The notes under the pieces were generated by a model. It was not told the origin of the DNA and ran no database searches. It was given only the letters and a program-made list of their open reading frames with translations. A program made the position numbers and the translations under genes. Shown one piece after another: positions 1 to 64,000 of a stretch of 64,000 bases of DNA. Positions within the stretch are counted from its first letter, which is position 1; each line of letters begins with the position of its first letter. The DNA comes from Limnochordia bacterium (lineage in GTDB: Bacteria; Bacillota; Limnochordia; DTU080). The DNA is taken from positions 288,001-352,000 of the forward strand of contig JBMNJG010000011.1 of the NCBI GenBank assembly GCA_050951545.1. The letters run 5' to 3'.

Positions 1-4
1 TGTC

Positions 5-553
5 GTGCCAGATGGGATTGGCGTGGTCTGGGCAGCACGACTCTTAGGCGATCGTCTGCCCGAACGCGTGGCTGGTATCGATCTTATGGATGAAGTACTC
101 GCTGTGTGTGCCAACCGTGGCTGGCGTCCCTTCTTTCTCGGGGCAGCTCCAGGGGTGGCTGAAGAGGCGGTTAGCGCGCTGAAGCAGCGCTTTCCTGGAC
201 TTCAGATCGCTGGCGTGCATCATGGCTACTTTGATGCCACTGAAGAAGCAGCCGTGCTGGAGATGATTACCCTAGCCTCTCCAGATTTGCTGCTGGTCGC
301 CATGGGGGCACCTCGTCAGGAGTATTGGATCGCTCGCCACCGCGCTGAACTCAGGGTTCCCGTGGCCGTGGGTGTTGGCGGCAGCTTGGATGTCTGGGCA
401 GGACGCTCCTCTCGGGCTCCTGGTTGGATGAGGGAGATCGGTCTGGAATGGGCCTATCGCCTGATGCGGCAGCCGCGCCGGCTGCTGCGCATGACGGCCT
501 TGCCCCGCTTTGCGATGACCGTGCTATGGCACAGATGGTCTGGCAAGCCGTAG
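5..553 (+). CDS. WecB/TagA/CpsF family glycosyltransferase (5' end truncated by window)
   Basis: Motifs PDGIGVVWA, RVAGIDL, HHGYF, VAMGAPRQEYWI, GVGGSLD, GLEWAYRL. Confidence 0.92.
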   Translation: MPDGIGVVWAARLLGDRLPERVAGIDLMDEVLAVCANRGWRPFFLGAAPGVAEEAVSALKQRFPGLQIAGVHHGYFDATEEAAVLEMITLASPDLLLVAMGAPRQEYWIARHRAELRVPVAVGVGGSLDVWAGRSSRAPGWMREIGLEWAYRLMRQPRRLLRMTALPRFAMTVLWHRWSGKP

Positions 554-569
554 CGGCCTGTGATCAGGG

Positions 570-1619
570 TTACTGCAGCCGCCCGCGGGCTGCTACATTC
601 CAGATCTCTTCCACTCGATTCTGGCGGATGGCATGCACCTGATCGAAAAGGTTGCTCACCACACAGACGTGGTTGGGGATGATCTGCAGCCGTTGGCCTA
701 TCTCCCAAGTCAGGGGAGCACCGGGTGATTCTACCACGCCATGCTCCTCGGACATGCGTACGATAGACGCCTGAGGAAAGCCAACAATGACTCCGTGGCC
801 GCTGAGCCCAAGGAGGTCGGAAGAAAGCGCCTTGCTACCAGCGTCGAGGATCGCCCGATGAGCTGTAGGCCTACTGACAACCGTGGCCACGACGCGCAAA
901 GCACAATCATCGAGGCGGGCCGCTCCCTTCTCCACTGTGTACCGATCGTGATAGATATAGGTACCAGCCCGGTGCTCGCTGAAGACCTCTGCCTCGTGAG
1001 CGTCCCACATCTGGGGAGTGCCGCCGCCGCTCACTACGGGCACGGAGAGGCCAGCCTGTGTGATGAGGCGGACCACTTCATTCATGAAATCGGTGCCTTT
1101 TGGGATGGAGGTCGGATAGGTCATCAGGCCGCCAAATTGCAGCCCCTGCGAGTCAGCAATCTGCTTGGCTAGATCAAGGGCTTCTACTGGGGTCTGAACT
1201 CCGCAGCGACCAAGCCCGGTATCGCACTCCACGAGAACAGGGAGCGGGCGACTCTCTTTCTGCATGGCCTCCGAGAGCCCGTGTACTACCGCGGGGTGGT
1301 CTGCAGTGACCGAGAGCCTGATCTGGCGAGCCAAGTCAACCAGGCGCTGCAGCTTGGCTTGGCCGACAACGTTGTACGTGACCAGGATGTCGTCGGCCAC
1401 TTGGGCCATGACCTCTGCCTCGCCCAGTTTCTGACACGTGATACCGACAGCACCTAATCTCAGCTGTAACCGTGCTAACTCGAGCAGTTTGTGTGTCTTG
1501 ATGTGTGGGCGATTCGCGATACCGTGCCGATTGCAGTACTTCTGCCAGGTCTGAAGATTGCGCTCCACGACGTCCTGATCAATGATGACAGCAGGTGTCT
1601 CGATATCGGAAACTCGCAT
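570..1619 (-). CDS. DSD1/D-threonine aldolase family PLP-dependent enzyme (alanine racemase-like fold)
   Basis: RPHIKTHK (PLP Lys), ECDTGLGRCG, LDAGSKALSSD, SEEHG, PNHVC. Start moved to ATG 1619 behind AAGGGGGAG RBS. Confidence 0.88.
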   Translation of the reverse strand: MRVSDIETPAVIIDQDVVERNLQTWQKYCNRHGIANRPHIKTHKLLELARLQLRLGAVGITCQKLGEAEVMAQVADDILVTYNVVGQAKLQRLVDLARQIRLSVTADHPAVVHGLSEAMQKESRPLPVLVECDTGLGRCGVQTPVEALDLAKQIADSQGLQFGGLMTYPTSIPKGTDFMNEVVRLITQAGLSVPVVSGGGTPQMWDAHEAEVFSEHRAGTYIYHDRYTVEKGAARLDDCALRVVATVVSRPTAHRAILDAGSKALSSDLLGLSGHGVIVGFPQASIVRMSEEHGVVESPGAPLTWEIGQRLQIIPNHVCVVSNLFDQVHAIRQNRVEEIWNVAARGRLQ

Positions 1620-1727
1620 GTTTTGCTCCCCCTTGAGAAACCTTCTACATTGCATCATCGACATGAGCGCCTCATATGGGCGTGGCCTGTGGCGGGCTGC
1701 GGGGCACTCATGCTCTTGATCTGGAGC

Positions 1728-2447
1728 CTAGAGAGCACCTTGTACCACGCCTGACAGTATATCAACCACACCAGCCACCATGGGGTACTCCGATACGTAG
1801 TCTACGATGGCCCGCACTGCGGGAGTGCAGTTGGCCGGAGCAGCTGCCTGACCAGCGGCCTCGAGTACCGCAAGGTCATTATCGGCGTCTCCTATTGAGG
1901 TGATCTCGTCGATAGGTACGTTCTCGATCTCAGCCCACAGGGCCAAGCCCGCGTCTTTGGTTACCCCGTGAGGCACAACCTCGACTGAGCGGCCGGAGTT
2001 GAACAGCTCTATGGGCAGCCCCCGCAGTGCTTTGGCGACAGCGGAGACTAGGTCTGGTAGGTCTTCCTTATCGGGTGGGTTGACGCTGATAAGCACCTCT
2101 TTCCCAAACTCCACGACGACATCCGTGCCCTCTACGAGTTCGTGCAGTTCGGTGACGATCTCGGGCCGTTTGCGCATGAATTCCTGGGGAACGTTCGGAT
2201 GCAGGATAAGGTCCTTGGTGAGAGGGTGCATGAGCAGCGCTCCGTTCTCACAGATGCAGTAGGCCGCGACAAGCAACTGGCGGGCCAAAGCTTCTTGGAA
2301 GGCCGGAGGCCGACCAGAGCAGAGAGCGACCCGAACTTGGCCATCGCGGTTGAATGCGGCAACTTTCTCCAGATTGGTGAAATCCCACATCGCGCCTCGT
2401 GGCGGAATGAGACAGCCGTCTATATCGCAGATCACGTGTCGTACCAT
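1728..2447 (-). CDS. HAD-superfamily hydrolase (Cof/IIB type)
   Basis: DIDGCL motif I, CSGR, ENGA, K..G, IGDADND. Confidence 0.88.
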   Translation of the reverse strand: MVRHVICDIDGCLIPPRGAMWDFTNLEKVAAFNRDGQVRVALCSGRPPAFQEALARQLLVAAYCICENGALLMHPLTKDLILHPNVPQEFMRKRPEIVTELHELVEGTDVVVEFGKEVLISVNPPDKEDLPDLVSAVAKALRGLPIELFNSGRSVEVVPHGVTKDAGLALWAEIENVPIDEITSIGDADNDLAVLEAAGQAAAPANCTPAVRAIVDYVSEYPMVAGVVDILSGVVQGAL

Positions 2448-2544
2448 TTGCTGCAGCTCCTGTCTTTAGAGTGGTAGGGCACGGCTCTTTGAGGTTCGTG
2501 GTACGTCTATTGTTGTCCTGCGTGTGTGCGAGAGGTTTCCCGAT

Positions 2545-2573
2545 TTGAAGCAACGCCGTTTTTCCGTTATAAT
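2545..2573 (+). promoter_or_regulatory. sigA-like promoter for ctpA operon
   Basis: TTGAAG-17 bp-TATAAT upstream of the S41 peptidase. Confidence 0.55.
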
Positions 2574-2634
2574 AAGGGGACACATTGCCCGAGCATAACG
2601 CAGTTCGGGGTGCCATAGTATCGATCGTGAAGCA

Positions 2635-3921
2635 ATGAGAGGCCGGGTGGGACGCATGACAGGACGGCGCAGGGTGTTTCTCGCCATGCTGTTGGTAACC
2701 CTCGTAGTTGGCGGTTCTCTAGCGGTAGCCCGCCAGATCGTCGCTGACGACGAAGGCAAGCCGCGCGAGGAGCTGCGCACCGTGCTTGAGGTTATCGCAC
2801 TGGTCAAGACGCAGTACGTAGATCCTGTTGAGGCCACTGAACTGCTGCGAGCGTACATTGATACGGGTTCGATTAATGGCATGTTGGCCGCCGTCCTAGA
2901 AGATCCGTACACGCGTCATCTGGATGTGCAGGCCTTTAGCCAGATGCAGATCGATACGACGGGGCATTTTGCTGGCATCGGCATCATGGTGGGTCTCAAG
3001 GACGAAAAGATCACTGTCATTGCTCCTATTGAAAACACCCCGGCACATCGGGCGGGCCTCCGAGGGGGCGACCGGATTTGCGCCATTAACTCCCGCTCCT
3101 CGGAGTTCATGTCTCTTGACGAAGCAGTAAGTCTTATGCGAGGCAAAGAGGGAACCAAGATCACACTGACCATTGAGCGAGGGAAGACTCCTCCGTTCGA
3201 GAGGTTCGACGTGACGATTATCCGAGCTGCCATTGAGGTACCGAGTGTGGCTGATGCTGTCGTGTTGCAGGGTGACGCTTGGCCTGTGACGGAACCAGTA
3301 GGTTATATTCGCCTCACGCAGTTCAGTGAGCGGAGCAGCCAGGAACTTGAAGAAGCTCTGCAGTCGATGGCCGCCAAACAGGTCAAGAGTCTGATTCTCG
3401 ATCTGCGCAACAATCCGGGCGGCCTGCTGACAGCCGCTGTAGAAGTTTCTGGGAAGTTTCTCGATGGTGGTCCCGTGGTGCATATTGTGGGACGCGACCA
3501 TGAGAAGAAAACACTGGCAGCCTTTCCCCGTGCGACCCACAGTGACCTGGCACTTGTGGTCTTGGTCAACGGCTTCAGCGCCAGCGCTTCCGAGATTGTC
3601 GCAGGTGCTCTGCAAGATAGGGGCGTCGCCACAGTAGTGGGTGAGCGTACGTTTGGCAAAGGACTGGTGCAGGTCGTCATTCCCATGCGTGATGGTTCGG
3701 CTCTGTCACTTACCTCTGCTCGTTACCAGACTGCTGGTGGCCGTTTCATTCATGAGAAGGGTATCGAACCAGACGTCGAGGTGAAACTCGATCAGCACAC
3801 ACAGGAAGCCGACGAGGGATCATCGACGCTCAGCCCAGATGACCCCCAGTTGCGCAAGGCTCTCGAGATATTGCGAGACAAGAGCGGCATTCAGAGTAGT
3901 GAGTTGAGAAGGGCCGGATGA
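2635..3921 (+). CDS. ctpA: Carboxyl-terminal processing protease, S41A family, with PDZ
   Basis: N-terminal TM/signal, DPYT, GIGI PDZ, LDLRNNPGG, SASASEIVAGAL, TFGKG. Exact start uncertain. Confidence 0.93.
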   Translation: MRGRVGRMTGRRRVFLAMLLVTLVVGGSLAVARQIVADDEGKPREELRTVLEVIALVKTQYVDPVEATELLRAYIDTGSINGMLAAVLEDPYTRHLDVQAFSQMQIDTTGHFAGIGIMVGLKDEKITVIAPIENTPAHRAGLRGGDRICAINSRSSEFMSLDEAVSLMRGKEGTKITLTIERGKTPPFERFDVTIIRAAIEVPSVADAVVLQGDAWPVTEPVGYIRLTQFSERSSQELEEALQSMAAKQVKSLILDLRNNPGGLLTAAVEVSGKFLDGGPVVHIVGRDHEKKTLAAFPRATHSDLALVVLVNGFSASASEIVAGALQDRGVATVVGERTFGKGLVQVVIPMRDGSALSLTSARYQTAGGRFIHEKGIEPDVEVKLDQHTQEADEGSSTLSPDDPQLRKALEILRDKSGIQSSELRRAG

Positions 3922-3989
3922 GGAGAATCTCTGGCCGCCTGCCACGGTCAGGGGTCGAGAAGGTGGCGGCGGTAAGGTAGGTTTTCGCC

Positions 3990-5231
3990 ATGGCAGATCT
4001 AATGGCAGATTCGCTGGTTACCCAGTTGTGCCGCCTCGATCTGCTGTTGCTGGCGGTGGTGGTGCTCTATCTCATCTACTGGCAGTATCTGCGTATCGGT
4101 CGCACGGAGTCAGTTCTCTATGGCCTGGCGTTGGACAATCCGCGCTTTCAGCTCGCGCAAGCCTTGGTTGCCGGGCTGGCAGGTGGCCTATTGGCCACAT
4201 TCCTGTTCGTGTGTGTGGGCATTCCTCTTTCTGGCATCGGTATCTGGTATATCTGGATGGTGGCCTTGGTTCTGGCGCTCTTCAGCCCTCGCTTCTTCTG
4301 CTTCTCGTATGCCGGAAGTCTAGTTTCTTTGGCTCACCTTGTGTGGGGCGTACCTCGTAACCTGCACGTGCCAGCGGTGCTGGCGCTGATAGGCGCACTG
4401 CATTTGGTGGAGGCCTTCTTAGTCGCTGTCAATGGGGCCGAGGGCGCAACACCTGTCTATGTACGTTCGCATCAGGGCCATGCGGTAGGAGCCTTCTTGC
4501 TGCAAAGGGCCTGGCCCATTCCTTTTCTGGCATTGGTGGCCGGCGGGCTGGGCCCAGCGCTTATGCCTGTACTTCCCTGGTGGCCGCTTATTCGGTCGGA
4601 GGCTTATGTAAGCGTGTTGGACGAGCGCTTGATCTACTCGTTGCTACCAGTCTTTGCCGCACTGGGTTACAGTGAGCTGGCAATCACTTGCAGACCGCGG
4701 GAAAAAGCACGACATACTGCTTCATTACTGGTGGTCTATGGCCTGCTCTTGCTGGCGTTGAGCGCGTGTGCTCAGCACCATGAAGGGTGGACCTTAGTCG
4801 CAATTGTCTTCGCTCCATTGGGCCATGAGGCGGTAGTCTACTGGGGTAGGCAGCGTGGAATCCGTGGCGAACCCCTTTATGTGGCCCATCGAGGGGTGAT
4901 GGTCCTGGGGGTACTGCCACAGAGCCCGGCCGCCAAGATGGGGCTTGTGGAGGGTGACGTGATTGTGCGATTCAACGACGAATGCGTCAGGAGCAAGAGC
5001 GAACTCGCAGCAGCGATGTATCCTTGGGCCATCGCTGCTCAGGTTGAGGTGAGGAACCTTTTCACGGGTCGAACCCAGACGCTGGTCTGTGAGGGCAAGG
5101 TGCCTCCTTTGGGTGCGATCTTGGCTCCAGGTCCCGATGAGCCATGCATTGTGGATCTGCGTGAACCAGGCGCGATAAGTCGCTGGTGGCGCGAGCGACG
5201 TCAGCGCTGGGCTGGAGGTCGCAGCTTTTGA
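3990..5231 (+). CDS. PDZ-domain polytopic membrane protein (MinJ/YvjD-like)
   Basis: Multiple TM helices, RFFCFSYAG, LHLVEA, C-terminal PDZ (SPAAKMGLVEGDVI). Lies between ctpA and uvrB as in B. subtilis. Confidence 0.8.
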   Translation: MADLMADSLVTQLCRLDLLLLAVVVLYLIYWQYLRIGRTESVLYGLALDNPRFQLAQALVAGLAGGLLATFLFVCVGIPLSGIGIWYIWMVALVLALFSPRFFCFSYAGSLVSLAHLVWGVPRNLHVPAVLALIGALHLVEAFLVAVNGAEGATPVYVRSHQGHAVGAFLLQRAWPIPFLALVAGGLGPALMPVLPWWPLIRSEAYVSVLDERLIYSLLPVFAALGYSELAITCRPREKARHTASLLVVYGLLLLALSACAQHHEGWTLVAIVFAPLGHEAVVYWGRQRGIRGEPLYVAHRGVMVLGVLPQSPAAKMGLVEGDVIVRFNDECVRSKSELAAAMYPWAIAAQVEVRNLFTGRTQTLVCEGKVPPLGAILAPGPDEPCIVDLREPGAISRWWRERRQRWAGGRSF

Positions 5232-6376
5232 GCATAGGAGCGCCATCTCCCGAGCCGCAGCGGTCACGGCGGGCGGCTATTACTGGTATCGTTGCCGTCG
5301 CGCTGCTCTTGCTGCTGGCCAAGTTGCCATCCCGGCCAACAGAGCAGACCTATTCCGCAGAGAGACCTCCGGCGCCATCGGCTAGCGAACAGAAGCGAGA
5401 GGTCGTTTCTCAACCTCAGCGTAAGGAGAAGAGTCTTCCCCCACCTTCTGTTGCCTACACACGCGGTCCAGAGGTGGTGCCGTACGCATCGGCCCCGTGC
5501 CTGGCACTGGTGATTGATGACTGGGGGTACAATTGGGATGCTGCAGAGGCTTTCCTGCAGGTTCCTGCTTCGCTGACGGCGGCGATTCTGCCCCATCTAC
5601 CTCAGTCGCAGGAGTACGCTCGTCGAGCCGCTGAAGCCGGTTTCGATGTCTTTGTGCATCTTCCGTTGGAGCCGCTAGGGAGCTATCGAGTGGATGCGGC
5701 GGGTATGATTACCACGAAGATGAGCGATACTCAGATACGCTCTGAAGTTGAGGCGGCCATTGCTGCGGTTCCCGGAGCCGTGGGTGTTAACACTCACATG
5801 GGGTCGAAAGCGACTGCTGACGCCCGGGTTATGCAGTCTGTGTTGGGTGCGGTACGCGATGCCGGGCTGATTTTTGTCGATAGTCGCACCACGTCTGGCT
5901 CTCGTGGTCACCAGGTAGCTCACGAAATGGGGCTGGCCACAGTAGAAAACAGGTTGTTCATCGACGGACGTGCCAACGTGCCGTATATAGAGGAACGCCT
6001 GCTATCTGCGGCTCACGCAGCGCAAAGAGACGGCTTTGCTGTGGCGATCGGGCACGTGCGTCCAGCTACGGTCAAGGCCCTTCTGGGTGCACTGCCCAAG
6101 ATCCGACGCATGGGTGTGCGCTTGGTGCGCGTATCCGAGCTGTTTGAGCGGACGACAGTGGCTGGTGCCTACCCTTGGGCATCACGCAGTGTGCAGCAGT
6201 CGGAACCTGCACCGGAGACAGAACTCATCGAGAGCGAGGCCCAAGGTTCCCTTGTGGCAGAGGACCGAGACCCCCCTATCCCTGAGGAGAGCGTAGAGCC
6301 AGAGAAAAAGGAAGAGCTGAGTGAGGAAGAGTCGCAGGAGATCGCGGATGTAGAGCGAAACGTGGATGAAGAGTAG
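5186..6376 (+). CDS. Divergent polysaccharide deacetylase family protein (YibQ-like)
   Basis: LVIDDWG, VHLPLEP, NTHMGSKAT, FVDSRT, AIGH. N-terminal TM and acidic C-tail. Start uncertain. Confidence 0.88.
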   Translation: MARATSALGWRSQLLSIGAPSPEPQRSRRAAITGIVAVALLLLLAKLPSRPTEQTYSAERPPAPSASEQKREVVSQPQRKEKSLPPPSVAYTRGPEVVPYASAPCLALVIDDWGYNWDAAEAFLQVPASLTAAILPHLPQSQEYARRAAEAGFDVFVHLPLEPLGSYRVDAAGMITTKMSDTQIRSEVEAAIAAVPGAVGVNTHMGSKATADARVMQSVLGAVRDAGLIFVDSRTTSGSRGHQVAHEMGLATVENRLFIDGRANVPYIEERLLSAAHAAQRDGFAVAIGHVRPATVKALLGALPKIRRMGVRLVRVSELFERTTVAGAYPWASRSVQQSEPAPETELIESEAQGSLVAEDRDPPIPEESVEPEKKEELSEEESQEIADVERNVDEE

Positions 6377-6388
6377 AGCACTTGTTCG
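6375..6388 (+). promoter_or_regulatory. Putative LexA (SOS/Cheo) box upstream of uvrB
   Basis: AGAGCACTTGTTCG: one mismatch to the core GAAC-N4-GTTC, about 30 bp before the uvrB start. Confidence 0.5.
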
Positions 6389-6419
6389 CCAGTGTCGTGG
6401 TCATGTGTGAGGAGGCATA

Positions 6420-8444
6420 GTGATGCAAGCTCGGGAAAAGCCGAGCAGTCGGCCTTTTCAGGTCGTTTCGGAGTACACACCAGCGGGGGATCAACCGCTG
6501 GCTATCGAGCAATTGGCCGAATCCATCAACGCCGGACGGCGGTACATGACGTTGTTGGGTGCTACTGGCACAGGAAAGACCTATACCATGGCCAAGGTCA
6601 TTGAGCGCGTGCAGAAACCGACGCTGGTGATCGCTCATAACAAGACCCTGGCCGCTCAGCTTTGCAGTGAGTTTCGCTCCTTCTTTCCCCATAACGCTGT
6701 ACACTACTTCATCAGTTACTATGACTACTTCCAGCCTGAGGCTTATGTACCTCAGACAGACACCTACATCGAGAAAGACTCATCCATCAACGATGAGATC
6801 GATCGCTTGCGTCACGCTGCCACCAGTGCTCTGTTTGAGCGGCGGGATGTGTTGATCGTAGCCAGTGTCTCTTGTATCTACGGTCTAGGCTCCCCGGACG
6901 ACTATGTAGCTATGACGTTGTCTTTGCAGAACGGGGATTTTCGTGACCGCGACAAGATCTTGCGGAAGCTGGTGGGTATACAGTACATCCGCAACGATAT
7001 CGGGTTCAAGCGGGGCACTTTTCGGGTACGGGGCGATGTCATCGAAATCGTCCCGGTCTATAACGAGAACGTCATCCGTATCGAACTCTTCGGCGACGAG
7101 GTAGAGCGCATTCTGGAGCTTGATCCACTTACTGGCGAAATCGTCGCTCGGCTGGATAAGATCAGCATCTATCCGGCGACACACTACGTCACTCCCGAGG
7201 AGAAGCTCAAGGGAGCGCTAGACTCTATCGAGCAGGAGTTGGACGAGCGCGTAAGCTTCCTCAAGCGAGAAGGCAAGCTCTTGGAGGCTCAGAGAACTGA
7301 GCAGCGTACGCGCTATGATCTGGAAATGCTTCGTGAGGTGGGCTATTGTCAGGGGGTGGAGAACTATTCCCGGCATCTCGATGGGCGAGAACCCGGTCAG
7401 CCTCCCCCGACCTTGCTCGACTACTTCCCTGGTGACTTTCTCATGATTGTCGACGAGTCACATCAGACCTTGCCTCAGGTACGGGGCATGTATTTTGGCG
7501 ACCGTTCACGCAAGGAGACCTTGGTAGAGTATGGTTTTCGCTTGCCCTCTGCCTTAGATAACCGTCCCCTCACATGGGATGAGTTTGAGCGTCATATGGT
7601 TCAGGCTGTTTTCACGTCCGCCACACCCGGCCCCTACGAGCGTCAGAAGAGTGAGGCAGTGATTGAGCAGATCATTCGTCCCACAGGGCTCTTGGATCCG
7701 GAAGTGGAGGTTCGCCCAGTTGATGGGCAGATTGATGATCTGATTGATGAGATCGAACAGGTTGTGGCCCGGGGCGAGCGGGTATTGGTTACGACGCTGA
7801 CCAAGAAAATGGCCGAGGACCTTACGGACTACCTCGCCGATACTGGCATCAAAGTGCGCTATCTACACTCCGAAATCCAGAGTCTCGAGCGCGTAGAGAT
7901 CCTGCGCGACCTGCGTCTAGGCGAGTTTGACGTTCTTGTCGGCATCAACTTGCTGCGGGAGGGACTTGACTTACCGGAGGTCTCGCTGGTTGCCATTTTG
8001 GACGCGGACCGGGAGGGCTTCTTGCGCTCTGATACAGCGTTGATCCAGACCATCGGGCGAGCGGCACGCAATATTAACGGGAAAGCCATTATGTACGCTG
8101 ACACAGTTACCGAATCTATGCGACGAGCCATTGACGAAACCAATCGTCGCCGGGCGGTGCAAAGAGCACATAACGAGGCTCACGGTATCACACCCGAAAC
8201 GGTGCGCAAGGCGATCCATGAGACCATTAGGGCTGAGCGCCCCGAGGAAGAGGCAGCGCCTGAAGCAGTCACCTCTGCTCGGCAGATGCTGGCCTCGCTG
8301 GACAGCAAGCACCTCGCAGGGCACATCAAGAAACTCGAGGCAGAGATGATTGAGGCTGCTAGGCGGTTGGAGTTCGAGCGGGCAGCGGAGTTGCGCGATG
8401 AGATCGCGGAGATGCGGGAGATCCTTTTGGAGTCTACAGGTTAG
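6420..8444 (+). CDS. uvrB: Excinuclease ABC subunit B
   Basis: [42 protein letters not shown]-terminal UVR domain. Confidence 0.99.
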
Positions 8445-8458
8445 ATGGGATTGAGCCT

Positions 8459-11317
8459 ATGAGCAAAGAGTTCATTCGTATTCGAGGAGCGCGCCAACAC
8501 AATCTCAAGAACATTAATGTCGATATCCCACGGGATAGGCTCGTGGTCTTTACGGGGCTATCCGGGTCAGGGAAATCTTCATTAGCTTTCGATACGATAT
8601 ACGCGGAAGGTCAGCGCCGTTACGTGGAATCACTGTCTGCCTACGCGCGCCAGTTTTTGGGGCAGATGGATAAGCCGGACGTCGATTTCATTGAGGGCTT
8701 GTCTCCAGCCATCTCGATTGACCAGAAATCGTCGAGCCGCAATCCGCGCTCTACTGTGGGTACCGTCACGGAAATCTATGATTACCTCCGTCTATTGTAC
8801 GCGCGCATCGGTAAGCCGCACTGCACGAAGTGTGGCAAGCCCATTGAGCAGCAGAGCGCAGAGCAGATAGTCAATCAGGTGATGGATCTGGGCGAGCGCA
8901 CGCGCATCCAGGTGCTGGCACCAGTGGTACGCGGCCGCAAGGGTGAGCACAAGAAACTACTGGAAGACATCCGGCGAGACGGTTTCGTGCGCGTCCGCGT
9001 GGATGGTGAGATGCACGAGATCAGTGAACAGATAGACCTCGACAAGAACAAGGCACATGACATCTCGGTGGTAGTGGACCGTATTGTGGTGCGCGAAGAT
9101 GTGCGCGGACGGCTTACGGACTCCATTGAGACAGCGCTCCAGCGGGGAGCAGGTATTGTAGTGATTGACGTGATGGATGGCCCCGAGTTGGTCTTCTCAG
9201 AGAGCTTTGCCTGTGTGGACTGTGGGGTTAGCTTTGAGGAGCTCGCTCCCCGCATGTTCTCGTTTAACAGCCCCTACGGAGCCTGCCAGACATGCGGTGG
9301 GTTGGGAGAGAAAACGGAGATCGATCCGGATCTCTTGCTCGACCCGCGCTACTCGCTGGCACAGGGAGCCATCATCCCCTGGCGCCAAAGCAGCAGCAAG
9401 TGGCTTTCCGGTGTGCTCGCTGGCGTCTGCGAGAGGTACGAGATCGACGAGAATGCTCCTTTAGCATCGCTCTCACCTGAGCAGACACAGGTGCTCCTAA
9501 ATGGAACTCAGGGTGAACAGGTCAGCTTTGACTACGTGAATCGGCAAGGCCGACAGCGTAGATTCACCACCGAGTATGAGGGCATCCTTCCGCATCTGGA
9601 GAGGCGCTATCGGGAGACGCAGAGCGAGTACATCAGGCGCGAGATCGAGCAGTACATGAGTTCGCGGCGGTGCCCTGATTGCCGGGGCAGGCGTCTGCGA
9701 CCTGAAAGCTTGGCTGTGCGCGTGGGAGATCTCAACATTATTGAGCTGACCTCCATGTCTGTCAACCGTACGGAGAGATTCCTTGCCAAACTCGTGCTGA
9801 CTGAAAGGGAGGGCCTCATCGCCCACCAGATTCTGAAGGAGGTCCGGGCGCGGCTGGCATTTCTCACCAGTGTGGGTCTGGGTTATCTCACACTGGATCG
9901 GGCTGCTGCTACGCTCTCGGGCGGCGAAGCGCAGCGCATTCGACTAGCGACACAGATTGGCTCGAGCCTTGTTGGTGTGCTCTACATTCTGGACGAGCCC
10001 AGTATCGGACTACATCAGCGTGATAACCGACGCCTGCTCGATACGCTGAAGGCCTTGCGTGATCTGGGCAATACGGTCATTGTGGTCGAGCACGATGAAG
10101 AGACGATTCGCGAGGCAGATCACGTCGTGGATATCGGCCCGGGGGCAGGGATTCACGGCGGAGAACTCGTGGCGGCGGGCACCGTGGAGGAGATCATGGC
10201 CAATCCGAAATCCGTTACGGGGCAGTATTTAAGCGCGCAACGGGCAATTCGTGTGCCGCAGACGCGCCGCACACCTAACGGGAAGTGGCTACGGGTGCTG
10301 GGAGCGCGAGAGCATAACCTGCAGCACATTGACGTAGAGATCCCCCTAGGCACGTTCGTCTGTGTGACCGGAGTCTCAGGCTCAGGCAAGAGCACTCTGG
10401 TCAATGAGATTCTCTATAAGCGTCTTGCTCGGGAGTTGAACGGAGCGAATGTGAAGCCAGGGGCGCATGAGGCGGTGGAGGGGCTAGAGCATCTGCAGAA
10501 AGTGATCAACATCGACCAATCCCCCATTGGCCGTACACCGCGCTCTAACCCAGCCACCTACACGGGCTCTTTCGATCTGGTACGCGAGCTGTACGCCGCC
10601 ACGCCTGACGCGAAGATGCGGGGCTATGCTCCTGGACGTTTCAGCTTTAACGTGAAGGGCGGACGGTGTGAGGCCTGTCGTGGTGACGGGATCATCAAGA
10701 TTGAGATGCATTTTCTTCCTGATGTTTACGTTCCCTGTGAGGTATGCGGCGGCAAGCGCTACAACCGGGAGACCCTAGCGGTGCGCTACAAGGGCAAATC
10801 CATTGCTGACGTACTGGCCATGACGGTTGAGGAGGCTTGCGATTTCTTCCGCAACATTCCCCGGCTGGCGCGCAAGCTGCAGACGCTCGTGGATGTGGGG
10901 CTCGGGTATATCGATCTGGGGCAGCCCGCCACGACCTTGTCGGGCGGAGAGGCCCAGAGGGTAAAGCTTGCCACGGAGCTCTCGCGACGAAGTAATGGCA
11001 AGACGCTGTACATTCTCGATGAGCCGACGACAGGTCTCCATATCGCCGATGTAGAGAAGCTACTTGACGTACTGGACCGTTTGGTCGAGGCTGGAGATAC
11101 AGTGCTAGTCATCGAGCATAATCTTGACGTGGTTAAGACCGCAGATTACATCATCGATTTGGGTCCCGAAGGCGGTGATGAAGGCGGCCAAGTGGTGGCT
11201 GCAGGAACACCTGAAGAGGTAGCTGCCTGTGGTACTTCTTACACGGGTCAGTTTCTTGCTCCTGTCTTGGGACTGGTGCCCGTTGGCTTGCCTGAAGCCT
11301 TGAATGGGGGCCTATGA
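8459..11317 (+). CDS. uvrA: Excinuclease ABC subunit A
   Basis: Two ABC domains ([24 protein letters not shown]) and Cys4 zinc fingers. Confidence 0.99.
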
Positions 11318-11331
11318 CTGGGTGATCCATA

Positions 11332-13254
11332 ATGTCGAAGACGCCTCCCGAGGATGGTGGGCGCTCCCTTCATATTGCTGAAAAGCTAAAGTATGTGCCG
11401 GACAGGCCAGGCGTCTATCTGATGCGCAACGATGCAGGTGATGTCATCTACGTTGGCAAGGCTGTGTCGCTGCGCCATCGAGTGCGCTCCTACTTTCAGG
11501 AGAGTCGCGATGCCGGACCAAAAGTAGAGGCCATGGTCAGACATGTCGCCGACTTCGGCTACATCGTCACTGACTCTGAGATCGAGGCCCTGATTCTCGA
11601 GGCCAACCTGATCAAAGAAGAAGAACCGTGGTACAATATTCGGCTCAAGGACGACAAGAGTTATCCTTACCTCAAGATCACCGAGGAGCCTTTTCCGCGG
11701 GTCTTGGTAGTGCGCCGTCCAGATAGGCAAGATCGGGTGTTTGGGCCCTACACAGATTCGCGAGCGGTCCGCCAGACTCTGCAGTTTCTGCGCAAACTCT
11801 TCCCGTTGCGCACGTGTAACATCGATCTATCCGGCGAACGCAAGCATCGACCTTGTCTTCTGTACCATATCGGGCGCTGTGGTGCTCCTTGTGCTGGTCT
11901 GCAGTCTGAGAAGGAGTACGCGGAGCTCATCACTGAGGTAGAGCTGTTCCTGGAGGGGCGGCACGATCGTCTGCTGCCTAGTTTGGAGAAGAAGATGAAC
12001 GAAGCGGCGGCGCGCCTTGAGTTTGAGCGAGCGGCTCGGCTGCGTGATCAGATTCAAGCGATGGAAAAGGTAATCGAGCGCCAGAAGATTGTAACCAGTG
12101 CCAATGTGGACCAGGATGTACTGGGGCTAGCTCTTGCCGACGCGCTTGCTTGTGTGCAGGTCTTTTTCGTGCGCGGCGGCAAGGTAGTGGGCAGTGAGCA
12201 CTTCTTCCTCGACGTGGGCGAGGAAGAAGACCAAAGTGAGATCTTGCGCTCCTTTGTACAACAATACTACAATCAGACTCGATTCGTCCCTCAGGAGGTG
12301 TTGCTGCCGCTAGTCATTGAGTCAGGTGACGTGGTCGAGGCCTGGTTGAGCCGAAAACGAGGCGGCCGCGTTCACTTGCGTAGGCCACAGCGGGGTGAGA
12401 AGCGGCGACTCGTAGAGATGGTAAGCGAGAACGCTCGCTTGGTGCTGGCCGCACGGCAGGAACGCGCCAGCGCGCGCCAACGCCACAACGAAGCGGGTCT
12501 GCGGCAGTTGAAAGAGGTCCTAAGGTTAGTTGACCAACCTCAGCGCATTGAAGCCTATGACGTCTCTAACTTCCAGGGCAGCGACACAGTAGCCTCCATG
12601 GTCGTACTCCAAGATGGCGAACCCGTTCCCGCGGATTATCGGCGCTTTCGTATCCGGGGCGTGCAGGGGCCCGACGACTTTGCAGCTATGCGCGAGGTCG
12701 TTCAGCGCCGCTTTCAGCGGGCCCTGCGTGAGCAGCAGGAGCTTGCGGAGTTGGAGCCTGCTGTACGCGAGGATGCTCGAGCGAAAGCCAAGTTCGCGCA
12801 CCTGCCTGACCTGGTGCTGATCGATGGCGGCCGAGGTCAGCTCAATGCCGCGGTCAGCGTTCTCCGTGAGCTCGGACTCGGTGATCTTCCGGTTGTGGGA
12901 CTAGCCGAGCGGCTAGAGGAGATCTACATGCAAGATCAGCCAGACCCACTTCGTCTTCGCGAAGACTCTCCGGGCATTCATCTACTGCAACGTGCCCGAG
13001 ACGAGGCCCATCGGTTTGCTCTGGGGTATCACCGGCAGTTGCGTGATAGACGAACGCAGGCATCTTCGTTGGATGCGATTGAGGGCGTCGGCCCCGCCCG
13101 AAAGAGGGCGCTGATCAAGCATTTTGGCTCAGTCAAGGGTGTTCGGGAGGCTAGTTTGGCGGAGTTGCAGGCGGTTCCGGGGCTTCCACAGGTTGTGGCT
13201 CAGCGTATCTATGAGCAGCTGGGGCGTAATGAACGTTTGAGGCCTGGACCTTAA
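11332..13254 (+). CDS. uvrC: Excinuclease ABC subunit C
   Basis: GIY-YIG (PGVYLM..IYVGKA), UVR, RNaseH-like (PDLVLIDGG, RDEAHRFA), C-terminal HhH. Confidence 0.98.
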   Translation: MSKTPPEDGGRSLHIAEKLKYVPDRPGVYLMRNDAGDVIYVGKAVSLRHRVRSYFQESRDAGPKVEAMVRHVADFGYIVTDSEIEALILEANLIKEEEPWYNIRLKDDKSYPYLKITEEPFPRVLVVRRPDRQDRVFGPYTDSRAVRQTLQFLRKLFPLRTCNIDLSGERKHRPCLLYHIGRCGAPCAGLQSEKEYAELITEVELFLEGRHDRLLPSLEKKMNEAAARLEFERAARLRDQIQAMEKVIERQKIVTSANVDQDVLGLALADALACVQVFFVRGGKVVGSEHFFLDVGEEEDQSEILRSFVQQYYNQTRFVPQEVLLPLVIESGDVVEAWLSRKRGGRVHLRRPQRGEKRRLVEMVSENARLVLAARQERASARQRHNEAGLRQLKEVLRLVDQPQRIEAYDVSNFQGSDTVASMVVLQDGEPVPADYRRFRIRGVQGPDDFAAMREVVQRRFQRALREQQELAELEPAVREDARAKAKFAHLPDLVLIDGGRGQLNAAVSVLRELGLGDLPVVGLAERLEEIYMQDQPDPLRLREDSPGIHLLQRARDEAHRFALGYHRQLRDRRTQASSLDAIEGVGPARKRALIKHFGSVKGVREASLAELQAVPGLPQVVAQRIYEQLGRNERLRPGP

Positions 13255-13293
13255 AGAAATTGATATGCAACCTATGATATGTTCATTTACCTA

Positions 13294-13322
13294 TTGACAA
13301 TGATGACCATGCCAGGGATAAT
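13294..13322 (+). promoter_or_regulatory. sigA-like promoter of the DUF2089 operon
   Basis: TTGACA-17 bp-GATAAT. Confidence 0.65.
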
Positions 13323-13356
13323 GATGCTGCATGGATCGATCGATCAGTCATGCGGT

Positions 13357-13401
13357 GGGAGTAGCATGCCCGCACCGCACAACACGGTTTTTCTGGGAGG
13401 T
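13357..13401 (+). promoter_or_regulatory. Recurrent leader motif, copy 1
   Basis: GGGAGTA-g-CATGCCCGCAC-cgcac-AACACGGTT..GGGAGGT. Similar sequences at 27893 and 63911. Confidence 0.55.
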
Positions 13402-13408
13402 AGGCGCG

Positions 13409-13813
13409 ATGCGCCAGCGGCAAGCACCAGGTAGATGCCCCGTCTGCGGAAGACCAATGCATGTCACCCGACTGGCTTGCGACTCTTGTGGCAGCGCCTT
13501 GGAAGGCACGTTCTCCGTGTGCCGCTTCTGCCAGCTCTCTCCCGAACAGCAGGGGTTTGTGGAGGCCTTCTTGCTCAGCCGAGGCAACATTCGTGAGATG
13601 GAGCGCGTATTGGGTGTCTCCTACCCCACGGTGCGCAGTCGCCTGGACGGAGTGATTGAGGCATTGGGGCATGAGGCGAGCCAGGACCGCGATGCTGAGG
13701 CGGAAGAGCAGAAGAGACGGCAGGTACTCGAGGCCTTGGACAAAGGCGAGTTATCGCCGCAGGAGGCTATCAAGCAGTTGAGGGAGACGACGGGGACTGA
13801 TGGAAGTGGGTAG
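13409..13813 (+). CDS. DUF2089 family protein (Zn ribbon-HTH-SHOCT-like)
   Basis: CPVCG..CDSC, RGNIREMERVLGVSYPTVRSRLD, LEALDKGELSPQEAI. ATG 13409 follows GGAGGT. Confidence 0.9.
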   Translation: MRQRQAPGRCPVCGRPMHVTRLACDSCGSALEGTFSVCRFCQLSPEQQGFVEAFLLSRGNIREMERVLGVSYPTVRSRLDGVIEALGHEASQDRDAEAEEQKRRQVLEALDKGELSPQEAIKQLRETTGTDGSG

Positions 13814-13846
13814 TCGCTTAGCACTGGTGAAAGGGGTTGGCCAGGT

Positions 13847-14191
13847 ATGACCCAGGAGCGCATGCAGATCCTTCGGATGTTGGAGGAAGGCAAGATTAAG
13901 GCAGAAGAGGCCGAACAGCTGCTGTCTACCGTAGAGCAGAGTCAGGTACCGAGCCCGGCGCGCAGGAAGTTTCTGCGGGTGCGTGTAGTTGACGGCCAGG
14001 ATACCAAGGTGAATGTGAACATCCCTATCTCCCTGGCGAGGGTGGCCTTCCGCTTTATCCCCAGCAAGATTCTTGCAGAGAATCCAGAACTTGATCTAAA
14101 TGCTTTTGTGCGAGAGATCGAGGCTGGGGCAGAAGGCAAGCTGGTGGAGGTACAAGATGGTAGCACTACCGTAGAGATCTTCGTAGGCTGA
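13847..14191 (+). CDS. SHOCT-like domain protein (YvlB N-terminus-like), DUF2089 partner
   Basis: ERMQILRMLEEGKIKAEEAEQLL, KVNVNIPISL. Confidence 0.82.
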   Translation: MTQERMQILRMLEEGKIKAEEAEQLLSTVEQSQVPSPARRKFLRVRVVDGQDTKVNVNIPISLARVAFRFIPSKILAENPELDLNAFVREIEAGAEGKLVEVQDGSTTVEIFVG

Positions 14192-14316
14192 TGTGCTGTG
14201 CCAGTCACAGATCTCGGCGGGTGAGGGTCCTCTGATGGCACGGGGACCCTCAACTGCTATTGTCGAAGATGCAACGTGGAGAAGTTTCCATAGGGTTCGA
14301 TAGGAGGCGAGGGCTA

Positions 14317-14736
14317 TTGCGTCTGACACTCAAGAACAGCTTCGTAGTAGTGTATGTGAAGAGAAAGCAGTGGCGCTTCCCCCTTTTGCTGCCTATCTCG
14401 TTACCGCTCCTTCAGGAACTTCTTCGGGCGCTAAAAACCATCCTCTGGCTCATAGGAGGCGCCACGGGAGACAGGGGGTGGTGCGTGCTGCGGGCTGGCG
14501 GCGATGCGTTGCGCCGACAGCGGTGGTTGCTGCAGGAGCAAAGCTCGCTGCTGGTGAACTTCCTGTCAGACGGGAGAGGGAGTGCTCTTAGTGCGTGGCC
14601 CGAAGAAGAAGCCGGAAAACGGGGTCGCTGGTTGGTGGTGATGGAGCGCGCTCTCGAGGATCTTCGGCGCCTGGGGCCTTTCTGCCTGGTCCGCGCGGAG
14701 ACAGCCGAAGTGAAGGTCGTGGTGCGATTAATCTGA
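14317..14736 (+). CDS. Hypothetical protein in DUF2089 operon
   Basis: AGGAGG before TTG 14317. Fills the gap in the operon; ends in a beta-hairpin-like segment similar to the previous ORF. Confidence 0.55.
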   Translation: MRLTLKNSFVVVYVKRKQWRFPLLLPISLPLLQELLRALKTILWLIGGATGDRGWCVLRAGGDALRRQRWLLQEQSSLLVNFLSDGRGSALSAWPEEEAGKRGRWLVVMERALEDLRRLGPFCLVRAETAEVKVVVRLI

Positions 14737-14765
14737 GGATGTATCTTTGGAGGAGGTAGGCAGCG

Positions 14766-15110
14766 ATGCGAGGGATTGTGGTTCGTTGGCTCATTAACAC
14801 CGCAGCCCTATTGGCGACAGCGAGTCTGATCAAAGGCATTGAGGTCCGAGGCGTGTGGGGTGCTCTGATAGCCGCAGGGGTGTTGGGTATTGTAAATGCG
14901 TTTATTCGGCCTGTCTTGGTTTTGCTGACGTTACCCTTTAACATCCTCACTCTAGGGTTGCTCACGTTTGTGATCAACGGCTTCATGTTACTGCTTGTGG
15001 CCAAGGTCGTGGATGGCTTCGTGGTTCAGGGCTTCTGGGCAGCGGTGATAGGTAGTCTTCTACTAAGCCTGATCAGCGGCATCATCAGCATGGTGGTGAC
15101 GGATCGGTAA
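14766..15110 (+). CDS. YvlD/DUF360 ('phage holin 4' family) membrane protein
   Basis: GIVNAFIRPVL..LTLPFNILTLGL..VING, four TMs, strong RBS. Confidence 0.9.
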   Translation: MRGIVVRWLINTAALLATASLIKGIEVRGVWGALIAAGVLGIVNAFIRPVLVLLTLPFNILTLGLLTFVINGFMLLLVAKVVDGFVVQGFWAAVIGSLLLSLISGIISMVVTDR

Positions 15111-15919
15111 TGCGTGCTTTTGCTCCAGTGCGTTTGCTTGCTCTTGATCTCGATGACACGTTGCTTACCGAGGAGTTGAGCATCCCTCGCTCAGTAGTCT
15201 CTGCAATCGCCGCGGCCCGTGACAAGGGCGTACAGGTGGTTGTGGCCACGGGGCGCATGTTTCGGTCAGCGTTGCCCTATGCTCGTACGGCTGAGGTGGA
15301 CGGGCCCCTCATAACCTACAACGGGGCGCTAGTGCGTGCGCTGGATGGGCGGACGCTATCGCATCATCCAGTACCGATGGCAGAGGCCCAGGAGTTGGCT
15401 CTTCTCGCTGCGGAACATGGGCTGTGCCTGAATTTCTACATAGATGACGAGTTGTACGTCTCCTGCATGGATGAACGGGCGGAGTACTACCATACGATCT
15501 CAGGTGTGCCTGCACACGTTGAGCCTGATCTCTGCCGTATTCTCACGGATGCTCCCACCAAGGCACTGATTGTGGATGACCCTCCGCTCGCTGATGCATG
15601 GCGAGCCCGTTTGACCTGTCACTTTGGCGAGCGTCTGTCGGTTACCACATCTAAGCCTCGCTTTGTGGAGATCATGGCACCAGGAGTCTCCAAGGGCGTG
15701 GCCTTGGCGGAGCTGGCTGCTTCATTACGAATCGAACCCGGCAATGTAATGGCTGTCGGTGATAGCTTCAACGATCTGTCTATGCTCGCTTTCGCGGGGA
15801 TCAGCGTGGCCATGGGTAACGCCGATCCCGCGATCCAGGAACAGGTTGACTACGTTGTGGCCAGCAGTCAGCAAGGGGGAGTAGCGGAGGCGATCTCGCG
15901 GTTTATTCTTACATCGTGA
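15110..15919 (+). CDS. Cof-type HAD hydrolase
   Basis: DLDDTLL, ATGR, YNGA, SKGVAL, GDSFNDLSM, AMGNA. Confidence 0.92.
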   Translation: MRAFAPVRLLALDLDDTLLTEELSIPRSVVSAIAAARDKGVQVVVATGRMFRSALPYARTAEVDGPLITYNGALVRALDGRTLSHHPVPMAEAQELALLAAEHGLCLNFYIDDELYVSCMDERAEYYHTISGVPAHVEPDLCRILTDAPTKALIVDDPPLADAWRARLTCHFGERLSVTTSKPRFVEIMAPGVSKGVALAELAASLRIEPGNVMAVGDSFNDLSMLAFAGISVAMGNADPAIQEQVDYVVASSQQGGVAEAISRFILTS

Positions 15920-15929
15920 CCGTATGCGG

Positions 15930-16175
15930 CTAGCGCCTGGCGTTGGTGATAGTAGCCACCATGGACACCTCGCCAGTTCCGTCGCGGCATGCTCGCTCAA
16001 ATAGGCGCTGCAAAGCCGAGAAGATCTCTTCTGCCTCTCCCTGCATCTCGGTATTCACTGGACCCACCGCGAAGTTCACTGCGTTGTTGTCGTTGAGCTC
16101 CCCCAGGGAAGCGTTGATCACTTGGTCGGCGTTTTCCGCTTCGATAGGGTAGAGGGCGACCTGGGCTAGGAGCAT
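15930..16175 (-). CDS. YkoF/thiamine-binding (DUF77-like) small protein
   Basis: AQVALYP..VGPVNTEMQGE..IFSAL. ATG 16175 behind AGGAGGTG; 81 aa. Confidence 0.72.
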   Translation of the reverse strand: MLLAQVALYPIEAENADQVINASLGELNDNNAVNFAVGPVNTEMQGEAEEIFSALQRLFERACRDGTGEVSMVATITNARR

Positions 16176-16398
16176 GATGTGCACCTCCTGATATGCGTTG
16201 TTCCTCTCGTAGTGTGACCCAATGGTGATGATGTGCATGCAGGCCCCCTTTGCGAGTATGGTCTTGGCAGCCCAAGCTCTGAGCAACATTGATGGTCGCT
16301 CTTCCTTTGGTGAGCATGTGGAAGCGATGACGCACGCCGTGAAAAACGGAGCAAGGAAGGGCTTGGCAGCACTGGAAGAATCTAAACGTTAGGAAACG

Positions 16399-16428
16399 GC
16401 AGGAAGTCACTGAAAAGAGCGGGAATTA
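16399..16428 (+). promoter_or_regulatory. sigH-like promoter
   Basis: gcAGGAag-...-ggGAATta with an 18-bp AGGA-GAAT spacer. Confidence 0.45.
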
Positions 16429-16622
16429 ACATGTGAGCGTGATGGGCCAGATGCACGAGCTCTGCGGCCACTTTTTGTAGCGGCAAAAGATGACTAACGT
16501 AGTCAGTTAGCAGGGCTCACTCTGGCGTCGCATCGGCCAGCAATGATCAAGGATTTGCCGTAGGTTGCAGTAGGATCACGAGCAAGTAGACGTAGCCTAG
16601 TCGCAGCAAGTACCAAAGGGGG

Positions 16623-17966
16623 ATGCAATACACTATGAAGAGAATCGCGATGGTGTTGGTCTCGGCGCTGGCCGTTGCGGTAACGGTTCCAGTCTTGGCG
16701 ACTGAAGTAAGCATTCAAGACGGCAAGTTGTCTGCTGGATTCACCGTGCTCAACGGTGATACTGGCACGCTGAAGGCTGAATCAAATGCAGAGGTTCAGT
16801 TGGCGGCCAGTGAAGAAGGCGGCTGGTCGGCTCAAGCCAAGTTGGAGAATCTAACGGCAACTCCTTTGCTAGGGGAGTACCGGGTGGAGTTTCACGACCC
16901 GTTGTTCCGCATCACGGCGTGGGGTAAGGGTCACGAAACCTCTGACCAAGCGGATCCGTTCGAGTTCGTGAAATCAGTAAAGAAGCATGATGGTGATTTC
17001 AAGGTACGGGCAGACGTCGGTCCGCTAACCGTCGACCTGGACGATGCCAGCAACTTCCATCTCTTTGCAGAACAGGCCATTGGCGAGCATACCCTTGGCG
17101 TAGCCGCACAGAATCAGCTGCCCTTGCGTAACGGTGTCACCGCTGTCGGCTACGGCAAGACTCAGGCAGCTGGCTTGGATGTAACTGGTGCCTTGGGTAT
17201 GACGGTGAAGGAAGGCGTGACGGATGAGAACATCGGTTACGGTGTGAGGGCTCAGGCTCCCATCGTTCCGGGTGTGACTGGCGCCGTGATCTACACCAGC
17301 CAACCGAGGAACTTCGTCAACGGCAGAAACCGCGACGAACTGAAGATAGAAGCTGAACATGAAAGCGCTCTGGTGCGGATCAATGGTTCGTATGCCAGAG
17401 CGGTACAGGCCGATGATAGGCAATTCGACGACGAGGTCATCGAAGCTGTCGGGGACTGGCGGTCTCGTGAAGGAAACCCGGACTGGGACGATCAGTTCGA
17501 GAGCGACCAGTACTTTGAGAACGTCGCTCCCGCCTTCCAGGTCCGAGTAAAGCAGACGCGCGACAACAGCCAGCCCACCCATGAGCTGACTGTAAAGGGT
17601 ACTATGCCAGTCGTCGCTGGTCGCATGTGGGTAAACGGCAGTCTGATCCATGTCGCAGACAAGGATGCTGATCTGAACGCTCAAGTCAGCAACTTGGCAG
17701 AGACTGGAACTGTTGCTTTGGCAGGTACCGCACGGCACACAACATTTCAGGCCGACGGCTATGTCCAGGCTACACAGAAGCTGAGCCTAGAGCCAGGCAT
17801 GTTGTATGTAACCGCAGGTACTGCAGGTGATTACCTCAAGCTGGGTGCCAAGGCAGGTTACCAGGTAGCTCCCTCAGGCAGACTGACAGCGGAGTACGCG
17901 CAGGACTACCTGAAGAGGAAGGGGAATGATAGTAGACTGGGAGTAGGCTTTGAGGTAGCGTTCTAG
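16623..17966 (+). CDS. Secreted putative outer-membrane beta-barrel protein, paralog 1
   Basis: Signal peptide (MKRIAMVLV..VLA), alternating amphipathic strands, C-terminal RLGVGFEVAF. Confidence 0.7.
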   Translation: MQYTMKRIAMVLVSALAVAVTVPVLATEVSIQDGKLSAGFTVLNGDTGTLKAESNAEVQLAASEEGGWSAQAKLENLTATPLLGEYRVEFHDPLFRITAWGKGHETSDQADPFEFVKSVKKHDGDFKVRADVGPLTVDLDDASNFHLFAEQAIGEHTLGVAAQNQLPLRNGVTAVGYGKTQAAGLDVTGALGMTVKEGVTDENIGYGVRAQAPIVPGVTGAVIYTSQPRNFVNGRNRDELKIEAEHESALVRINGSYARAVQADDRQFDDEVIEAVGDWRSREGNPDWDDQFESDQYFENVAPAFQVRVKQTRDNSQPTHELTVKGTMPVVAGRMWVNGSLIHVADKDADLNAQVSNLAETGTVALAGTARHTTFQADGYVQATQKLSLEPGMLYVTAGTAGDYLKLGAKAGYQVAPSGRLTAEYAQDYLKRKGNDSRLGVGFEVAF

Positions 17967-17993
17967 GCCCTTCTGCCCGTGCAGATAAGGCAT

Positions 17994-18037
17994 GAGAGGC
18001 GACAGAGCACCTGTTGGAGGGTGCTCTGTCGCCTCTC
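17994..18037 (+). terminator. Perfect 18-bp stem hairpin after paralog 1 (terminator or stabiliser)
   Basis: GAGAGGCGACAGAGCACC-8 nt-GGTGCTCTGTCGCCTCTC; no U tract. Confidence 0.6.
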
Positions 18038-18118
18038 TGGCAGTCGGCGCCGGAAAGGCGGACTGCGGCGTTCTCTTCAGTACGGGCATTTTTACCCACG
18101 GTCTTTTCCAGTTGCGGA

Positions 18119-18148
18119 GAAGGATTCCCCTTGATAGACGGTGAATAT
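18119..18148 (+). promoter_or_regulatory. sigH-like promoter
   Basis: gaAGGAttc-...-gtGAATat with an 18-bp spacer. Confidence 0.5.
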
Positions 18149-18343
18149 GAGCTTCACCAACCTAGTAAGAGAGGTATCCTGCGCTATTACAGAGAAAATG
18201 TCCCGCGGTTTGGGAAGGTAATGGCGAGGACAGGAGTAATATTACTAGGGCTACGGCCGTGCATGGTGCATAGCTAGTAGATAAGGAACCAATCACACAA
18301 CGGCATACGCTCGGTAGGATCTACGTCGGAGGAAGGAGGTGTC

Positions 18344-18554
18344 ACCCACAGTTAGACGTCGATCCGCTAAACACCGGGTTATGTACGGAAGGCATGGGGA
18401 AAAGGCTCTGTTTATCGTATTCCGATCGGGCGAAGGTAACAAAGGAGACTTCTCCTGTACGGATACACTAGCAGCAGAGTCGCTAGAACACAGGCCTTCC
18501 GAGTTTAGAGAAGAACTGTTGGGTATCGATGGTGTTCGTTATAGAATCACGAAC
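18344..18554 (+). ncRNA. Putative large structured 5' leader of paralog 2
   Basis: Six nested complementary segments visible by eye (see findings). Confidence 0.5.
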
Positions 18555-18579
18555 GCAAGAAAGACAGGAGGAGTGTCAG

Positions 18580-19992
18580 ATGAAGTCGTCTTTGGTACGC
18601 AGGTCCACAGTGCTCGCTTTGGCTCTGGTCCTGGTGGCCTGCACGGGCGCGTTTGCGGCCACTATGGGCGTAGACGTTAGCACCACCCTCAGGGTGCAGA
18701 GTGCAGCCACTGATAAGCTCCTACCGCTTACTCTGGCAACAGAAACTCATGCTCTGCGCTTCCGCGCTGCCGATTCCGGCAAGTGGCTTCTGCACCTTGA
18801 TGGGGCTGCCACAGCTGCGAAAGGTGGGTTTTCCTGGAACCGTCCGTCGTTTCGGGCGCAGATCGTCACCCCGCCACGCACGTGGGACCTTTGGGGCGGT
18901 GGCTACAACCTTGGCGGTGCTAAGGCTGACCCGGCTGAGCTGATCGTCATGGGTAGCCTGGGTACGCGTCCGCTCGTTTGGGGCGGTATGGCGAACGCTG
19001 TTTCTGCTGGTCAGATGAAGATCCGCACCAGCTTCAATGTAGCTGATGTGAACATCACCACTGATGTGCACCAGCTTGCTACGGCTCGTACCAACGTTGA
19101 GGCTTACGGTGACTACAAACTCGACGCAGCTACCGTGGGCGGTGTGCTCCGTACTGCTTTCGACGCAGATCCGAAGAAGAATACCACTGGCCTGGTAGGC
19201 TTTGTGAAGACTGATCTGTCTGGCGTCCAGGTTGGCGCTTCCGCCGGTGTGCGTTTTGGTGACTCTGTCAGTGGCGACAACCTCGCCTTTGGCGTTAACG
19301 CTGAGACCAAGCTGCAGGATGGGCAGTTTGTCCTTTCCGGCGATTTTGTGAACAGACAGAAGAACTTCTACGAGCCCGACGCTCAGGATGCAGGTTTCCA
19401 GAACGGCAATGAGCGGTTCAAGAATATCGCGGCTGGCAGTGCTACTGCCGAGGGTAGCCTCCTACGGCTTACCGGGACGTGGCTTGGCGAGGCCAACAAG
19501 GGTGCGAATCCTCTCACAGCCATCAATGCTACCGCCGAGAGTGCTGCTGGTCTGAAGGGCCCAGCGTTCCAGGCGATCGTGCAGCGGACGAAGGATGCCA
19601 CACCCAATCCGCAGACCATTGTCGCTGCTCGCGCTGGCACCCGTATCCTACCGAACAACTTCTGGGTGGTCGGACAGGTGAAGGTGACCAAGGACACAGA
19701 CGGTGTGACAGCGGTCTCCGGTGTGACTGGCAAAGAGAGCCGCACCGATATCGATGGTCGTGTGCGTTACAACCTCGCTGATGTGGGTCTGAACAGCTGG
19801 TTCTTGCTCGGGCATTTCCAGAACCAGTCGGCGAACGATGGTACCAGCACCGGCACCAGCAATACGCTCAAGGCAGAGCTGATCTACAGTGCTGGTAAGG
19901 TAAAGCTGACAAGTGGTATCTCCACTGTCAAGAACTCGAGCGCAACGAAGGCTGCCAACTCGCTGTACGCCCAGTTCCAGATCAACATGTAG
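18580..19992 (+). CDS. Secreted putative outer-membrane beta-barrel / major surface protein, paralog 2
   Basis: ATG 18580 after AGGAGG; signal peptide ending AFA; Ala/Thr/Asn/Gly rich; C-terminal SLYAQFQINM. Confidence 0.72.
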   Translation: MKSSLVRRSTVLALALVLVACTGAFAATMGVDVSTTLRVQSAATDKLLPLTLATETHALRFRAADSGKWLLHLDGAATAAKGGFSWNRPSFRAQIVTPPRTWDLWGGGYNLGGAKADPAELIVMGSLGTRPLVWGGMANAVSAGQMKIRTSFNVADVNITTDVHQLATARTNVEAYGDYKLDAATVGGVLRTAFDADPKKNTTGLVGFVKTDLSGVQVGASAGVRFGDSVSGDNLAFGVNAETKLQDGQFVLSGDFVNRQKNFYEPDAQDAGFQNGNERFKNIAAGSATAEGSLLRLTGTWLGEANKGANPLTAINATAESAAGLKGPAFQAIVQRTKDATPNPQTIVAARAGTRILPNNFWVVGQVKVTKDTDGVTAVSGVTGKESRTDIDGRVRYNLADVGLNSWFLLGHFQNQSANDGTSTGTSNTLKAELIYSAGKVKLTSGISTVKNSSATKAANSLYAQFQINM

Positions 19993-20041
19993 GTCAAGCG
20001 ATATCTGGTATAGCACTTCGCTATACGAGGTAGATGTGGAG

Positions 20042-20069
20042 AAGAGTCCGGCTGTAGCCGGGCTCTTTT
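20042..20069 (+). terminator. Intrinsic terminator
   Basis: AAGAGTCCGGC-tgta-GCCGGGCTCTTTT. Confidence 0.75.
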
Positions 20070-20149
20070 CCGCTTACTGATGCCTATACCCCTACCCCTG
20101 CAGGAGAGTGCTCTTCGGCGGCGAAGGTTAGAGTGACTGACGGGGAGAG

Positions 20150-21721
20150 GTGAGGCCCGTGGCGTATAGTAGGGAAAACCACAAGGGCCAGTTGCGGCTG
20201 GGTTGCCTTCCATTGGTGATGCTTCTCGTTGGAATCTTCTGCGCCAAACAGGCTGGGGCAGCCGTGCAAGTGCCCTTGCCTGAAGCCATGGAGGTCCGTG
20301 GGGCGGTAACCCTAGAGGTGGCCCGGAGGCGAGGCCCGCTCGTGTTGGACGTACAGCCGGAAGTCGTGTGGCGGGCTCGGACCGCCGACAAGTCTGTGGA
20401 GATGCAGGCCTTGTGGGACGGGGAGGGGGCTAAGCCGGGGCCCTATCTTGCGAGCATCGGCATGGAGGGCATCGAGGTTTCTGTCTGGGGCAGGGAATAC
20501 CGCCAGCCGCGTTGGGCTGATGGGCAGGGCTTGGTGGCCCTAGTGGGGACAGAGCATGAGGGACCTCGCCTCCGGGTGGAGCATGGTACCTGGGGGTTTG
20601 ATCATAGCAGAGAGCGGACTGGTGTGCGCTGGGAACGCGTCGGGGGGATCTCCTCGGGAGGGGAGGTCAAGGCCGGGGTGCTCGTGGTGGCTGGGCAGCC
20701 GCCCTCTGAGCCGGAGGATAACGAGTCAGATTGGGGCGATGCCGCGGATGACGAGGGGGGCACTGGTGGAGAGGTGGATGCTCCCGCAGCCGAAAGCGCC
20801 CGCAGTGTTGAGCGCGGAGTGCTGTATGGTACATACCAGGGGGGCGCGTGGCGCTTGCAGGGCGCGCTGGCTGGGGCAGTGGAGGAGGAGGCTGACGGGG
20901 GGCTGTGCCTCGCGCAGGGAGTTGAGGCGCGCTACGCCTCCCCTGGTTGGCGGGTGGAGCTCAAACAGGCCTATCGGGAGGCTGGGTACGCGAAGAGCGA
21001 TGCCCCCGCTAAAGGTATGGCTCAGTGGAGCGTGACGCGTGCCAACGGTCGATTGGGGGCGAAAGTCTCTTGCCGTAGCGATTGGGCCGATGATGCGGCA
21101 GCTAGCCGAACGTGGGTCTTGAGCGTGGGAGGGCGCGCGGGAATGTCAGTTACCAGGCTGGGGGCGCTTTACACTCAGTACCAAGTGAAGCGTGTGAAGA
21201 GCCCGGCCTGGCGGGTGCATCTGCAATGGAAGGTAGGAGAGGTGGGTTGCTCGCTACCTGCAGACTACCCTTGGCTGTGGCCCGATCGAGCGGTGCAGCG
21301 TTGGCAAGGTAGCGTGGAGACCCTGTGGCCCCTAGGAGTTGCGGGTGGCCTTGGAGTGCGCATCTGCGTGGCCGAGGCCAAAAACGGGCGTCTGAACTGG
21401 TCCTATCCGCTCTTTGGTGAAGGGAAAGCTCTGACTATGCAGTCCCATAGCGCGCTCAAGTGCGAAGCGCTCTGGATTCGGGAGGGAGGGCCAGGGCGGC
21501 GCTTCCTGGCGGAGCTCATGTATGCCGAGGAGGTGAAGCACAACCTCACCGCCTATGAATCACCCCGGGCTACCTACTGGGCTTGGCGGCCGAGCTGGGA
21601 GCGCGAGTTGGCAGAACGTGTGAAGCTTACCTTGGCGGCAGGAGTGCTTATGGCGCAGGAGTATAGCGGGGCTCATGTCGAAGAAGTAATGCATCTTCTG
21701 CAGCTAAAGATCGTCCTGTAA
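20150..21721 (+). CDS. Secreted putative beta-barrel protein, paralog 3 (diverged)
   Basis: Signal-like N-terminus; shares WG..Y....AD and PA(F/W) motifs with paralogs 1 and 2. Start uncertain. Confidence 0.6.
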   Translation: MRPVAYSRENHKGQLRLGCLPLVMLLVGIFCAKQAGAAVQVPLPEAMEVRGAVTLEVARRRGPLVLDVQPEVVWRARTADKSVEMQALWDGEGAKPGPYLASIGMEGIEVSVWGREYRQPRWADGQGLVALVGTEHEGPRLRVEHGTWGFDHSRERTGVRWERVGGISSGGEVKAGVLVVAGQPPSEPEDNESDWGDAADDEGGTGGEVDAPAAESARSVERGVLYGTYQGGAWRLQGALAGAVEEEADGGLCLAQGVEARYASPGWRVELKQAYREAGYAKSDAPAKGMAQWSVTRANGRLGAKVSCRSDWADDAAASRTWVLSVGGRAGMSVTRLGALYTQYQVKRVKSPAWRVHLQWKVGEVGCSLPADYPWLWPDRAVQRWQGSVETLWPLGVAGGLGVRICVAEAKNGRLNWSYPLFGEGKALTMQSHSALKCEALWIREGGPGRRFLAELMYAEEVKHNLTAYESPRATYWAWRPSWERELAERVKLTLAAGVLMAQEYSGAHVEEVMHLLQLKIVL

Positions 21722-21735
21722 ACCGTACGCATATG

Positions 21736-21764
21736 GCAGGAGCCTAGGCAGTGTTGGCGAATAC
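21736..21764 (+). promoter_or_regulatory. sigH-like promoter upstream of msmX
   Basis: gcAGGA-17 bp-GAATac. Confidence 0.4.
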
Positions 21765-21917
21765 TTCACAGAAAGGTGTGGGTAGGTCTTATCAGCCCAC
21801 GGCGAGCTACCCGCGGGCTACCCGTAGCCGCCTGGTAGTAGTGCCCCGGTAGGGCTCATATCCGGGGGCACCAGCTATGAGTCCGGCCCTCAGCGGCCGC
21901 AAAAAGGAGGCCACACA

Positions 21918-23024
21918 GTGGCACAGGTGATTCTGCAGCATGTCACTAAGCGTTTCGGAAACGTAGTAGCGGTTAACGATGCGACCCTCGAGGTTCGCGA
22001 CAAGGAGTTTATGGTACTGGTAGGGCCGTCCGGGTGTGGAAAGTCGACGACTCTGCGAATGGTCGCGGGTTTGGAGGATCTCACCGAGGGCAATATCTAC
22101 ATCGGCGAGACGCTGGTCAATGATATCCCCCCCAAGGACCGTGACATCGCCATGGTCTTCCAGAACTACGCTCTGTACCCACACATGGACGTCTACAACA
22201 ACATGGCGTTCGGCCTTAAGCTGCGTAAGGTTCCCAAGGCCGAGATTGACCGCCGTGTCAAAGAAGGCGCCCGTATGCTGGGTATCGAGAACTTGCTTGA
22301 CCGCAAGCCCAAGGCTCTCTCAGGAGGTCAGCGGCAGCGTGTAGCGGTTGGCCGGGCTATCGTGCGTGAACCCAAGGTCTTCCTTATGGACGAGCCCCTT
22401 TCTAACCTTGACGCCAAGCTGCGCGTGCAGATGCGCGCTGAGCTTTCGAAGCTGCACGCCCGTTTGCAGACCACAGCCATCTACGTCACCCACGACCAGA
22501 CCGAAGCTATGACCATGGGCGACCGGATCTGTGTCCTCAAAGACGGAGTGATTCAGCAGGTTGGTGCGCCTCTAGAGATCTATAACCATCCTGCCAACAT
22601 GTTTGTGGCTGGTTTTATTGGCAGCCCGCCAATGAACTTCATTGAGGGAGTGCTCAAGAGAAGTGGGGAGGATTTCCTCTTTGATACGGGTGTATTCAAG
22701 CTAGCCTTAGACCCTGAAAGAAGCCGTGAGATTCGGAACCTAGCGGCCTACGTAGACAAGGACGTTGTCCTTGGTATCCGGCCTGAGGACATCAGCGATG
22801 GCAAGCTTGAGCCCGGAGCTGGCTCGAATTCGGTTGTGGCGATGGTCGATGTAACCGAGCTCATGGGTGCTGAGATTCTTGTCTATCTATCCAAAGGTGA
22901 GGCGCAGTTCATCGCTCGAGTGGATCCGCAGAGCGAGGCCACCGATGGCGAGGAGCATCCCATGACCTTTAACATGAAGAAGATTCACCTCTTCGACAAG
23001 GATACAGAGCAGACTATAAATTAG
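21918..23024 (+). CDS. msmX: Sugar ABC transporter ATP-binding protein (MsmX/UgpC/MalK family)
   Basis: GPSGCGKS, VFQNYALYPH, LSGGQRQR, DEPLSNLDAKLR, TOBE domain. No adjacent permeases. Confidence 0.93.
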   Translation: MAQVILQHVTKRFGNVVAVNDATLEVRDKEFMVLVGPSGCGKSTTLRMVAGLEDLTEGNIYIGETLVNDIPPKDRDIAMVFQNYALYPHMDVYNNMAFGLKLRKVPKAEIDRRVKEGARMLGIENLLDRKPKALSGGQRQRVAVGRAIVREPKVFLMDEPLSNLDAKLRVQMRAELSKLHARLQTTAIYVTHDQTEAMTMGDRICVLKDGVIQQVGAPLEIYNHPANMFVAGFIGSPPMNFIEGVLKRSGEDFLFDTGVFKLALDPERSREIRNLAAYVDKDVVLGIRPEDISDGKLEPGAGSNSVVAMVDVTELMGAEILVYLSKGEAQFIARVDPQSEATDGEEHPMTFNMKKIHLFDKDTEQTIN

Positions 23025-23041
23025 AACGTCCGAAAGGGCTC

Positions 23042-23088
23042 TAAGTGAGAGAAAGAGCCGGGATCTTCCCGGCTCTTTCTCTCACTTA
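23042..23088 (+). terminator. Perfect 22-bp inverted repeat (possibly bidirectional terminator)
   Basis: TAAGTGAGAGAAAGAGCCGGGA-tct-TCCCGGCTCTTTCTCTCACTTA. Confidence 0.8.
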
Positions 23089-23129
23089 ACAGTGTCTGTG
23101 CTCATTTTCGACCAGGGGGATTGTCGTAG

Positions 23130-24098
23130 ATGACCGAGCAACCGATAGCGATTGGTGTCGATGTAGGTGGCACGACGTTCAGTGTAGCCTTGGTATCAGC
23201 GCAAGGCAGGATCTTGCGTTCAGACGAAGGGGAGACCTTGGCCGCCCAGGGAGCAGAGGTTGTGATAGGCCGGATCACGGAGTCTATCAGACGTCTTCTG
23301 AAGGAGGCGGCGTTAGCGCCATCGGCCTTGGCTGGTATCGGAATGGGTATCCCTGGGTTGCATGATCGGGAGCAGGGGGTGGTGATCACCTCTCCTAACC
23401 TGAAGTGGGAGGGCGTGCCCGTTCGCGATCTGGTCTGCGGTGCTATAGATACAGAGTTCTACATGGACGGCGATGTACGTGTAGCGGCTGTCGGTGAGAG
23501 GTACTTCGGCGCGGCTGCCAATTGCGAAAACTTCATCTTCATTACCTTGGGGACTGGTATTGGTTCGGGCATCTTCATTGATGGCAAGCTCTATCGAGGT
23601 CCAAACGGATATGCCGGAGAGGTAGGGCATCAGACGATTGTGGAACATGGTCCTCTGTGCGGCTGCGGCAACTATGGTTGCGTAGAGGCTCTAGCTGGTA
23701 ATAAGGGCATTGTCCGTCGTGCGCAACAGGCGCTGGAGAAAGAAGAGGCCCCTATTTTGATGCAGGAGATCGATGGCGATACTTCGCGGATTACCCCCGC
23801 AGCACTCTACCGCGCTGCTATGGCGGGATGCCACCTTTCCCATCGAGTTCTCGCGGACACCGGACGTTGTGTGGGCACCGCCATGGCCAATCTGGTGAAC
23901 GTGCTCAACCCACAGAAGATCATCGTGGGCGGAGGGGTAGCCCAAGCTGGCGAGATGATACTTGGGCCTTTGCGGGAGACAATAGATGACAGATCGATGG
24001 GTCCCAACGCAGCGGCTGTGGAGGTTCTTCCCGCCATGCTCGGCAACAGGGCCGGGGTGTTGGGTGCTGCAGCTATGGCATTGTTTGATCTCGCGTAG
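23130..24098 (+). CDS. ROK family sugar kinase (glucokinase-like)
   Basis: GVDVGGT, LGTGIGSG, GEVGH, CGCGNYGCVE. Confidence 0.93.
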   Translation: MTEQPIAIGVDVGGTTFSVALVSAQGRILRSDEGETLAAQGAEVVIGRITESIRRLLKEAALAPSALAGIGMGIPGLHDREQGVVITSPNLKWEGVPVRDLVCGAIDTEFYMDGDVRVAAVGERYFGAAANCENFIFITLGTGIGSGIFIDGKLYRGPNGYAGEVGHQTIVEHGPLCGCGNYGCVEALAGNKGIVRRAQQALEKEEAPILMQEIDGDTSRITPAALYRAAMAGCHLSHRVLADTGRCVGTAMANLVNVLNPQKIIVGGGVAQAGEMILGPLRETIDDRSMGPNAAAVEVLPAMLGNRAGVLGAAAMALFDLA

Positions 24099-24132
24099 GT
24101 AGCGAATGGCTAGCCATCAGGGAGGGAATACG

Positions 24133-25203
24133 ATGTCTGATGCCAGAAGGCTTGATGATCAGGGTTGGCTGAGACAGATTGATCTGAGCGATATGCTTGG
24201 TCTAGTGGAGGTACTGCCCCAACAGTGTCGCGAAGCGGAGCGCATAGCTCGCAGTATGCCTTTGCCGCACTGGAACGGTGTCCAACACATTTTGGTGGTG
24301 GGGATGGGCGGTTCGGCCATTGGTGGAGACTTCGTGCGGGCATTGGCGAACGAGCAATGCAGCGTGCCCGTGAGTGTGCATCGCAGTGACACACTCCCTC
24401 GCTGGGTGGGAAGGCAATGCTTGGTTGTGGCAGCTAGCTACTCAGGCAACACGGAGGAGACTCTCGCTGCCTACGCGGAAGCCAAACGACGGCAGGCACG
24501 TCTTATGGCTATTACCACTGGTGGTGAGCTTGCAGCGCTGGCAGCGAACGATGACTGTCCCATTGTTCGAATACCCGGAGGTCTACCACCACGGGCTGCC
24601 ATCGGTTACTCGTTCGTGCCCTTGCTTGTGTTGTGTGAGCGGCTTGGCCTCTTGCCTGCCCAGGGCGAGGCCCTGGCAGAGATGTTCGAGGTCCTAGAGA
24701 AACAACGCGCCCTCTATGGACGCCAGAGCCCATCCTCACAGAATCCAGCGAAGGCTCTGGCAGCGGCACTAGTGGGCTATGCACCAGTGGTGCTCGGTTC
24801 AGAAGGCTGCAGCGGCGTGGCTGCGTATCGATGGAAGTGTCAGTTCAACGAGAACAGCAAGGCACCTGCTTTCTGGAACGTTTTCCCAGAGCTCACCCAC
24901 AATGAGACGGTGGGATGGGAAAAGGCAGATGAGGTGCTGCAACGGCTGCATGTGGTGCTGTTGCGCGACACTCGCGATAGTGAGCGCAGCACTTGTCGCA
25001 TTGACGTAGCCACACAGATCATGGGCAGGAAGGCAGAGGGGATCACGGAGTTTTGGGCTGAAGGTGATTCGTCGGTGGCACGCCTGTTTTCGTTGGTCTA
25101 TCCTGGAGACTTCGTAACCACGTATCTGGCGCTTCTCTATGGGGTCGATCCGACTCCAATTCAGGCCATTGACTTCCTAAAGGAGGAGCTCAAGAAGCGG
25201 TAG
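24133..25203 (+). CDS. Bifunctional phosphoglucose/phosphomannose isomerase (SIS domains)
   Basis: GMGGSAIGGD, SYSGNTEET, RWKCQFNENSK, PELTHNE. ATG 24133 after GGAGG. Confidence 0.92.
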   Translation: MSDARRLDDQGWLRQIDLSDMLGLVEVLPQQCREAERIARSMPLPHWNGVQHILVVGMGGSAIGGDFVRALANEQCSVPVSVHRSDTLPRWVGRQCLVVAASYSGNTEETLAAYAEAKRRQARLMAITTGGELAALAANDDCPIVRIPGGLPPRAAIGYSFVPLLVLCERLGLLPAQGEALAEMFEVLEKQRALYGRQSPSSQNPAKALAAALVGYAPVVLGSEGCSGVAAYRWKCQFNENSKAPAFWNVFPELTHNETVGWEKADEVLQRLHVVLLRDTRDSERSTCRIDVATQIMGRKAEGITEFWAEGDSSVARLFSLVYPGDFVTTYLALLYGVDPTPIQAIDFLKEELKKR

Positions 25204-25248
25204 GATATGTGGCTGTGTCCAGCATCCGTGGGCAGAATGCAGGCGTGA

Positions 25249-25278
25249 TTGACAGGTCTTGGTGGCCAAAGGTAGAAT
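25249..25278 (+). promoter_or_regulatory. sigA-like promoter of ndoAI-ndoA
   Basis: TTGACA-18 bp-TAGAAT. Confidence 0.6.
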
Positions 25279-25331
25279 CAGGATAGATGCTTGTCCGAAA
25301 ACGTTGAAGTACGTGAAGGGGAGACAGGCAG

Positions 25332-25601
25332 GTGGCCAGGTCCCGACACATAGTTGTATCCTTGCCCGAAACACTGCTTCAGCAGCTGAAACAAGAGATT
25401 CAAGGCGCGAAAATGGGCCGAAATGAGTTCATCTGTGAGAGCGTTGAGTATTATATGGCAGAGCGCAAAAGGCGGACTGTACGCCGCCAGCTTGTTGCGG
25501 GATACCAGGAAATGGCAGCTTTGAACCTGGAACTCGCTGGGGAAGCGGAGACCGACTCCGCCTTGGGCGAGTACGAGCAGGCGCTGTCGGAGGGAGAATA
25601 G
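25332..25601 (+). CDS. ndoAI: Antitoxin EndoAI (CopG/RHH)
   Basis: [28 protein letters not shown]; directly upstream of mazF homolog. Confidence 0.85.
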
Positions 25602-25606
25602 GTGAT

Positions 25607-25957
25607 TTGGAGGTCCGGCGGGGGGACATTGTCTACGCCAACCTTAATCCGGTGATTGGCTCTGAGCAGGGCGGCACGCGTCCAGTTCTGGTGCTTCAAA
25701 ATGACATCGGAAATCGCCATAGTCCGACCACGATTGTTGCTGCCATCACGTCTCGCATTAAGAAGGCCAAGCTGCCCACTCATGTTGAGATCTGCGCTGA
25801 CGACTATGGCCTGGAGCGTGACTCAGTGATTCTGCTCGAGCAGTTGCGCACCATCGACAAGCGACGACTCAAGGAAAAGCTGGCTCATCTTGACGAAGAA
25901 AGTATGAACCGCGTGAACGAAGGTCTGATGATTAGCCTGGGGCTGACGCAGCTGTAG
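25607..25957 (+). CDS. ndoA: MazF/PemK family endoribonuclease EndoA
   Basis: [52 protein letters not shown]. Confidence 0.97.
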
Positions 25958-25989
25958 GTCATAGGTCGCTTCTGAACGTACGAGGTAAC

Positions 25990-26017
25990 GAGACTCGCAA
26001 GTTGGCGAGTCTCTTTT
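25990..26017 (+). terminator. Intrinsic terminator
   Basis: GAGACTCGC-aagttg-GCGAGTCTC-TTTT. Confidence 0.75.
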
Positions 26018-26064
26018 GTGGATCCTCGGCAAAGTGTGCCTGGGTGTGTCAGGAGGCGTGGGAT

Positions 26065-26790
26065 ATGCGTCCTTTGGTGCTGATGTCTTGCGGAATCGAC
26101 CCCGGTGGAGCGAAATTCGAGGGCAACCTAAGCTACGTGGAAGCAGTGGAGGGAGCTGGGGGGAGTGTGATGGTGGCACCTTCGCGGCTTTGCGAGGAGA
26201 CTCTGTCCGTTCTCTGCGGGCTGGCCGATAGCATTCTCTTGCCTGGTGGCAACGATATCGATCCGGCAAACTTCGGGGAAGAGCCTCGTCTAGCCAATGG
26301 TCGTGTTGAACCGGAGGTTGATGCGGTCGACATGTATCTGGCATGCTATGCCTTGCGGCACGGCAAGCCTGTTCTCGGTATCTGTCGTGGGTGCCAAGTC
26401 CTAAACGTGGCGGCTGGGGGGAGTCTGTTTCAAGATCTGCCCACCCAGTGGGAACGCGGGCAGCTGCTGCAGCACCGACAGCAAGCGCCACGCTGGCATG
26501 CCTCCCATGAGCTGCAGGTAGTTCCTGGAAGTCTGCTGGCTGGGATACTGGGCGACACGCGGCTGCGTGTAAACAGCTTCCACCATCAAGCCATTCGGAG
26601 CTGTGGTCGGGGTATGCGGGCGGTGGCTCAGGCTTCTGATGGAGTCGTAGAGGCCATCGAAGGTGAGGGCTCAGTGTTTGCCGTGGGTGTGCAGTGGCAT
26701 CCCGAAGGCATGCTTAGCCGTCATCCCCTGCAACAGCGCCTATTTGATGCATTCATCCAGGCAGGGCTCGCAGGTAAAGCTAGCGAATGA
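26065..26790 (+). CDS. Peptidase C26 / gamma-glutamyl-gamma-aminobutyrate hydrolase family (class I GATase fold)
   Basis: PGGNDIDP, LGICRGCQ, VNSFHHQ, VQWHPE triad. ATG 26065 after AGGAGG. Confidence 0.9.
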   Translation: MRPLVLMSCGIDPGGAKFEGNLSYVEAVEGAGGSVMVAPSRLCEETLSVLCGLADSILLPGGNDIDPANFGEEPRLANGRVEPEVDAVDMYLACYALRHGKPVLGICRGCQVLNVAAGGSLFQDLPTQWERGQLLQHRQQAPRWHASHELQVVPGSLLAGILGDTRLRVNSFHHQAIRSCGRGMRAVAQASDGVVEAIEGEGSVFAVGVQWHPEGMLSRHPLQQRLFDAFIQAGLAGKASE

Positions 26791-26838
26791 GGCGACCTGT
26801 GCGGGGTGCTCTAAGATGAAGTAGGAGGTGGCACCAGA

Positions 26839-27879
26839 ATGAGCGAGGTCCTGATTCATGTGACCCGAGGATCTGTTGTCGAGAGCAGGCACGCGGCGAG
26901 CGTCGTGTTGAGTGATACCTCTGGTCATGTGAGGGCATTTGCAGGGAATCCGGATCGCATAGCCTTCTGGCGTTCTGCGGCCAAGCCGCTTCAGGCGCTG
27001 CCGCTGGTGGTGGGCGGTGGTATGGAGCACTTCGGTCTGCAGGAAGATGAACTCGCAGTAATGACTGGCTCTCACTCAGGCGACGAGGTGCATGTACAGG
27101 CCGTGCAGTCCATTCTGGCGCGCATCGGTCTGAGCGAAGAGCATCTGCGCTGTGGTGCCCATCCCCCTTTGTCAAAGGCTGCTGCGGCAGAGCTTGCGCG
27201 GGCGAGGGAGTTGCCTCGCGCGGTTCACTGCAACTGCTCTGGCAAGCATGCGGGTCTGTTGGCACTTGCCCGCCTGCATGGTTGGCCAGTGGAAGGCTAC
27301 TTGGAGCTGGAGCATCCGGTGGGACAGACCGTTATGGCGACCATTGAGGCACTGACAGGGGTGCCAGCGGCGGTGATGCCTGTGGGTATCGACGGTTGCG
27401 GCTTGCCTACTGCAGCAGTGACAATTCGCGCCATCGCCACGGCTTTTGCCCGTCTCGCTGATCCGTCATCATTGCCTCCGGACTTGGGAAAGGCTGCTCT
27501 ACGGGTTACGCAGGCTATGCGCAGGTACCCTCATATGGTGGCTGGCAGCGGTCGCTTTGACACGTCCCTGATGGCCGCTACTGCAGGGCGCTTGTTCTGC
27601 AAAGGCGGAGCCGAGGGGGTACTGGCCATAGGTCTTCCCGAGCTTGGTCTCGGCCTAGCCGTGAAAGTGGAAGATGGGGGGGCACGAGCTCTGCCACCCC
27701 TAGGTGTAGACATTCTGACCCGCCTAGGCGTCCTCACTGAAGAAGAGGCTCGGTCGCTGGCTGATCTGCATCGGCCAGTGGTACGCAACACTGCAGGTAT
27801 GGTGGTGGGAAGTATCGAGGCGATAGTGCCGGAATCATTGGCTAGCGATCTGCTTTCCCTTCGACAAGATGCAGTCTAG
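26839..27879 (+). CDS. Asparaginase_II family (Rhizobium-type L-asparaginase)
   Basis: TRG..VESRH, RSAAKPLQA, SHSG, NCSGKHAG, DGCG, KGGAEG, KVEDG. Confidence 0.92.
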   Translation: MSEVLIHVTRGSVVESRHAASVVLSDTSGHVRAFAGNPDRIAFWRSAAKPLQALPLVVGGGMEHFGLQEDELAVMTGSHSGDEVHVQAVQSILARIGLSEEHLRCGAHPPLSKAAAAELARARELPRAVHCNCSGKHAGLLALARLHGWPVEGYLELEHPVGQTVMATIEALTGVPAAVMPVGIDGCGLPTAAVTIRAIATAFARLADPSSLPPDLGKAALRVTQAMRRYPHMVAGSGRFDTSLMAATAGRLFCKGGAEGVLAIGLPELGLGLAVKVEDGGARALPPLGVDILTRLGVLTEEEARSLADLHRPVVRNTAGMVVGSIEAIVPESLASDLLSLRQDAV

Positions 27880-27892
27880 CGCCTGTCTTCCG

Positions 27893-27953
27893 GGGAGTAC
27901 GCGTGGTTGGCCGCCGACATGCCCGCACAGCGTAACACGGTTCTCGGGGAGGT
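27893..27953 (+). promoter_or_regulatory. Recurrent leader motif, copy 2
   Basis: GGGAGTA-cgcgtggttggccgccga-CATGCCCGCAC-agcgt-AACACGGTT-ctc-GGGGAGGT. Confidence 0.55.
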
Positions 27954-27959
27954 ATGTAC

Positions 27960-28337
27960 GTGGCTACGGTTTTGCTGGCAGATGATGATCCTGCTGTGCG
28001 TGAGGTGCTTCGCGAACTGCTGCCGCTGTGCTGTGAGGAGTTCCATGTGGTGGGAGAGGCCTGTGATGGTCTACAGGCGGTTGAAATGGCTGTACAGCTG
28101 CAGCCTGATGTGATCCTTATGGATGTACGCATGCCTTTTCTTGATGGAATCGGGGCGACCCGGCGCATCAAGCAGGAGTTCGGTAGTCCTTCGGTTGTGG
28201 TTGTCTTTTCGAGTTTCCCATGGCCTGAGCTGGAAACAGCGGCTAAGGAGGCGGGGGCTATGTGCCATCTGTCCAAACCTTTCGCCATGGAAGAACTGAA
28301 GAAGGCGCTAACGGAGGCGGTAAGACGTGAGCCATGA
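27960..28337 (+). CDS. Single-domain response regulator (receiver)
   Basis: LADDD, DVILMDVRMP, KPF. GTG 27960 is better spaced from GGAGG than ATG 27954. Confidence 0.9.
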   Translation: MATVLLADDDPAVREVLRELLPLCCEEFHVVGEACDGLQAVEMAVQLQPDVILMDVRMPFLDGIGATRRIKQEFGSPSVVVVFSSFPWPELETAAKEAGAMCHLSKPFAMEELKKALTEAVRREP

Positions 28338-28833
28338 ACTTGAACTTCGCGTAGGCTCGAAGCTGCACACGGTGCGTCTGGGTGAACTCCTTGGCCAAGC
28401 TGTGGGGCCGGGCGATGTGGTGGTGCTCAGCGGTCCTCTGGGGTCTGGGAAGACGGTGTTTGTGCAGGGCATGGCTCAGGGGTTGGGGGCTGACAGTTCG
28501 CAGGTGCACAGTCCAACCTTTACTCTATTGCACACATACCCGGGTCGGCTCCCTCTTTACCATTTCGACTTGTACCGTTTGGATAGTAGCGATGAGCTTC
28601 TGAGGTTAGGCTTCGATGAGTACCTGTTCGACGGCGAAGGGGTATCGGCTGTGGAATGGGGAGACAAGTTTGCGGATATGATGCCTGAACAAGCGCTGTG
28701 GGTGAGTTTTTCCACGGTTCCTGAGGAACCTAGCCAACGCTGTATCCGGTTGTCAGCTGAGGGACCGGAGGCCCGTCGTGTGCTTGAGCGTGTGAAGCAC
28801 AGGGCGCCAAAGGAAGAAGGGGGCTCGGCGTGA
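28327..28833 (+). CDS. tsaE: tRNA t6A biosynthesis ATPase
   Basis: GPLGSGKT, SPTFTL, HFDLYRL, VEW. Confidence 0.96.
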   Translation: MSHELELRVGSKLHTVRLGELLGQAVGPGDVVVLSGPLGSGKTVFVQGMAQGLGADSSQVHSPTFTLLHTYPGRLPLYHFDLYRLDSSDELLRLGFDEYLFDGEGVSAVEWGDKFADMMPEQALWVSFSTVPEEPSQRCIRLSAEGPEARRVLERVKHRAPKEEGGSA

Positions 28834-29543
28834 GAACACTGGGTCTGGATACTTCCACGTCGAGTGGAGGAGCTGCTCTGCTGGTTGACGGCGTGGCTCG
28901 CAGCGAGTGCTCGTTTAACATGGGTGCTGTGCATTCCGAGCGTCTGTTGCCAACTATCGAGCATGTGATGCGCGATGCCAACACTACGGGCGACGAGCTT
29001 GATGTCATTGCTGTGACAGTAGGCCCGGGGTCCTTTACTGGTCTGCGTGTGGGAGTGACCACCGCCAAAGTCTTAGCCTACGGATGGAAGAAGCCTATAG
29101 TGCCAGTGAACACTCTTGAAGCGTTGGCCTGGCAGGTCGCTGGGCTGACTGGCCTAGTGGTTGCAGCGCTCAACGCCCGACGGGGTACAGCCTATGCGGC
29201 TGTGTATCGGGTGACGGCGGGAGCTAGCTCGCCCCCAGTTGTGGTGCATCCCCCAGATAACCTCCCGATGAGTCGGTTGCTGGATGAACTAGCGGATGTC
29301 AAGGAGTCCGTAGCCGTTGTTGGAGACGGACGGGCAGTCTTCTCGGAAATGATAGAAGCCTCTCTCGGTGAGCGCTGGTTACGCTTGCCCAGTGTGGCAG
29401 AGACACTTCGGCCAGCGAGTGTGGCTTCTCTAGGGAGTCTCTACTTTGAGCAAGGTGTACGCGTGAGTCCCTTCTCGCTATTGCCGACTTACCTGAGGAA
29501 AGCGGAGGCGGAGAGAAAGTGGGAAAAAGCGCACCGCCCATAG
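28830..29543 (+). CDS. tsaB: tRNA t6A biosynthesis protein
   Basis: LDTST, HSERLLP, GPGSFTGLRVG, PTYLR. Confidence 0.96.
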   Translation: MRTLGLDTSTSSGGAALLVDGVARSECSFNMGAVHSERLLPTIEHVMRDANTTGDELDVIAVTVGPGSFTGLRVGVTTAKVLAYGWKKPIVPVNTLEALAWQVAGLTGLVVAALNARRGTAYAAVYRVTAGASSPPVVVHPPDNLPMSRLLDELADVKESVAVVGDGRAVFSEMIEASLGERWLRLPSVAETLRPASVASLGSLYFEQGVRVSPFSLLPTYLRKAEAERKWEKAHRP

Positions 29544-30013
29544 CTATTGAACCGATGCGCCTGCGGGATCTACCCGATATTCTCAGGATTGAGAAGCTCT
29601 CGTTTACTACACCTTGGTCTAAGAACGCGTTCCTGTCGGAGCTGCTGGAGAACGATCGCGCGTTCTACCTTGTGGCCAGGATAGGGGAGCAAGCTGTTGG
29701 TTATGTGGGGGTGTGGTTGGTAGCGGGCGAGGGGCATATCACAAACGTAGCCGTACATCCGGGTTTCCGTCAGCGAGGGATCGGACGTCAGCTTATGCTG
29801 GCCATTGAGCAGCTAGCCAAGGAACGCCGAGCCCAACGGATGACGCTTGAGGTGCGTAGGTCAAACGCCGTTGCCCAGGGACTGTATCGCCAGTTAGGTT
29901 ATGTGGGAGCGGGATATCGGCGCGGCTACTATCGCGACAACAACGAGGATGCCTTGATCATGTGGAAGGAACTCTGGTATGATCTTAGTCTAGGTCCGGA
30001 GGAGAGCCAGTGA
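29519..30013 (+). CDS. rimI: Ribosomal protein S18 alanine N-acetyltransferase
   Basis: PWS, HITNVAV..RQRGIG, LEVRRSN, YY..NNEDALIM. Confidence 0.94.
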   Translation: MGKSAPPIAIEPMRLRDLPDILRIEKLSFTTPWSKNAFLSELLENDRAFYLVARIGEQAVGYVGVWLVAGEGHITNVAVHPGFRQRGIGRQLMLAIEQLAKERRAQRMTLEVRRSNAVAQGLYRQLGYVGAGYRRGYYRDNNEDALIMWKELWYDLSLGPEESQ

Positions 30014-31014
30014 AAGAGCTGGTCTTGGGAATAGAGTCGAGTTGTGACGAGACTGCGGCGAGTGTGGTGGCCGGAGGCAGACGCATTTTGTCAAATACCG
30101 TGGCCTCTCAGGTGAGTCTCCACCAGCGGTATGGTGGCGTAGTCCCCGAGATCGCCAGCCGCCGCCATGTGGAGCTCATTTTGCCAGTGATCGACACGGC
30201 ATTGCAGGAAGCTGACGTGGATATGGCGCAGGTGGCAGCCATCGCGGTCACGTACGGACCAGGGTTGGTGGGCAGCTTGCTGGTGGGTCTATCTGCGGCT
30301 AAGGCACTGGCTCTTGTCTCTGGCAAGCCCTTGGTGGGTGTCAACCATGTTGAGGCCCATATCTATGCCAACTTCATCGCTCATCCCGAACTGCAGCCGC
30401 CACTGGTTTGCCTCACGGTCTCCGGTGGACATACCGACTTGCTCTACATTCCTGAACCCGGTGCCTACACTATCTTGGGACGTACGCGGGATGATGCCGC
30501 TGGCGAGGCCTTTGACAAGGTGGGGCGGGTGATGGGTCTTCTGTACCCGGCGGGTCCGGAGATTGATGCGCTGGCGCTGCATGGCAATCCTGCTGCTGTT
30601 GCCTTGCCGCGGGGACTGACCGAGGGCCTTGATTTCAGTTTCAGCGGACTGAAGACCGCAGCGATCAATGCTTTGCACAACGCAGAGCAGAGGGGCGAAG
30701 AAATAGTCCGTGCGGATTTCGCGGCCAGCTTGCAGGAGGCGATTGTGGATGTGTTGGTAGACAAGACCATGCGTGCCGCGCACCAGACTGATGTGCCAAC
30801 GATCATCATTTCGGGCGGCGTCGCAGCAAACAGCCGACTTCGCCAGCGTCTAGGGCAGAGTGCCACTGCAGAAGGCTATCGTTTTTTCTATCCGCCAGCT
30901 GAGCTCTGTACCGATAACGCGGCGATGGTGGCTAGTGCAGGATTCTTTCGCTGGCAGCGAGGAGCAAGCGACCCGCTATCCCTCAATGTTGAGCCGGGGC
31001 TGCGCCTTAGTTGA
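30010..31014 (+). CDS. tsaD: tRNA N6-threonylcarbamoyltransferase
   Basis: IESSCDET, GGVVPEIASRRH, HVEAH, SGGHT, DDAAGEAFDK, DNAAM. Confidence 0.97.
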   Translation: MKELVLGIESSCDETAASVVAGGRRILSNTVASQVSLHQRYGGVVPEIASRRHVELILPVIDTALQEADVDMAQVAAIAVTYGPGLVGSLLVGLSAAKALALVSGKPLVGVNHVEAHIYANFIAHPELQPPLVCLTVSGGHTDLLYIPEPGAYTILGRTRDDAAGEAFDKVGRVMGLLYPAGPEIDALALHGNPAAVALPRGLTEGLDFSFSGLKTAAINALHNAEQRGEEIVRADFAASLQEAIVDVLVDKTMRAAHQTDVPTIIISGGVAANSRLRQRLGQSATAEGYRFFYPPAELCTDNAAMVASAGFFRWQRGASDPLSLNVEPGLRLS

Positions 31015-31099
31015 CAAGCCTAAGAAGGGCTTTGGGTCTACGCGTGGAACTTTTCACTGTTAGTGCTAGTGCATGATCCGCAGGAGGAGGAAAGCGACT

Positions 31100-32290
31100 A
31101 TGCCATCCCGTGCCGACAGCATGGGGCTGTTGGGAACTGAAACCGCCTTTGAGGTGCTTGCGGAGGTTCAGAAGCTCGAAGCGCAAGGACGCGAGATCGT
31201 GAGCTTTGCCATAGGCGAGCCTGATTTTGATACCCCCGAGAATATCAAAGAGATGGGTATCGAAGCTATCCGCAACAATCAGACCCATTACAGTCCCTCC
31301 GCCGGCCTGATGCCTCTTCGGGAGGCGATTGCTAACCATGTGGGGCAGACGCGCCGCACAAGGGTCGATCCCGAAGAAGTGGTGGTCACCCCAGGGGGCA
31401 AACCCATCATGTTCCACAGCATCTTGGCCACGGTAAATCCAGGCGACGAAGTGATCTATCCTAACCCGGGCTATCCCATCTACGAATCAGTGATTCGCTT
31501 CATCGGTGCCAAGCCTGTTCCGCTATCGCTAGACGAAGAGCGAGGCTTTTCGTTTGATGCCGATGAGCTACGGGCTAAGGTCGGTCCGAAGACGGCAATG
31601 ATCATTCTCAACTCGCCGCACAATCCGACCGGGGGTATTTTCCGACAGAGCGACCTCGAAGCCGTTGCTGAGATGGCGTTGCGCTATGATTGCTGGGTGC
31701 TCTCTGACGAGATATACTCGCGCATCGTCTTTGACGGTGAAGTGTATAGCATCTCATCCCTTCCCGACATGAAGCATCGCACCATTATTCTTGACGGTTT
31801 CTCGAAAACCTATTCTATGACTGGTTGGCGTCTGGGATATGGTGTTATGCCCAAGTCGTTGGCAGTGGATGTGACTCGTTTGGTCACAAACGTTGAGTCG
31901 TGTACGGCCACCTTTGTGCAGCTGGCTGGCATCGAAGCTCTCACTGGCCCCCAAGATGCTGTGCATCGAATGGTAGCTGAGTTCAAGGCACGCCGCAATC
32001 TTATTGTCGACGGCCTCAACTCTATTGAAGGCATCTCCTGCCGTTTGCCGGGCGGTGCTTTCTACGTGTATCCGAATGTCACGGGTGCTTGTCACAAGTT
32101 GGGCTTGCGCACGTCAAACGAGTTTCAGCAGAAGCTATTGCACGAAGGAAACGTCGCTGTGCTGCCCCGCAGCTCATTCGGTATGCGCAATGTCGGCGAA
32201 ACCCAGGAGTATGTCCGTCTCTCCTATGCCACCTCGCGTGAGCATATCGAGGAGGGCCTACGGCGAATTCGATCGGTGGTGGAAGGTTGA
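31100..32290 (+). CDS. Class I/II PLP-dependent aminotransferase (aspartate aminotransferase-like)
   Basis: GEPDF, NSPHNPTG, DEIY, SKTYSMTGWRLG. ATG 31100 after AGGAGG. Confidence 0.93.
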   Translation: MPSRADSMGLLGTETAFEVLAEVQKLEAQGREIVSFAIGEPDFDTPENIKEMGIEAIRNNQTHYSPSAGLMPLREAIANHVGQTRRTRVDPEEVVVTPGGKPIMFHSILATVNPGDEVIYPNPGYPIYESVIRFIGAKPVPLSLDEERGFSFDADELRAKVGPKTAMIILNSPHNPTGGIFRQSDLEAVAEMALRYDCWVLSDEIYSRIVFDGEVYSISSLPDMKHRTIILDGFSKTYSMTGWRLGYGVMPKSLAVDVTRLVTNVESCTATFVQLAGIEALTGPQDAVHRMVAEFKARRNLIVDGLNSIEGISCRLPGGAFYVYPNVTGACHKLGLRTSNEFQQKLLHEGNVAVLPRSSFGMRNVGETQEYVRLSYATSREHIEEGLRRIRSVVEG

Positions 32291-32368
32291 GCCGCGACAG
32301 GCGACTTCAATATGGCAGATGATCATTTCGGTAGTAGCACAAGCATTTATCGAGGAGGCCTAACCCCT

Positions 32369-34408
32369 ATGGCTTTGGAGAAGAATCCCATCAGTCTTGT
32401 GCATTTCATGGCCTACCCTGGGCCCGGCAATACCCGTTCAGTGTCCCGGGGCGAGGCGGTGCGCGAGTATCTGTTGCGTTCGCTAAAGGAAGTCCTTGAC
32501 GACCCGTACTTTCAAGGTATCGAGATCACCTGGATCAAGGATAAGCGAGTGCGTGCTGAGGTCGCTGCCCTTCTCAAGGAATCAGGGAAGCGGGTTGTGT
32601 TCTCCGCCCAACCGATACAGCTGCAGAATGAAGACGCCCTCATTCCTTGGGAGGACATCTCTTGCATCGATGAAGTAGGCAGACGTCAGGCAGTGGAAAG
32701 GCTGGAGGGCTGTGTTCGTCAGGCCTATGAGTTGGGGGCTTCCGAGTTTGGTCTGGTCAGTGGGCGTGATCCAGGCGCGGCATCCGGCCTGAAACAGCGC
32801 GAAACTGCGATGCGCCAGTTGACGCGTTCGCTGGACGAGCTGTGTGAATACAGCGATCGGTGGGCTGAGAAACAAGGTCTGGATCCCATGCGCATCACGT
32901 TGGAGATCTTCGACCGGTCTTCGGAACCCAATCACAAGAATCAGCTGGTCGGTCCTTCGGACGAGGCTGCGGAGTTGGCCCGGCGCCTACGGGATAACTA
33001 TCGTCGGTCGAACTTCGGTCTGCTCTACGATCTCAGCCATATGCCGCTGCTGCGAGGGAATTCGTTTGCCGCGGAGACCCCCGCCGTGCTGCACGAGTTG
33101 GCGCCATTTCTCCATCACGTGCATATCGGCAGTTGCGTAACCAATGCGGAGGATCCGCTCTATGGTGACTCGCATCCACGATTTGACTATGCGGGCAGCG
33201 CTGTTGACGAGGATCTGCTGGCCGAATTCGCAAAGGCTCTTGTAGAGATTGGCTATGAAGGTGGAATCGGCTTTGAGGTCATGCCCTACGGCGATGAGAC
33301 CTCAAGCATGGTGGTACAGAGCACGAAAGCCTTCTTCGACATCGTACGCAGCAGAATCGATGTCAACTACGCTTTGGGTTCATTCTACTTCCAGACCCGG
33401 CGTTTTCTCACCGAGACACTTTTTGACCGCATCAATGAAGTACGCATGGGCAAGCCACAGGCGATCACGGATGCAGTGCAGGCGCGTAAGAGACGAGATT
33501 GTATTGCGCCCGATGGTCGTCTAGTGATCGTGGCAGCTGACCATCCGGGGCGTCGAGTGACGTCAGTTGGCAGTAATCCAACGGCTATGGGCGATCGCAT
33601 GGACTATCTGGGCCGCATCATGCGGACCATGCTAGGCAAGGGCGTCGACGGTCTGATGGCTACACCCGACATTATCGAGGAGGTTCTGTTGGTTGACCAC
33701 CTGCTCAAAGAGCAGGGGGCGGCCAGCATTCTGGATAACAAAGTGTTGATTGGCTCAATGAACCGGGCAGGCCTAAGCGGAGTCGAGTACGAGATGGACG
33801 ACCGCATGACAGCGATGACTGCCCAACAGTTGCTCGATATGGGTTGTGACGGCGGCAAGATGCTGCTGCGCATTGATGCAGCGAAGTTCTCTCGCTACTC
33901 TATCGCTACGATGGATTATTGTGCCAAAGCCGTCGCAGAGTGCCGCGAGGCGGGCTTGCCTACCTTTGTAGAGCCCTTGCCAGTCGTGTCGACAGAGGAA
34001 GGCTACAAGGTTGTTATGGAAGCCGACGCGATTATCCAGGTCATCGGGATAGCCTCATCACTGGGTGGCTCCTCACGAGACATGTGGATTAAGGTCCCCT
34101 ACGTACCGGATTACCACAGAGTGGTGAAAGCGACGACTCTACCAATCCTTATGTTGGGTGGGGCCTCACGTGAGAATCCGTTACGCACCATCAGAGCCTT
34201 TGAAGAGGGTATGGGAGAAGGAGCCAACGTTCGCGGTGTCATGGTAGGACGCAATGTGCTCTACAGTGGGAAGGACGATCCGCTGGCCGTTGTCGAAGCG
34301 ATTGCCATGCTGGTTCACGACTACGCCTCTATTGACCAGGCTGTACGCCATTTGGCACAAGCACGCGGTCGGGACCTCGACTTTCTCACATCGCGACTTG
34401 GTGTCTGA
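32369..34408 (+). CDS. Fusion: xylose-isomerase-like TIM barrel + Cgl0159-like (DhnA-type) aldolase barrel
   Basis: N-half: LEIFD, YDLSH, HVHIG, GDSHP, GFEV. C-half: AADHP.R, GSMNRAGL.G..EMDDR, DGGKMLLRID, WIKVP, GRNVLY. Confidence 0.75.
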   Translation: MALEKNPISLVHFMAYPGPGNTRSVSRGEAVREYLLRSLKEVLDDPYFQGIEITWIKDKRVRAEVAALLKESGKRVVFSAQPIQLQNEDALIPWEDISCIDEVGRRQAVERLEGCVRQAYELGASEFGLVSGRDPGAASGLKQRETAMRQLTRSLDELCEYSDRWAEKQGLDPMRITLEIFDRSSEPNHKNQLVGPSDEAAELARRLRDNYRRSNFGLLYDLSHMPLLRGNSFAAETPAVLHELAPFLHHVHIGSCVTNAEDPLYGDSHPRFDYAGSAVDEDLLAEFAKALVEIGYEGGIGFEVMPYGDETSSMVVQSTKAFFDIVRSRIDVNYALGSFYFQTRRFLTETLFDRINEVRMGKPQAITDAVQARKRRDCIAPDGRLVIVAADHPGRRVTSVGSNPTAMGDRMDYLGRIMRTMLGKGVDGLMATPDIIEEVLLVDHLLKEQGAASILDNKVLIGSMNRAGLSGVEYEMDDRMTAMTAQQLLDMGCDGGKMLLRIDAAKFSRYSIATMDYCAKAVAECREAGLPTFVEPLPVVSTEEGYKVVMEADAIIQVIGIASSLGGSSRDMWIKVPYVPDYHRVVKATTLPILMLGGASRENPLRTIRAFEEGMGEGANVRGVMVGRNVLYSGKDDPLAVVEAIAMLVHDYASIDQAVRHLAQARGRDLDFLTSRLGV

Positions 34409-34436
34409 GCACGTTAACGGTCGGGGAGGAGTTAGT

Positions 34437-34820
34437 GTGTCTGATAGGCGCAGGGTGACCATCACCGCGGGGGCTGTATCAGTTGGTGCGGTGCTAAACG
34501 CCAGTAAAACCGCTGATGCGATATGGGAAGCACTCCCCCTAGAGGCTCGGGCGAATCGCTGGGGAGACGAGATCTATTTCGGTATCCCAGTGCGATTGGG
34601 CTCGGAAGATGGTCAGGAAGTTGTCGAGGTAGGTGATCTGGCGTACTGGCCACCAGGAAATGCGTTCTGCATTTTCTGGGGGCCGACCCCAGCGAGTAGG
34701 GGCAGCGAGATTCGTCCAGCCAGTGCTGTCAATGTCCTTGGGAGAATTGATGGTGACGCCACCGTTTTCTCTTCGGTACGTTCAGGGGTTACGGTGCGGA
34801 TCGAAAAATATAGCGACTGA
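34437..34820 (+). CDS. Cyclophilin-like fold protein (DUF369/TM1367 family)
   Basis: RWGDEIYF, GDLAYWPPGNAFCIFWGPTP. GTG 34437 after GGAGGAG. Confidence 0.88.
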   Translation: MSDRRRVTITAGAVSVGAVLNASKTADAIWEALPLEARANRWGDEIYFGIPVRLGSEDGQEVVEVGDLAYWPPGNAFCIFWGPTPASRGSEIRPASAVNVLGRIDGDATVFSSVRSGVTVRIEKYSD

Positions 34821-34843
34821 GCTGGGCTATCGGAGGAAAGCGC

Positions 34844-35575
34844 TTGTTTATCGACGTTACCCTTGTTCCAGCAGAGATAGGCGAGCATCAACCATTGGCG
34901 GATTGCGCCGTAATCGTGATCGATGTGTTACGAGCCACATCGACGATAGTGACTGCCCTTGACGCGGGCGCTGGCAGTGTGGTAGCTGTAGCGGATGCCG
35001 CGGAGGCTCGCACTCTAGCTGAAGCGCTGGGTGAGGGTGCTGTTCTGGGAGGGGAGAGGGGAGGTATTGCTCTCCCTGGCTTCCAGTTAGGGAATTCGCC
35101 ACTAGAGTACACTCGTGAGAAAGTGGCGGGCCGGACGGTGATCCTCACGACTACGAATGGCACCTACACTCTGCATCGCTCGGAAAGCGCGGCGGCAGTG
35201 GCCGTCGCAGCCTTCATCAACGCGGATGCTGCAGTTGCGTGGGCTGGGGCTCAGCTTAAGGCAGGTCGGAAGCTGATTCTGGCTTGTGCAGGCACCATGC
35301 GCCGGTTCTCCCGTGAAGACGCCTGCTGCGCAGGTCTCGTGGTAGAGCGGTTGCGGCAGCAGCTACCGGGTTCGCTACAGTGTACGGACGGGGCGGTAGC
35401 TGCAGAACAACTGTGGATTGCTGCTGAGCGCAATCCGCACCTAGTGCTGCATGAGAGCTCCCACGGAGCTGGCCTCCTCAAACTCGGTTTTGGTGCCGAC
35501 CTTGCGTACTGCGCACAGCTGTCTCGTAGCGACTCGGTTCCGCAGCTGCGTGACAGGCGCTTGGTACTGCGCTAG
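34844..35575 (+). CDS. comB: 2-phosphosulfolactate phosphatase family
   Basis: VIDVLRATST, GGERGG, GNSP, TTTNGT, EDACCAG. Confidence 0.9.
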   Translation: MFIDVTLVPAEIGEHQPLADCAVIVIDVLRATSTIVTALDAGAGSVVAVADAAEARTLAEALGEGAVLGGERGGIALPGFQLGNSPLEYTREKVAGRTVILTTTNGTYTLHRSESAAAVAVAAFINADAAVAWAGAQLKAGRKLILACAGTMRRFSREDACCAGLVVERLRQQLPGSLQCTDGAVAAEQLWIAAERNPHLVLHESSHGAGLLKLGFGADLAYCAQLSRSDSVPQLRDRRLVLR

Positions 35576-35650
35576 GGAATTCGCAGAGGAAATGGGGCGC
35601 GTGAGCGTCGAGGCCTCTTCGGCTAAGACAGCAAACGGGCCCATTTCCTC

Positions 35651-35679
35651 TTGCAAATGCCAGACAGGTTATCTATGAT
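35651..35679 (+). promoter_or_regulatory. sigA promoter of groESL
   Basis: TTGCAA-17 bp-TATGAT directly before CIRCE. Confidence 0.75.
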
Positions 35680-35689
35680 AGGGATGGGT

Positions 35690-35716
35690 TTGGCACTCGC
35701 TGCATATGAGTGCTAA
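35690..35716 (+). promoter_or_regulatory. CIRCE element (HrcA operator)
   Basis: TTGGCACTC-N9-GAGTGCTAA; one mismatch to TTAGCACTC-N9-GAGTGCTAA. Confidence 0.93.
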
Positions 35717-35772
35717 CAGAATCCATGAATAGTACGTACCAAGGCTCGTTGATGATGCAAGGAGGGAAAGAC

Positions 35773-36063
35773 GTGAACCTGAAACCGCTTGCGGATCGAG
35801 TGGTTGTCGAACCCATTGAGGCAGAGGAGATGACTGGTAGCGGTATCCTCATTCCCGATACTGCGAAGGAAAAGCCTCAACAGGGTCGTGTGATGGCTGT
35901 GGGCAGTGGCAAGCTGGCCAGCAATGGTGAACGGGTGCCGATACCAGTACAGGTTGGCGATGTCGTCTTGTTTGCCCGGTATGCTGGTTCAGAAGTGAAG
36001 CTCTCGGGCAAGAAGTACATGATCATGAACGAAAGCGAGCTACTGGCTGTCATTGCCGAGTAG
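35773..36063 (+). CDS. groES: Co-chaperonin GroES
   Basis: LKPLADRVVV, SGILIPDTAKEKPQ. GTG 35773 after GGAGG. Confidence 0.98.
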   Translation: MNLKPLADRVVVEPIEAEEMTGSGILIPDTAKEKPQQGRVMAVGSGKLASNGERVPIPVQVGDVVLFARYAGSEVKLSGKKYMIMNESELLAVIAE

Positions 36064-36081
36064 TCTTCTGGCATTACATAG

Positions 36082-37749
<1,668 letters not shown>

Positions 37750-37882
37750 TCGACTGCAGCGAGCCATTGTGGCGGTGCAGTCTGGATGTTGGGCAGGCGG
37801 GAGCCCTTGGGGTGTCCCGCCTTCGCTTATCGTTGGCTTGGGATGTGGCCCGCTCAGATGAGAGATGCTTTAGTGAAGTGGG

Positions 37883-38437
37883 GTGAAGAAAGTGGCTATG
37901 CGCCATGACGTGGAACAGATTCTCTTCGATCAGGAGACTATTGCCAAGAGGGTCAAGGAGCTAGGTACGCAGATCACCAGCGACTATGCAGGAAGGCAGC
38001 CCTTTCTCATCTGTATTTTGAAGGGGGCGTCTATCTTTATGGCGGATCTGTGCCGGCGCATCGATCTGCCAGTAGCTCTCGATTTCATGGCCATATCTAG
38101 CTATGGTGCTGGGACAAGCAGTTCTGGGGTTGTGCGTATCGCCAAGGATCTTGACCGTTCGATCGAGAACAAGGATGTAATCATTGTGGAGGATATCGTG
38201 GACAGTGGCCTGACACTCTCCTATCTGTTGGCCAACCTGAGCTCGCGTCACCCGGCTTCGCTGCGTATCTGTGTCCTTCTGGATAAGATGGAGCGGCGCG
38301 AGGTCGAGGTGCCCGTTGACTACAGGGGCTTTGTGATACCCGATCATTTTGTAGTCGGTTACGGGCTGGACTATGCAGAGAAGTACCGCAACCTGCCCTA
38401 CGTTGGCGTGCTCAAACCAGAGGTCTACAAGGCCTGA
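37883..38437 (+). CDS. hpt: Hypoxanthine phosphoribosyltransferase
   Basis: ILKG, SSYG, VEDIVDSGLTL, VGYGLDY..YRNLP. Confidence 0.96.
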   Translation: MKKVAMRHDVEQILFDQETIAKRVKELGTQITSDYAGRQPFLICILKGASIFMADLCRRIDLPVALDFMAISSYGAGTSSSGVVRIAKDLDRSIENKDVIIVEDIVDSGLTLSYLLANLSSRHPASLRICVLLDKMERREVEVPVDYRGFVIPDHFVVGYGLDYAEKYRNLPYVGVLKPEVYKA

Positions 38438-38460
38438 TCCTTTTGTTGGGGGGGACGCAC

Positions 38461-40030
38461 ATGTCGGAAAGCACGACATCCATACCGCTTCACGATTGGG
38501 TTGCCGTTGATTGATTGTGGCGGGAATTTCAGTCATCTCGTGGCCCGCAAAGTGCGCGAGTGTCACGTGTATTGCGAGATATGGCCTCACACCACTTCCG
38601 TAGCCGAGATTCTGGAAAGGCGGCCGAAGGGCATTATCCTCTCGGGAGGCACCTCGAGTGTTTTTGACGAGGCCGCTCCACACTGTCACACAGAGTTCTT
38701 TCAGGCAGGCATACCGGTTCTAGGCATTTGCTATGGCATGCATGTGATGGCGCAAGCTCTGGGCGGCAAGGTAGTACCCGGGAGCAGTTCTGAGTTTGGG
38801 CGGGCCCGCGTGCACCTGCTTGACCGAGGTGACCTTTTGGCAGGGATTGATGACGAAGCTGGTGGGGGCATGGTAGCCTGGATGCGCTATGGGGATCGAG
38901 TTGAGGTGGTTCCGCCTAGCTTCGATGTGATTGCTCACACAGATAACGTTGCTGTAGCGGCGATGCGGCATGTTGATCGGCGGTTTTTCGGTATTCAGTT
39001 TCATCCCGAGGTAGAAGAGACGCCCCAGGGCAGGGAGGTCCTGCGCAACTTCGTCGTGGATACATGCGGCTGCCGTCCTACGTGGACGATGGAAAGTTTT
39101 GTGGAATCGGCGGTCGAGGAGATTCGTGCACAGGTCGGCAAACAGAAGGTGCTCGCTGCCTTGTCCGGAGGGGTTGATTCGGCCGTAGCAGCGGCGCTGG
39201 TGGAGCGGGCTGTTGGCGATCAACTGACCTGCGTTTTCGTCAATAACGGGTTCATGCGGCGAGGAGAACCTGAACAGGTTGGTGAGGTCTTCTCTGCGCG
39301 CATGGGTAGCGGCTTTCGCAGTGTAGATGCATCAGAGCGCTTTCTGAGCAAGCTTGAGGGCGTGGCAGATCCGGAGACCAAACGCAAGATCATTGGAGAG
39401 GAATTCATTCGCGTCTTTGAAGAAGAGGCCCGGGGGTTGGGAGAGGTACGCTATCTTGTGCAGGGTACCCTCTATCCTGATGTCATCGAGAGCATGAGTG
39501 CAGGGGCGAAGGTGATCAAGAGTCACCATAACGTGGGCGGCCTCCCGGAGTGCATGCATTTGGATCTCATTGAGCCGTTACGTCAGCTTTTCAAGGATGA
39601 GGTGCGCGAACTAGGCTTAGTACTGGGACTACCGTCCTCTATCGTCTGGCGGCAGCCGTTTCCCGGCCCGGGCCTGGCCATTCGCATCTGTGGGGCCATA
39701 GACAGGGAGCGCCTCGCCATCGTGCGCCAGGCCGATGCGATTGTGTGCGAGGAGATTGATCAGGCAGGCCTAGGGCGCGAGATCTGGCAATATTTCGCTG
39801 TCGTGACGGATACGCGCAGCGTCGGTGTGGCCGAAGATACGCGCACTTATGGCTACGCGGTCGCCATTCGGGCGGTCACCTCTCAAGATGCGATGACTGC
39901 TGAGTGGGGTCGATTGCCCTATGATCTCTTAGATCGGATGGCGTCACGGATCATGCACGAAGTAGATCATGTCAACCGCGTAGTATACGACGTCAGCTCG
40001 AAGCCGCCCGCTACAATAGAGTGGGAGTAG
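38461..40030 (+). CDS. guaA: GMP synthase; apparent 1-nt frameshift near 38508 and altered glutaminase domain
   Basis: Synthetase motifs [33 protein letters not shown] intact. ATG 38461 frame stops at 38512-38514; the main frame opens at 38501. Confidence 0.93.
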
Positions 40031-40771
40031 GTGCCGCTGTTGGCCTGGCGCGTTGGATGGCTGGCGATAGCTCTCTGGCTCGTTTGTCTGTCGCCTGTGC
40101 GTGCCTGTGGGATAGATCTGGAGGTCTTCTGTCCCGAGCATATCACCGTGGGGATGCAGGCGGCTTACGGCGGGGCAATCTTGTTTCCTCCCGATGAGGC
40201 CTGTGGACCTTTCGATGCAGGGTATCGCTTCGTGGCTGGTATGCAACTCGACGAGCTTCTAGCGGGGGTCGACGTGCTGTGGCTGGAGATTCATGCACAT
40301 ACTCCCCCGCTGCATGCGCAGGAGATCAATATGTGGGGGGAGTATCTTCGTCGTGGCGGCAGTCTTCTTGTAGCGGCTTCGACAAGAGGAAAAGCGGAGG
40401 CCAACCGCCTGCTAGAAATCCTGGGGGCGAGAGTGCGCTTAGGTGATGATCTTTCTGTTGTTTCGGCGCGCGTTCCGACTCCGCAATGGCGGGAGGACCT
40501 GGTCCCCATACAGCTTACGGAGGCAGTTGGGCTGACTGGCATTGACGGTTCTGTCACTGTGCTCTTGGAGGTGGCCGGGCACGTAGGGGTGGGCAGCTTG
40601 GAGGCGGTGGGCAAAGGACAGCTGGCTGTCTGTGCTGGTACGCTCGACCCCTTGTGCCACGAAGACACCGAGTTCGACAACGGTCCGTTTCTCCAGGCGC
40701 TGCTAGGATGGTTAGGCACGAAGGCCAAGGCCGCGTTGCTCGACGAGCGTAGGCTTTGTGTCGATCAGTAG
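40031..40771 (+). CDS. Hypothetical secreted protein (DUF4350/GldG-like alpha/beta segment)
   Basis: Signal-like N-terminus; 'YLRRGGSLLVAA' and 'GKGQLAV' resemble DUF4350-type domains; abuts guaA and hisD. Confidence 0.5.
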   Translation: MPLLAWRVGWLAIALWLVCLSPVRACGIDLEVFCPEHITVGMQAAYGGAILFPPDEACGPFDAGYRFVAGMQLDELLAGVDVLWLEIHAHTPPLHAQEINMWGEYLRRGGSLLVAASTRGKAEANRLLEILGARVRLGDDLSVVSARVPTPQWREDLVPIQLTEAVGLTGIDGSVTVLLEVAGHVGVGSLEAVGKGQLAVCAGTLDPLCHEDTEFDNGPFLQALLGWLGTKAKAALLDERRLCVDQ

Positions 40772-40810
40772 ATGCACAGCGTAACACGATCAGCTAGGGG
40801 GGGTGCGGCT

Positions 40811-42151
40811 TTGAAAGTGTTAGATACGCGGACGCTTGAGCGTACTGAACTGCACCAAGCGTTGCGGCGGCCTGAGATTGATGAAGTGACACTCGAGCCT
40901 ACGGTAGCAGCTCGTCTTCAAGAGATTTTTGGACGCCCTTTGAGTGCTGCAGAAGCGGTGGCTGAGATCGTTGAGGACGTGGCCACACAGGGCGATGCCG
41001 CCGTTTTGGATTACACTCGGCGTATTGATGCAGTTCAGCTGCAACCTGAGACGCTCTTCGTAAGCGAAGAGGAGTTTGCGAGGGCTCAACGAGAGGCTGA
41101 CCCAGCCGTGGTCGACGCGATGCGCACAGCTGCGGTGCAAATCGAGGCATTTCACAAGATGCAACTGCGGCAGTCCTCGTTTATGACTGGTCCCGGGGGG
41201 GCAGTGCTCGGCCAGCGCATTCTGCCCATAGATAGTGTCGGATGCTATGTTCCGGGTGGGCGCGCTCCGCTGGTCTCATCAGCGTTGATGTCTGTCATAC
41301 CAGCACGGGTGGCTGGCGTCCGGGAGATCATTGCAGCCACACCACCAAATCGACAAGGCCAAGTGGACTGTCATGTCCTTGTTGCTTTGCAGGAGGCTGG
41401 TGCCCATCGCGTGCTACGGGTGGGAGGCGCACAAGCAGTAGCTGCATTGGCCCATGGTACTGCCACTATTCCTCGGGTTGACAAGATCGTGGGTCCAGGC
41501 AACCTCTTTGTGACACTGGCCAAGCGGCGGGTTTTTGGCCGCGTCGGAATTGACTCTCTGGCTGGGCCGAGTGAGATCATGGTAGTGGCAGATGATAGCG
41601 CTCCAGCGGAGTTCGTGGCGGCTGATCTGCTTTCTCAAGCCGAACATGACCCGGCGGCAGCTGCGATCTTGGTCACCCCCTCTGAGAAGCTACTGCAAGC
41701 AGTGCTTCAGGAACTTGAGAGCCAAGTGCCCACCTTGGCTCGCCAGGAGACGGCGCGAGAGTCACTGGCTCGGTGGGGCCGTGCAGTGCTATGCCGCGAT
41801 CTGACAGAGGCCTGCAAGTTGGTCAATGTGGTGGCGCCCGAACACGTGGAGCTGGCTGTAGCTGATCCATGGGCCTTGCTGTCTCAAGTGCGCAATGCTG
41901 GGGCGGTCTTCTTGGGGTTGGCCTCCGCAGAACCTATTGGTGACTATGTCGCCGGACCAAATCACATTCTGCCGACGAACGGTACTGCGCGTTTCGCATC
42001 GGCACTGGGTGTAGATGATTTCGTGCGGCGCAGCAACATCATCGCTTATACGGAGGCGGCACTGGCTCAGTTGGGGCCAGCGGCGGTACGTCTAGCCGAC
42101 GTCGAGGGGTTAGGGGCGCATGGTGCCGCAGTGCGTCGTCGACTTCCGTGA
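40811..42151 (+). CDS. hisD: Histidinol dehydrogenase
   Basis: YVPGGRA, GGAQAVAALA, GPGN, AGPSE, SQAEHD, APEH, GPNHILPT. TTG 40811 is the likely start. Confidence 0.96.
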   Translation: MKVLDTRTLERTELHQALRRPEIDEVTLEPTVAARLQEIFGRPLSAAEAVAEIVEDVATQGDAAVLDYTRRIDAVQLQPETLFVSEEEFARAQREADPAVVDAMRTAAVQIEAFHKMQLRQSSFMTGPGGAVLGQRILPIDSVGCYVPGGRAPLVSSALMSVIPARVAGVREIIAATPPNRQGQVDCHVLVALQEAGAHRVLRVGGAQAVAALAHGTATIPRVDKIVGPGNLFVTLAKRRVFGRVGIDSLAGPSEIMVVADDSAPAEFVAADLLSQAEHDPAAAAILVTPSEKLLQAVLQELESQVPTLARQETARESLARWGRAVLCRDLTEACKLVNVVAPEHVELAVADPWALLSQVRNAGAVFLGLASAEPIGDYVAGPNHILPTNGTARFASALGVDDFVRRSNIIAYTEAALAQLGPAAVRLADVEGLGAHGAAVRRRLP

Positions 42152-42185
42152 GCGAAGTGCGGTCAGGAAAGCGAGGGATAGCCGC

Positions 42186-42797
42186 ATGAAAGAGCGAAAA
42201 AGTCTACCCTTACGTCAAGCCTGTGTTGAACGTACGACTCGCGAGACGCGGATTAGCCTGGAGCTGACCTTAGACGGCACTGGTGAAGCAACGGTCTCCA
42301 CTGGAATCGGTTTTCTCGACCATTGTCTCGAGGCGTTGGCCAAGCACAGCTTGTGCAATCTGCAGGTGAACTGTCAAGGCGACCTGCATGTGGACGGGCA
42401 TCACAGCGTAGAAGATATAGGGATCTGTCTTGGGCAAGCCCTGGCGCAAGCCTGCGGCGACAAGAGAGGGATTAGCCGCTTTGGCTTGGCCGTAGTGCCT
42501 ATGGACGAAGCTCTGGTAGAAGTCGCTCTCGATTTCAGCGGACGGGCTGGCCTTGGCTGGCACTCCTTCAACCTACCTCAGGCAATGGTTGGCAATTTCG
42601 ACGTCAGCCTGAGTAAGGAGTTCTTCCGTGCCCTGACGGCGAATGCTGGGATGACCGCGCATTTCACATGCCGTTGCGGCGAGAACTCTCACCACATTAT
42701 TGAAGCCACCTTCAAAGCCTTTGCTCGGGCGCTAAATGAAGCGTGTCGTCGTGATCCCGAGCTTAACGAGGTCCCCTCGACCAAGGGAGTGCTCTAG
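42186..42797 (+). CDS. hisB: Imidazoleglycerol-phosphate dehydratase
   Basis: RTTRET, GFLDH, DGHHSVED, NSHHIIEA, PSTKG. Confidence 0.96.
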   Translation: MKERKSLPLRQACVERTTRETRISLELTLDGTGEATVSTGIGFLDHCLEALAKHSLCNLQVNCQGDLHVDGHHSVEDIGICLGQALAQACGDKRGISRFGLAVVPMDEALVEVALDFSGRAGLGWHSFNLPQAMVGNFDVSLSKEFFRALTANAGMTAHFTCRCGENSHHIIEATFKAFARALNEACRRDPELNEVPSTKGVL

Positions 42798-42809
42798 GAG
42801 GCAGCCAAA

Positions 42810-43532
42810 ATGATAGTGATACCAGCCATTGATCTCAAGGATGGTGAATGTGTGCGTCTCGTTCAGGGACGGGCAGAGCAGCTGAGCGTGGTAGCTGACG
42901 ATCCTGTGGAGACCGCCCTGCGTTGGCAGGAAGCAGGAGCGCGTCTTCTGCACGTGATTGATCTAGATGGAGCTTTTGAGGGCAAACCGCGTAATTTAGC
43001 TGTTGTGGCCGAGATTGTCCGTGCTTTGTCAATCCCCGTGCAGATGGGCGGAGGCATGCGCAGTTTGGACGGATTGCGCGCCGTGCTTGAGGTCGGGGTG
43101 CAGCGGGTCATTCTGGGGACAGTCGCCGTAGAGAAGCCGTCACTGGTTCGACAGGCTGTCGAGCTATTCGGTGAGCGCATTGTGGTAGGCATCGATGCTC
43201 AGGATGGCCAAGTGGCCGTGCGTGGCTGGGTTGAGGGAACGCAGCTCGATGCGGTTGAATTGGCTAAGCAGGTGCGCGATGATGGTGTCATGGAGGTCAT
43301 CTTCACAGACATTGCACGTGATGGTACGCTCCTGGGGCCGAACCTAGAGAGCCTCGCCCGTGTGGCAGCAGTACCGGGGCTATCGGTCATAGCCGCTGGC
43401 GGCGTGGCCTCCCTTGATGATCTACTGGCGATTAAGACAATTGAGGGTGTGAAGGGGGCAATTGTGGGCAAGGCTTTGTATAGTGGCCACATAGACTTAT
43501 CAGAAGCAATTGAGAAGATAGAGAGGTCATAG
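42810..43532 (+). CDS. hisA: ProFAR isomerase
   Basis: [30 protein letters not shown]. Confidence 0.96.
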
Positions 43533-43534
43533 GC

Positions 43535-43984
43535 ATGGACGTCAGTATTGGCAATCTCAGATGGGATGCTCATGGTCTCATCCCGGCCATTGTTCAAGAC
43601 GCCGCATCAGGCCAAGTCTTGATGCTTGCCTATATGAATCGCGAGGCTTTGCAGCGCAGCCTGCAAAGCAAGGAGACCTGGTTTTTCAGTCGCAGCAGAG
43701 GCCGTCTGTGGCACAAGGGTGAGCAATCGGGCCATGTGCAGGAGATCGAGCGCATACACACTGATTGTGACCAGGATACACTTCTCGTACGGGTACGGCA
43801 AAAAGGTGCTGGTGCGTGTCACGAGGGGTTTGCCTCATGCTTTCACTATGCAGTGGAGCTCGTGGAGCAGGCGGTACAGATACGGCTAGACGAAACATCT
43901 CCACCCTCTTTCGACCCGGACATCGTATATGCTGAGCAGCCCGCGCAAGACGAGCCGTCATCCACAGGAAGAGTAGGGCGCTAG
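43535..43984 (+). CDS. hisI: Phosphoribosyl-AMP cyclohydrolase
   Basis: [31 protein letters not shown]; no HisE domain. Confidence 0.95.
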
Positions 43985-43989
43985 TAGTC

Positions 43990-45111
43990 ATGTGTCATCG
44001 TCGCTGGGCACTAATGGTGGTTTCATTGGTCTTTCTTCTTTGCGCACAGGTGGGCCACAGTGCTTCGTTGACCCGCGTAGCACCTCCGCCGCTCCCGAAG
44101 CCCAACCCTTCTTCGAGCCCTTCGCAGGGGGCTAGTGCAGAGAACTCTGGAGTGGCCATGGCAGCACCTGCGTCAGGTCGCTCCTCGGCAGGCCCTCCTC
44201 CTTCACCGCAGCTGTCAGCTGCGGCGGCCGTGCTGATGGAGGCGGAAACTGGCTCTGTTCTCTATGCCCTCAACCCGCATGTGCGCCGCGCACCTGCGAG
44301 TCTGACCAAGATTGTCACCGGATTGGTTGCCATAGACAAGGGTGATCTGAACTCCACGGTGGCAGTCACTGCCCATGCAGCAAGCAAACCGCCGACGAAG
44401 CTGGGCTTGCGCGCAGGTGATCGCATCCGTCTGTCGGACCTGCTTGCGGCGGCCCTGATGGGCAGCAGCAATGACGCAGCCACGGCTATCGCGGAGCACG
44501 TGGGTGGATCGGAAGCTGCATTCGCTCGGACTATGACCACCATGGCCCGCAAGCTAGGAGCTCGCAACAGCAGTTTTGCTAACGCCCATGGTCTAGATTC
44601 GTCCAAGCACTATAGCACTGCCTACGATATGGCGGTTCTCTCGGGCTGGGCACTGCGAGTGCCCGAGATCGCTCGTCTGGCTTCGCTGCAGAGAGTAAAT
44701 CTCTCGTGGCAGGGAGGGCAGCGGGAGCTATCTAACATCAACTCGTTCCTATGGCGCTACAGCGGGGCCGTGGGGCTCAAGACAGGATACACGAGTTCAG
44801 CTGGGTACTGTGTGTCTGTAGCTGCTCAGCAAGGCAAGCACAGGCTGATCGGTGTCGTTATGGGTTGTCCCAGCAGCGAAGCGCGCTGGAACGACGCTGT
44901 CGTGCTGATGGACTACGGTTTCGATCATTTCAATGAACTGATGACTGCTGCGAGAAAGTCCGAGACCTTCTATGTTGTGCAAAGGGGCGAAACGCTCTCG
45001 GGGATCGCGGCACGTTTTGGCACCACCGTGGATGTTCTTCTCAAACTCAACTCCAGCTTAAGGGGGAATGCCAATCTCATCAAGGTCGGGCAACAGCTGA
45101 TAGTGCCATGA
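43990..45111 (+). CDS. D-Ala-D-Ala carboxypeptidase (S11) with C-terminal LysM
   Basis: ASLTK, SSNDA, KTG; YVVQRGETLSGIA LysM. Confidence 0.92.
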   Translation: MCHRRWALMVVSLVFLLCAQVGHSASLTRVAPPPLPKPNPSSSPSQGASAENSGVAMAAPASGRSSAGPPPSPQLSAAAAVLMEAETGSVLYALNPHVRRAPASLTKIVTGLVAIDKGDLNSTVAVTAHAASKPPTKLGLRAGDRIRLSDLLAAALMGSSNDAATAIAEHVGGSEAAFARTMTTMARKLGARNSSFANAHGLDSSKHYSTAYDMAVLSGWALRVPEIARLASLQRVNLSWQGGQRELSNINSFLWRYSGAVGLKTGYTSSAGYCVSVAAQQGKHRLIGVVMGCPSSEARWNDAVVLMDYGFDHFNELMTAARKSETFYVVQRGETLSGIAARFGTTVDVLLKLNSSLRGNANLIKVGQQLIVP

Positions 45112-45240
45112 GGCCTGAACGCCAGGCGACCGACACATGGAGTCAGGGAAGCCCTCTTGCGTGAGCGCAGGTGGTTAAGAAGGAGAAGGCGGAGTCGCAG
45201 AGAAGAATCAAGCCAGTGAATTGACAGAAGGGAAGTTGAG

Positions 45241-46605
45241 ATGGACGAGGCCAGCAGTACGTGGCAGCTAATGGCTGCTGCAGGGTTTGTCGTTGTGAAC
45301 GCGTTCTTCGTTGCTTCGGAGTACGCCATGGTGAAAGTGCAACCCGCGAGGTTGCGTGAGCTTGCTAGCTCGGGCAACCGCCGGGCCGCAGTTGCGTTGC
45401 ATATCACGGAGCGTCTTGGAACCACCATACCCACTACTCAGCTCGGCATCACAGTATCTTCCATTGCCTTAGGCTGGATCGGTGTGCCAGCACTGGCTCG
45501 AATTCTCGCTGCTCCATTCTCCTTTCTAGGCGGAGGCTTGTTCCTGGTACGCATTCTGTCAGGCATCATAGGTTTTCTGACGGTAAGCTTCTTGCACACC
45601 GTGCTCGGTGAGCTAGCTCCGAAGGCGATCTCCGTTCAGAGGGCAGAGGCGGTGGCGCTTTGGTGTGCTATCCCCCTCAACGCCTTCTGTCAGGTCAGTG
45701 CTCCTTTCAGCTGGCTGTTAAACCGATCGGCTGAGTGCTTGCTTGGGACTCTGGGTTTGCGTCCGCCCAGTGAGTTGGCCACTGTGGCCCACTCCGAAGA
45801 GGAAATCCGGATGATTGTCTCCTCAAGCCAAGAACAGGGAATCCTAGAAGAGCACGAGGTGGAACTGGTCGAGAACATCCTCGACTACACGGATCGTGTG
45901 GCGCGTGAGATCATGACGCCGCGCAACGATGTCCGCGTGCTATTCACCGACCAAAGCCTGGATGAGGCGATAGACATTATCCTGAGAGAGGGCTATGCTC
46001 GCTATCCGTTGTGTCGTGACGAGCGCGACCACGTGATAGGGGTAATCCATATGCGCGACATGTTCGCTGCGCACCTAGCCAAGCAAGAGAAGGAACTGGA
46101 GGAGATCGCCCGCGAGCCCCTGATCATTCCGGAGACGCTCCCCCTCAATCAGGTGCAGCAACGATTTCAGTTGTCCGGAACCCAGATGGCCGTGGTCTTG
46201 GATGAGTACGGGGCTTTTTCAGGGATAGTCACTTTCGAGGATCTTGTCGAAGAGGTCTTTGGGGAGTTCCGTGATGAGTTCGATCATGTCGAGCCCGAGA
46301 CGGTTTTGGCCATGGAGGATGGCCTCGAGCTAGACGCTGGCATGTTGGTGGAAGAGGCCTTTGAGGTGCTTGGGGTGGAAGGTCATGTTGAGTTTGAGGG
46401 CGTGGATACCGTCGGCGGGCTTGTCTTTAGCTTGCTGGGTGAGCGCCCTGAGGTAGGTGATGTGGTTACGGTTGACGGTCACCAGCTGAAGGTGGCGGCG
46501 GTCGAGGGATTACGCATCACGCGAGTAAAGGCCACGCCAACTCTCGAGGCTGGCAAGCTACCTGAAGCAGGGACTCACCCAGCGCGAGGCGTAGTAGCCT
46601 CCTAG
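45241..46605 (+). CDS. CNNM/CBS/CorC 'hemolysin' family transporter-associated protein
   Basis: NAFFVASEYA, QLGIT, GELAPK, SEEEI, CBS pair, CorC domain. Confidence 0.93.
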   Translation: MDEASSTWQLMAAAGFVVVNAFFVASEYAMVKVQPARLRELASSGNRRAAVALHITERLGTTIPTTQLGITVSSIALGWIGVPALARILAAPFSFLGGGLFLVRILSGIIGFLTVSFLHTVLGELAPKAISVQRAEAVALWCAIPLNAFCQVSAPFSWLLNRSAECLLGTLGLRPPSELATVAHSEEEIRMIVSSSQEQGILEEHEVELVENILDYTDRVAREIMTPRNDVRVLFTDQSLDEAIDIILREGYARYPLCRDERDHVIGVIHMRDMFAAHLAKQEKELEEIAREPLIIPETLPLNQVQQRFQLSGTQMAVVLDEYGAFSGIVTFEDLVEEVFGEFRDEFDHVEPETVLAMEDGLELDAGMLVEEAFEVLGVEGHVEFEGVDTVGGLVFSLLGERPEVGDVVTVDGHQLKVAAVEGLRITRVKATPTLEAGKLPEAGTHPARGVVAS

Positions 46606-46619
46606 AGGGAGTGTAGCCT

Positions 46620-48844
46620 GTGCAGTGGCTTCAGGATTTGAATGAAGCGCAGAAGCGGGCCGTCACATATGGTGACGGCCCTTTACTGGTAATCGCCGGA
46701 GCTGGAACCGGGAAAACGAGGGTGCTCACCTACCGCATTGCCTATCTGCTGCGTGAGAAGGGAGTCGCCCCTTCGCACATCTTGGCTGTGACCTTCACAA
46801 ATAAGGCTGCCGCTGAGATGAAGGAGCGACTGCTGCAATTGGTAGGGCCTGTTGCTCATCAGGTGTGGGCGGGTACTTTCCACTCTGCTTGCGTGCAGAT
46901 TTTGCGTCGTCATGCGGAGATGATTGGTTACTCGAATCGGTTTAGCATATCCGACACCTCTGACCAAATAGCAGCTGTACGCCAGACGCTGAAAGAGCTG
47001 GATATGGATGCCAAGAAGTTCGACCCTCGCGCGGTGCTTAGCGCGATCAGTGCTGCTAAGAATGAGCTACTCGATGCGGAGGATTATGCCGATCGAGCGC
47101 ATGACTTTTGGGAACAGAACGTCGCTCGCGTCTATCCAGTGTACCAGCAGAAGCTGGAAAGCAGCGACAGCATGGATTTTGACGATCTGATCATGCACAC
47201 GGTGAGTTTGTTTGAGTGTCAGCCAGACGTACTTGAGCTCTATAGGGAGCGGCTGCACTACATTCTCGTGGATGAGTACCAAGACACCAACCATGCTCAG
47301 TATCGTCTGGTGAGACTCTTGGCTGGTGAGAACGGCAATCTGTGCGTGGTGGGCGATGCGGATCAGTCAATTTACCGTTTTCGCGGGGCCGATATTCGCA
47401 ACATCCTCTCTTTCTCGACCGATTACCCCACAGCCAAGATGGTGAAGCTCGAGAAGAACTACCGTTCCACTCGGAATATTCTTGATGCCGCTAACCATCT
47501 GATCAGCAACAACCTGGATAGGCCAGAGAAGAACCTCTATACCGATAATCCGGAGGGCGACCCCGTCTTCGTGCATCAGGTTGGGGACGGGCGCGATGAG
47601 GCGGCCTTTGTTGCTGATGAGATTGCTCGATGGCAGCGCAGTGGTCGGAGCCTAAACACGGTAGCGATCTTGTACCGCACACATGCGCAATCCCGTGGTT
47701 TCGAAGAGGAATTCGTGAAGAGGAACATGCCCTACCATATCGTTTCGGGTGTCCGCTTTTACGAACGTAGGGAGATCAAGGATATCCTGGCCTATCTGAG
47801 GGTGATGGCTAATCCTGGCGACAATCTCAGCCTTCGGCGGATTCTCAACGTTCCGAAGCGAGGCCTAGGTGACATCACGCAGGCGCGCCTGGATGATTTC
47901 GCGGCGAGGGAGGGGGTATCGCTCTATGAGGCCCTTGGACGGGCACAAGAGATAGAGCGAATCGGTGCGGCCACGCTGAACAAGGTGCTTGATTTGCGTC
48001 GGCTACTGGACAGACTCCTTCTTCTTCGCGAGGAGCAAAGCCTCACCGAACTGACGACGTCTATTCTGTGGGAGAGCGGCTACATACAGCAGCTACAGGC
48101 TGAGCGTACCCTCGAGTCTCAGGGTCGGCTAGAGAACCTGCAGGAGTTTCTGTCAGTGACGAAGCAGGCTGAGGAAGAGCAGTCCTCGTTGCACGAGGAT
48201 GCCTCAGAGCATGACATCCTCCTTGGTTTCTTGGAGAAAGTGGCCCTTATCTCCGATGTGGACGCTTACGAGGCGGCGAGTGACGCGGTCACCATGATGA
48301 CGTTGCACGCGGCAAAGGGTCTGGAGTTTCCAGTTGTCTTTATGGTAGGCATGGAGGAGGGTGTTTTTCCTCATAGCCGTGCGCTGACGGAATCGGGGGA
48401 GATGGAAGAGGAGCGCCGTCTGGCGTATGTCGGCATGACACGAGCGCAGGAACGTCTCTATCTCACCCATGCCAATGAACGTATGCTATATGGTCAGACC
48501 AAGCCCATGCTAGTGTCCCCTTTCGTAAAGGAGATTCCTGTCGAGCTAATTCGCGATCTCAGCAAGCGCCCAGACCGAGAGTTGGCTGCCGCGCACGAGC
48601 GGTTGCGTCGTGCGGGATTGGCGCAACCTGTGCCAGCTCGGTCTAGGCGGGAGAAGCGGGCAAGTGTCTCTCCAGGTGTCTCCCCGTCGCTGTTTGCTCT
48701 GGGTGAGCATGTGCTGCACAAGCATTTCGGTCAAGGCACCGTGGTTCAGGTCGAAGCGAGCAGCAATGATGTGGTCGTCACAGTGGCTTTTGAAGGTGCA
48801 GGCGTGAAGAAGCTCATGGCCAGTATGGCGCAGCTGCAGAAGGT

Positions 48845-48848
<4 letters not shown>
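46620..48848 (+). CDS. pcrA: ATP-dependent DNA helicase PcrA/UvrD
   Basis: AGAGTGKT, VDEYQDTN, GDADQSIYRFRGA, HAAKGLEF, EERRLAYV, C-terminal Tudor-like domain. Confidence 0.97.
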
Positions 48849-52210
<3,362 letters not shown>

Positions 52211-52263
52211 GCCCGCACCGTGTAGACCGACGAACAACAGGGTTCTTGTGGAGGGCTACCAAA

Positions 52264-52557
52264 ATGCAGGCGATTACATCCAAGGACATAGAGCATGTCG
52301 CACGGCTGGCGCGCCTTGGTCTGACGAAGGCTGAGGCCGAGGAGTATGCGGCGAAGTTGGCGAGTGTTCTGGTGTTTAGGGACAAGCTGGCCACATGCGA
52401 AACGCAGGACGTGGCGCCAACGTTTTATGCAGTGTCTGGCGAGAATGAGATGAGGGCAGACCAATGCCAGTCGTCTATGCCCCAAGAGCTGGTCTTGAAG
52501 CACGCGCCTGACCGATATGAGGACTTCTTCCGCGTGCCGCGCATGTTGGAGGATTAG
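52264..52557 (+). CDS. gatC: Asp/Glu-tRNA amidotransferase subunit C
   Basis: IEHVARLARL, HAPD...FFRVPR; operon position. Confidence 0.92.
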   Translation: MQAITSKDIEHVARLARLGLTKAEAEEYAAKLASVLVFRDKLATCETQDVAPTFYAVSGENEMRADQCQSSMPQELVLKHAPDRYEDFFRVPRMLED

Positions 52558-52559
52558 AG

Positions 52560-54047
52560 ATGGGGGAATGCGGTGTGGAACTCTGTGATAGGCCCGCCCA
52601 TGTGTTGCAGGCGTTGCTAGCGCGGCGAGAGGTAAGCGCGGCTGAGGTAACGCAGTCGGTCTTTTCGCGTATGGCATCCGATGAGGAGGCGCTACACTGT
52701 TACCTCGCGGTTGATCAGGATCGGGCACTAGCCTCTGCGAGAGAGATCGATCGACGGCGGCTGGCTGGCGAAGAGCTCTCCATGCTGGCGGGTATTCCGG
52801 TGGCCATCGCCGACAACATATGCACAAGGGAGCTGGCAACAACATGTGCTTCACGCATGTTGAAGGGATTTGTGCCACCGTATGATGCGACAGTCGTACA
52901 CCGTTTGCGGCAGGCCGGGTTGCCAGTTTTGGGCAAGACCAACATGGATGAGTTTGGTTGGGGCTGCTCTACAGAGGGATCGACTTGGGGACCCACGCGA
53001 CATCCGTGGGACAAGTCGTGTCTCCCTGGTGGAGCACACGGCGGCGCAGCGGCCGCCGTGGCGAGTGGTGAGGCGGTGCTCGCTCTGGCGAGTGATACAG
53101 GCGGATCGTTACGCCAGCCAGCTGCACTATGCGGGGTGGTAGGGCTTAGGCCCACCTATGGGCGTGTTTCGCGCTATGGGTTAGTGGCCACCGCTTCCTC
53201 TCTTGACCAGGTAGGGCCCATCACTCGTGATGTGCGAGACTGTGCTTTGATGCTGAACGTGTTGGCTGGGGCAGACCCCTTGGATCCCACGTCGCAAGGC
53301 GAGGATGTACCCGATTTTGCGCGTGCTCTGGAGGCTGGCGTTCGGGGGTTGGTGGTCGGGTTGCCACGGGAGTACTTCGGTGAGGGTGTCGATTCGCAAG
53401 TCGCGGCGCTGGTTCTTCAGGCAGCGAGGCAGCTTGAGAACTGTGGTGCTCGTCTAGAAGAGGTCACGCTGCCAGCGCCCGAGGAAGCCCTAGCCGCCTA
53501 CGGAGTGATTCTTGCCGCCGAGTTCAGCTCAAGTCTGGCGCGCTTTGATGGGGTTCGCTATGGACACCGTAGCCCAAAGGCGCCCGACAGCTTCAGTATG
53601 TTTAGTAACACCCGCGCAGAGGCCTTTGGGCCGGGGGTAAAGCAGGCTATCCTTATGGGTACCTATGTCTTGTCAGCTGGGCAGTATGAGAGCTACTACC
53701 TCAAGGCGGCCCAGGTTCGCACACTGATCATGAGGGCATTCACCGCAGCTTTCAATCATTGCGACTTGCTTCTCACGCCGACTTCACCGACAGTTGCCTG
53801 TAGGGAAAACAGAGCGACGGATGATCTGTACCACATGCATCGACCACACTCTTGCACGCTGGCAGCCACCCTGGCCGGATTGCCAGCAATCAGCCTTCCG
53901 TGCGGTGTAGTAGAGGGCTTGCCAGTGGGGCTTCAGTTGGTCGGTCCACGTCTGCACGAAGAGCGCCTGTTCGCTGCTGCCTACGCCTTTGAGCAGACGG
54001 CCGGAATAGCGCCTCTGTACCCGGAAGGGAGGTCTTCTCGTGGATGA
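52560..54047 (+). CDS. gatA: GatA amidase-fold subunit with catalytic residues substituted (probably inactive glutaminase)
   Basis: GKTNMDEF, SDTGGSLRQPA, ARFDGVRYG present; but IKDN is IADN and GGSSGGS is GGAHGGA. Confidence 0.92.
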   Translation: MGECGVELCDRPAHVLQALLARREVSAAEVTQSVFSRMASDEEALHCYLAVDQDRALASAREIDRRRLAGEELSMLAGIPVAIADNICTRELATTCASRMLKGFVPPYDATVVHRLRQAGLPVLGKTNMDEFGWGCSTEGSTWGPTRHPWDKSCLPGGAHGGAAAAVASGEAVLALASDTGGSLRQPAALCGVVGLRPTYGRVSRYGLVATASSLDQVGPITRDVRDCALMLNVLAGADPLDPTSQGEDVPDFARALEAGVRGLVVGLPREYFGEGVDSQVAALVLQAARQLENCGARLEEVTLPAPEEALAAYGVILAAEFSSSLARFDGVRYGHRSPKAPDSFSMFSNTRAEAFGPGVKQAILMGTYVLSAGQYESYYLKAAQVRTLIMRAFTAAFNHCDLLLTPTSPTVACRENRATDDLYHMHRPHSCTLAATLAGLPAISLPCGVVEGLPVGLQLVGPRLHEERLFAAAYAFEQTAGIAPLYPEGRSSRG

Positions 54048-55527
54048 TACACCGTTTGAGGTGATCGTGGGTCTCGAAGTTCACGCAGAACTGCTTACAG
54101 AGTCAAAGATATTCTGCGGTTGTTCGACGGCCTTTGGAGCCACGCCAAATACGCAGGTATGCCCTGTTTGCTTGGGCCTGCCAGGTACGTTACCAGTGCT
54201 CAACGAAAAGGCCGTTGAGTATGCCGCGAAAGCAGGTCTGGCTCTGGGGTGTGCCATTTCCTTGGTCAGCCGGTTCGATCGTAAGCAGTATTTCTATCCG
54301 GACCTTCCCAAGGCTTACCAGGTCTCGCAGTTTGATCGTCCCCTGTGTACAGACGGACGCGTGGAGTTCATGCTTGGCGGTGAGCTGCATGTAGTCAGGA
54401 TCATGCGGGTGCATATGGAAGAAGAGGCTGGTAAGTCTGTCCACTCCAGCGATAGCTTGCGCGACTCGCAGTACTCGCTTATCGACTACAATCGTGGTGG
54501 ACTAGCACTCATTGAGATCGTCACCCACCCCGACATGCATTCGGGTGACGAAGCCAGGCTCTTTATGGAGCGCCTGCACACTCTGCTGCGCTATATCGAG
54601 GTGTCAGATTGCAGGATGCAGGAAGGATCTCTGCGTTGCGATGCCAATGTCAACCTGAAGATCCTCTCCGGAGAGCAACCGATTCGTACCCCTATTGTGG
54701 AGATCAAGAATCTGAACTCCTTAAGAGCCTTGGAGCGAGCGATTGACTACGAGGCGCAGCGTCAGTACCATGAGTACCTTGATGGTTCGTGGCACCCCGG
54801 CATGCCATCTGGGAAGGTGACGGCGGGGTGGAATGATATCGAGAGTCGCACCTATGTGCAGCGTGAGAAAGAACACGCCGACGATTACCGTTACTTCCCT
54901 GACCCTGATATTCTACCGGTCGTAGTGCGCGAAGGGCAGGTAGAGGCGTGGCGCAGGCAGCTGCCCGAGCTGCCTGCAGCGCGCGAAGCTCGTTTCATAA
55001 GTGAGTATGACCTTCCCGCATATGATGCTGCAGTGCTTACAGCCTCTCGTCCCATCGCTGACTTCTTTGAGGCAGTGGTCGAGCAGTGTCATGACAGCAA
55101 GATGGTCAGTAACTGGATCATGGGCGAGTTGCTTCGGTTGCTCAAGGAGGCGGAAGACGACTCGGAGCATGCTCTTCTCTCGGCCCCCATCACCGCTGCA
55201 GGCTTGGCGCAGTTGCTGCTCATGGTCAAGGAGGGGCGCATTAACGCCAACAGCGGTAAAGAGGTCTTAGAGGTCATGTACCGCACTGGTCGTACGGCTG
55301 AGGACATTGTGCATGAACGTGGCCTAGAACAGATTAGCGACACCGATAAGCTAGATCGCTTAGTCGCAGAGGTCATCGACAAGCATCCTGAGGTGGTAAC
55401 TGAGATCAAGGGCGGGAAGGTAACGGCTATCGGCTTTCTCGTGGGTCAGGTGATGAAGGCGACCCGTGGTCAGGCCAATCCAAAATTGGTCAATCAGTCG
55501 TTGCGGGACCGACTGGGCGTGGATTAG
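54040..55527 (+). CDS. gatB: Asp/Glu-tRNA amidotransferase subunit B
   Basis: GLEVHAEL, YFYPDLPK, EEEAGK, LRCDANV, EIKNLNS, DYRYFPDPD, YqeY tail. Confidence 0.97.
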   Translation: MDDTPFEVIVGLEVHAELLTESKIFCGCSTAFGATPNTQVCPVCLGLPGTLPVLNEKAVEYAAKAGLALGCAISLVSRFDRKQYFYPDLPKAYQVSQFDRPLCTDGRVEFMLGGELHVVRIMRVHMEEEAGKSVHSSDSLRDSQYSLIDYNRGGLALIEIVTHPDMHSGDEARLFMERLHTLLRYIEVSDCRMQEGSLRCDANVNLKILSGEQPIRTPIVEIKNLNSLRALERAIDYEAQRQYHEYLDGSWHPGMPSGKVTAGWNDIESRTYVQREKEHADDYRYFPDPDILPVVVREGQVEAWRRQLPELPAAREARFISEYDLPAYDAAVLTASRPIADFFEAVVEQCHDSKMVSNWIMGELLRLLKEAEDDSEHALLSAPITAAGLAQLLLMVKEGRINANSGKEVLEVMYRTGRTAEDIVHERGLEQISDTDKLDRLVAEVIDKHPEVVTEIKGGKVTAIGFLVGQVMKATRGQANPKLVNQSLRDRLGVD

Positions 55528-55537
55528 GAGCTGGGGA

Positions 55538-56395
55538 ATGTATGGCGAGCTACTGCGGATAGGGCCCATTGCCCTCTATAAGTATGGGACCGCGTTGGCC
55601 GCGGCTTTTCTGGTTGGCGCATGTTTGGCGATGTCGGAGGCTCGGCGCCGCAGGCTGGACACGACAGTCATCGTTGAGCTAGTGGTGCATCTGATGGTGT
55701 TGGGCCTGATTAGCGGTAGAGTGGGCTACATCCTCCCAGACTTGGGTTTTTACCTAACCCATCCGAGTGAGTTTTTCAGGGTGTCGGCCGGTGGGCTGAG
55801 CTATGTTACCGCGTTTGTGGTGGCTGTTGGCTACACTCGTTTCTACGCGAAGCGTCGTGGGCTGCGTTTCTGGGAGCTGCTAGATATATTGGCTCCGGGT
55901 CTAGCCGCCGGGCTGATCATTGGGTCGCTAGGAGCCGTGGAGTGGCAGCCGGCGAAAGGCGCCGTGCATCTAGGCCCTATCTACTGGTCGCCACCGGTAC
56001 TGCTCTTTTTCACCATCGAATACGCTGGGTGTTGGTACATCATGGCGTCGCGACGTCGTCTGCCCGAAGGGCGACGCTTCTGCCAGATTGTGGCCGTGGA
56101 TGCTCTGGCTCGGATGCTGAGTAGTCTATGGGCCTGGATCCTCTATGAAGAGTTCTTGCCGCACGCTTTGTCGACGCTTGTGGGCGCGGTGTTTCTTGTT
56201 GGGGCGTTGGTGTTCGGGCAGATGCTCACCTTTCACCACAGCGGGTTACTGGAGAGTGCGGCGGCAGGTGAGATGACGCAGGCGCGGCGACCCCGCAAGC
56301 GGAGGCTGCCCGCGCGTCAGCGCGCAGTGCTTGCCGCCACTTGGCTAGGCTTTTATCTGCTTTTGGTCGGCTTGCTAGGTCGGACGCCGATGTAG
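55538..56395 (+). CDS. Lgt-like membrane protein (diverged prolipoprotein diacylglyceryl transferase)
   Basis: RIGPIALYKYG, GRVGYIL, GGLSY, LDILAPG match the Lgt N-half, but catalytic motifs are missing. Confidence 0.7.
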   Translation: MYGELLRIGPIALYKYGTALAAAFLVGACLAMSEARRRRLDTTVIVELVVHLMVLGLISGRVGYILPDLGFYLTHPSEFFRVSAGGLSYVTAFVVAVGYTRFYAKRRGLRFWELLDILAPGLAAGLIIGSLGAVEWQPAKGAVHLGPIYWSPPVLLFFTIEYAGCWYIMASRRRLPEGRRFCQIVAVDALARMLSSLWAWILYEEFLPHALSTLVGAVFLVGALVFGQMLTFHHSGLLESAAAGEMTQARRPRKRRLPARQRAVLAATWLGFYLLLVGLLGRTPM

Positions 56396-56402
56396 ATGCC
56401 AG

Positions 56403-56414
56403 CCCAGCTGCTTG
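56403..56414 (+). repeat. Left 12-bp direct repeat (candidate TSD/att core)
   Basis: CCCAGCTGCTTG, 7 bp after the lgt-like stop. Confidence 0.75.
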
Positions 56415-56462
56415 GGGGCCACGCAAGAAACTGCGGCAATCTTCCTGCGGTCGCTTGGGTTG

Positions 56463-56585
56463 GTGGTAAGAACCTAGCGATGCGGTCTTCGCGAAGCCCT
56501 TTTTGCTCATTTTGGTCGCCCGAAGGGCTTTTTTCACCGCCTAAGGGCACACTTTCCCGCCTTGATTTCGCTTCTGGGGCTACCG
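56463..56585 (+). repeat. Partial, diverged copy of the 406-bp unit
   Basis: GTGGTAA..AGCGATGCGGTCTTCGCGAAGCCCTTTTTGCTCATTTTG..CTTCTGGGGCTACCG; 472 bp upstream of the equivalent position in copy A. Confidence 0.9.
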
Positions 56586-56809
56586 TGGATACGCTTCACT
56601 TCGGCCCTACCAAAATGGCCTAGAAAGCTCACGGTAAGCTAGGCCGGTAAAACAGCGCGCTCACCAAAAACCTGCCATCGATCCAGGCCCCAAGCTGCGG
56701 GCCATGGATTCTGATGGACAACTCCTCCATGAGTTGCCCACAGACTCCACAGCCCCGACCAAAGACATCCATTGATTCATTTATTCGTTGTTTCTGGCTG
56801 TTATCTAGT

Positions 56810-57917
56810 TGGACACGCTCGCGAGACTGGCTCGGTAGTCGGACAGATGCACCCGGATTGGTACGTGAGTCGGGGCCAAGAATCCGACCGTGATGGCAAA
56901 ATAGCCGCCCCATCAACCCCTGGGCGCAATGTACGTGGTAAAAGTGCAGCGATGCGGCCTTCGCGAAGCCCTTTTTGCTCATTTTGATCGCCCGAAGGGC
57001 TCTTTTCCCCGCCAAGAGCACGCTTTCCCGTCTCATGGCCCTTCTGGAGCTACCGGGCAGTACATAACCGAACAGTGTCGATCGCCTTTTTCCACTCAGT
57101 CGATGGGGTCAGCTCCCCAGTGCGCGATCACAGCGGGCTCGCTCGGGTCCCTCTGCGAACCGACCCTTCGGTGTTAACCCGGTGGGTGTGTTTCGAAAAG
57201 GGTGGACGGACACCATGCACACCCTCGCGAGACTCGCTCGGTAGTCGGACAGATGCACCCGCATTGGTACGTGAGTCGGGGTCAAGAATCCGACCGTGAT
57301 GGCAAAAGAGCCGCCTCATTAACCCCCGGGGCCAATGTACGTGGTAAAAGTGCAGCGATGCGGCCTTCGCGAAGCCCTTTTGGTTGGTTTGGACGGCCTG
57401 AAGGGCTCTTTCCCCCCAAAAAGAGCGCGCTTTCCCGCCCTGGCGGCCCTTCTGGGGCTACCACGCAGCACATAACCGAACGGTAGTGACTGCCTTTTTC
57501 CACTCAGTCGATGGGGTCAGCTCCCCAGTGCGCGATCACAGCGGCTCGCTCGGGTCCCTCTGCGAACCGACCCTTCAGTGTTAACCCGGTCGGTGCATTT
57601 GGAAGAGAATGGACGGATCAATGGACACGCTCGCGAGACTGGCTCGGTAGTCGGACAGATGCACCCGGATTGGTACGTGAGTCGGGGCCAAGAATCCGAC
57701 CGTGATGGCAAAATAGCCGCCCCATCAACCCCTGGGCGCAATGTACGTGGTAAAAGTGCAGCGATGCGGCCTTCGCGAAGCCCTTTTTGCTCATTTTGAT
57801 CGCCCGAAGGGCTCTTTTCCCCGCAAAGAGCACGCTTTCCGGCCTTGATGCCTCTTCTGGAGCTGCCGGACGGTACATAACCCGACGGTGGTGGTACCTT
57901 TTTCCCACTCAGTCGAT
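56810..57917 (+). repeat. Tandem 406-bp non-coding repeat, ~2.7 copies (starts 56810, 57216, 57622)
   Basis: Marker GCGATGCGG at 56949, 57355, 57761. 56810-57012 is identical to 57622-57824. Confidence 0.97.
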
Positions 57918-58006
57918 GATCCGAGGGGGAAATGCTGTCGACTCCCGGTGGCCACTGGGTCTTAGCTGGCAATGCGCGCGCAGTCAGCGAAGAACTATTG
58001 TCTGTG

Positions 58007-58035
58007 GAAGGATTCTGGAGCCGAACATAGAATTC
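58007..58035 (+). promoter_or_regulatory. sigH-like promoter of the nuclease gene
   Basis: gaAGGAttc-...-ataGAATtc with a 17-bp AGGA-GAAT spacer. Confidence 0.5.
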
Positions 58036-58049
58036 AGCATTGAATCAAT

Positions 58050-58063
58050 CGAACACATGGTCG
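58050..58063 (+). promoter_or_regulatory. Putative LexA box
   Basis: CGAACACATGGTCG; one mismatch to CGAAC-RNRY-GTTCG, between the promoter and the RBS. Confidence 0.45.
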
Positions 58064-58081
58064 TTATGTGAGGTGAGGCCC

Positions 58082-59143
58082 TTGTACTCTCTCTATGTAG
58101 ATGAGGTGAACGTGCCGCTCTCACTGCTACTGACTCGCGAGCTAAAAGCCAGCGAGAAGATCGTTTGGATGGCCTTAACGATGGATGATCAGCTGGAGGA
58201 AAGTTTCCTTTTCTCGCCCAGCCGCCTGGGGCGGCGCACGGGTATGTCCCGGCCTACCGTTCGCAGGGCGACAGCCAAGTTAACCACCGAGGGCTGGTTT
58301 GCTCCACCGGCTAGGCGGGGACCTAGCCAGACCGCGGCACAGAAGCCATCCCCGGATAGGGTCTCCGTACCTGTGGAGTTAGTCATGGCTACTGAAATCC
58401 ATGCACAGGCCAAATTGGTTTATGCCCTACTGCTGTCCAAACCTACGGACCCACCTCGCAAAAGGCAGTTCACATACGCTGAGTTAGCCGGCCGGATGAG
58501 TCTGAGCCCCCAAACCATCAAACACGCGGCTCGTCAGTTGGCCAAGCATGGTTGGCTGGAGATGGAGCAGGCGCACAAGCGGGCACCGATTCGCTTCACT
58601 CTCCACAACCCGGTTGATAAGCGAAATGTAAAAGAAATACTAGACGTGCAGGATGAGCTCCACCGCGCTACGCACCTCGGAGAGGCTCTCATGCAGGCTA
58701 TCTTCTTGGCGCTTGTCGATTGCCTTGACTTCGACGACGGAATGCGCCCAGGTTTCATGAGGAACCCAGCAACTGGCAAGCGTCTGGAGGTCGATCTCTT
58801 CTATTACTTGCACAATACGGCCATGGAGTTCAATGGGGCGCAACACTACCGCGTCACGGAGCGGAATTCGGCTGAGCAGGTCCATAAGCAGCAATGCCGT
58901 GACCAGACCAAACAGCAGATCTGCGCTAAGAAGAAGATCAAGCTGATCGTGATTCAGGCTCACGAGCTGTCCTGCAAGATCATCAAGCGCAAGATTGACA
59001 GGCGGCTGCCATTCCGGCGCGGTCAGGACTTCAACCGGAAGCTCATCAACTATCTCGAGTGTAGATGCGGTGAATACCAGCAAAGAATAGATGAGCGCGG
59101 CTGGGGAACCGCCAGCCAATCTGAGAGAAAGCAAGACGAGTAG
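58082..59143 (+). CDS. Tandem winged-HTH + Vsr/DUF559-like endonuclease
   Basis: Two internally similar wHTH units; C-terminal GE..RPGFMRNPATGKRLEVD..AMEFNGAQHY..RDQTK..IKLIVI. TTG 58082 follows GAGGTG. Confidence 0.78.
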   Translation: MYSLYVDEVNVPLSLLLTRELKASEKIVWMALTMDDQLEESFLFSPSRLGRRTGMSRPTVRRATAKLTTEGWFAPPARRGPSQTAAQKPSPDRVSVPVELVMATEIHAQAKLVYALLLSKPTDPPRKRQFTYAELAGRMSLSPQTIKHAARQLAKHGWLEMEQAHKRAPIRFTLHNPVDKRNVKEILDVQDELHRATHLGEALMQAIFLALVDCLDFDDGMRPGFMRNPATGKRLEVDLFYYLHNTAMEFNGAQHYRVTERNSAEQVHKQQCRDQTKQQICAKKKIKLIVIQAHELSCKIIKRKIDRRLPFRRGQDFNRKLINYLECRCGEYQQRIDERGWGTASQSERKQDE

Positions 59144-59438
59144 TCACCTTGGGTCACCTTGTTCGTTTCGTCAGGGCTCACATCGCAGGAGGAGATGAAC
59201 CCTTTATCCGAGGCTGGAGGCCGCTGGCTACCCCATTGGCAGCGGATGCGTAGAAAGCGCCTGTAAGCAGGTTGTTGTTAGGCGCCACAAGCAATCTGGA
59301 ATGCGTTGGAGCCAACTTAGGGCACAGCAGATGCCAAACGTTGCAGCATACTCCCACGGTGAACAGTGGGACGATTTCTGGGAGAGGCCAGGGGCAGCAT
59401 GATTAGTAACGGGTGTTCGCCGCGATTTCACGTGTGCA

Positions 59439-59450
59439 CCCAGCTGCTTG
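59439..59450 (+). repeat. Right 12-bp direct repeat (candidate TSD/att core)
   Basis: CCCAGCTGCTTG, 7 bp before the valS -35 box. Confidence 0.75.
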
Positions 59451-59457
59451 CTTGTGC

Positions 59458-59486
59458 TTGACAGCCGGGAGGTTGAACTGTATGAT
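59458..59486 (+). promoter_or_regulatory. sigA promoter of valS leader
   Basis: TTGACA-17 bp-TATGAT. Confidence 0.8.
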
Positions 59487-59511
59487 GTGGAAAACTGGCT
59501 TATTGCACGGT

Positions 59512-59745
59512 GATGAAGGGGAGGAGTAACGGTTCAGCCCCGAAAAAAGAGAGGCTGCCCTTGGCTGGGAGGTAGCCCGGACGGACCGTGAATGTCGCCC
59601 TGGAGCAGCTTATCCCAAAATAGGCCGGGTGCGCCCGTTATCGCGTGTAGCAAGCGCCTTTGGTGCCCCCTTATGTGGTGTCAAAGGAACTAAGGTGGTA
59701 CCGCGCGAGTCTACGCGTCCTTATGGAGGACGCGTTTTTGTTTTT
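59512..59745 (+). ncRNA. T-box riboswitch (Val) upstream of valS
   Basis: AGTA, AGAGAG and GCTG stem-I motifs; GAA followed by GTC (59594-59596); T-box AAGGTGGTACCGCG (59692-59705); terminator ACGCGTCCT-tatgg-AGGACGCGT-TTTT. Confidence 0.93.
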
Positions 59746-59783
59746 AGCAGTTTGCGGATTAACCGAAGAGGAGGGAGCGCCGC

Positions 59784-62459
59784 ATGGCGCAACGCGTCTT
59801 TTCATCTACTGCAGCTGTGGAGCTACCCAAGGTGTATGATCCAAAGGCAGTGGAGAGCAAATGGTACAAGAGGTGGGAGGAGCGGGGCTACTTCCATGCC
59901 CAGGCTCGTCCCGGACGACCCAAGTTCAGCATGGTCATTCCGCCACCCAATGTGACGGGTTCATTGCACATGGGACATGCACTCAACAACACGTTGCAGG
60001 ATGTCTTACTGCGTTGGCACCGGATGATGGGCCATGACGCCCTTTGGGTTCCGGGCACGGATCACGCTGGAATTGCCACACAGATCAAAGTGGAGGAGCA
60101 CCTGCGCAAAGAAGAGGGTCTCACCCGTCACGATGTGGGGCGTGAGCGCTTCCTGGAGCGCGTCTGGGCCTGGAAAGAGCGATATCACGCAAACATTGTG
60201 GGCCAGCTGAAGACACTGGGTTGTGCGGTGGACTGGCAGCGAGAGCGCTTTACAATGGATGAGGGATGCTCCAAGGCGGTACGTGAGGTCTTCGTTCGGC
60301 TCTATGAGAGGGGCCTCATCTACCAGGGTAGCTACATCGTGAACTGGTGTCCGCACTGCCATACAACACTCTCTGACGTGGAAGTGGAGCATGAGGAAGT
60401 AGAGGGTCACCTGTGGTACATTCGCTATCCTATGGCTTCAGGTGAGGGGTATGCGATGGTTGCCACAACTCGTCCTGAGACCATGCTCGGCGATACGGCC
60501 ATAGCCGTGCATCCTGATGATGAACGCTATGCCGCTCAGGTGGGGCAGAGCGTTGTCTTGCCCCTGATGAATCGCGAGATACCGCTCATCGCAGATAGTT
60601 TCGTAGATCCGGCGTTCGGTACCGGCATGGTCAAGGTGACGCCAGCCCATGATCCGAATGACTGCGAGATGGGCGAACGCCACGGACTGGCCCGCATTCA
60701 GGTGATTGACGAAGATGGTTGTATGAACTCTGAAGCCGGGGCCTATGCTGGTCTGGAGCGCTATGCGTGTCGGGATAGCGTTGTTGCTGACCTGGAGAAG
60801 CAAGGCTTTCTGGTCAAGGTGGAGGATCATCTGCACGCAGTGGGTCACTGCTATCGCTGTGGCACGGTGGTAGAACCCCTGATCTCTAAGCAGTGGTTTG
60901 TCCGTATGAAGCCCTTGGCAGGTCCTGCTATCGAGGCGGTGCAGCGGGGCGACATCCGTTTTATCCCTGAGCGCTTTGCGAAGCAGTACCTGCACTGGAT
61001 GGAGAACACCCGAGACTGGTGTATCTCGCGCCAGTTGTGGTGGGGTCATCGCATTCCAGTTTGGACCTGTCAGGCTTGTGGAGAGCAGTTTGCTTCGAAA
61101 CACGACCCGGAGAAGTGCCCCGTATGTGCCGAAGCGCGACTAGAACAAGACCCGGATGTGCTCGATACCTGGTTTAGCTCTGCTCTCTGGCCTTTCTCAA
61201 CATTGGGGTGGCCGGACCAGACGGAAGACCTTGCCGATTTTTATCCTACTTCGGTCTTGGTTACGGCGTATGACATCATCACTTTCTGGGTGGCTCGCAT
61301 GATCTTTTCGGGTCTGGAGCACACAGGGCAAAAGCCCTTCCACGAGGTGCTGGTGCATGGGCTTGTGCGTGACGCATTGGGCCGAAAAATGAGTAAGTCG
61401 CTGGGCAATGGCGTAGATCCGCTCGAGGTGATCGACGAGAACGGCGCGGACGCGTTGCGCTTCACACTGCTTACGGGTGTGGCTCCGGGTAACGACACGC
61501 GCTATCATCCAGAGCGTACCGAAGCCAATCGGAACTATGCCAACAAGATCTGGAATGCCTCTCGCTTTGCTCTGATGAATATGCAGGATTTTCAACCAAC
61601 AGAGCAAGCCTTGACCGAGCTATCGCTCGAGCTTCCTGATCGCTGGATTCTGGCTCGCCTGAATTCGACAGTACGCGAAGTGAGCCGCCATCTGTCACGC
61701 TACGATTTCGGTGAGGGTGCACGGGCTCTGTACGACTTCATGTGGAGCGAAGTATGCGACTGGTATATCGAAGCTGTGAAACCGAGGCTGTACGGGCAGT
61801 ACGGTGCGGAGAGTCGCCGGACAGCTCAGAGCGTGCTTTGGCAGGTGCTTTTGCGCACTTTGGAGCTACTACACCCCTTCATGCCGTTTATCACGGAAGA
61901 GATATGGCAACACCTTCCTCATGAAGGCGAATCGATCATGCTAGCATCGTGGCCTGTCGAGGTTCCAGAGTGGGAAGATGGCGACGCGGTGGAGCAGATG
62001 GGGGTGGTGATGGACGTAGTGCGAGCCATCCGCAACATGCGCTCTGAGAAGACGGTGTCTCCCGAGAAGGCCATTCAGGCCATTCTCCATGCCGATGCGG
62101 GGAAGACCGCTATCTTGTCCGAAAACCGGGAGACAGTAATGCATTTGGCGCATCTGTCGGAGTTGGCGCTTGAGGGAGTGGATCATGCTAAGCCGGACCA
62201 AGCATTGGCGGCGGTGGCCGCGGGAGTTGAGGTATTCTTACCTCTAGCGGGCTTGGTTGACATTGACGAGGAGTTAGCTCGGCTACAGAAGGAGCTAGCA
62301 GAGGTTGATGAGCATCTGGCGCGTACTCGCGCTCGTCTCAGCAATCCGGGCTTTGTGAACAAGGCCCCTGCGCAGGTGGTGGAGGGTGCACGCCGCCAGC
62401 TAAGCGACTTGGAGGAGCGAAGAGCGAAACTGGCTGCAACGCTTGCCGATCTGCAGTGA
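59784..62459 (+). CDS. valS: Valine--tRNA ligase
   Basis: [39 protein letters not shown]-terminal coiled coil. Confidence 0.99.
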
Positions 62460-62491
62460 TCCGCGAATATGTGCGGGATGAGGGGTGATCT

Positions 62492-63865
62492 GTGATGAGC
62501 CAGGCAGCAGCCGTTAGCGAAGCATTGGCGTACTTGGCGGGATTGGCAAAATTCGGAATTCGTCCGACGCTCGAGCGCATGCGCGTGATGCTGGCAGCTT
62601 TGGATAGTCCTCATGCTCGGTACCCTGTGGTACACGTTGCAGGTACCAATGGCAAAGGATCAACGGCGCGCTTCATCGCTGGGGCTCTTCAGGAATCCGG
62701 GCTTCAGACGGGGCTGTTTACCTCGCCTCATCTCATGCGCTACAACGAGCGACTGATGATCCAGGGAGTTCCCATCTCAGATGACGAGCTGCTGTCTTTG
62801 GTAGACGAAGTGCGTCCTCTAGCGGAGGAGACTGCCCGTACAGTCGGACATCCGACAGAGTTTGAGATCACTACTGTCATGGCTTTCTCGTACTTTGCCC
62901 GGCGCGCGGTGGATGTGGCCGTCATTGAGGTGGGTATGGGGGGGACATGGGACTCAACGAACGTCGTTGATCCGTGCCTGAGTGTGATCACTCCTGTAGC
63001 GATGGACCATATGGATAGATTGGGTAGCACTCTTGCCGAGATTGCCGCGCAGAAGGCTGGAGTCATTAAGCCCGGTCGTCCAGTGGTGGTAGCCGCCCAA
63101 GACGACGAAGCTGCACAGGTGATAGTCGCCAGTGCGCGAGCTCAGCAATCTGCAGTGACCTGGGTATGCGAGGACGCGGGGGCGCCGAACGCTCTGTGCG
63201 ATAGTCGTTTTACGCCTATCGCCTGGGATCTCACGGGCGGCCGCTTCAATCTCGACAGCTATGGGCAGCGGTGGATGAATGTGCGAGTCGGTATGTTGGG
63301 GTATCACCAGATGGCCAACGCTGCTTTGGCCGCGGTGGCCTGTCAACGCTTGCAGCAGCTGGGTTTCCCTGTCTGTGAAGAACATGTGCGAACAGCTGCC
63401 AACTCAGTTCGCTGGCCGGGTCGGCTTGAGCTTTTGCAGGAGTCTCCCTGTCTACTGCTCGATGGGGCGCACAATGCCCAAGGCGCCCGAGCTTTGGCCA
63501 AGGCTCTTGGGCAGCTGTTTGCAGATCGGCGGAGAGTCTTGGTCTTGGGCATGATGGCCGAAAAACAGGTGGATGAGGTTCTTTCGGCTCTGTTGCCGGA
63601 AGCCTCTGCGGTGTACTGCACAGCGCCAGCCTCTAGCCGAACAGCCCCTCTGCTGCCTGCACACTTGGCCCAGCGCGTCAAGCGGGCGGCTGAGGAGCTG
63701 GGCCTGAAGAACAGGTTGGTCAGTGCGCGAGATGATGCGTGGTCAGCTGTGCAGCAGGCTCTCGGTGAATCAGGATCAGACGATGTGGTCTGCGTATGTG
63801 GTTCACTCTACCTCGTAGGGGAAGTACGAGGGGCTTGGGAGAGAGCAAACGCCGCAACGCTCTAG
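62492..63865 (+). CDS. folC: Folylpolyglutamate synthase/dihydrofolate synthase
   Basis: HVAGTNGKGS, FTSPHL, EVGMGG..DSTN, WPGRLE, LDGAHN, CGSLYLVGE. Confidence 0.97.
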   Translation: MMSQAAAVSEALAYLAGLAKFGIRPTLERMRVMLAALDSPHARYPVVHVAGTNGKGSTARFIAGALQESGLQTGLFTSPHLMRYNERLMIQGVPISDDELLSLVDEVRPLAEETARTVGHPTEFEITTVMAFSYFARRAVDVAVIEVGMGGTWDSTNVVDPCLSVITPVAMDHMDRLGSTLAEIAAQKAGVIKPGRPVVVAAQDDEAAQVIVASARAQQSAVTWVCEDAGAPNALCDSRFTPIAWDLTGGRFNLDSYGQRWMNVRVGMLGYHQMANAALAAVACQRLQQLGFPVCEEHVRTAANSVRWPGRLELLQESPCLLLDGAHNAQGARALAKALGQLFADRRRVLVLGMMAEKQVDEVLSALLPEASAVYCTAPASSRTAPLLPAHLAQRVKRAAEELGLKNRLVSARDDAWSAVQQALGESGSDDVVCVCGSLYLVGEVRGAWERANAATL

Positions 63866-63910
63866 AGGAGTACGCTTGGCGCGCGTGGTAATCTCCATTG
63901 AAAGCCAATG

Positions 63911-63958
63911 GGGAGTAGGCGTGGCCCGCCGACATGCCCGCACAACAACCACTGGAGG
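63911..63958 (+). promoter_or_regulatory. Recurrent leader motif, copy 3
   Basis: GGGAGTA-ggcgtggcccgccga-CATGCCCGCAC-aacAAC-cact-GGAGG. Confidence 0.55.
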
Positions 63959-63967
63959 CTGATCCAC

Positions 63968-64000
63968 TTGGCTAAAAAACGACGGGGGCGGCACAAGAAG
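63968..64000 (+). CDS. Start of next gene (MAKKRRGRHKK...), truncated by window
   Basis: GGAGG at 63954-63958, then TTG 63968 and an open frame to the window end. Confidence 0.45.
   Translation, partial: MAKKRRGRHKK

Follow-up and report, generated by a model that had tools for sequence, protein, structure and literature searches.

A GatA subunit with a dismantled glutaminase site in Limnochordia bacteria suggests a GatCAB amidotransferase fed by free ammonia

INTRODUCTION

GatCAB is the textbook glutamine-dependent amidotransferase and is essential where AsnRS or GlnRS is missing. Harpel et al. 2002 reportedly found that serine mutants of the S. pyogenes GatA leave a transamidase half-reaction that can run on ammonium. 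For the yeast enzyme GatFAB, PMC4027206 describes a bypass of the glutaminase step by 20 mM NH4Cl, and assigns roles to E330 and R334 of its GatA, which hold the substrate carboxylate, and to D418, which binds the amino group. According to PMC2330236 and PMC4206432, Thermus thermophilus, Deinococcus radiodurans and Bdellovibrio bacteriovorus have both GlnRS and AsnRS, have no AsnA or AsnB, and form asparagine in a tRNA-dependent manner; for Bdellovibrio, PMC4206432 used complementation of an E. coli strain auxotrophic for asparagine. Literature searches turned up no published description of a natural GatA without its catalytic triad.

Here we analyze such a GatA in a Limnochordia bacterium (assembly GCA_050951545.1, contig JBMNJG010000011.1; genome G000). 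All coordinates refer to a window of 64,000 nt, the whole stretch of DNA that was analyzed. The comparison includes two sister species that share this dead GatA (G001 and G002), three further genomes of the family (G003, G004, whose GatCAB is of the canonical type, and G005), five sequence clusters that sample the GatA clade (the five clade members) and 116 canonical homologues.

RESULTS

The altered GatA lies in an otherwise ordinary gatCAB operon

The gatA gene occupies positions 52560-54047 of the plus strand as an uninterrupted reading frame of 495 aa. Its product matches the GatA model TIGR00132 with 522.1 bits (cut-off 481.1), residues 17-480 aligning to profile positions 2-463 of 466, and the amidase signature family PF01425 with 456.6 bits over profile positions 1-444 of 445. 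On the same strand, ligA (50060-52210) is a conserved upstream neighbor, gatC (52246-52557, 103 aa) ends 2 nt ahead of the gatA start, and gatB (54040-55527, 495 aa) overlaps the end of gatA by 8 nt. GatC scores 73.8 bits against TIGR00135 (cut-off 47.1) and GatB 596.5 bits against NF004012. The first-pass annotation had called the gatA frame intact and gatC and gatB normal, and both statements hold. The gene order dac-ligA-gatC-gatA-gatB-lgt-like is common to G000, G001, G003 and G004 and is spread over two contigs in G002; gatC is syntenic across G001, G002, G003 and G004, and no extra gene was found inside the block in any family member. The dead GatA of G000 sits in the primary syntenic gatCAB, which contains no gene fusion. 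An Rfam scan of 49000-59500 (E up to 0.01) gave zero matches, so that neither a T-box nor any other known leader was detected there.

It had been proposed that a second, canonical gatA should be looked for, and none was found in G000. The TIGR00132 search gave one match out of two candidates, the PF01425 search (E up to 1) one out of five, and a query with the GatA protein one out of four, each leaving this gene as the sole amidase-signature gene found. Searches of G001 and G002 likewise turned up no second amidase-signature gene, and G000 has one GatB match only. A second gatA-gatB pair is present in G005.

In the RNA libraries, one contig of X18 covers 52928-53136 with 0 differences, although DNA may be present and this is not proof of expression, and three contigs of X17 lie in gatB with few or no differences, in a type of library that DNA can contaminate.

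The glutaminase site is dismantled at two triad residues and at the glutamine clamp

GatA aligns over its full length with the solved structures from S. aureus (2df4/2f2a), P. aeruginosa (4wj3) and A. aeolicus (3h0l), with E values from 1e-133 to 1e-127 and 45-50% identity. The alignment to the S. aureus chain (2df4_A) is gapless, with query residues 17-487 on chain residues 12-482, so that the S. aureus number is the query number minus 5. Most of what the first-pass annotation had read from the motifs is borne out by this alignment. The catalytic Lys (K79) is replaced by Ala84 (GCC, 52809-52811), turning IKDN into IADN; this column is Ala in all five clade clusters and Lys in 115 of the 116 canonical homologues. 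In PGGSSGGS, which reads PGGAHGGA, the cis-Ser (S154) and the following Ser (S155) are replaced by Ala159-His160 (53034-53039; GCA 53034-53036, CAC 53037-53039). The cis-Ser column is likewise Ala in 5/5 clusters and Ser in 115/116 homologues, and the next column is His in four clusters and Gln in cluster P0003. A single canonical homologue, P0020, is the exception for both Lys and cis-Ser. Replacements at columns this constant are well beyond what chance would give. The nucleophile Ser183 (TCG, 53106-53108; S178) is the one triad residue that survives, within a DTGGS loop (53094-53108) retained in all five clade clusters and in 116/116 homologues. The FAMGSS loop reads FGWGCS, with Gly133-Trp134 (52956-52961) in place of Ala-Met (A128, M129); Gly and Trp are fixed in all five clade members, whereas Ala is found in 114 and Met in 113 of the 116 canonical sequences.

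The residues that hold glutamine are also lost. The roles of R358 and D425, and of E354 in supporting R358, were transferred to the S. aureus numbering from the yeast enzyme as described in PMC4027206. Gly359 and Ala363 (ends of the segment 53634-53648) stand where canonical GatAs have the Glu and Arg (E354, R358) for the carboxylate of the substrate, and His430 (53847-53849) replaces the Asp that binds the amino group (D425). Across the clade, E354 has become Gly or Ala, R358 Ala or Gly, and D425 His in 5/5. The earlier claim that the glutamine-binding Arg is gone stands with a correction: the invariant Arg is the second R of VKRRI, which is now Ala, while the first R, Gln in G000, varies among canonical GatAs too. 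In total, all five clade members carry changes at 16 columns whose conservation across the 116 canonical GatAs is 97% or higher, among them E354, N143, G172, Y370, P418 and N432. The alignments thus give good support to the view that the canonical glutaminase site is gone, having lost two of the three triad residues and the Glu/Arg/Asp clamp, and glutamine would then not be able to serve as donor by the known mechanism.

The survival of the nucleophile raises the question of whether GatA could have been rewired as a hydrolase that frees ammonia from a non-glutamine amide or by some other mechanism, for example with Ser183 attacking and His148, His160 or His430 taking over from Lys and cis-Ser as the general base. 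Consistent with such a scheme, DTGGS and its Ser are kept in 5/5, His148 and His430 are invariant (as is the new Trp134), His160 is present in 4/5, and the three histidines are specific to the clade, other letters standing at these positions in P0020 and in G005syn, a further GatA of the family. The Gln of P0003 at column 160 and the loss of all three amino-acid-binding residues argue against it, as does the fact that conservation in the clade is no higher at the 16 altered sites than at the average site (9/16 invariant versus 302/495). No amidase-signature enzyme is known to function in the absence of Lys and cis-Ser, and we consider a rewired hydrolase, including its histidine variant, unlikely.

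The dismantled state is real and gatA is under selection

The first-pass annotation had argued against sequencing error, and we likewise reject an error of sequencing or assembly, since the same state recurs in other species, in 5/5 clade clusters and in independent metagenome contigs. It is shared by the 10 member sequences of cluster P0002 and by cluster P0004, for which several sources supply a total of 8 contigs. In runs X3 and X5, DNA contigs span 52246-53881 with 2-3 differences, zero of them at the key codons.

Reading frames are uninterrupted in all five clade clusters. Between G000 and G001 or G002, gatA has a dN of 0.16-0.18 and a dN/dS of about 0.125, a rough value because dS is saturated (1.3-2.9); with the same saturation and roughness, neighboring genes range from 0.04 to 0.22, and gatB, at about 0.07, lies somewhat below gatA. 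Of 130 GatA columns conserved in canonical sequences, 98 are retained in all five clade members. GatB is unchanged in the clade at 111 of 112 highly conserved columns, the sole change being I10V. Purifying selection on gatA in the clade is well supported by these comparisons. In the tree, the dead-GatA clade branches among canonical Limnochordia GatAs, inside the GatA clade of the family (support 100/98), and a long stem (0.6) leads to it, followed by short branches within. As part of the explanation that we favor as a whole and hold to be probable, gatA would be a vertically inherited, syntenic gene of a small Limnochordia clade that lost its glutaminase chemistry on the clade stem.

Loss of asnS in sister species points to a need for GatCAB

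The first-pass annotation had held that GlnRS together with AsnRS would make the complex dispensable and would remove the ammonia interpretation. Both enzymes are indeed present in G000 (732.9 and 488.5 bits), but the ammonia interpretation survives, because no AsnA or AsnB was found and asnS is deleted in the sister species. AsnRS is above the cut-off in G000, G004 and G005 and absent from the search results of G001 and G002. In both of the latter the syntenic site is contiguous (G001:C22 and G002:C244), and a spacer of 360-490 nt with no remnant replaces the 1.44 kb gene. As read from these contigs, asnS is cleanly deleted in the two sister species that carry the same dead GatA. It follows that the loss of asnS came later than that of the triad. 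Searches of G000, G001 and G002 (drafts, 91-95% complete) detected neither AsnA nor AsnB. In G001 and G002, with asnS deleted, we found no route to Asn-tRNA(Asn) other than GatCAB, and the complex would be needed there. This argument from necessity rests on the two sister species (G001 95% and G002 91% complete); in G000, given imported asparagine, GatCAB could be dispensable.

The presence of GlnRS and AsnRS in G000 would also fit a slowly decaying relic, in which the amidotransferase is unneeded and gatA is drifting towards loss, or in which GatCAB has taken on a job unrelated to tRNA. The second gatA-gatB pair of G005 and the erosion of glutamine-pocket residues in other GatAs of the family (9 changes in G003, 9 in P0007, and 27 in G005syn, where DTGG is deleted) point the same way. 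Decay is hard to reconcile with uninterrupted frames in five clusters at a dN/dS of about 0.13, with the near-complete conservation of GatB, with an asnS deletion that postdates triad loss, or with the failure to find AsnA or AsnB in the three genomes. Furthermore, outright loss of GatA does occur in the class: in genus g14, all four genomes gave no GatA match, which suggests that GatCAB does not persist in the genome once it is dispensable. We therefore regard a relic as very unlikely.

The tRNA genes are compatible with amidotransferase use. In G000, U1-A72 occurs in both tRNA(Asn) genes and G1-C72 in tRNA(Asp), a difference described as the amidotransferase identity pair in PMC1635274. According to PMC4206432, U1-A72 is also kept by many bacteria with AsnRS, which weakens the evidence from tRNA identity. 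G000:C3 contains a frame of 664 aa that resembles an AspRS of the bacterial type.

Nitrogen metabolism and habitat make free ammonia plausible

An Amt transporter was not found in any of five family genomes, versus 14 of 14 control genomes in which it was found. Neither G001 nor G002 yielded a match to glutamine synthetase (GlnA), and in G002:C217 the syntenic site has lost glnA. Sixteen runs from 14 studies contain at least half of the sampled words and are labeled bioreactor, anaerobic digester, landfill or sludge; judging from these labels, the clade, whose members are uncultured, appears to live in ammonia-rich, digester-type habitats. Taken together with the NH4Cl bypass in GatFAB, the missing Amt, the loss of GlnA and these habitats make free ammonia a plausible donor.

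Ammonia could instead come from a partner, if a separate glutaminase, asparaginase or other ammonia-releasing enzyme were to dock on the GatA-GatB scaffold or work beside it. Nothing speaks directly for such an enzyme, which would explain why a full-size, conserved GatA surface is kept (98/130 conserved columns). We find it quite unlikely, given the lack of an extra gene in the operon block of any family member and the single GatB and single amidase match in G000; the apparent absence of glutamine synthetase from G001 and G002 makes a glutamine-based supplier less attractive.

DISCUSSION

The earlier proposal that this GatA is only a scaffold and that GatCAB uses free NH3 is upheld as far as the lost site, the absence of a second gatA in G000, the purifying selection and the conserved GatB are concerned, while ammonia as the nitrogen donor is something that we infer. 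We think it probable, from sequence comparison, that GatA survives for its structural role and for the tunnel, in an amidotransferase that acts on Asp-tRNA(Asn) and is supplied with free ammonia. With the machinery that splits glutamine removed from GatA, the complex would probably draw its nitrogen from that source. On the clade stem, GatA would have lost Lys and cis-Ser of the Ser-cisSer-Lys triad together with the Glu/Arg/Asp clamp, and it would have been retained by purifying selection, GatB likely needing GatA and GatC for a stable GatCAB and for the ammonia tunnel. The complex is presumed to assemble with the dead GatA and, because GlnRS is present, to serve asparagine only. A putative non-discriminating AspRS would charge tRNA(Asn) with Asp, and GatB would phosphorylate Asp-tRNA(Asn) with ATP and then amidate it, using ammonia that may enter through the emptied GatA pocket and the tunnel or reach GatB directly.

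The new residues also allow a more elaborate reading, which seems doubtful to us, in which the former glutaminase pocket was rebuilt to capture ammonium where the GatCAB tunnel opens. NH4+ would be bound through a cation-pi contact with Trp134, which replaces a Met, and His148, His430 and, in 4/5, His160 would strip a proton and pass NH3 into the tunnel. The pocket might then be likened to Amt/Rh channels, which have a Trp site and twin histidines. If true, a glutamine amidotransferase would have evolved naturally into a dedicated ammonia-dependent enzyme, and this would suit bacteria without Amt and, in part, without glutamine synthetase.

If the simpler reading of GatA as a structural and tunnel subunit is correct, asparagine can be formed in a tRNA-dependent way in vivo from non-glutamine nitrogen, most simply free ammonia. 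The basis for this is a natural lineage whose sole GatA is glutamine-inactive by sequence and in which AsnRS was then discarded. The clade would provide a case of an enzyme subunit becoming a structural pseudo-enzyme, its GatCAB a ready-made system for studying ammonia entry and gating in the tunnel, and its history a link between evolution of the translation apparatus and an existence in digesters rich in ammonia (Amt not found, glutamine synthetase lost). A further caution is that the automatic annotation 'GatA' conceals non-catalytic forms.

The system resembles the canonical bacterial GatCAB in having the same three genes in the same order, with canonical GatB and GatC in G000, and differs from it in a GatA that lacks the triad Lys and cis-Ser and the glutamine clamp and is changed at 16 conserved columns. 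Compared with the organisms of PMC2330236 and PMC4206432, G000 is like Thermus, Deinococcus and Bdellovibrio in combining GlnRS, AsnRS, GatCAB and a U1-A72 tRNA(Asn) with no AsnA or AsnB found, while G001 and G002 fit the survey class with GlnRS and GatCAB and no AsnA/B. The GatA of the Thermus, Deinococcus and Bdellovibrio set is catalytically complete and uses glutamine, whereas the glutaminase of G000 is dismantled. By analogy, yeast GatFAB supplied with 20 mM NH4Cl (PMC4027206) is a transamidase run on ammonium, the condition that we propose as the natural state in the clade. The GatFAB and S. pyogenes cases concern laboratory conditions or mutants, in contrast to the clade, where the state is natural, fixed and under selection.

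Loss of the glutaminase site in the GatA of the window

The draft genome that contains the window (3.64 Mb in 16 contigs, 93.9% complete, 1.6% contamination; window at G000:C11:288001-352000) carries a tightly packed gatCAB operon at 52246-55527 on the + strand. Two nucleotides separate gatC (52246-52557) from gatA (52560-54047), gatA overlaps gatB (54040-55527) by 8 nt, and the operon is flanked by ligA upstream and a gene for an lgt-like membrane protein downstream. Just 3' of the latter (56463-57950) lie 3-4 tandem copies of a ~406-nt unit with a 224-nt core that is 84-99% alike; the repeat has no Rfam match and the ORFs within it look like repeat artefacts. By the names that its close relatives carry, the genome belongs to the class Limnochordia. 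The first-pass annotation had described a GatA with a dismantled glutaminase site between normal GatC and GatB, and our analysis bears out both statements. GatC scores 73.8 bits against an NCBIfam cut-off of 47.1, GatA 522.1 against 481.1, and GatB 596.5, above its curated cut-off. Solved GatAs align with the protein over its full length (E 1e-133 to 1e-127), and residues 17-487 match residues 12-482 of the S. aureus chain (2df4_A) without gaps, so that S. aureus numbering is that of the query minus 5. We take K79, S154, R358 and D425 to be the S. aureus numbering of the site residues, in agreement with the first-pass annotation. The alignment and codons place Ala84 (GCC, 52809-52811, +) at K79, Ala159 at the cis-serine S154, His160 at S155 (the last two sharing 53034-53039, +), Ala363 at R358 and His430 at D425, while the FAMGSS loop reads FGWGCS; S178 is retained as Ser183. 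According to PMC2330236, the GatA triad is Ser-cisSer-Lys with Ser178 as nucleophile; for yeast GatFAB, PMC4027206 describes roles for the Asp and the Arg, and for a Glu that precedes the Arg by four residues and supports it. Descent and synteny indicate that the window gene is the gatA orthologue. Since it lacks both the triad and the glutamine clamp, functional features by which the family is defined, we describe its product as a putative pseudo-glutaminase, derived from GatA and set in a GatCAB that is canonical in other respects.

We searched 5.8 billion proteins, scored 8000 candidates and examined the best 120. Four clusters among these 120 (99, 83, 72 and 74% identical) have the same dismantled site, and the next match, at 59% identity, has a canonical one. 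In the other 116, the lysine and the cis-serine are each present in 115 and DTGGS in all; one cluster, P0020, is the sole exception for both residues. Genomic GatAs of relatives that span the lysine column have Lys in 26 of 29 cases, Ala in G000 (the genome of the window) and its sister species G001, and Met in the family relative G005. Columns counted as conserved were those with at least 97% conservation across the 116 canonical sequences, 129 in all. In the triad-less clade, all five members depart from the canonical state at 16 of them (K79A, A128G, M129W, N143H, S154A, S155H/Q, G172A, E354G/A, R358A/G, Y370Q, D388A/S, F409x, G412N/D, P418L, D425H and N432T/S). Each member has 21-26 changes in 130 conserved columns (canonical sequences: median 0, maximum 9), and 98 of the 130 are intact in all five. 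The same approach to GatB gave 112 conserved columns (117 canonical homologues) with one clade change, the conservative I10V, so that the loss is confined to a single functional module of a single subunit. A rewired hydrolase, in which GatA would still cleave with new residues, remains a rival reading because the DTGGS serine persists and the new Trp134, His148 and His430 are invariant in the clade, with His160 present in four of five members; against it, His160 is Gln in cluster P0003, and the 16 changed sites are no more conserved than average (9/16 invariant vs 302/495 overall).

Recurrence, phylogeny and selection

Other lineages of the order have, separately and more than once, undergone changes at the same GatA columns, and this recurrence suggests that they form the glutamine site. 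P0020 has 14 of 130 columns changed, including K79N, S154A and D425E, with R358 kept; it is a separate lineage within the order, sister to G008 in the tree, and looks like an independent loss of the triad. The syntenic GatA of G005 has 27 of 130 changed, including K79M, R358Q and D425N, and DTGG is deleted. At the G005 loci (L042, G005:C183:9000-19000; L043, G005:C159:18000-28000), the gatB next to this degenerate gatA is intact and 63% identical, a gatC beside it was not detected by tblastn, and elsewhere the genome has an additional gatA-gatB pair that is divergent, at 45% and 43% identity. Nine changes with an intact triad are found both in another family relative, G003 (A128G, M129L, Y310Q, Y370S, D425N; loci L005/L045 on G003:C102), and in cluster P0007 (A128G, M129A, Y310N, Y370H). 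The glutamine pocket is altered in both, which may represent an intermediate state or a shift of donor.

In an IQ-TREE phylogeny of 35 GatAs, the five triad-less sequences form one clade (100/100) with a stem of 0.6 and short internal branches, within the family clade (100/98); the degenerate G005 copy is its sister with weak support (92/78). FastTree stems were 0.40 for GatA and 0.23 for GatB, with within-clade depths of 0.23 and 0.20, a rough comparison because the taxon sets differ. Between the window's gatA and those of the sister species G001 and G002 (the latter assembled from two overlapping contig ends; 507 codon pairs), pN was 0.15-0.16, pS 0.62-0.64 and dN/dS ~0.125. Neighbouring genes gave 0.07 (gatB), 0.04-0.09 (ligA), 0.05-0.09 (dac), 0.09-0.10 (lgt-like) and 0.12-0.22 (gatC), all ratios being rough because dS is saturated. 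In this pattern, GatA first changed in a burst and was then held under constraint. Sequencing error, already disfavoured in the first-pass annotation, is further disfavoured here, and we rejected an artefact: members of the clade clusters derive from several sources and lie on many contigs, and in two runs, one from an anaerobic digester and one from a landfill, contigs that span 52246-53881 show 2-3 differences that leave the key codons untouched.

The need for the complex

The genome of the window encodes bona fide GlnRS (732.9 bits, cut-off 425.8) and AsnRS (488.5 bits, cut-off 342.6), a pair that, according to the first-pass annotation, would make the complex dispensable and remove the ammonia reading. 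AsnA had zero matches there and AsnB was not found, its matches covering the N-terminal amidotransferase domain only. Its tRNA(Asn) has U1-A72, as in the rule given in PMC1635274. GlnRS is above the cut-off in 6/6 family genomes, so the amidotransferase serves asparagine only. In G001 (95% complete) and G002 (91% complete), which have the same dead GatA and no other amidase-signature match, no AsnRS was found above the AspRS/LysRS background. Contigs G001:C22 and G002:C244 are contiguous across the site of asnS in G000, G004 and G005, with the flanking genes present (55-87% protein identity) and, in place of the 1.44-kb gene, spacers of ~490 and ~360 nt; no asnS remnant was found in the spacers at E up to 1e-3. 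Since the derived GatA is common to the three species and asnS is present in outgroups, asnS was lost in an already triad-less lineage. Such a loss would be tolerable only with a triad-less GatCAB that goes on making Asn-tRNA(Asn), and it is the strongest argument that the complex is needed. Both synthetases are present in G000, but with asnS gone GatCAB would be needed in the sister species. Simple decay of gatA is contradicted by this deletion, by selection on gatA and by the intact GatB.

Elsewhere, the AsnRS match of G003 is split over two frames. In genus g14 of the same class (G015, G024, G031, G034), GatA had a match in 0/4 genomes, GlnRS is present in 4/4 and AsnRS above the cut-off in 3/4; of the two AsnRS matches in G031, one contains an internal TAA, and G024 (99% complete) has neither AsnRS above the cut-off nor GatA, so that no route to Asn-tRNA(Asn) would be visible there.

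The nitrogen donor

Serine mutants of S. pyogenes reportedly support ammonium-driven transamidation. According to PMC4027206, the transamidase half-reaction of yeast GatFAB likewise runs on 20 mM NH4Cl, bypassing the glutaminase step. The ammonium transporter Amt (TIGR00836) was found in 0/5 family genomes (G000, G001, G002, G004, G005; controls 14/14). Type I glutamine synthetase is encoded in G000 (577.9 bits; glnA at 8527-9930 of L059, G000:C10:64000-82000) and had no match in G001 or G002. On G002:C217, ~350 nt between conserved neighbours replaces the 1.58-kb glnA stretch; in G001, the absence comes from the family search alone because the flanks are on different contigs. Limnochordia are reported from high-ammonia digesters. 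DNA near-identical to the operon (at least half of sampled words) occurs in 16 runs from 14 studies; 10 of the runs carry the label bioreactor, and anaerobic digester, landfill and sludge account for 2 each. One of these runs may be where the window itself comes from. These observations fit bacteria of ammonia-rich, amino-acid-rich settings with little reason to spend glutamine, and from them we infer ammonia as the probable donor. The earlier reading of a scaffold pseudo-enzyme, with free NH3 among its suggested donors, is partly supported: the site is lost, the gene constrained and GatB intact. Nothing in the conserved gene block supports a docking enzyme that feeds GatCAB.

Comparison with known systems

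The gene set of G000 is the arrangement of Thermus, Deinococcus and Bdellovibrio, in which, according to PMC2330236 and PMC4206432, GatCAB is retained for making asparagine on tRNA. The deletion of asnS beside a triad-less GatA of the primary operon amounts to a natural gene-loss experiment, and the triad-less GatCAB is of interest because it is open to direct bench test. Our literature searches listed no account of a GatA that naturally lacks the triad. Overall, the system in the window is a variant of the known GatCAB system, and is described here as new.

Follow-up and report, generated by a model that had tools for sequence, protein, structure and literature searches.

In the window, the 64,000-nucleotide stretch of Limnochordia bacterium DNA analysed here, an lgt-like ORF (55466-56395; Pfam LGT, E 1.4e-22) is followed by valS, which has a T-box leader at 59504-59725 (101 bits). 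The 3027-bp segment between them, 56415-59441, is a single copy of a transposable element that occurs many times in this genome; its two ends are set by the other genomic copies. The features of the locus are as follows.

56406-56414, no strand: left target-site duplication, AGCTGCTTG; copies elsewhere begin at 56415 and have other 9-mers on both sides
56415-56441, forward strand: left terminal inverted repeat, GGGGCCACGCAAGAAACTGCGGCAATC, its start conserved in 11 to 13 copies
56463-56584, forward strand: partial first repeat unit (repeat family D2, 4 copies)
56585-56818, no strand: 234-bp piece of an unrelated repeat, which in this copy alone takes the place of ~160 bp of the first unit
56810-57918, forward strand: 2.7 tandem copies of a 406-bp non-coding unit (TRF score 1753)
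57919-58081, forward strand: unique leader before the gene, with a ribosome-binding site, GAGGTGAGG, at 58070-58078
58082-59143, forward strand: gene for a 353-aa protein, the candidate mobility enzyme, with two winged-helix domains and a predicted C-terminal nuclease-like domain
59144-59184, forward strand: first part of the post-gene segment, shortened by a ~295-bp deletion (compared with copies C5a, C4a, C3, C7b and C16)
59185-59441, forward strand: tail, left over from a second mini-element of the family, with 94-97.5% identity to 9 other full-length copies
59442-59450, no strand: right target-site duplication, AGCTGCTTG, from comparison with other copies
59458-59725, forward strand: valS promoter-like site (TTGACA-17-TATGAT) and T-box leader, context outside the element, intact despite the insertion

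The sequence CCCAGCTGCTTG is present twice, at 56403-56414 and 59439-59450. The left copy starts 7 bp past the lgt stop (TAG, 56393-56395) and the right copy stops 7 bp short of the TTGACA at 59458, both distances being as given in a sequence-only reading of the locus, which had also described the valS side as undamaged and had taken the two copies for 12-bp direct repeats bounding a selfish mobile element. The repeated letters do stand at both borders, but the target-site duplication is the 9-bp AGCTGCTTG; the CCC at 59439-59441 forms the last three bases of the element, is conserved among copies and lies outside the duplication. Some exact 12-mer repeat is expected by chance ~0.3 times within 3.3 kb (our own arithmetic) and is hence not rare; this one is meaningful because it sits at the exact borders given independently by ~20 other copies in the same genome. 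Every feature listed by that reading was found in its place, with three refinements added, and its view of a selfish element bounded by direct repeats and inverted ends is supported.

The inverted ends proposed there are real and imperfect. The left end and the reverse-complemented right end (59415-59441, ending ...CGATTTCACGTGTGCACCC) match at 11 of their first 16 bases and need one gap over 27 nt, and unique left-end sequence extends to ~56462. Members of the family start with GGGGCCACGC... and finish with ...CGTGTGCACCC, the positions of the termini being identical across copies. Copies with different flanking duplications, a check suggested by the earlier reading, were found: five of eight end pairs are flanked by perfect 9-bp duplications whose sequences are unrelated, one matches at 8 of 9 positions, with a clear duplication absent in the other two, which counts against an autonomous insertion sequence (IS).

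A tblastn search of the 3.6-Mb genome gave 13 uninterrupted and two disrupted copies of the gene at 97-99% amino acid identity, as well as diverged paralogs (four at 54-55%, ~9 at 46-49%) and fragments, while a profile search gave 32 matches to the gene family. This HTH-nuclease is the largest paralogous protein group among 2850 ORFs of at least 200 aa. Comparison at the DNA level gave ~20 copies or fragments of the element at unrelated sites. In subfamily B (54% amino acid identity) the left-type end is recognisably related, GGGACCACGCAAAAGACAGCGG. The borders of subfamily C are direct, not inverted, copies of a 50-nt motif and its gene is located within a direct-repeat array, the borders being a further point against an autonomous IS.

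Empty sites were present in same-genus genomes for all three insertion sites examined. The lgt-valS allele without the element, proposed as a check by the sequence-only reading, was found in both G001 and G002, the site of C4a is empty in G001 and that of C5a in G002; these relatives are 75-81% identical, so that the exact target is not comparable base for base. As the copies lie at unrelated sites with different 9-bp duplications, the whole element has moved by transposition and not by homing, which that reading had entertained and which is not supported as the route of whole-element insertion. The gene by itself may home from one element copy to another.

The element carries an internal tandem array of 0.8 to 2 kb. 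Here it consists of 406-bp units, of which 35 near-full examples exist genome-wide with a mean identity of 86%, making them the least conserved part of the element. Codon periodicity is absent from the units. The earlier description of these repeats as non-coding thus held, but not that of them as structured: Rfam at E up to 1 gave no family besides the valS T-box, and alifold comparison with column-shuffled alignments gave no sign of conserved RNA structure in the 35 units (z of -0.39 for the plus strand and of -1.81 for the minus strand). Repeat period and position also vary by subfamily, with 406 bp upstream of the gene and 277 bp and 93 bp downstream. Most likely, the array is a non-coding reiterated leader or binding-site region and not an array of RNA genes. 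The 234-bp piece within the first unit is 97-98% identical to sequence at C14:2151, C13:20071 and C7:70981, with other sequence beyond. Downstream, the ~300-bp trailer of the sequence-only reading is present and can be refined as the mini-element remnant, fused to the core by the ~295-bp deletion at 59184/59185, in which the inner right end was lost along with the left end of the adjoining mini-element. All nine other full-length tail copies end at the same base; a tenth match (C14) comprises the last 38 nt only.

The element has one long ORF, its sole conserved gene, in agreement with the single nuclease-like gene first reported, and a database cluster (P0001) also begins at the TTG at 58082. 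HTH_36 and other Pfam families match the protein, and its pair of winged helices is similar to phage O-like and DnaD-like initiators. The C-terminal part, approximately residues 198-318, is predicted to be a nuclease-like domain of the Vsr/DUF559/DUF2726 type. In the window's own protein Pfam has no match in this part, which weighs against the autonomous reading. PHROG families of homing endonucleases, HNH endonucleases and intron-encoded nucleases do match (E 1.4e-11 to 6e-6), the homing-endonuclease families matching all seven proteins tested (E 1e-11 to 1e-6). DUF2726 matches nine of 81 homologs, all under the curated cut-off (best E 4.2e-5), and Atlas feature matches, among them DUF2726 and DUF559 clusters at 0.89, provide a lead only. 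The protein shares 33% identity with proteins of SPbeta-like phages. From these weak to moderate profile matches a PD-(D/E)xK-type nuclease fold is suggested. Among the 81 homologs E249 and K277 are invariant and D238, Q254, H255, R273 and D274 are at least 90% conserved; E249, K277, D238 and other conserved residues may form the active site.

The gene is under purifying selection, with codon positions 1 and 2 being 99.0% identical among copies against 96.4% at 153 four-fold sites, and variable sites falling 18:7:43 by codon position. No DDE, HUH, tyrosine or serine recombinase or RT domain was found in the ORF with Pfam and NCBIfam, as had been stated from the sequence. Nor was any recognised transposase class (DDE, DEDD, HUH, Ser, Tyr) detected with Pfam, NCBIfam, PHROGs and PDB sequences, which gave only winged-helix and nuclease-type matches. 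The accompanying statement that there is no transposase is nevertheless probably wrong in spirit, because the HTH-nuclease, as the only conserved and selected gene, is the best candidate for the mobility enzyme. With PADLOC anti-phage defence models, only weak HTH-level matches were obtained (six proteins, E 1e-5 or weaker).

The protein belongs to an unnamed family with 238 clusters at E<1e-30, whose distribution in Limnochordia, Symbiobacteriaceae and other Bacillota is patchy, with multiple copies. Among 41 related genomes, 14 contain it, the number of matches ranging from 0 to 32 per genome, and Limnochordia and Symbiobacteriaceae MAGs have several loci per genome. For seven of ten clusters looked up the longest contig is no longer than 2.4 kb, a pattern expected of repeats. 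Tandem repeats are enriched beside homologs (13 of 69 loci), which bears out the co-occurrence that the earlier reading proposed to examine. In other genomes, paralogs are 70-83% identical within the gene only, similarity stopping ~15-200 nt from it, and element ends or duplications were not definable there, a result that also speaks against an autonomous IS.

The best explanation, which we hold to be somewhat probable, is that of an autonomous IS-like DNA transposon with the nuclease as its own mobility enzyme. The stronger proposal, that a protein of two winged helices and a Vsr/DUF2726-type PD-(D/E)xK domain alone moves the element and makes the 9-bp duplications, as a new class of prokaryotic transposase and a new IS family reaching from Limnochordia and Symbiobacteriaceae to other Bacillota, is plausible but falls short of probable. 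The element would have inserted between lgt and the valS promoter with duplication of 9 bp of target. The winged helices would bind the terminal inverted repeats and probably also conserved blocks in the 406-bp units near the left end, the nuclease domain may cut the element ends and/or make the 9-bp staggered target cut, and the duplication could then arise through gap repair. Against this, we know of no PD-(D/E)xK nuclease that transposes alone.

An unlikely but substantial alternative is a selfish element of two layers, in which an older, diverged, repeat-bearing carrier with inverted ends holds a free-standing gene cassette of homing-endonuclease type. The cassette would have been spread or homogenised among carriers by double-strand-break repair and gene conversion, the 9-bp duplications coming from something else or from past activity. 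The copies are a mosaic, with gene and tail ~97% alike and the other non-coding parts 80-88%. Across 13 copies, mean pairwise identity rises from 0.86-0.92 to at least 0.98 within ~20 nt of the start codon and drops directly past the stop codon to 0.88-0.81; four-fold sites are 96.4% identical, the leader 87% and the 40 nt past the stop 84%. The autonomous reading accounts for this sharp step at the gene borders no better than does a gene cassette that moves separately. The variation of the leader, in discrete blocks that assort among copies, is also in its favour, as are the confinement of paralog similarity in other genomes to the surroundings of the gene, the matches of the nuclease domain to phage homing-endonuclease families and the position of the subfamily C gene inside a direct-repeat array. 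However, the non-coding tail, at 97.1% identity, is as well conserved as the silent sites of the gene in the same copies, and the divergence step is therefore not specific to the gene. Ordinary gene conversion restricted to the best-conserved segment could yield the same pattern. No intact carrier precisely lacking the gene was found, the gene-less copies being irregular deletions with different borders, and the five perfect duplications in eight suit young insertions better (p ~0.04 under the older age, by our own arithmetic).

Less likely again is a non-autonomous element moved in trans by a DDE transposase elsewhere in the genome, e.g., an ISLre2-like one, with the HTH-nuclease as passenger or accessory. 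In the same genome, an ISLre2-like (UPF0236) element has the 9-bp duplication cgcaccgca on either side, which also counts against the autonomous reading; a short gene-less mini-element with the ends of the present family adjoins several of its copies, and strand transfer is not known from PD-(D/E)xK enzymes. The tips differ, however, in all four recognisable multi-copy DDE elements (IS1634-like, ISLre2-like, IS21-like and IS4/Tn5-like), the types that the comparison covered, so that the mobilisation in trans offered by the sequence-only reading found no partner with matching ends among them. Genome-wide scans with the end motifs gave this family only, plus chance matches. A passenger would not be expected to show purifying selection and an uninterrupted frame in 13 of its 15 close copies, and in 13 other related genomes, too, the gene family has multiple copies and a patchy distribution.

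Very improbable is the RNA-associated nuclease system of the same reading, in which the 406-bp units would give rise to structured RNAs serving the nuclease as guides or scaffolds: by eye, each unit shows a T-run after a terminator-like hairpin, as well as a promoter-like TTCTGG-N15-CATAAC (the latter not found by a promoter scan), and small metatranscriptome contigs overlap a unit at 57113-57275, but such RNA-library contigs are unable to show transcription, strand or ends, and the Rfam and alifold results, the low conservation of the units and their varying period and position all argue against it.

Like a classical IS such as the ISLre2-like element of the same genome, the element is multi-copy, with imperfect inverted repeats of ~27 bp, a 9-bp duplication, one gene and empty sites. 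It differs in its internal array and in having, instead of a DDE, DEDD, HUH or serine/tyrosine recombinase domain, two winged helices and a putative Vsr/DUF2726-like nuclease domain. Iteron-type replication initiators have ~20-bp iterons beside two winged helices. The two winged helices and the tandem repeats beside 13 of 69 loci recall such a system, but the repeats have periods of 42-406 bp, the protein has a nuclease domain attached, and the element copies behave as a transposon. TnsA of Tn7 works together with the DDE protein TnsB and other proteins, with duplications of 5 bp, whereas the present element does not encode a second protein. The likeness to TnsA, a PD-(D/E)xK endonuclease and transposase component (as described in PMC3424549), is that of a restriction-endonuclease-fold enzyme, here a predicted one, in transposition; no sequence match to TnsA was seen in Pfam-type domain searches of the protein and its homologs. 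The I-Bth0305I/EDxHD homing endonucleases, described in PMC3239194 as intron- or intein-borne enzymes with one cognate site and a 2-base overhang, combine an N-terminal DNA-binding part with a C-terminal Vsr-related nuclease domain in a selfish context, as the present protein is predicted to do, but the present element enters unrelated sites with 9-bp duplications, and the I-Bth0305I structure was not among the matches when PDB sequences were searched with a profile (E up to 10). YhgA/Rpn (Transposase_31), PDDEXK_2 and DUF4420 are likewise PD-(D/E)xK superfamily proteins of suspected mobility, listed as putative transposases in PMC3424549, where the passages on them base this on variable genomic context alone and say nothing of inverted ends or duplications; domain searches of the protein and its homologs gave no sequence match to them. 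A Porphyromonas gingivalis MITE that contains a minisatellite (PMC4596501) resembles the element in its inverted ends and internal tandem array as described there, but it is non-coding, while here the array has 406-bp units and lies beside a conserved gene.

To our knowledge, every well-studied bacterial IS family relies on DDE/RNase H-like, DEDD, HUH, serine or tyrosine catalysis. The element bears the textbook signs of transposition (ends in inverted orientation, duplications of a fixed 9 bp, unoccupied sites in relatives and recent multiplication to ~15 copies), and its sole gene is predicted to encode a DNA-binding PD-(D/E)xK-type nuclease of an unnamed family with hundreds of metagenome clusters. 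If the nuclease is the transposase, a catalytic class would be added to transposition, nucleases resembling homing endonucleases would be linked to true transposons, and a compact site-binding nuclease would be available for study. If the gene is a cassette on a carrier element, this would be a clear example of one selfish DNA nested in another. No repeat is more abundant in the Limnochordia bacterium genome than these elements, which probably break metagenome assemblies. On either reading, annotation pipelines label such genes 'hypothetical' or 'HTH protein', and the elements are overlooked.

The element between lgt and valS occupies positions 56415-59441, and all of the features that the sequence-only reading had described here are present, namely the lgt-like end, a repeated 12-mer, a promoter-like site, a repeat array and one ORF. 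The features, together with the T-box leader, are as follows:

55466-56395, lgt-like ORF (Pfam LGT, E 1.4e-22) with a TAG stop at 56393-56395
56403-56414 and 59439-59450, the two occurrences of CCCAGCTGCTTG (repeat family D9)
56463-56584, partial 406-bp unit
56585-56818, 234-bp piece of an unrelated repeat, in place of part of the first unit
56810-57918, tandem array of 406-bp units, 2.7 copies
58082-59143, + strand, HTH-nuclease gene, the one long ORF
59184/59185, site of a deletion of approximately 295 bp
59458, start of the valS promoter-like TTGACA-17-TATGAT, 7 bp past the insertion
59504-59725, valS T-box leader (Rfam RF00230, 101 bits)

The empty allele looked for in relatives was found in two genomes of the same genus, G001 (95% complete) and G002 (91%), in which lgt and valS are adjacent with 4 bp from the lgt stop to TTGACA. 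This stop to -35 box spacing is unusually tight. The sites of two further copies are also empty, that of C4a in G001 and that of C5a in G002, so that all three sites examined are unoccupied in same-genus genomes, the 75-81% identity of G001 and G002 to the window genome making a base-for-base check of the target 9-mer impossible.

Searching G000, the genome of the window (3.64 Mb, 16 contigs, here C-numbers), with 56396-59460 gave 69 matches, approximately 15 of which comprise repeats plus gene at 90-94% identity. BLAST searches with the ends showed the remaining copies to start at window position 56415 and to end at 59441, a length of 3027 bp, with termini shared by all copies (GGGGCCACGC... 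on the left and ...CGTGTGCACCC on the right). The proposed imperfect inverted ends were borne out, the left end and the reverse-complemented right end matching at 11 of their first 16 bases and over approximately 27 nt with one gap. As had been predicted, other copies carry different flanking duplications. The 9-mer is AGCTGCTTG at the window copy, accttccct at the copy on C5, cacgcccga on C4, accatacgg on C7, cttcgcgaa on C3 and gagtaaaat/gagtagaat on C12. Among eight end pairs the 9-bp duplication is perfect in five and matches at eight of nine positions in one, with no clear duplication at the remaining two (the C2 pair and that of a short-form copy on C4). Because of the borders of the other copies and their own 9-mers, the window 12-mer is a 9-bp target duplication plus the last 3 bases of the element; the exact 12-mer at both borders stands, and the supposed 12-bp duplication is reduced to 9 bp. 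Copies at sites with different duplications also speak against the homing suggested for the whole element, which moves by transposition. The good preservation of these duplications argues that the insertions themselves are young, as at least five perfect pairs out of eight would have p ~0.04 under an older age.

The canonical core consists, in order, of a left end, a variable number of 406-bp units (approximately 2 to 5 per copy), a unique leader, the gene and an inner right end (...CCGCCATTTCACGTGTGCACCC) approximately 130 bp past the gene stop. Many copies continue, 16 bp beyond this end, into a second mini-element that lacks the gene and has both a left and a right end of its own, and it is this composite of core and mini-element that the 9-bp duplications flank. 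In the window copy the inner right end and the left end of the mini-element have been lost through the deletion at 59184/59185. The 234-bp piece at 56585-56818 is part of a further, uncharacterised repeat. It is 97-98% identical to C14:2151-2384, C13:20071-20303 and C7:70981-71212 of G000, which have a common downstream sequence, and weaker relatives adjoin both copies of a diverged paralog of the gene (subfamily D; C9:54040-54498 and C2:70317-71053).

The likely start of the HTH-nuclease gene is the TTG at 58082, after GAGGTGAGG, which matches the protein database cluster P0001 and gives a protein of 353 aa. The N-terminal part possesses two winged-helix regions of HTH_36/MarR/GntR type (Pfam), related to phage O-like and DnaD-like initiators (PHROGs). 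The C-terminal part (approximately residues 198-318) has no Pfam match in the window protein; in all seven family members tested it matches PHROG homing endonuclease, HNH endonuclease and intron-encoded nuclease families (E 1.4e-11 to 6e-6). SPbeta-like and Bacillus phage proteins also match this part at 33-37% identity, and DUF2726 matches 9 of 81 homologs with a best E-value of 4.2e-5, under the curated cut-off. A passage of PMC3424549 places DUF2726, DUF559 and Vsr in the PD-(D/E)xK superfamily, and a passage of PMC3239194 gives the catalytic domain of the homing endonuclease I-Bth0305I as Vsr-like. In the alignment of the 81 homologs E249 and K277 are invariant, and N228, P229, T231, D238, R239, Y241, G252, Q254, H255, Q270, R273 and D274 are at least 90% conserved. 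From these matches the C-terminal domain is predicted to have a PD-(D/E)xK-type nuclease fold. Sequence searches of the PDB with the protein and with the 81-row profile returned winged-helix regulators only, leaving the C-terminal domain unmatched; NCBIfam gave HTH-level matches only, PADLOC none that were meaningful and tblastn against plasmids none. The absence of a DDE, HUH, recombinase or RT domain held in that none was reported in the HTH-nuclease by Pfam, NCBIfam, PHROGs or PADLOC. In the databases this protein and its relatives are named "hypothetical protein" or not at all.

By tblastn, G000 carries 13 uninterrupted copies of the window-type gene (subfamily A; 97-99% amino acid identity to the window protein), two split into two pieces (approximately 99% per piece), four copies of subfamily B (54-55%), approximately nine of subfamilies C and D (46-49%) and several fragments of various identity. 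With 15 members it is the largest paralogous group of G000 among ORFs of at least 200 aa, the next (at most seven members) being solute-binding proteins and subfamily C. Variable sites among 13 copies fall at codon positions 1, 2 and 3 in the ratio 18:7:43, and the higher identity at positions 1 and 2 (99.0%) than at 153 four-fold sites (96.4%) shows that the protein is under purifying selection.

Searching 1.84 billion representative proteins with the profile returned 238 clusters at E<1e-30, rising to 1166 at E<1e-10; the majority are approximately 330 aa long and align over nearly the whole profile, and in 7 of 10 clusters looked up the longest contig is at most 2.4 kb. Relatives occur at 69 loci in species-representative genomes of Limnochordia, Symbiobacteriaceae, Thermaerobacter and other Bacillota MAGs, and a single genome often carries several of them. 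Matches were present in 14 of 41 genomes related to the window's (0 to 32 each), with none in the two same-genus genomes, both fragmented assemblies. Paralogs within other genomes are 70-83% identical with similarity stopping close to the gene, a divergence too great for borders to be defined, and the end motifs of G000 were not found beside homologs elsewhere. A scan of 34 loci for 9-bp duplications with inverted ends gave two weak candidates independent of each other, namely L036 and the orthologs L038/L040, compared to approximately 0.1-0.6 expected by chance; in neither do the inverted repeats extend further. The proposed association of repeats with the gene was upheld, as tandem repeats (period of at least 40) lie within approximately 1.5 kb of it at 13 of the 69 loci (two of the 13 perhaps orthologous) against three arrays further out. 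The arrays of subfamilies B (period approximately 277 bp) and C (93-94 bp) lie downstream of the gene. Subfamily B ends are related to those of subfamily A: one copy is preceded by a right-type end and two others are followed by a left-type end, none of them showing both. In subfamily C (L015:3322-3614 and 5161-5210; C13 of G000) a 50-nt motif occurs once upstream and at least three times downstream within the array, always in direct orientation. By eye in the alignment, tRNA-like sequence follows two subfamily C copies (C16 and C5:216 kb).

The copies are mosaics in their divergence, as compared over window 57396-59235 and the aligned copies with one copy set for all regions.

Pairwise identity between element copies, by region
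Gene, third codon positions: 96.7%
Tail, last 200 nt: 97.1%
Left end, first 160 nt: 88%
Last unit: 86%
Leader: 85-87%
First 40 nt past stop: 80-84%

The step in divergence falls within approximately 20 nt of the start and stop codons, and the leader varies by alternative blocks, which assort among the copies. The diverged non-coding parts lack a deaminase-like bias (ts:tv 184:127 versus 47:23 in the gene). Candidate explanations are gene conversion limited to the best-conserved segments, modular recombination of diverged sublineages, or homing of the gene as a cassette. The step at the gene borders keeps alive a two-layer model, in which the HTH-nuclease gene is a cassette on a carrier element, although we consider this model unlikely.

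Mobilisation in trans would call for a partner, and the survey covered the recognisable multi-copy transposases of G000. They comprise an IS1634-like element (Pfam DUF4277 and DDE_Tnp_1; ends CTGGTTTTCCGCACCC; 6-bp duplication), an ISLre2-like element (Pfam UPF0236; ends GTGTGTGTAAGATGTTTACGGG; 9-bp duplication), an IS21-like element (Mu-transposase C, with IstB) and an IS4/Tn5-like element (Tnp_DNA_bind), whose ends differ from those of the element. No multi-copy IS with printed ends resembles the element at its ends, and scans of G000 found the end motifs on the element family alone, chance matches aside. In the absence of a matching partner among the recognisable IS, mobilisation in trans is one of the less likely readings and we give it rather low credence. 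The ISLre2-like element lies at C16:149390-151012 (UPF0236 E 7.7e-97; ends GTGTGTGTAAGATG...), with further copies on C9 and C2. The IS21-like pair is IstA/IstB, and an insertion of this type interrupts the 406-bp array of one element copy (C10:60283-64230); the IS4/Tn5-like ORF also matches DruA. Two multi-copy ORFs had no Pfam match at E 1e-5 (C6:31731-32996, 422 aa, and C3:93447-94115, 223 aa; four copies each), the latter within a 99.9%-identical repeat that spans at least 3.6 kb.

The 35 near-full 406-bp units of G000 have a mean identity of 86% to the reference unit and fall into 25 clusters at a distance of 8%, even neighbouring units being different. They have no three-base (codon) periodicity, and the structured non-coding RNA suspected in them found no support: Rfam gave no RNA-family match and their alifold energy was no better than that of column shuffles (plus strand, z -0.39; minus strand, z -1.81), which leaves an RNA-based system, also among the less likely readings, very improbable. 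The best-conserved blocks, unit positions 121-160 and 281-320, which lie at approximately 57336-57375 and 57496-57535 in the window, may be protein-binding sites. By eye, every unit also has a promoter-like motif, which the promoter scan did not pick up. An interpretation of the units as head-to-tail mini-elements, based on a degenerate right-end/left-end junction seen by eye, was rejected (local alignment score 19; shuffle mean 14, maximum 21; not significant). In the leader, at 57925-57950, two copies have CCGAACG...CTTTCGG or GTGAACG...CTTTCGG in place of CCGAGGG...CTCCCGG, paired changes that by eye would preserve a short hairpin.

The element also occurs in bioreactor and digester metagenomes (X1-X14). 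Positions 58201-59155 are covered by contigs of four biogas-fermenter metatranscriptome runs, each piece carrying 0 to 7 differences, as are short stretches of the left end and of one unit; such contigs may contain DNA, show neither strand nor ends and do not prove transcription, and uncovered parts are uninformative. Three of these runs contain the joint of a deletion copy (window 58490 to 59404, 913 bp missing; C14:234-356 of G000) with its own flank, hence the same strain-level insertion, so that the organism, or a strain close to it, was present in those fermenter samples.

To our knowledge there is no precedent for a PD-(D/E)xK-type enzyme that transposes alone, and no IS with a protein of this kind was found described in the open-access literature searched. 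The main reservations include this lack of precedent, the definition of the element ends within G000 only and the divergence step at the gene borders. The reading that we favour, if with confidence little better than even, is that of an autonomous IS-like element, since the whole element transposes, the HTH-nuclease is besides the ends its sole conserved and selected component, and the recognisable IS include no partner with matching ends. The predicted PD-(D/E)xK-type nuclease would then be the mobility enzyme of the element.

What the first reader, a model, noticed from the sequence alone, without database searches (positions are those of the whole stretch)
56810..57917. 406-bp tandem non-coding repeat with conserved hairpins and palindromes
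The period of 406 is not a multiple of 3 and overlapping ORFs break between copies, so it is probably non-coding. Each unit has stems GTCGG/CCGAC, GCCCTT/AAGGGC, an overlapping GCTCTT/AAGAGC, TGGGG/CCCCA and GGGTC/GACCC (the last two absent from truncated copy C), plus palindromes CTCGCGAG and CTTCGCGAAG sharing TCGCGA. Copy B differs heavily inside the GCCCTT..AAGGGC loop while the stem is kept. Inference: an array of structured RNAs, or of binding sites for the adjacent HTH protein. The units are far longer than CRISPR repeats or iterons.
Basis: partly seen in the sequence, partly recalled or inferred. Interest (0 to 1): 0.8.

Follow-up and report, generated by a model that had tools for sequence, protein, structure and literature searches.

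The report
Lineage-specific non-coding 406-bp tandem repeat
A stretch of DNA that codes for no protein is repeated head-to-tail about three times between two ordinary genes of a Limnochordia bacterium and recurs in its relatives, but no test here showed that it folds into an RNA or binds the neighbouring protein.

Summary
The repeat is real: 56810-57918, period 406, 2.7 copies.

It is non-coding:
- Synonymous to non-synonymous changes run about 1:3 in all six frames.
- 0 of 10 local ORFs match Pfam.
- Relatives' predicted ORFs read the same DNA in shifting frames.

It is not an assembly artefact. Of 18 ORFs from other metagenome contigs, 13 cross a unit junction and 5 span more than one unit. 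One shares the array's right-hand boundary.

The "conserved hairpins" reading is not supported:
- Folding z-scores lie between -1.1 and +1.0.
- 0 of 94 plus-strand pairs are compensatory.
- Changes inferred in relatives break the stems as often as in slid controls.
- Rfam has no match.

The palindromes are statistically unusual but are broken in 4 of 16 and 6 of 16 relatives. The constrained part is a roughly 40-nt block in the core.

The neighbouring protein has two winged helices and a Vsr/DUF2726-like nuclease fold.

Function is unresolved. My best guess is a recombination-maintained array of a plus-strand cis-acting core module.

The parts
56463..56587 (+). Solo 'core' copy, equal to unit positions 126-249, starting 68 nt after the lgt-like stop codon. 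It holds the hairpin AGCCCTT...AAGGGCT (56495-56529) followed by a run of six T (56529-34).
   Evidence: blastn gives 87% identity over 110 nt. nhmmer gives E = 1.4e-27. Sequence read. The flanks show no similarity to the unit.
56810..57215 (+). Copy A, a full 406-nt unit.
57216..57621 (+). Copy B, a full unit. It is 87.9% identical to A, and its first half is the variant that most relatives match best.
57622..57918 (+). Copy C, truncated at unit position 297. It is identical to A over positions 1-203 and 77-87% identical beyond that.
   Evidence: The right-hand boundary is shared with relative P0012.
56930..57058 (+). Core module inside copy A. The equivalents are 57336-57466 in B and 57742-57870 in C.
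   Evidence: nhmmer with a four-copy core profile.
56930..56969 (+). Most conserved block, unit positions 121-160. It is identical in A, B and C (B: 57336-57375; C: 57742-57781) and contains the CTTCGCGAAG palindrome.
   Evidence: 40/40 identical among A, B and C. Amino-acid identity of relatives' ORFs over these columns is 0.86-0.93, against 0.39-0.66 in the variable segments. The 140-155 arms are unchanged in 64 of 64 cells.
58082..59143 (+). Neighbouring gene for a protein with two winged-helix domains and a C-terminal Vsr/DUF559/DUF2726-like nuclease-fold domain. The ORF is open from 58040; the likely start is TTG 58082, after GAGGTGAGG. Any link to the repeat is inferred only.
   Evidence: Pfam HTH_36, MarR and others. 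Only 8 homologue clusters, the best 98% identical and named as a Limnochordia MAG protein. Invariant residues D238, E249, N251, G252, Q254, H255, D274 and K277. AF2 pLDDT 82.6. DUF2726 matched in 3 of 9 members. BFVD fold matches to phage homing, Vsr and DUF2726 endonucleases. ESM Atlas.

Best explanation
This is a lineage-specific, non-coding tandem DNA repeat, a long-period VNTR-like array found in Limnochordia.

Each unit of about 406 nt has two modules. One is a core of about 125 nt (unit positions 126-249). The other is a more variable spacer of about 280 nt.

The array is generated and partly homogenised by unequal recombination and gene conversion. The core is a separable element that also stands alone directly behind the lgt-like gene.

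My committed mechanism is that the core acts in cis on the plus strand. That is the strand of every flanking gene, and the core would lie within a transcript running from lgt toward the winged-helix/nuclease gene. An invariant block of about 40 nt is followed by a hairpin (AGCCCUU...AAGGGCU) and a U-run, which together would form an RNA 3'-end or attenuation module. The solo copy, with six U, would serve as the lgt terminator. The array would be a stack of weaker copies, possibly released as small sibling RNAs by processing rather than from promoters of their own.

Shown: the repeat exists, it is non-coding, it is modular, it shows a mosaic pattern, it occurs in tandem in relatives, and conservation is uneven and peaks in the core.

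Inferred: transcription, the strand, and the 3'-end or attenuator role.
For: Existence and layout.

Non-coding:
- 7-9 synonymous against 24-26 non-synonymous differences between A and B in each of the six frames.
- 0 of 10 ORFs in 56226-58071 match Pfam.
- ORFs of relatives switch frame within a unit (P0010, P0016, P0020, P0022). By my reading, they read unit positions 300-406 in all three minus-strand frames.

Recombination signature:
- A equals C over positions 1-203.
- A equals B over columns 300-362 (62/62).
- C is 77% identical to both in columns 251-299.
- The last copy is truncated.

Lineage conservation of the tandem arrangement:
- 13 of 18 relatives' ORFs cross a unit junction in a single tblastn match, and 5 of 18 span more than 406 nt.
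- These ORFs were listed with at least 11 different contig lengths.
- P0012 continues into the unique right flank (57919-57990), so the array end is orthologous.

Modularity and constraint:
- The solo copy keeps exactly positions 126-249 at 87% identity, while its flanks are unalignable.
- Relatives keep columns 121-160 at 0.86-0.93 amino-acid identity and 181-190 at 0.85. The hairpin loop (161-180) is at 0.59-0.66, and the values are 0.55-0.57 over columns 191-210, after the U-run.

Plus-strand hints:
- All long flanking ORFs are on the plus strand.
- The hairpin plus U-run exists only on the plus strand.
- The four-copy core consensus fold has 0 broken cells and 7 one-sided wobble-compatible changes on the plus strand (covariation term -1.06). 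The minus strand has 6 pairs with a broken cell (+0.38).
- No sigma-70-type promoter lies between lgt and the winged-helix gene.
Against: - The folding energy of the unit and of the cores is no better than that of shuffles. The unit scores z = +0.12 on the plus strand and +0.96 on the minus strand. The cores range from -1.13 to +0.70.
- The terminator scan does not flag the core hairpin, whose loop is about 21 nt.
- The U-run is weak in the array copies (UCUUUU, UCUUUCC). By back-reading the GEMS codons, I infer it to be weaker still in most relatives.
- The solo copy's homology runs about 55 nt past the U-run.
- Changes inferred in relatives leave the AGCCCTT/AAGGGCT stem mostly unchanged (90 of 97 cells). 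Where it changes, pairing is broken 6 times and kept once.
- For the whole-unit fold, 47 of 154 changed cells (31%) keep pairing, inside the 22-43% range of the slid controls.
- The shuffling control on the core is uninformative with four sequences.
- Relatives may be close enough that much of the conservation is simple descent. The unique flank in P0012 is about as conserved as the repeat: 80% identity in an arbitrary frame.
- No transcription data exist.
Confidence: 0.35

Rival explanations
1. Neutral or selfish macro-satellite. An intergenic segment was duplicated in tandem and drifts and homogenises by unequal crossing-over, with no function for the host. The apparent constraint on the core reflects gene conversion and close relatedness.
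For: - Mosaic identity, a truncated and more diverged edge copy, and neutral substitution pattern in all frames.
- No RNA-structure, promoter, terminator or Rfam signal.
- Array edges differ among relatives. The left edge in P0017 lies near unit position 260, and P0021 replaces the junction segment.
- Columns 300-362 are identical in A and B but only 0.54-0.70 conserved in relatives, which is concerted evolution.
Against: - Conservation is strongly uneven, and the same block (121-160) is the best kept in ORFs read in three different frames.
- The solo copy keeps only the core, at 87% identity, with no similarity in its flanks.
- Neighbouring copies 12% diverged persist, and the array end is shared with a relative. 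Tandem repeats would be expected to collapse; this expectation rests on general knowledge and was not tested.
Confidence: 0.25
2. Array of DNA sites for the adjacent two-winged-helix/Vsr-like nuclease-fold protein. The invariant block of about 40 bp, which includes GCGA-N8-TCGC and the TCGCGA palindromes, is its long recognition site. The array would act as an operator, a decoy or a recombination-target region.
For: - The gene starts 164 nt downstream of copy C.
- The protein has two winged-helix domains and a conserved nuclease-like domain.
- The 10-nt palindrome is far above chance, with 5 seen against 0.09 expected.
- The 16-mer at 140-155 is unchanged in 64 of 64 cells. Invariance of both the arms and the loop fits sequence-specific recognition better than a 4-bp RNA stem.
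- A Vsr-fold homing endonuclease is known to footprint about 60 bp (PMC3239194, abstract read).
- The right flank toward this gene is syntenic in P0012.
Against:
- The palindromes are broken in 4 of 16 (CTCGCGAG) and 6 of 16 (CTTCGCGAAG) relatives' segments.
- The unit is about ten times longer than any needed site and has no internal sub-repeats.
- PDB fold matches to the iteron-binding protein RepE54 are weak (TMq 0.30, E 0.06-0.1).
Confidence: 0.2
3. Array of independently transcribed sibling small-RNA genes, each unit with its own promoter and terminator, in the manner of NsiR1 or LhrC.
For: - Tandem, slightly diverged copies with more diverged edge copies resemble the NsiR1 array: 12 tandem copies, the central ones identical and the peripheral ones diverged (PMC9045159, passages read).
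- The pattern of a conserved block, then a hairpin with a variable loop, then a U-run resembles an sRNA seed plus terminator.
Against: - 0 sigma-70-type promoters were found in 56200-58300, while the same scan finds the valS leader promoter at 11 of 12 matches.
- The solo copy's homology starts only at unit position 126, so it shares no upstream promoter region.
- No canonical terminator was found.
- The unit is 406 nt, against about 60-nt RNAs in the known arrays.
- Rfam has no match.
Confidence: 0.1
4. Protein-coding repeat or its pseudogene on the minus strand, where long ORFs exist (151 aa here, up to 193 aa in relatives).
For: Minus-strand ORFs of 96-193 aa in the window and in relatives. 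In P0014 one ORF runs through more than one unit with a period of about 137 aa.
Against: - The period is 406, not a multiple of three.
- Synonymous to non-synonymous changes run about 1:3 in every frame.
- Successive units in P0014, and different relatives, read the same DNA in different frames.
- 0 of 10 ORFs match Pfam.
- Searches of 5.8 billion and 1.84 billion proteins found only short unnamed ORFs.
- The composition is rich in R, P, S, G, C and W (my reading).
Confidence: 0.03
5. Assembly artefact: a single unit was wrongly expanded into several.
For: The window seems to be from a metagenome-assembled genome (closest protein named as a Limnochordia MAG). A and C are identical over 203 nt, which short reads cannot span unambiguously.
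Against: - 13 of 18 ORFs from other contigs cross a unit junction and 5 span more than one unit.
- Copies A and B differ at 49 of 404 aligned positions, and C has its own substitutions. An artefactual expansion would not create these.
Confidence: 0.03

Closest known systems
Bacterial VNTR / minisatellite-type intergenic tandem repeats (for example the MIRU type; recalled, not retrieved)
   Same: Head-to-tail non-coding copies in an intergenic region. The mosaic pattern points to gene conversion, the edge copy is truncated, and array boundaries vary between relatives.
   Different: The unit is 406-414 nt; from recall, the periods of such repeats are usually tens of nucleotides to about 150 nt. 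The unit is modular, with a core that also occurs alone. Only one locus is seen in 64 kb.
Sibling sRNA tandem arrays, such as NsiR1 of Nostoc (PMC9045159, passages read)
   Same: Tandem, slightly divergent copies upstream of a gene, with peripheral copies more diverged. A conserved block precedes a hairpin plus U-run.
   Different: NsiR1 is about 60 nt, with a promoter for each copy. Here the period is 406 nt, no sigma-70-type promoter is found in any unit, the hairpin is not a canonical terminator, and there is no expression evidence.
Iteron or operator arrays next to winged-helix initiators, such as RepE54 with its iteron (PDB 1rep/7sgc, listed)
   Same: Direct repeats lie next to a gene for a protein with two winged-helix domains. 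Pfam HTH_36 and DnaD_N give weak hits, and BFVD lists a 'Replication initiator protein'.
   Different: Iterons are about 20 bp (recalled). This unit is 20 times longer and has no internal sub-repeats. The fold match to RepE54 is weak. The protein carries a nuclease-fold domain instead. GC skew does not change across the window.
Vsr-fold (EDxHD) homing endonuclease I-Bth0305I and phage DUF559/DUF2726 nucleases. This comparison concerns the neighbouring protein only.
   Same: An N-terminal DNA-binding part with a C-terminal Vsr-like nuclease fold. I-Bth0305I footprints about 60 bp (PMC3239194 abstract). VSR, DUF559 and DUF2726 are listed together in one row of the PD-(D/E)XK survey's table (PMC3424549 passages).
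   Different: The gene is not inside an intron or intein. The motif here is E-x-N-G-x-Q-H rather than EDxHD. phmmer found no PDB match for the C-terminal part. Activity and target are unknown.

Membership tests
Any Rfam RNA family (release 15) | Covariance-model score at or above the family's gathering threshold | tested here: not met
   The whole window at gathering threshold gives only the T-box at 59504-59725. A permissive scan of 56200-58200 gives 10 matches, all at 17.3 bits or less against thresholds of 36-90.
Structured non-coding RNA (generic) | Folding energy below that of shuffles, and compensatory base changes | tested here: not met
   z-scores are +0.12 and +0.96 for the unit and -1.13 to +0.70 for the cores. 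0 of 94 plus-strand and 2 of 104 minus-strand pairs are compensatory. In relatives, 31% of changed cells keep pairing, against 22-43% in slid controls. Power is low: there are 3-4 true DNA copies, and the relatives are only inferred from protein.
Sibling sRNA gene array (NsiR1/LhrC type) | Each unit carries its own promoter | tested here: not met
   0 sigma-70-type sites in 56200-58300. The scan does find TTGACA-17-TATGAT before the valS T-box. Promoters of alternative sigma factors could not be tested.
Sibling sRNA gene array (NsiR1/LhrC type) | Each unit ends in a Rho-independent terminator | tested here: inconclusive
   A 7-8-bp GC-rich stem is followed by a U-run, but the loop is about 21 nt and the array copies have UCUUUU or UCUUUCC. 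The scan does not flag it. Only the solo copy has six U.
Iteron or operator array | Short (about 17-22 bp) direct repeats, several per region | tested here: not met
   The period is 406. blastn with word size 7 finds no sub-repeats inside the unit. Each of the two palindromes occurs once per unit.
CRISPR array | Short repeats of 23-50 bp alternating with unique spacers | tested here: not met
   The whole 406-nt unit is repeated, with no unique spacers.
Protein-coding tandem repeat | A period divisible by three, one conserved frame, and purifying selection | tested here: not met
   The period is 406. Synonymous to non-synonymous changes run about 1:3 in all frames. Frames shift among relatives. 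No Pfam match.
Dispersed intergenic repeat / MITE-like element | Many dispersed copies with terminal inverted repeats or target duplications | tested here: inconclusive
   The 64 kb holds only this locus plus the solo core. P0026 shows unit positions 38-127 fused to an unrelated TPR-like C-terminus in another contig, which hints at other loci. The rest of the genome is not available.
VNTR-like non-coding tandem repeat | Head-to-tail non-coding copies, a recombination mosaic, and variation of arrays between relatives | tested here: met
Vsr/DUF559/DUF2726 PD-(D/E)XK-type nuclease fold (neighbouring protein) | Fold and family-profile match of the C-terminal domain | tested here: inconclusive
   DUF2726 matches in 3 of 9 family members, best E = 7.9e-4; the window protein itself gives no hit. 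BFVD Foldseek gives 60 matches at E <= 0.001, including proteins named DUF2726, DUF559, VSR and homing endonucleases. PDB Foldseek gives 0 matches at E <= 0.001, and phmmer against the PDB finds none. Catalysis was not tested.

The most novel reading that the evidence does not exclude
The array and the neighbouring gene form one unit of a new kind. A rare two-winged-helix/Vsr-fold nuclease recognises the invariant asymmetric block of about 40 bp present once per 406-bp unit. The tandem array is its cis partner, for example a self-targeted recombination or copy-number-switching locus, or a protective decoy or landing pad. This would explain the mosaic gene-conversion pattern, the differing array edges in relatives, and the persistence of a long non-coding repeat in a compact genome.
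Probability: 0.1. Interest if true: 0.75.

Novelty: new variant of a known kind. Interest (0 to 1): 0.4.

Why it matters
Long-period non-coding tandem repeats that persist across related bacteria are uncommon in compact genomes. Limnochordia are almost unstudied at the level of RNA and regulation.

If the core proves to be an RNA 3'-end or sRNA module, or the target of the adjacent nuclease-like protein, it would define a new cis-element family. It would also provide a tractable pairing of a repeat with a protein.

If it is neutral, it is still a useful strain-typing (VNTR) locus and a caution for MAG assembly.

At present it is a well-documented lead, not a demonstrated system.

Tried and rejected
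1. Pattern scan of genome contigs with the palindrome plus hairpin arms. It returned 4 loci in unrelated phyla that match only the 15-21-nt pattern itself. I treated these as chance.

2. blastn of the whole locus against plasmids and phages found no match. tblastn of the winged-helix protein against plasmids found none.

Co-occurrence is therefore unchecked.

4. Coding hypotheses are rejected.

5. Diversity-generating retroelement idea. The A/B differences are not adenine-specific by my reading, and no reverse-transcriptase gene was seen among the flanking ORFs whose families I checked. Rejected.

6. Replication origin. GC skew stays positive over the whole window. Rejected.

7. I looked by eye for alternative-sigma promoters, parS, LexA, CtsR and Spo0A boxes and found nothing convincing. 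This rests on recalled consensus sequences, not on a test.

8. PADLOC gave only weak HTH-level hits.

9. PDB Foldseek of the whole protein model found only generic winged-helix matches.

10. Three long proteins (P0027-P0029; 644-1314 aa, 25-35% identity, 5-6 stretches) were dropped unfetched as probable low-complexity matches.

11. Complex prediction was not used, because it does not model protein-DNA binding.

12. Literature. 'Limnochordia' plus 'tandem repeat' found 0 papers. 'large tandem repeats' plus 'intergenic' plus 'bacterial genomes' found 7 papers, none relevant by title or abstract. These two searches are not an exhaustive novelty check.
Full report
**Observation**

Tandem Repeats Finder reports one array at 56810-57918 with period 406, 2.7 copies, 86% matches and score 1753. 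blastn and alignment resolve three copies:
- A is 56810-57215.
- B is 57216-57621, 87.9% identical to A.
- C is 57622-57918, 93.6% identical to A and cut off at unit position 297.

This includes the absence of TGGGG/CCCCA and GGGTC/GACCC from C. It also includes the clustering of A/B differences in the loop between GCCCTT and AAGGGC, where 8 of 25 positions differ and both arms are unchanged.

It corresponds exactly to unit positions 126-249, with 87% identity and nhmmer E = 1.4e-27. It begins 68 nt after the stop of the lgt-like ORF (55466-56395). The window holds no other copy.

The locus lies between gatA, gatB and an Lgt-like gene on one side. On the other side are a gene for a winged-helix protein (58082-59143), a T-box leader (59504-59725) and valS. 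At 1686 nt, 56396-58081 is the longest non-coding gap in the window, and its G+C content equals that of coding DNA.

**It does not code for protein**

- Between A and B, every one of the six frames shows 7-9 synonymous against 24-26 non-synonymous codon differences. That is the neutral ratio. Each frame also contains stops, except one frame of B.
- None of 10 ORFs of 73-151 aa in the region matches Pfam at E <= 0.1.
- Searching three of these ORFs against the large protein sets found only short unnamed ORFs.
- Those ORFs read the same DNA in different frames. P0010, P0016, P0020 and P0022 switch frame within a unit. By my reading, the segment 300-406 appears in all three minus-strand frames among P0013, P0015, P0016 and the window's own ORFs.
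- In P0014 one ORF runs through two units, yet it reads that segment in two different frames.

**It is real and older than this strain**

I mapped 18 relatives' ORFs (P0009-P0026) back to the window by tblastn. Three long, low-identity hits were dropped.
- 13 of the 18 cross a unit junction in one match.
- 5 of the 18 (P0013, P0015, P0021, P0023, P0025) cover 414-492 nt, which is more than one unit.
- The ORFs were listed with at least 11 different contig lengths. Several share the same listed longest-contig length: 170233 for P0010, P0012 and P0020, and 16709 for P0015 and P0016.
- P0012 continues from copy C into the unique flank 57919-57990, so the right end of the array is orthologous in that relative.
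- P0011 shares the left junction.
- P0017 and P0021 have different edges or a replaced junction segment.
- P0026 joins unit positions 38-127 to an unrelated TPR-like C-terminus, which hints at fragments at other loci.

The closest homologue of the neighbouring protein (98% identity) is named as a protein of a Limnochordia MAG.

I could not fetch the relatives' DNA. The single genome-contig scan gave only four chance hits.

**Anatomy**

- A and C are identical over positions 1-203.
- A and B are identical over columns 121-160 and 300-362.
- C is only 77% identical to either in columns 251-299.

This mosaic, with a diverged and truncated edge copy, is the signature of unequal crossing-over and gene conversion.

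Across relatives, conservation is uneven. I measured it as amino-acid identity of their ORFs per ten alignment columns, which is an indirect proxy.

| Alignment columns | Amino-acid identity |
|---|---|
| 121-160 | 0.86-0.93 |
| 11-30, 71-100, 181-190 | 0.81-0.87 |
| 161-180 (hairpin loop) | 0.59-0.66 |
| 191-210 | 0.55-0.57 |
| 361-408 plus 1-10 (with indels) | 0.39-0.62 |

Together with the solo copy, this defines a core of about 125 nt (positions 126-249) and a spacer of about 280 nt.

**Tests of the structured-RNA reading**

- The folding energy of unit A is indistinguishable from shuffles on both strands (z = +0.12 and +0.96). The eight core folds range from -1.13 to +0.70.
- RNAalifold on A, B and C gives 0 of 94 compensatory pairs on the plus strand and 2 of 104 on the minus strand. 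The covariation terms are unfavourable.
- On the four cores, the plus-strand consensus has 29 pairs, no broken cell and 7 one-sided wobble-compatible changes. The minus-strand consensus has 6 pairs with a broken cell. This is a weak hint for the plus strand. The shuffle control is uninformative with four sequences.
- To bring in the relatives, I inferred their nucleotide changes by parsimony from the amino acids. This gave 24 segments and 671 inferred substitutions. Synonymous changes are invisible, and frameshifted stretches may be misread.
- For the whole-unit fold, 47 of 154 changed cells (31%) keep pairing. Six slid controls give 22-43%.

| Stem | Kept (including compensated) | Broken |
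|---|---|---|
| GTCGG(60)/CCGAC | 4 | 3 |
| AGCCCTT/AAGGGCT | 1 | 6 |
| GCTCTT/AAGAGC | 0 | 10 |
| TGGGG/CCCCA | 3 | 3 |
| GGGTC/GACCC | 5 | 12 |

- Short stems in the unit are only marginally more frequent than in random pieces of the window (top 5-7%).
- Rfam gives nothing.

The named hairpins are therefore present but not shown to be more than sequence conservation.

**Palindromes and the neighbouring protein**

CTTCGCGAAG is far above chance, with 5 seen against 0.09 expected. CTCGCGAG is only mildly so, with 5 seen against 2.2 expected. One extra copy of CTCGCGAG lies at 58134, inside the neighbouring ORF.

In relatives, CTCGCGAG is intact in 12 of 16 covering segments and CTTCGCGAAG in 10 of 16. 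The adjacent 16-mer (positions 140-155, GCGA-N8-TCGC) is unchanged in 64 of 64 cells. The constrained feature is therefore the block, not the palindromes.

The neighbouring protein:
- It is 353 aa from the TTG at 58082, which follows GAGGTGAGG.
- It has two winged-helix domains (HTH_36, MarR, GntR and others).
- It belongs to a rare family of only 8 clusters.
- Residues D238, E249, N251, G252, Q254, H255, D274 and K277 are invariant.
- It folds with pLDDT 82.6.
- Its C-terminal domain matches DUF2726 in 3 of 9 family members.
- It resembles small phage proteins, some labelled DUF2726 or DUF559.
- It gives 60 BFVD fold matches at E <= 0.001, including proteins named homing, Vsr, DUF2726 and restriction endonucleases.
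- PDB searches give only weak winged-helix matches.

The PD-(D/E)XK survey lists VSR, DUF559 and DUF2726 together in one table row and notes mobile-element neighbourhoods for DUF2726 (PMC3424549, passages). The Vsr-fold homing endonuclease I-Bth0305I footprints about 60 bp (PMC3239194, abstract). A long asymmetric DNA site for this protein is therefore conceivable but untested.

**Transcription signals**

No sigma-70-type promoter and no canonical terminator is found in the units. The same scan finds TTGACA-17-TATGAT (11 of 12) at 59458-59486 and the T-box terminator at 59713-59735. The method therefore works on this organism.

On the plus strand, the core carries a stem of 7-8 bp (AGCCCUU/AAGGGCU) with a loop of about 21 nt, followed by a U-run. 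The run is six U in the solo copy behind lgt, but only UCUUUU or UCUUUCC in the array copies.

**Interpretation**

Shown: this is a real, non-coding, modular tandem repeat, conserved within the lineage and shaped by recombination, with a constrained core.

Inferred, at 0.35 confidence: the core acts in cis on the plus-strand transcript as a 3'-end or attenuation module. The solo copy would be the lgt terminator, and the array would be a stack of weaker copies ahead of the nuclease-like gene.

Rivals:
- a neutral macro-satellite (0.25);
- a site array for the neighbouring protein (0.2);
- independently transcribed sibling sRNAs (0.1);
- a coding sequence (0.03);
- an assembly artefact (0.03).

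**Comparison with known systems**

- It meets the loose definition of a VNTR-like non-coding tandem repeat, but its unit is unusually long and modular.
- It fails the tested defining features of sRNA gene arrays (a promoter per unit), iteron arrays, CRISPR and coding repeats, and it matches no Rfam family.
- Two full-text searches found no description of it. That is not an exhaustive check.

**Limits**

- All evidence from relatives is indirect, because I had protein translations and not DNA.
- The copy number in this genome is unverified.
- Co-occurrence with the winged-helix gene is unchecked.
- No expression or binding data exist.

Noticed in passing
59458-59735: A T-box leader (Rfam RF00230, 101 bits, 59504-59725) lies upstream of valS (59784-62459). 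A near-consensus promoter, TTGACA-17-TATGAT, sits at 59458-59486, and a 10-bp-stem terminator at 59713-59735.
   Followed up: partly
58134-58141: An extra copy of the palindrome CTCGCGAG lies 52 nt inside the winged-helix/nuclease ORF. Another is at 42238, and an extra CTTCGCGAAG is at 12955. I did not test whether these are related to the repeat's sites.
   Followed up: no
55466-56395: The Lgt-like ORF matches Pfam LGT only over residues 29-165 of 309. It ends in an Arg/Pro-rich segment and a hydrophobic tail. If it starts at GTG 55466 it overlaps gatB by 62 nt. Its true start and C-terminal half are unclear.
   Followed up: no
58082-59143: The two-winged-helix plus Vsr/DUF2726-like protein belongs to a very small family: 8 clusters at E <= 0.001 in 5.8 billion proteins. 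Its C-terminal domain otherwise looks phage-borne (SPbeta-like and Bacillus jumbo phages). It may be a domesticated or selfish nuclease gene sitting in a housekeeping region.
   Followed up: partly
relative ORF P0026 (no window coordinates; maps to unit positions 38-127): In another contig a fragment of the unit is read in frame into an unrelated TPR-like C-terminus. The break falls at the left edge of the core module. This hints that pieces of the repeat occur at other loci and that module boundaries are recombination points.
   Followed up: partly
1-64000: GC skew is positive in 31 of 32 two-kb windows (-0.001 in 56001-58000), and most long ORFs are on the plus strand. The window therefore lies within one replichore, with strong gene-strand bias.
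   Followed up: no
15920-16622 and 25204-26001: Two other long gaps (703 and 798 nt) lie between the long plus-strand ORFs (a 222-aa minus-strand ORF at 25823-26491 overlaps the second gap), with G+C near the coding level. I did not examine them. Rfam found nothing there at gathering threshold.
   Followed up: no

Follow-up and report, generated by a model that had tools for sequence, protein, structure and literature searches.

The open reading frame (ORF) that encodes a protein with tandem winged helices and a Vsr-like nuclease domain (353 aa; 58082..59143, plus strand) is, in the reading to which we give a somewhat better than even chance, the only gene of an autonomous, SOS-controlled element resembling an insertion sequence and most probably the enzyme that mobilizes it. 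It lies in a window of 64,000 nt (the whole stretch of DNA that was analyzed) from an uncultured Limnochordia bacterium (GCA_050951545.1, contig JBMNJG010000011.1, positions 288,001 to 352,000 of the forward strand). The element is multicopy and recently active, with defined ends that carry imperfect terminal inverted repeats (TIRs) and with a 9-bp target-site duplication (TSD). Copies of the ORF are under purifying selection, and there is no other coding capacity in the element, which is missing from congeners; LexA-type boxes precede the ORF. The data point to a 3-kb selfish element that was recently copied about 15 times, and with it to a kind of transposon so far undescribed. Our literature search found no published description of the family and returned general papers on PD-(D/E)XK enzymes, papers on the homing endonuclease I-Bth0305I and unrelated ones.

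Ends, copies and distribution of the element

The copy in the window spans 3027 bp (56415..59441, plus strand) and belongs to the subfamily that we call A; its similarity to other genomic copies stops sharply at both ends. Both ends are abutted by the same 9-mer, AGCTGCTTG, which lies at 56406..56414 on the left and at 59442..59450 on the right (9/9 match). The termini form an imperfect TIR, in which the left end (56415..56441, plus strand, starting with GGGGCCACGC) matches the reverse complement of the right end (59415..59441, plus strand, finishing with CACGTGTGCACCC) at 18 of 27 positions (P about 2e-5), and this TIR is conserved at all ends found. A degenerate pattern derived from both termini occurs 20 times in the genome, always within subfamily A elements (20/20). 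Seven A copies have two ends: four carry a perfect 9-bp TSD, one matches at 8 of 9 positions, one matches at 9 of 9 after a 4-nt shift made by eye, and one (C2) has none. Because the flanks of the six subfamily C copies share no word of at least 7 nt at the boundaries (0/6), and two independent subfamily B copies have, by eye, at most a possible duplication of 3-4 nt, the 9-bp TSD is established for subfamily A only.

The flanks of different copies are mutually unrelated. When comparing right flanks, we found TTGAC within 45 nt in 6 out of 12, three of them at nt 17, versus 3.6% of controls (p 1.7e-6); half of the right flanks have a -35 box about 16 nt off. In the window, the insertion locus lies between an lgt-like gene and the valS leader, where 3305 nt separate the flanking matches, compared to 246 nt in the same-genus genome G001. 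At coarse resolution the insert is missing at this locus in both same-genus genomes (G001 and G002), and neither of them contains a member of the family. A base-exact empty site was not obtained, as these congeners are 71-81% identical and the intergenic DNA is unalignable.

Counting paralogues, as the original prediction had suggested, gave 34 places in the genome by tblastn (3.64 Mb; assembly 94% complete) and 15 full-length copies with nucleotide identities of 97.6-100%; the ORF is therefore no isolated oddity but the sole gene of a mobile element present in many copies. The mean dN/dS over 78 pairs is 0.17, and thus the spreading copies carried a working ORF. Three older subfamilies show protein identities to the query of 54-55%, 47-50% and 46-47%. 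Elements of subfamilies B and C are just 1.9-2.3 kb long, and across the four diverged subfamilies the non-coding parts differ while the winged-helix nuclease ORF is the sole gene in each. Word depth over the ORF was about 10-14 times that over the flanks in contigs of two metagenomes, which is a weak measure. Beyond this genus the distribution is patchy and multicopy, with a family match in 14 of the 41 genomes searched (the genome studied here included). Paralogues within the other genomes that we compared share 64-83% identity, and as most pairs resemble each other in essentially nothing but the ORF, those genomes show no sign of recent movement.

Paired winged helices and a Vsr-like nuclease domain

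The open frame as listed (58040..59143, plus strand, TTG start) encodes 367 aa. The start codon is likely the TTG at 58082, the coordinate given in the original prediction, because GAGGTGAGG stands just 5' of it and because a database protein (P0001) that is 98% identical has the same length of 353 aa; the frame is intact and ends in TAG. The putative ribosome-binding site GAGGTGAGG (58070..58078, plus strand) was read off the sequence and is kept in every A and B copy. Residues are numbered below in the 367-aa frame, and subtracting 14 gives the number in the 353-aa protein.

The N-terminal part had been described as an internal duplication of winged helix-turn-helix (wHTH) domains resembling replication initiators, and both aspects held up. 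The first repeat (residues ~21-97) aligns with the second (105-190) by BLASTP at an E of 5e-9 (28% identity over 68 aa), and two stretches are matched by Pfam families, namely HTH_36 (E 4.7e-9), HTH_Crp_2, HTH_24, MarR_2, GntR and MarR. Winged helix 1 (residues ~25-90; 58112..58309, plus strand) is delimited by the HTH_24, MarR_2, GntR and IclR families together with an AlphaFold2 model, and winged helix 2 (residues ~107-190; 58358..58609, plus strand) by Pfam HTH_36 at 119-173 and by VIA-align, in which it matches 1q1h (Z 9.2), 4pta, titled 'MDR initiator' (Z 8.6), and DnaB 5wtn (Z 8.4). In the PHROGs collection, the protein matches 'replication initiation O-like' (9.5e-8), 'replication initiation protein' (3e-7) and 'DnaD-like helicase loader' (5.8e-7). 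The modelled pair (residues 16-191) aligns with the iteron-bound Pi initiator (2nra_C) at Z 8.2 over 165 aa with an rmsd of 4.2.

A Vsr/PD-(D/E)XK-like core of the C-terminal domain is supported by structural modelling (residues 211-325; 58670..59014, plus strand; delimited by conservation, VIA-align and Foldseek). AlphaFold2 modelled the whole protein with a pLDDT of 84.7 and the C-terminal domain alone with one of 87.3. Comparing the latter against 48,161 chains with VIA-align, we found Vsr itself in the top row (1cw0_A, Z 8.3, 103 aa, rmsd 2.9), followed by a chain of the T. gondii mitoribosome (9g6k_L9, Z 8.0), I-Bth0305I (3r3p_B, Z 7.9, 93/98 residues), a DUF559-like protein (3hrl_A, Z 7.7, 88/94 residues) and the FAST/RAP module of FASTKD4 (9gek_A, Z 7.5), which the title of a paper calls Vsr-like. 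Four of the five top rows are thus Vsr, I-Bth0305I, 3hrl_A and 9gek_A, at Z values that lie in the middling range of VIA-align's own scale (7.5-8.3); going by entry titles, the remaining rows are mostly restriction-endonuclease-like nucleases. The original prediction of a Vsr/DUF559-like C-terminus with the fold of I-Bth0305I is therefore borne out at the level of the model. Other sequence and structure searches yielded little: Foldseek against the PDB returned no match at E <= 1e-3 with either the whole-protein or the C-domain model, and a PDB sequence search with the family profile returned HTH regulators only for the whole protein and nothing for the C-terminal domain. The nuclease part of the query has no Pfam match. 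DUF2726 (PF10881) matches 14 of 38 family members weakly (best E 3.5e-4) and leaves the query unmatched at E <= 1. DUF559 (PF04480) is absent among the Pfam families listed for these 38 members. Both names recur in structural neighbours and in BFVD. Vsr (PF03852) gives no match to the query at E <= 10, nor is it one of the 11 families that were listed for those members at E <= 1. The mismatch-repair endonuclease Vsr has a zinc site and intercalating tryptophans and partners a Dcm methyltransferase; the nuclease domain here has only one conserved cysteine, C295, and there is no methyltransferase gene inside the element.

Across 40 sequences, D252 and K291 are invariant, and conservation is at least 90% for D233, E263, N265, G266, Q268, H269, R287 and D288. 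The putative catalytic residues had been judged intact, and all 13 intact copies among the 15 do keep D233, E250, D252, E263, N265, H269, D288 and K291. In its published description (PMC3239194), I-Bth0305I has the conserved residues D196, an acidic residue, N208, H213 and D222 and leaves a 2-base 5' overhang. The residue order of the EDxHD motif and the spacing from the aspartate to the acidic-x-N segment agree with that description, the corresponding residues here being D252, E263, N265, H269 and D288; E250, D233 or E215 are candidates for the first acidic residue of the motif E...D...(acidic)-x-N...H...D. Both proteins are also bipartite, a DNA-binding N-terminal part preceding the nuclease, and both occur in the context of selfish elements. 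They differ in the interval from the histidine to the last aspartate (19 residues from H269 to D288, versus 9 in I-Bth0305I), in the DNA product (a 2-base overhang versus the 9-bp duplication seen here) and in the DNA-binding part, which consists of NUMOD motifs in I-Bth0305I and of two replication-initiator-type winged helices (HTH_36/MarR type) here. Moreover, nucleases of the I-Bth0305I type sit in group I introns, in inteins or free-standing in phages and home into the cognate empty allele, whereas we observe chromosomal copies at unrelated sites.

The original prediction had also noted a likeness to endonuclease-like ORFs of large DNA viruses. At E <= 1e-3, Foldseek found 107 matches in BFVD, with identities of 14-30% in the 50 that were listed; ORFs of Pithovirus, Mimivirus, Marseillevirus and Klosneuvirus are at the top together with phage proteins named 'VSR endonuclease', 'DUF559', 'DUF2726' and 'Homing endonuclease'. 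By tblastn against phages, SPbeta-like Staphylococcus phages and large Bacillus phages matched at 33-37% identity over 77-107 aa, in the nuclease domain only. What the element shares with these viral ORFs, annotated as DUF559, DUF2726 or 'restriction endonuclease', is the nuclease domain; judging from annotations only, the listed viral proteins have other partners (zinc ribbon, helicase or HNH) or are about as long as the nuclease domain, and a winged helix appears in none of the annotations. Neighbours in the ESM Atlas are viral clusters, some of them DUF2726 or DUF559, which is a lead only.

LexA-like boxes and 406-nt tandem units

A palindrome resembling a LexA box, CGAACACATGGTCG, stands 19 nt 5' of the start codon (58050..58063, plus strand). 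Every one of the four subfamilies has a GAAC-N4-GTTC-like box about 30-50 nt 5' of the start; in B it is perfect, whereas A has a degenerate form, with 1-2 mismatches in most copies. The lexA promoter of the same genome carries two strict boxes, both within the 25 strict hits found genome-wide, and two further box-like sites recognized by eye; 10 of the 25 strict boxes lie in right ends of subfamily A. This subterminal site is at 59406..59419 (plus strand) and reads GTAACGGGTGTTCG in the window copy and GGAACGGGTGTTCG in most copies, and position 59407 is a G in every compared contig that spans it. In other genomes, a strict box was found at 8 of 44 loci versus 0.45% of control windows. A simple sigma-70 scan gave no consensus promoter 5' of the ORF. 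The ORF sequence occurs in contigs of two metatranscriptome studies, which means presence in RNA libraries only.

Between the left end and the ORF lies a tandem array of about 3.6 units of ~406 nt (56463..58020, plus strand; repeat search and TRF), interrupted by an unrelated 233-nt segment at 56586-56818. Genome-wide, we found 25 arrays or remnants that span 0.3-5.9 unit lengths, with 1.4-5.9 units 5' of the ORF per copy (1.7-5.9 where the ORF has its full length), and 54 units have a mean identity of 87%. The head of the unit resembles the left end of the element (z 3.2-3.9) and its tail a short variant of the right end (z 2.7-3.6); shuffling gave no support to a match between the tail and the standard right end (z below 0), so that only the short variant fits. 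Within units, left- and right-end-like segments abut at a distance of 7 nt, and two tails contain junctions of a right end with a left end. The units look like head-to-tail, ORF-less mini-elements and not like an RNA gene. The original prediction had entertained a repeat RNA, an idea that our results do not support: in 55500-60000, Rfam (E <= 1) matched the valS T-box only, with no intron-like RNA, and RNAalifold on the 54 units (460 columns) gave a weak consensus fold with sparse pairs (-48 kcal/mol on the plus and -56 kcal/mol on the minus strand), which gives no support to a structured repeat RNA, and the units resemble the element's own ends. Because the minus strand of the units has long stop-free stretches (median 115 aa), we also tested them for coding; their variation lacks a 3-nt periodicity (p 0.29), and protein-coding repeats were rejected.

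Proposed mobility and alternative explanations

No DDE, DEDD, HUH, serine or tyrosine recombinase domain was found in the protein by Pfam and NCBIfam, which returned HTH families only, and the element has no second ORF. We propose that DNA damage would lead to cleavage of LexA and thereby to production of the winged-helix nuclease, whose two winged helices would recognize sites that recur close to the termini and that the head-to-tail 406-nt units multiply. Cleavage at the termini may then fall to the Vsr-like domain, probably acting as a dimer like I-Bth0305I. This domain would also cut the target with a 9-bp stagger, in many cases about 16 nt 5' of a sigma-A -35 box; filling in the stagger would give the 9-bp duplication. 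The joining step might be carried out by the nuclease, by the end-joining machinery of the host, which has Ku, or by a replicative route. A bolder proposal, which we advance tentatively and hold to be a real but less than even prospect, is that the element represents a new class of prokaryotic transposon with a homing-endonuclease-derived wHTH-Vsr/EDxHD protein as its sole transposase, and that it is SOS-induced, makes a 9-bp TSD, preferentially targets sites about 16 nt 5' of sigma-A -35 boxes and builds head-to-tail arrays of its ends, possibly by way of a circular or rolling-circle intermediate.

Known transposons share some of these features. The element has shared sharp ends at unrelated sites, TIRs and, in subfamily A, a 9-bp TSD, as insertion sequences do. 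The IS30, IS21, IS3 and IS256 families, which use DDE transposases, form abutted-end junctions or tandem dimers, and the element resembles them in its TIRs, fixed-length duplication, multicopy bursts, ORF-less miniatures and right-end/left-end junctions a few bases apart; in contrast to them, it has no known transposase domain that we could find, and its stable internal arrays of up to ~6 head-to-tail units are unusual. A parallel for the nuclease fold in a transposon is TnsA of Tn7, described as a PD-(D/E)XK-fold nuclease acting as a transposase subunit (PMC3424549). TnsA (PDB 1T0F/1F1Z) is a fold neighbour of the C-terminal domain at Z 6.3 over 105 aa, below the Vsr group. Whereas the element here has no second gene, TnsA depends on the DDE protein TnsB and acts with it and TnsC/D/E, and the Tn7 duplication is 5 bp. 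To our knowledge, established prokaryotic transposases are all DDE/RNase H-like, DEDD or HUH enzymes or serine or tyrosine recombinases, with the PD-(D/E)XK protein TnsA only a helper, and we know of no strand transfer by a PD-(D/E)XK or Vsr-like nuclease, which counts against our best reading.

In other explanations the nuclease performs less of the chemistry. The protein might make a site-specific break only, with host recombination or repair copying the cassette in and no transposase-like chemistry, comparable to free-standing homing endonuclease genes of phages. I-Bth0305I is the closest characterized relative by fold and motif, PHROGs matches include 'homing endonuclease' (8.2e-10) and 'intron encoded nuclease' (5.9e-6), and the subfamily C copies have no detectable duplication. 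However, classical homing requires homologous flanks and leaves no duplication, whereas the flanks here are unrelated and 6 of the 7 complete A copies have the 9-bp duplication, so that we consider this account unlikely, if still a serious contender. We consider it improbable that a conventional transposase which escaped detection moves a non-autonomous element in trans, with the winged-helix nuclease as cargo (serving, for example, as a regulator, in addiction or exclusion, or in defence). DDE transposons typically combine TIRs with a 9-bp duplication, we know of no precedent for a Vsr-like nuclease fold as sole transposase, and since the assembly is 94% complete, a transposase with matching ends might lie unassembled. 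Against this, the terminal pattern is restricted to these elements (20/20), the ORF is the only gene kept in four diverged subfamilies with different non-coding parts, dN/dS among copies is low, and PADLOC gave no significant match.

The winged helices and the arrays also suggest an integrated mini-replicon, in which an iteron-binding initiator nicks DNA, as Vsr-type enzymes are nickases, and rolling-circle copying of an excised circle yields head-to-tail concatemers. The pair of winged helices aligns with the Pi initiator (PDB 2NRA), which likewise has two consecutive winged helices and direct repeats adjoining its gene, PHROGs returned replication initiators, end-like segments abut in the units, and tandem repeats (period of at least 30) are enriched beside homologues in other genomes (1.88 versus 0.55 arrays per 10 kb, p 5e-6; the loci are not independent). 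Iteron initiators, however, lack a nuclease domain and act in plasmid or phage replicons with ~20-bp iterons at an origin, unlike the nuclease, 406-nt repeats and chromosomal multicopy state seen here; equally high winged-helix scores occur with many unrelated regulators, tblastn found no homologue in 72,556 plasmid records, and the compared contigs, a weak test as they are contigs only, contain neither a joint that skips the whole element nor an end-to-end circle joint. We therefore rate a mini-replicon as quite improbable. An ordinary host family of repair nucleases or transcription factors expanded by duplication would account for winged helices, which are frequent in regulators, and for SOS control as in repair genes, but is very hard to reconcile with near-identical copies at unrelated loci with TIRs and duplications, with their absence from both congeners and with a patchy multicopy distribution (14/41 genomes), and we give it next to no weight.

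Returning to the reading that we favour, in which the winged-helix nuclease is the mobility enzyme of its own element, the family is not small: at E <= 1e-10 the nuclease-domain profile matched 2270 cluster representatives, 267 of them at E <= 1e-30, and most of the 150 matches listed have equal length and a C-terminal nuclease. If movement by a Vsr-like nuclease alone is true, it would add a class to the known transposases and form a mechanistic link between homing endonucleases and transposons. There could also be practical interest in so compact a nuclease, which would be directed by two winged helices and would cut with a defined stagger. For the bacterium, SOS control combined with insertion just upstream of promoters would, if true, make the element a damage-triggered, gene-sparing remodeller of the genome.

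Winged helices and predicted nuclease domain of the ORF product

The frame that we analyzed is open for 367 codons (58040..59143, forward strand) and probably starts at the TTG at 58082, which is also where the original prediction placed it, following a ribosome-binding site at 58070-58078 (GAGGTGAGG). Its product is 98% identical to the nearest database protein (P0001, 353 residues); residue numbers below refer to the 367-aa frame. Pfam returned only helix-turn-helix families (six in two stretches, the top one being HTH_36 at E 4.7e-9). The internal duplication proposed in the original prediction is real, because the N-terminal halves match each other (BLASTP E 5e-9, 28% identity over 68 residues). 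Their suggested resemblance to replication initiators also held up: both halves matched the PHROGs families 'replication initiation O-like', 'replication initiation protein', and 'DnaD-like helicase loader' (E 1e-7 to 6e-7). In an AlphaFold2 model of the whole protein (mean pLDDT 84.7, pTM 0.74), the winged-helix pair (residues 16-191) aligned with the Pi initiator on iteron DNA (2nra_C; Z 8.2, 165 residues, rmsd 4.2) and the second winged helix with the 'MDR initiator' (4pta, Z 8.6) and Geobacillus DnaB (5wtn, Z 8.4), scores that many ordinary regulators equal.

The C-terminal 170 residues had no Pfam match, and the family profile found no match for this domain among PDB sequences. DUF2726 was weakly matched in 14 out of 38 family members (best E 3.5e-4); in the PD-(D/E)XK group table of Steczkiewicz et al., 2012 (PMC3424549), VSR, DUF559, and DUF2726 share one row, and DUF2726 (PF10881) also has a row of its own. 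The original prediction had named AlphaFold and Foldseek as checks on a Vsr/DUF559-like fold. Foldseek found nothing in the PDB at E <= 1e-3, whereas structural alignment of the domain modeled alone (pLDDT 87.3) to 48,161 PDB chains agreed with that fold. The best match was Vsr (1cw0_A; Z 8.3, 103 residues, rmsd 2.9), followed by a T. gondii mitoribosomal chain (9g6k_L9, Z 8.0), I-Bth0305I (3r3p_B; Z 7.9, 93/98 residues), DUF559-like NGO0050 (3hrl_A, Z 7.7), and the FAST/RAP module of FASTKD4 (9gek_A, Z 7.5), all within what the alignment tool calls the 'middling' range; TnsA scored below the Vsr group (Z 6.3). Most remaining matches were, judging from their titles, restriction-endonuclease-like nucleases. 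The weight of this model-based fold match is carried by Vsr, I-Bth0305I, NGO0050, and FASTKD4, which take four of the top five rows.

Further comparisons agree with this assignment. Residues 232-307 matched the PHROGs families 'homing endonuclease' (8.2e-10) and 'intron encoded nuclease' (5.9e-6), and BFVD yielded 107 viral matches at E <= 1e-3, which include phage proteins annotated 'VSR endonuclease', 'DUF559', 'DUF2726', and 'homing endonuclease' as well as giant-virus 'restriction endonuclease' ORFs, bearing out the suggested likeness to ORFs of large DNA viruses. Among 40 family sequences, D252 and K291 never vary, and conservation reaches at least 90% at D233, E263, N265, G266, Q268, H269, R287, and D288. 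For I-Bth0305I, PMC3239194 names D196, a further acidic position two residues ahead of N208, and finally H213 and D222; the predicted ordered series of acidic residues, ExNG, and histidine is found here with the same residue order and D-to-E-x-N spacing.

Copies, ends, and insertion sites

The gene lies in an element with the hallmarks of transposition. The original prediction had suggested counting paralogs: in the host genome assembly (3.64 Mb, 16 contigs, 94% complete), tblastn of the ORF product gave 34 matches, including 15 full-length subfamily A copies of the ORF (97.6-100% nucleotide identity). Three older subfamilies are 54-55% (B, four copies), 47-50% (C, about seven), and 46-47% (D, two) identical to the query protein. 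Thirteen of the 15 copies are intact, and every one of these retains the candidate catalytic residues, as anticipated; the mean pairwise dN/dS among them is 0.17 across 78 non-independent pairs. The element's only gene, encoding a predicted two-winged-helix, Vsr-like nuclease, is thus kept by selection.

Similarity among A copies starts exactly at 56415 and stops at 59441, with unrelated flanks, and the ends form an imperfect inverted repeat (18/27 positions, P ~2e-5). Among the seven A copies with both ends on one contig, four sit between perfect 9-bp direct repeats (AGCTGCTTG in the window copy), one between repeats matching at 8/9 positions, and one between repeats that match at 9/9 if a 4-nt change at the right tip is allowed (by eye); the seventh has none. 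A further pair, in which the right end is of a short variant (C4:283514/286793), agrees at about 6/9 positions by eye. All 20 terminal-pattern matches in the assembly lie in A elements, so that no partner element sharing the termini was found there. Neither of the two same-genus genomes contains a family member or an insert at this locus: the lgt-like gene match and the valS leader match are 246 nt apart in one of them (G001) versus 3305 nt in the window. Intergenic DNA of the same-genus genomes has diverged too far to define an empty site to the exact base. Word depth, a weak measure, was 10-14 times higher on ORF-covering than on flank-covering contigs in two metagenomes of different habitats, and contigs crossed the left element-flank junction in metagenome run X1 and the right one in X1 and X5. 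RNA-library contigs of two metatranscriptome assemblies (X15 and X16) join window position 58490 to 59404; the joined form equals an internally deleted derivative on host contig C14 (272-353 joined to 234-271) with its flank, so both assemblies contain sequence of this deleted copy.

TTGAC occurs within 45 nt of the right flank in 6 out of 12 A copies, three times at exactly nt 17 (control 3.6%, p 1.7e-6). In the window, the valS/T-box promoter (TTGACA-17-TATGAT, 59458-59486, 11/12 consensus positions) starts 17 nt after the element. This proximity may reflect targeting of promoters, or the persistence of insertions that do no harm in very short spacers. The T-box leader (59504-59725; RF00230, 101 bits, E 3e-22) before valS (59784-62459) is intact after the insertion.

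LexA boxes and the repeat array

LexA boxes stand in front of the ORF. All subfamilies have a Bacillota-type palindrome (GAAC-N4-GTTC) some 30-50 nt ahead of the start codon, within surrounding DNA that differs. This box is perfect in B, occurs twice in C and D, and carries one or two mismatches in most A copies. Of 25 strict boxes in the genome, 16 are in these elements, 10 of those at A right ends. In other genomes, a strict box was found upstream in 8/44 homolog loci, compared to 0.45% of control windows. On sequence grounds, these boxes support induction of the element by DNA damage. The organism's own lexA promoter (C12:76080-76290), with two strict boxes and two box-like sites identified by eye, supplies its own box consensus.

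The region upstream of the ORF holds an array of ~406-nt units. The genome has 25 such arrays or remnants of 0.3-5.9 unit lengths (1.7-5.9 upstream of a full-length ORF), with 54 near-full units of 87% mean identity. None of the tests applied pointed to an RNA gene or a coding repeat: the units had no Rfam match, the consensus folding of the 54 units was weak, and their variation lacked codon periodicity (p 0.29). The unit head resembles the element's left end (z 3.2-3.9, reached by 1-2 of 500 shuffles). The unit tail, 7 nt before the next unit, resembles the right end in its short variant (z 2.7-3.6, reached by 4 and 14 of 1000 shuffles). Homology between this variant and the standard right end is clear (z 9.4); a direct comparison of the tail with the standard right end was not significant. 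A right-end/left-end junction also occurs in the 3' tails of two copies. We read the array as head-to-tail miniature elements without an ORF. Downstream of the ORF, tandem units of 93 nt (C) and ~250 nt (B) have one copy of the same motif upstream. In other genomes, 28 out of 77 homolog loci have a tandem repeat (period at least 30), with 1.88 arrays per 10 kb within 1.5 kb of homologs versus 0.55 further away (p 5e-6, loci being non-independent).

A 233-nt segment replaces part of one unit (56586-56818); the genome has four copies of it, 97-98% identical (the window, C13:20071-20303, C14:2151-2384, and C7:70981-71212), adjoining an element or remnant of the family in three cases and lying ~0.8 kb from a subfamily B copy in the fourth (C13). 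Directly after the right boundary of a subfamily C copy (~6618-6650 of locus L100, contig C5) stands GGGGCCACGCAA, the 12 nt with which the subfamily A left end begins; this could be a remnant junction or chance. The genome's sole Ku (PF02735) match (C3:133863-134384) lies ~150 nt from the left end of an A copy (C3:130865-133716), which may be coincidence.

Possible mechanism and relationships

We propose that, once bound to the repeated end modules, the protein would cleave the element at its ends and cut the target with a 9-bp stagger. To our knowledge, no Vsr-like or PD-(D/E)XK enzyme performs strand transfer; Ku is present in this genome, so that end-joining of the cut-out element into the staggered break would be possible. 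The abutted ends and initiator-like helices would also allow a circular or rolling-circle intermediate. Subfamily C copies have sharp boundaries and no duplication of at least 7 nt (0/6), and other genomes contain old paralogs, most pairs of which are similar essentially within the ORF only; together with the A copy lacking a duplication, they argue against a single simple story.

The predicted nuclease is probably related to, and would work like, EDxHD homing endonucleases, but two features that define these enzymes are missing: NUMOD DNA-binding repeats and a homing context in an intron, intein, or phage. In its behavior the element resembles an insertion sequence, yet it lacks a transposase of known class. 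Homologs are confined to Bacillota MAGs (Limnochordia, Symbiobacteriaceae, and Thermaerobacter among them) and a few distant matches; the plasmids searched contained none, and phage matches cover the nuclease domain only. Against 1.84 billion proteins, a nuclease-domain profile retrieved 267 representatives at E <= 1e-30, 2270 at E <= 1e-10, and 15,525 at E <= 1e-3. In a same-family genome, two family paralogs adjoin (L013:1534-2556 and L013:2802-3815, extracted from G004 contig C120). A full-text literature search, judged from titles and abstract openings, found no published account of such an element. In summary, the observation behind the original prediction is confirmed and its interpretation supported. 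The larger finding is an undescribed family of SOS-linked mobile elements whose sole protein is a predicted nuclease of the homing-endonuclease type.
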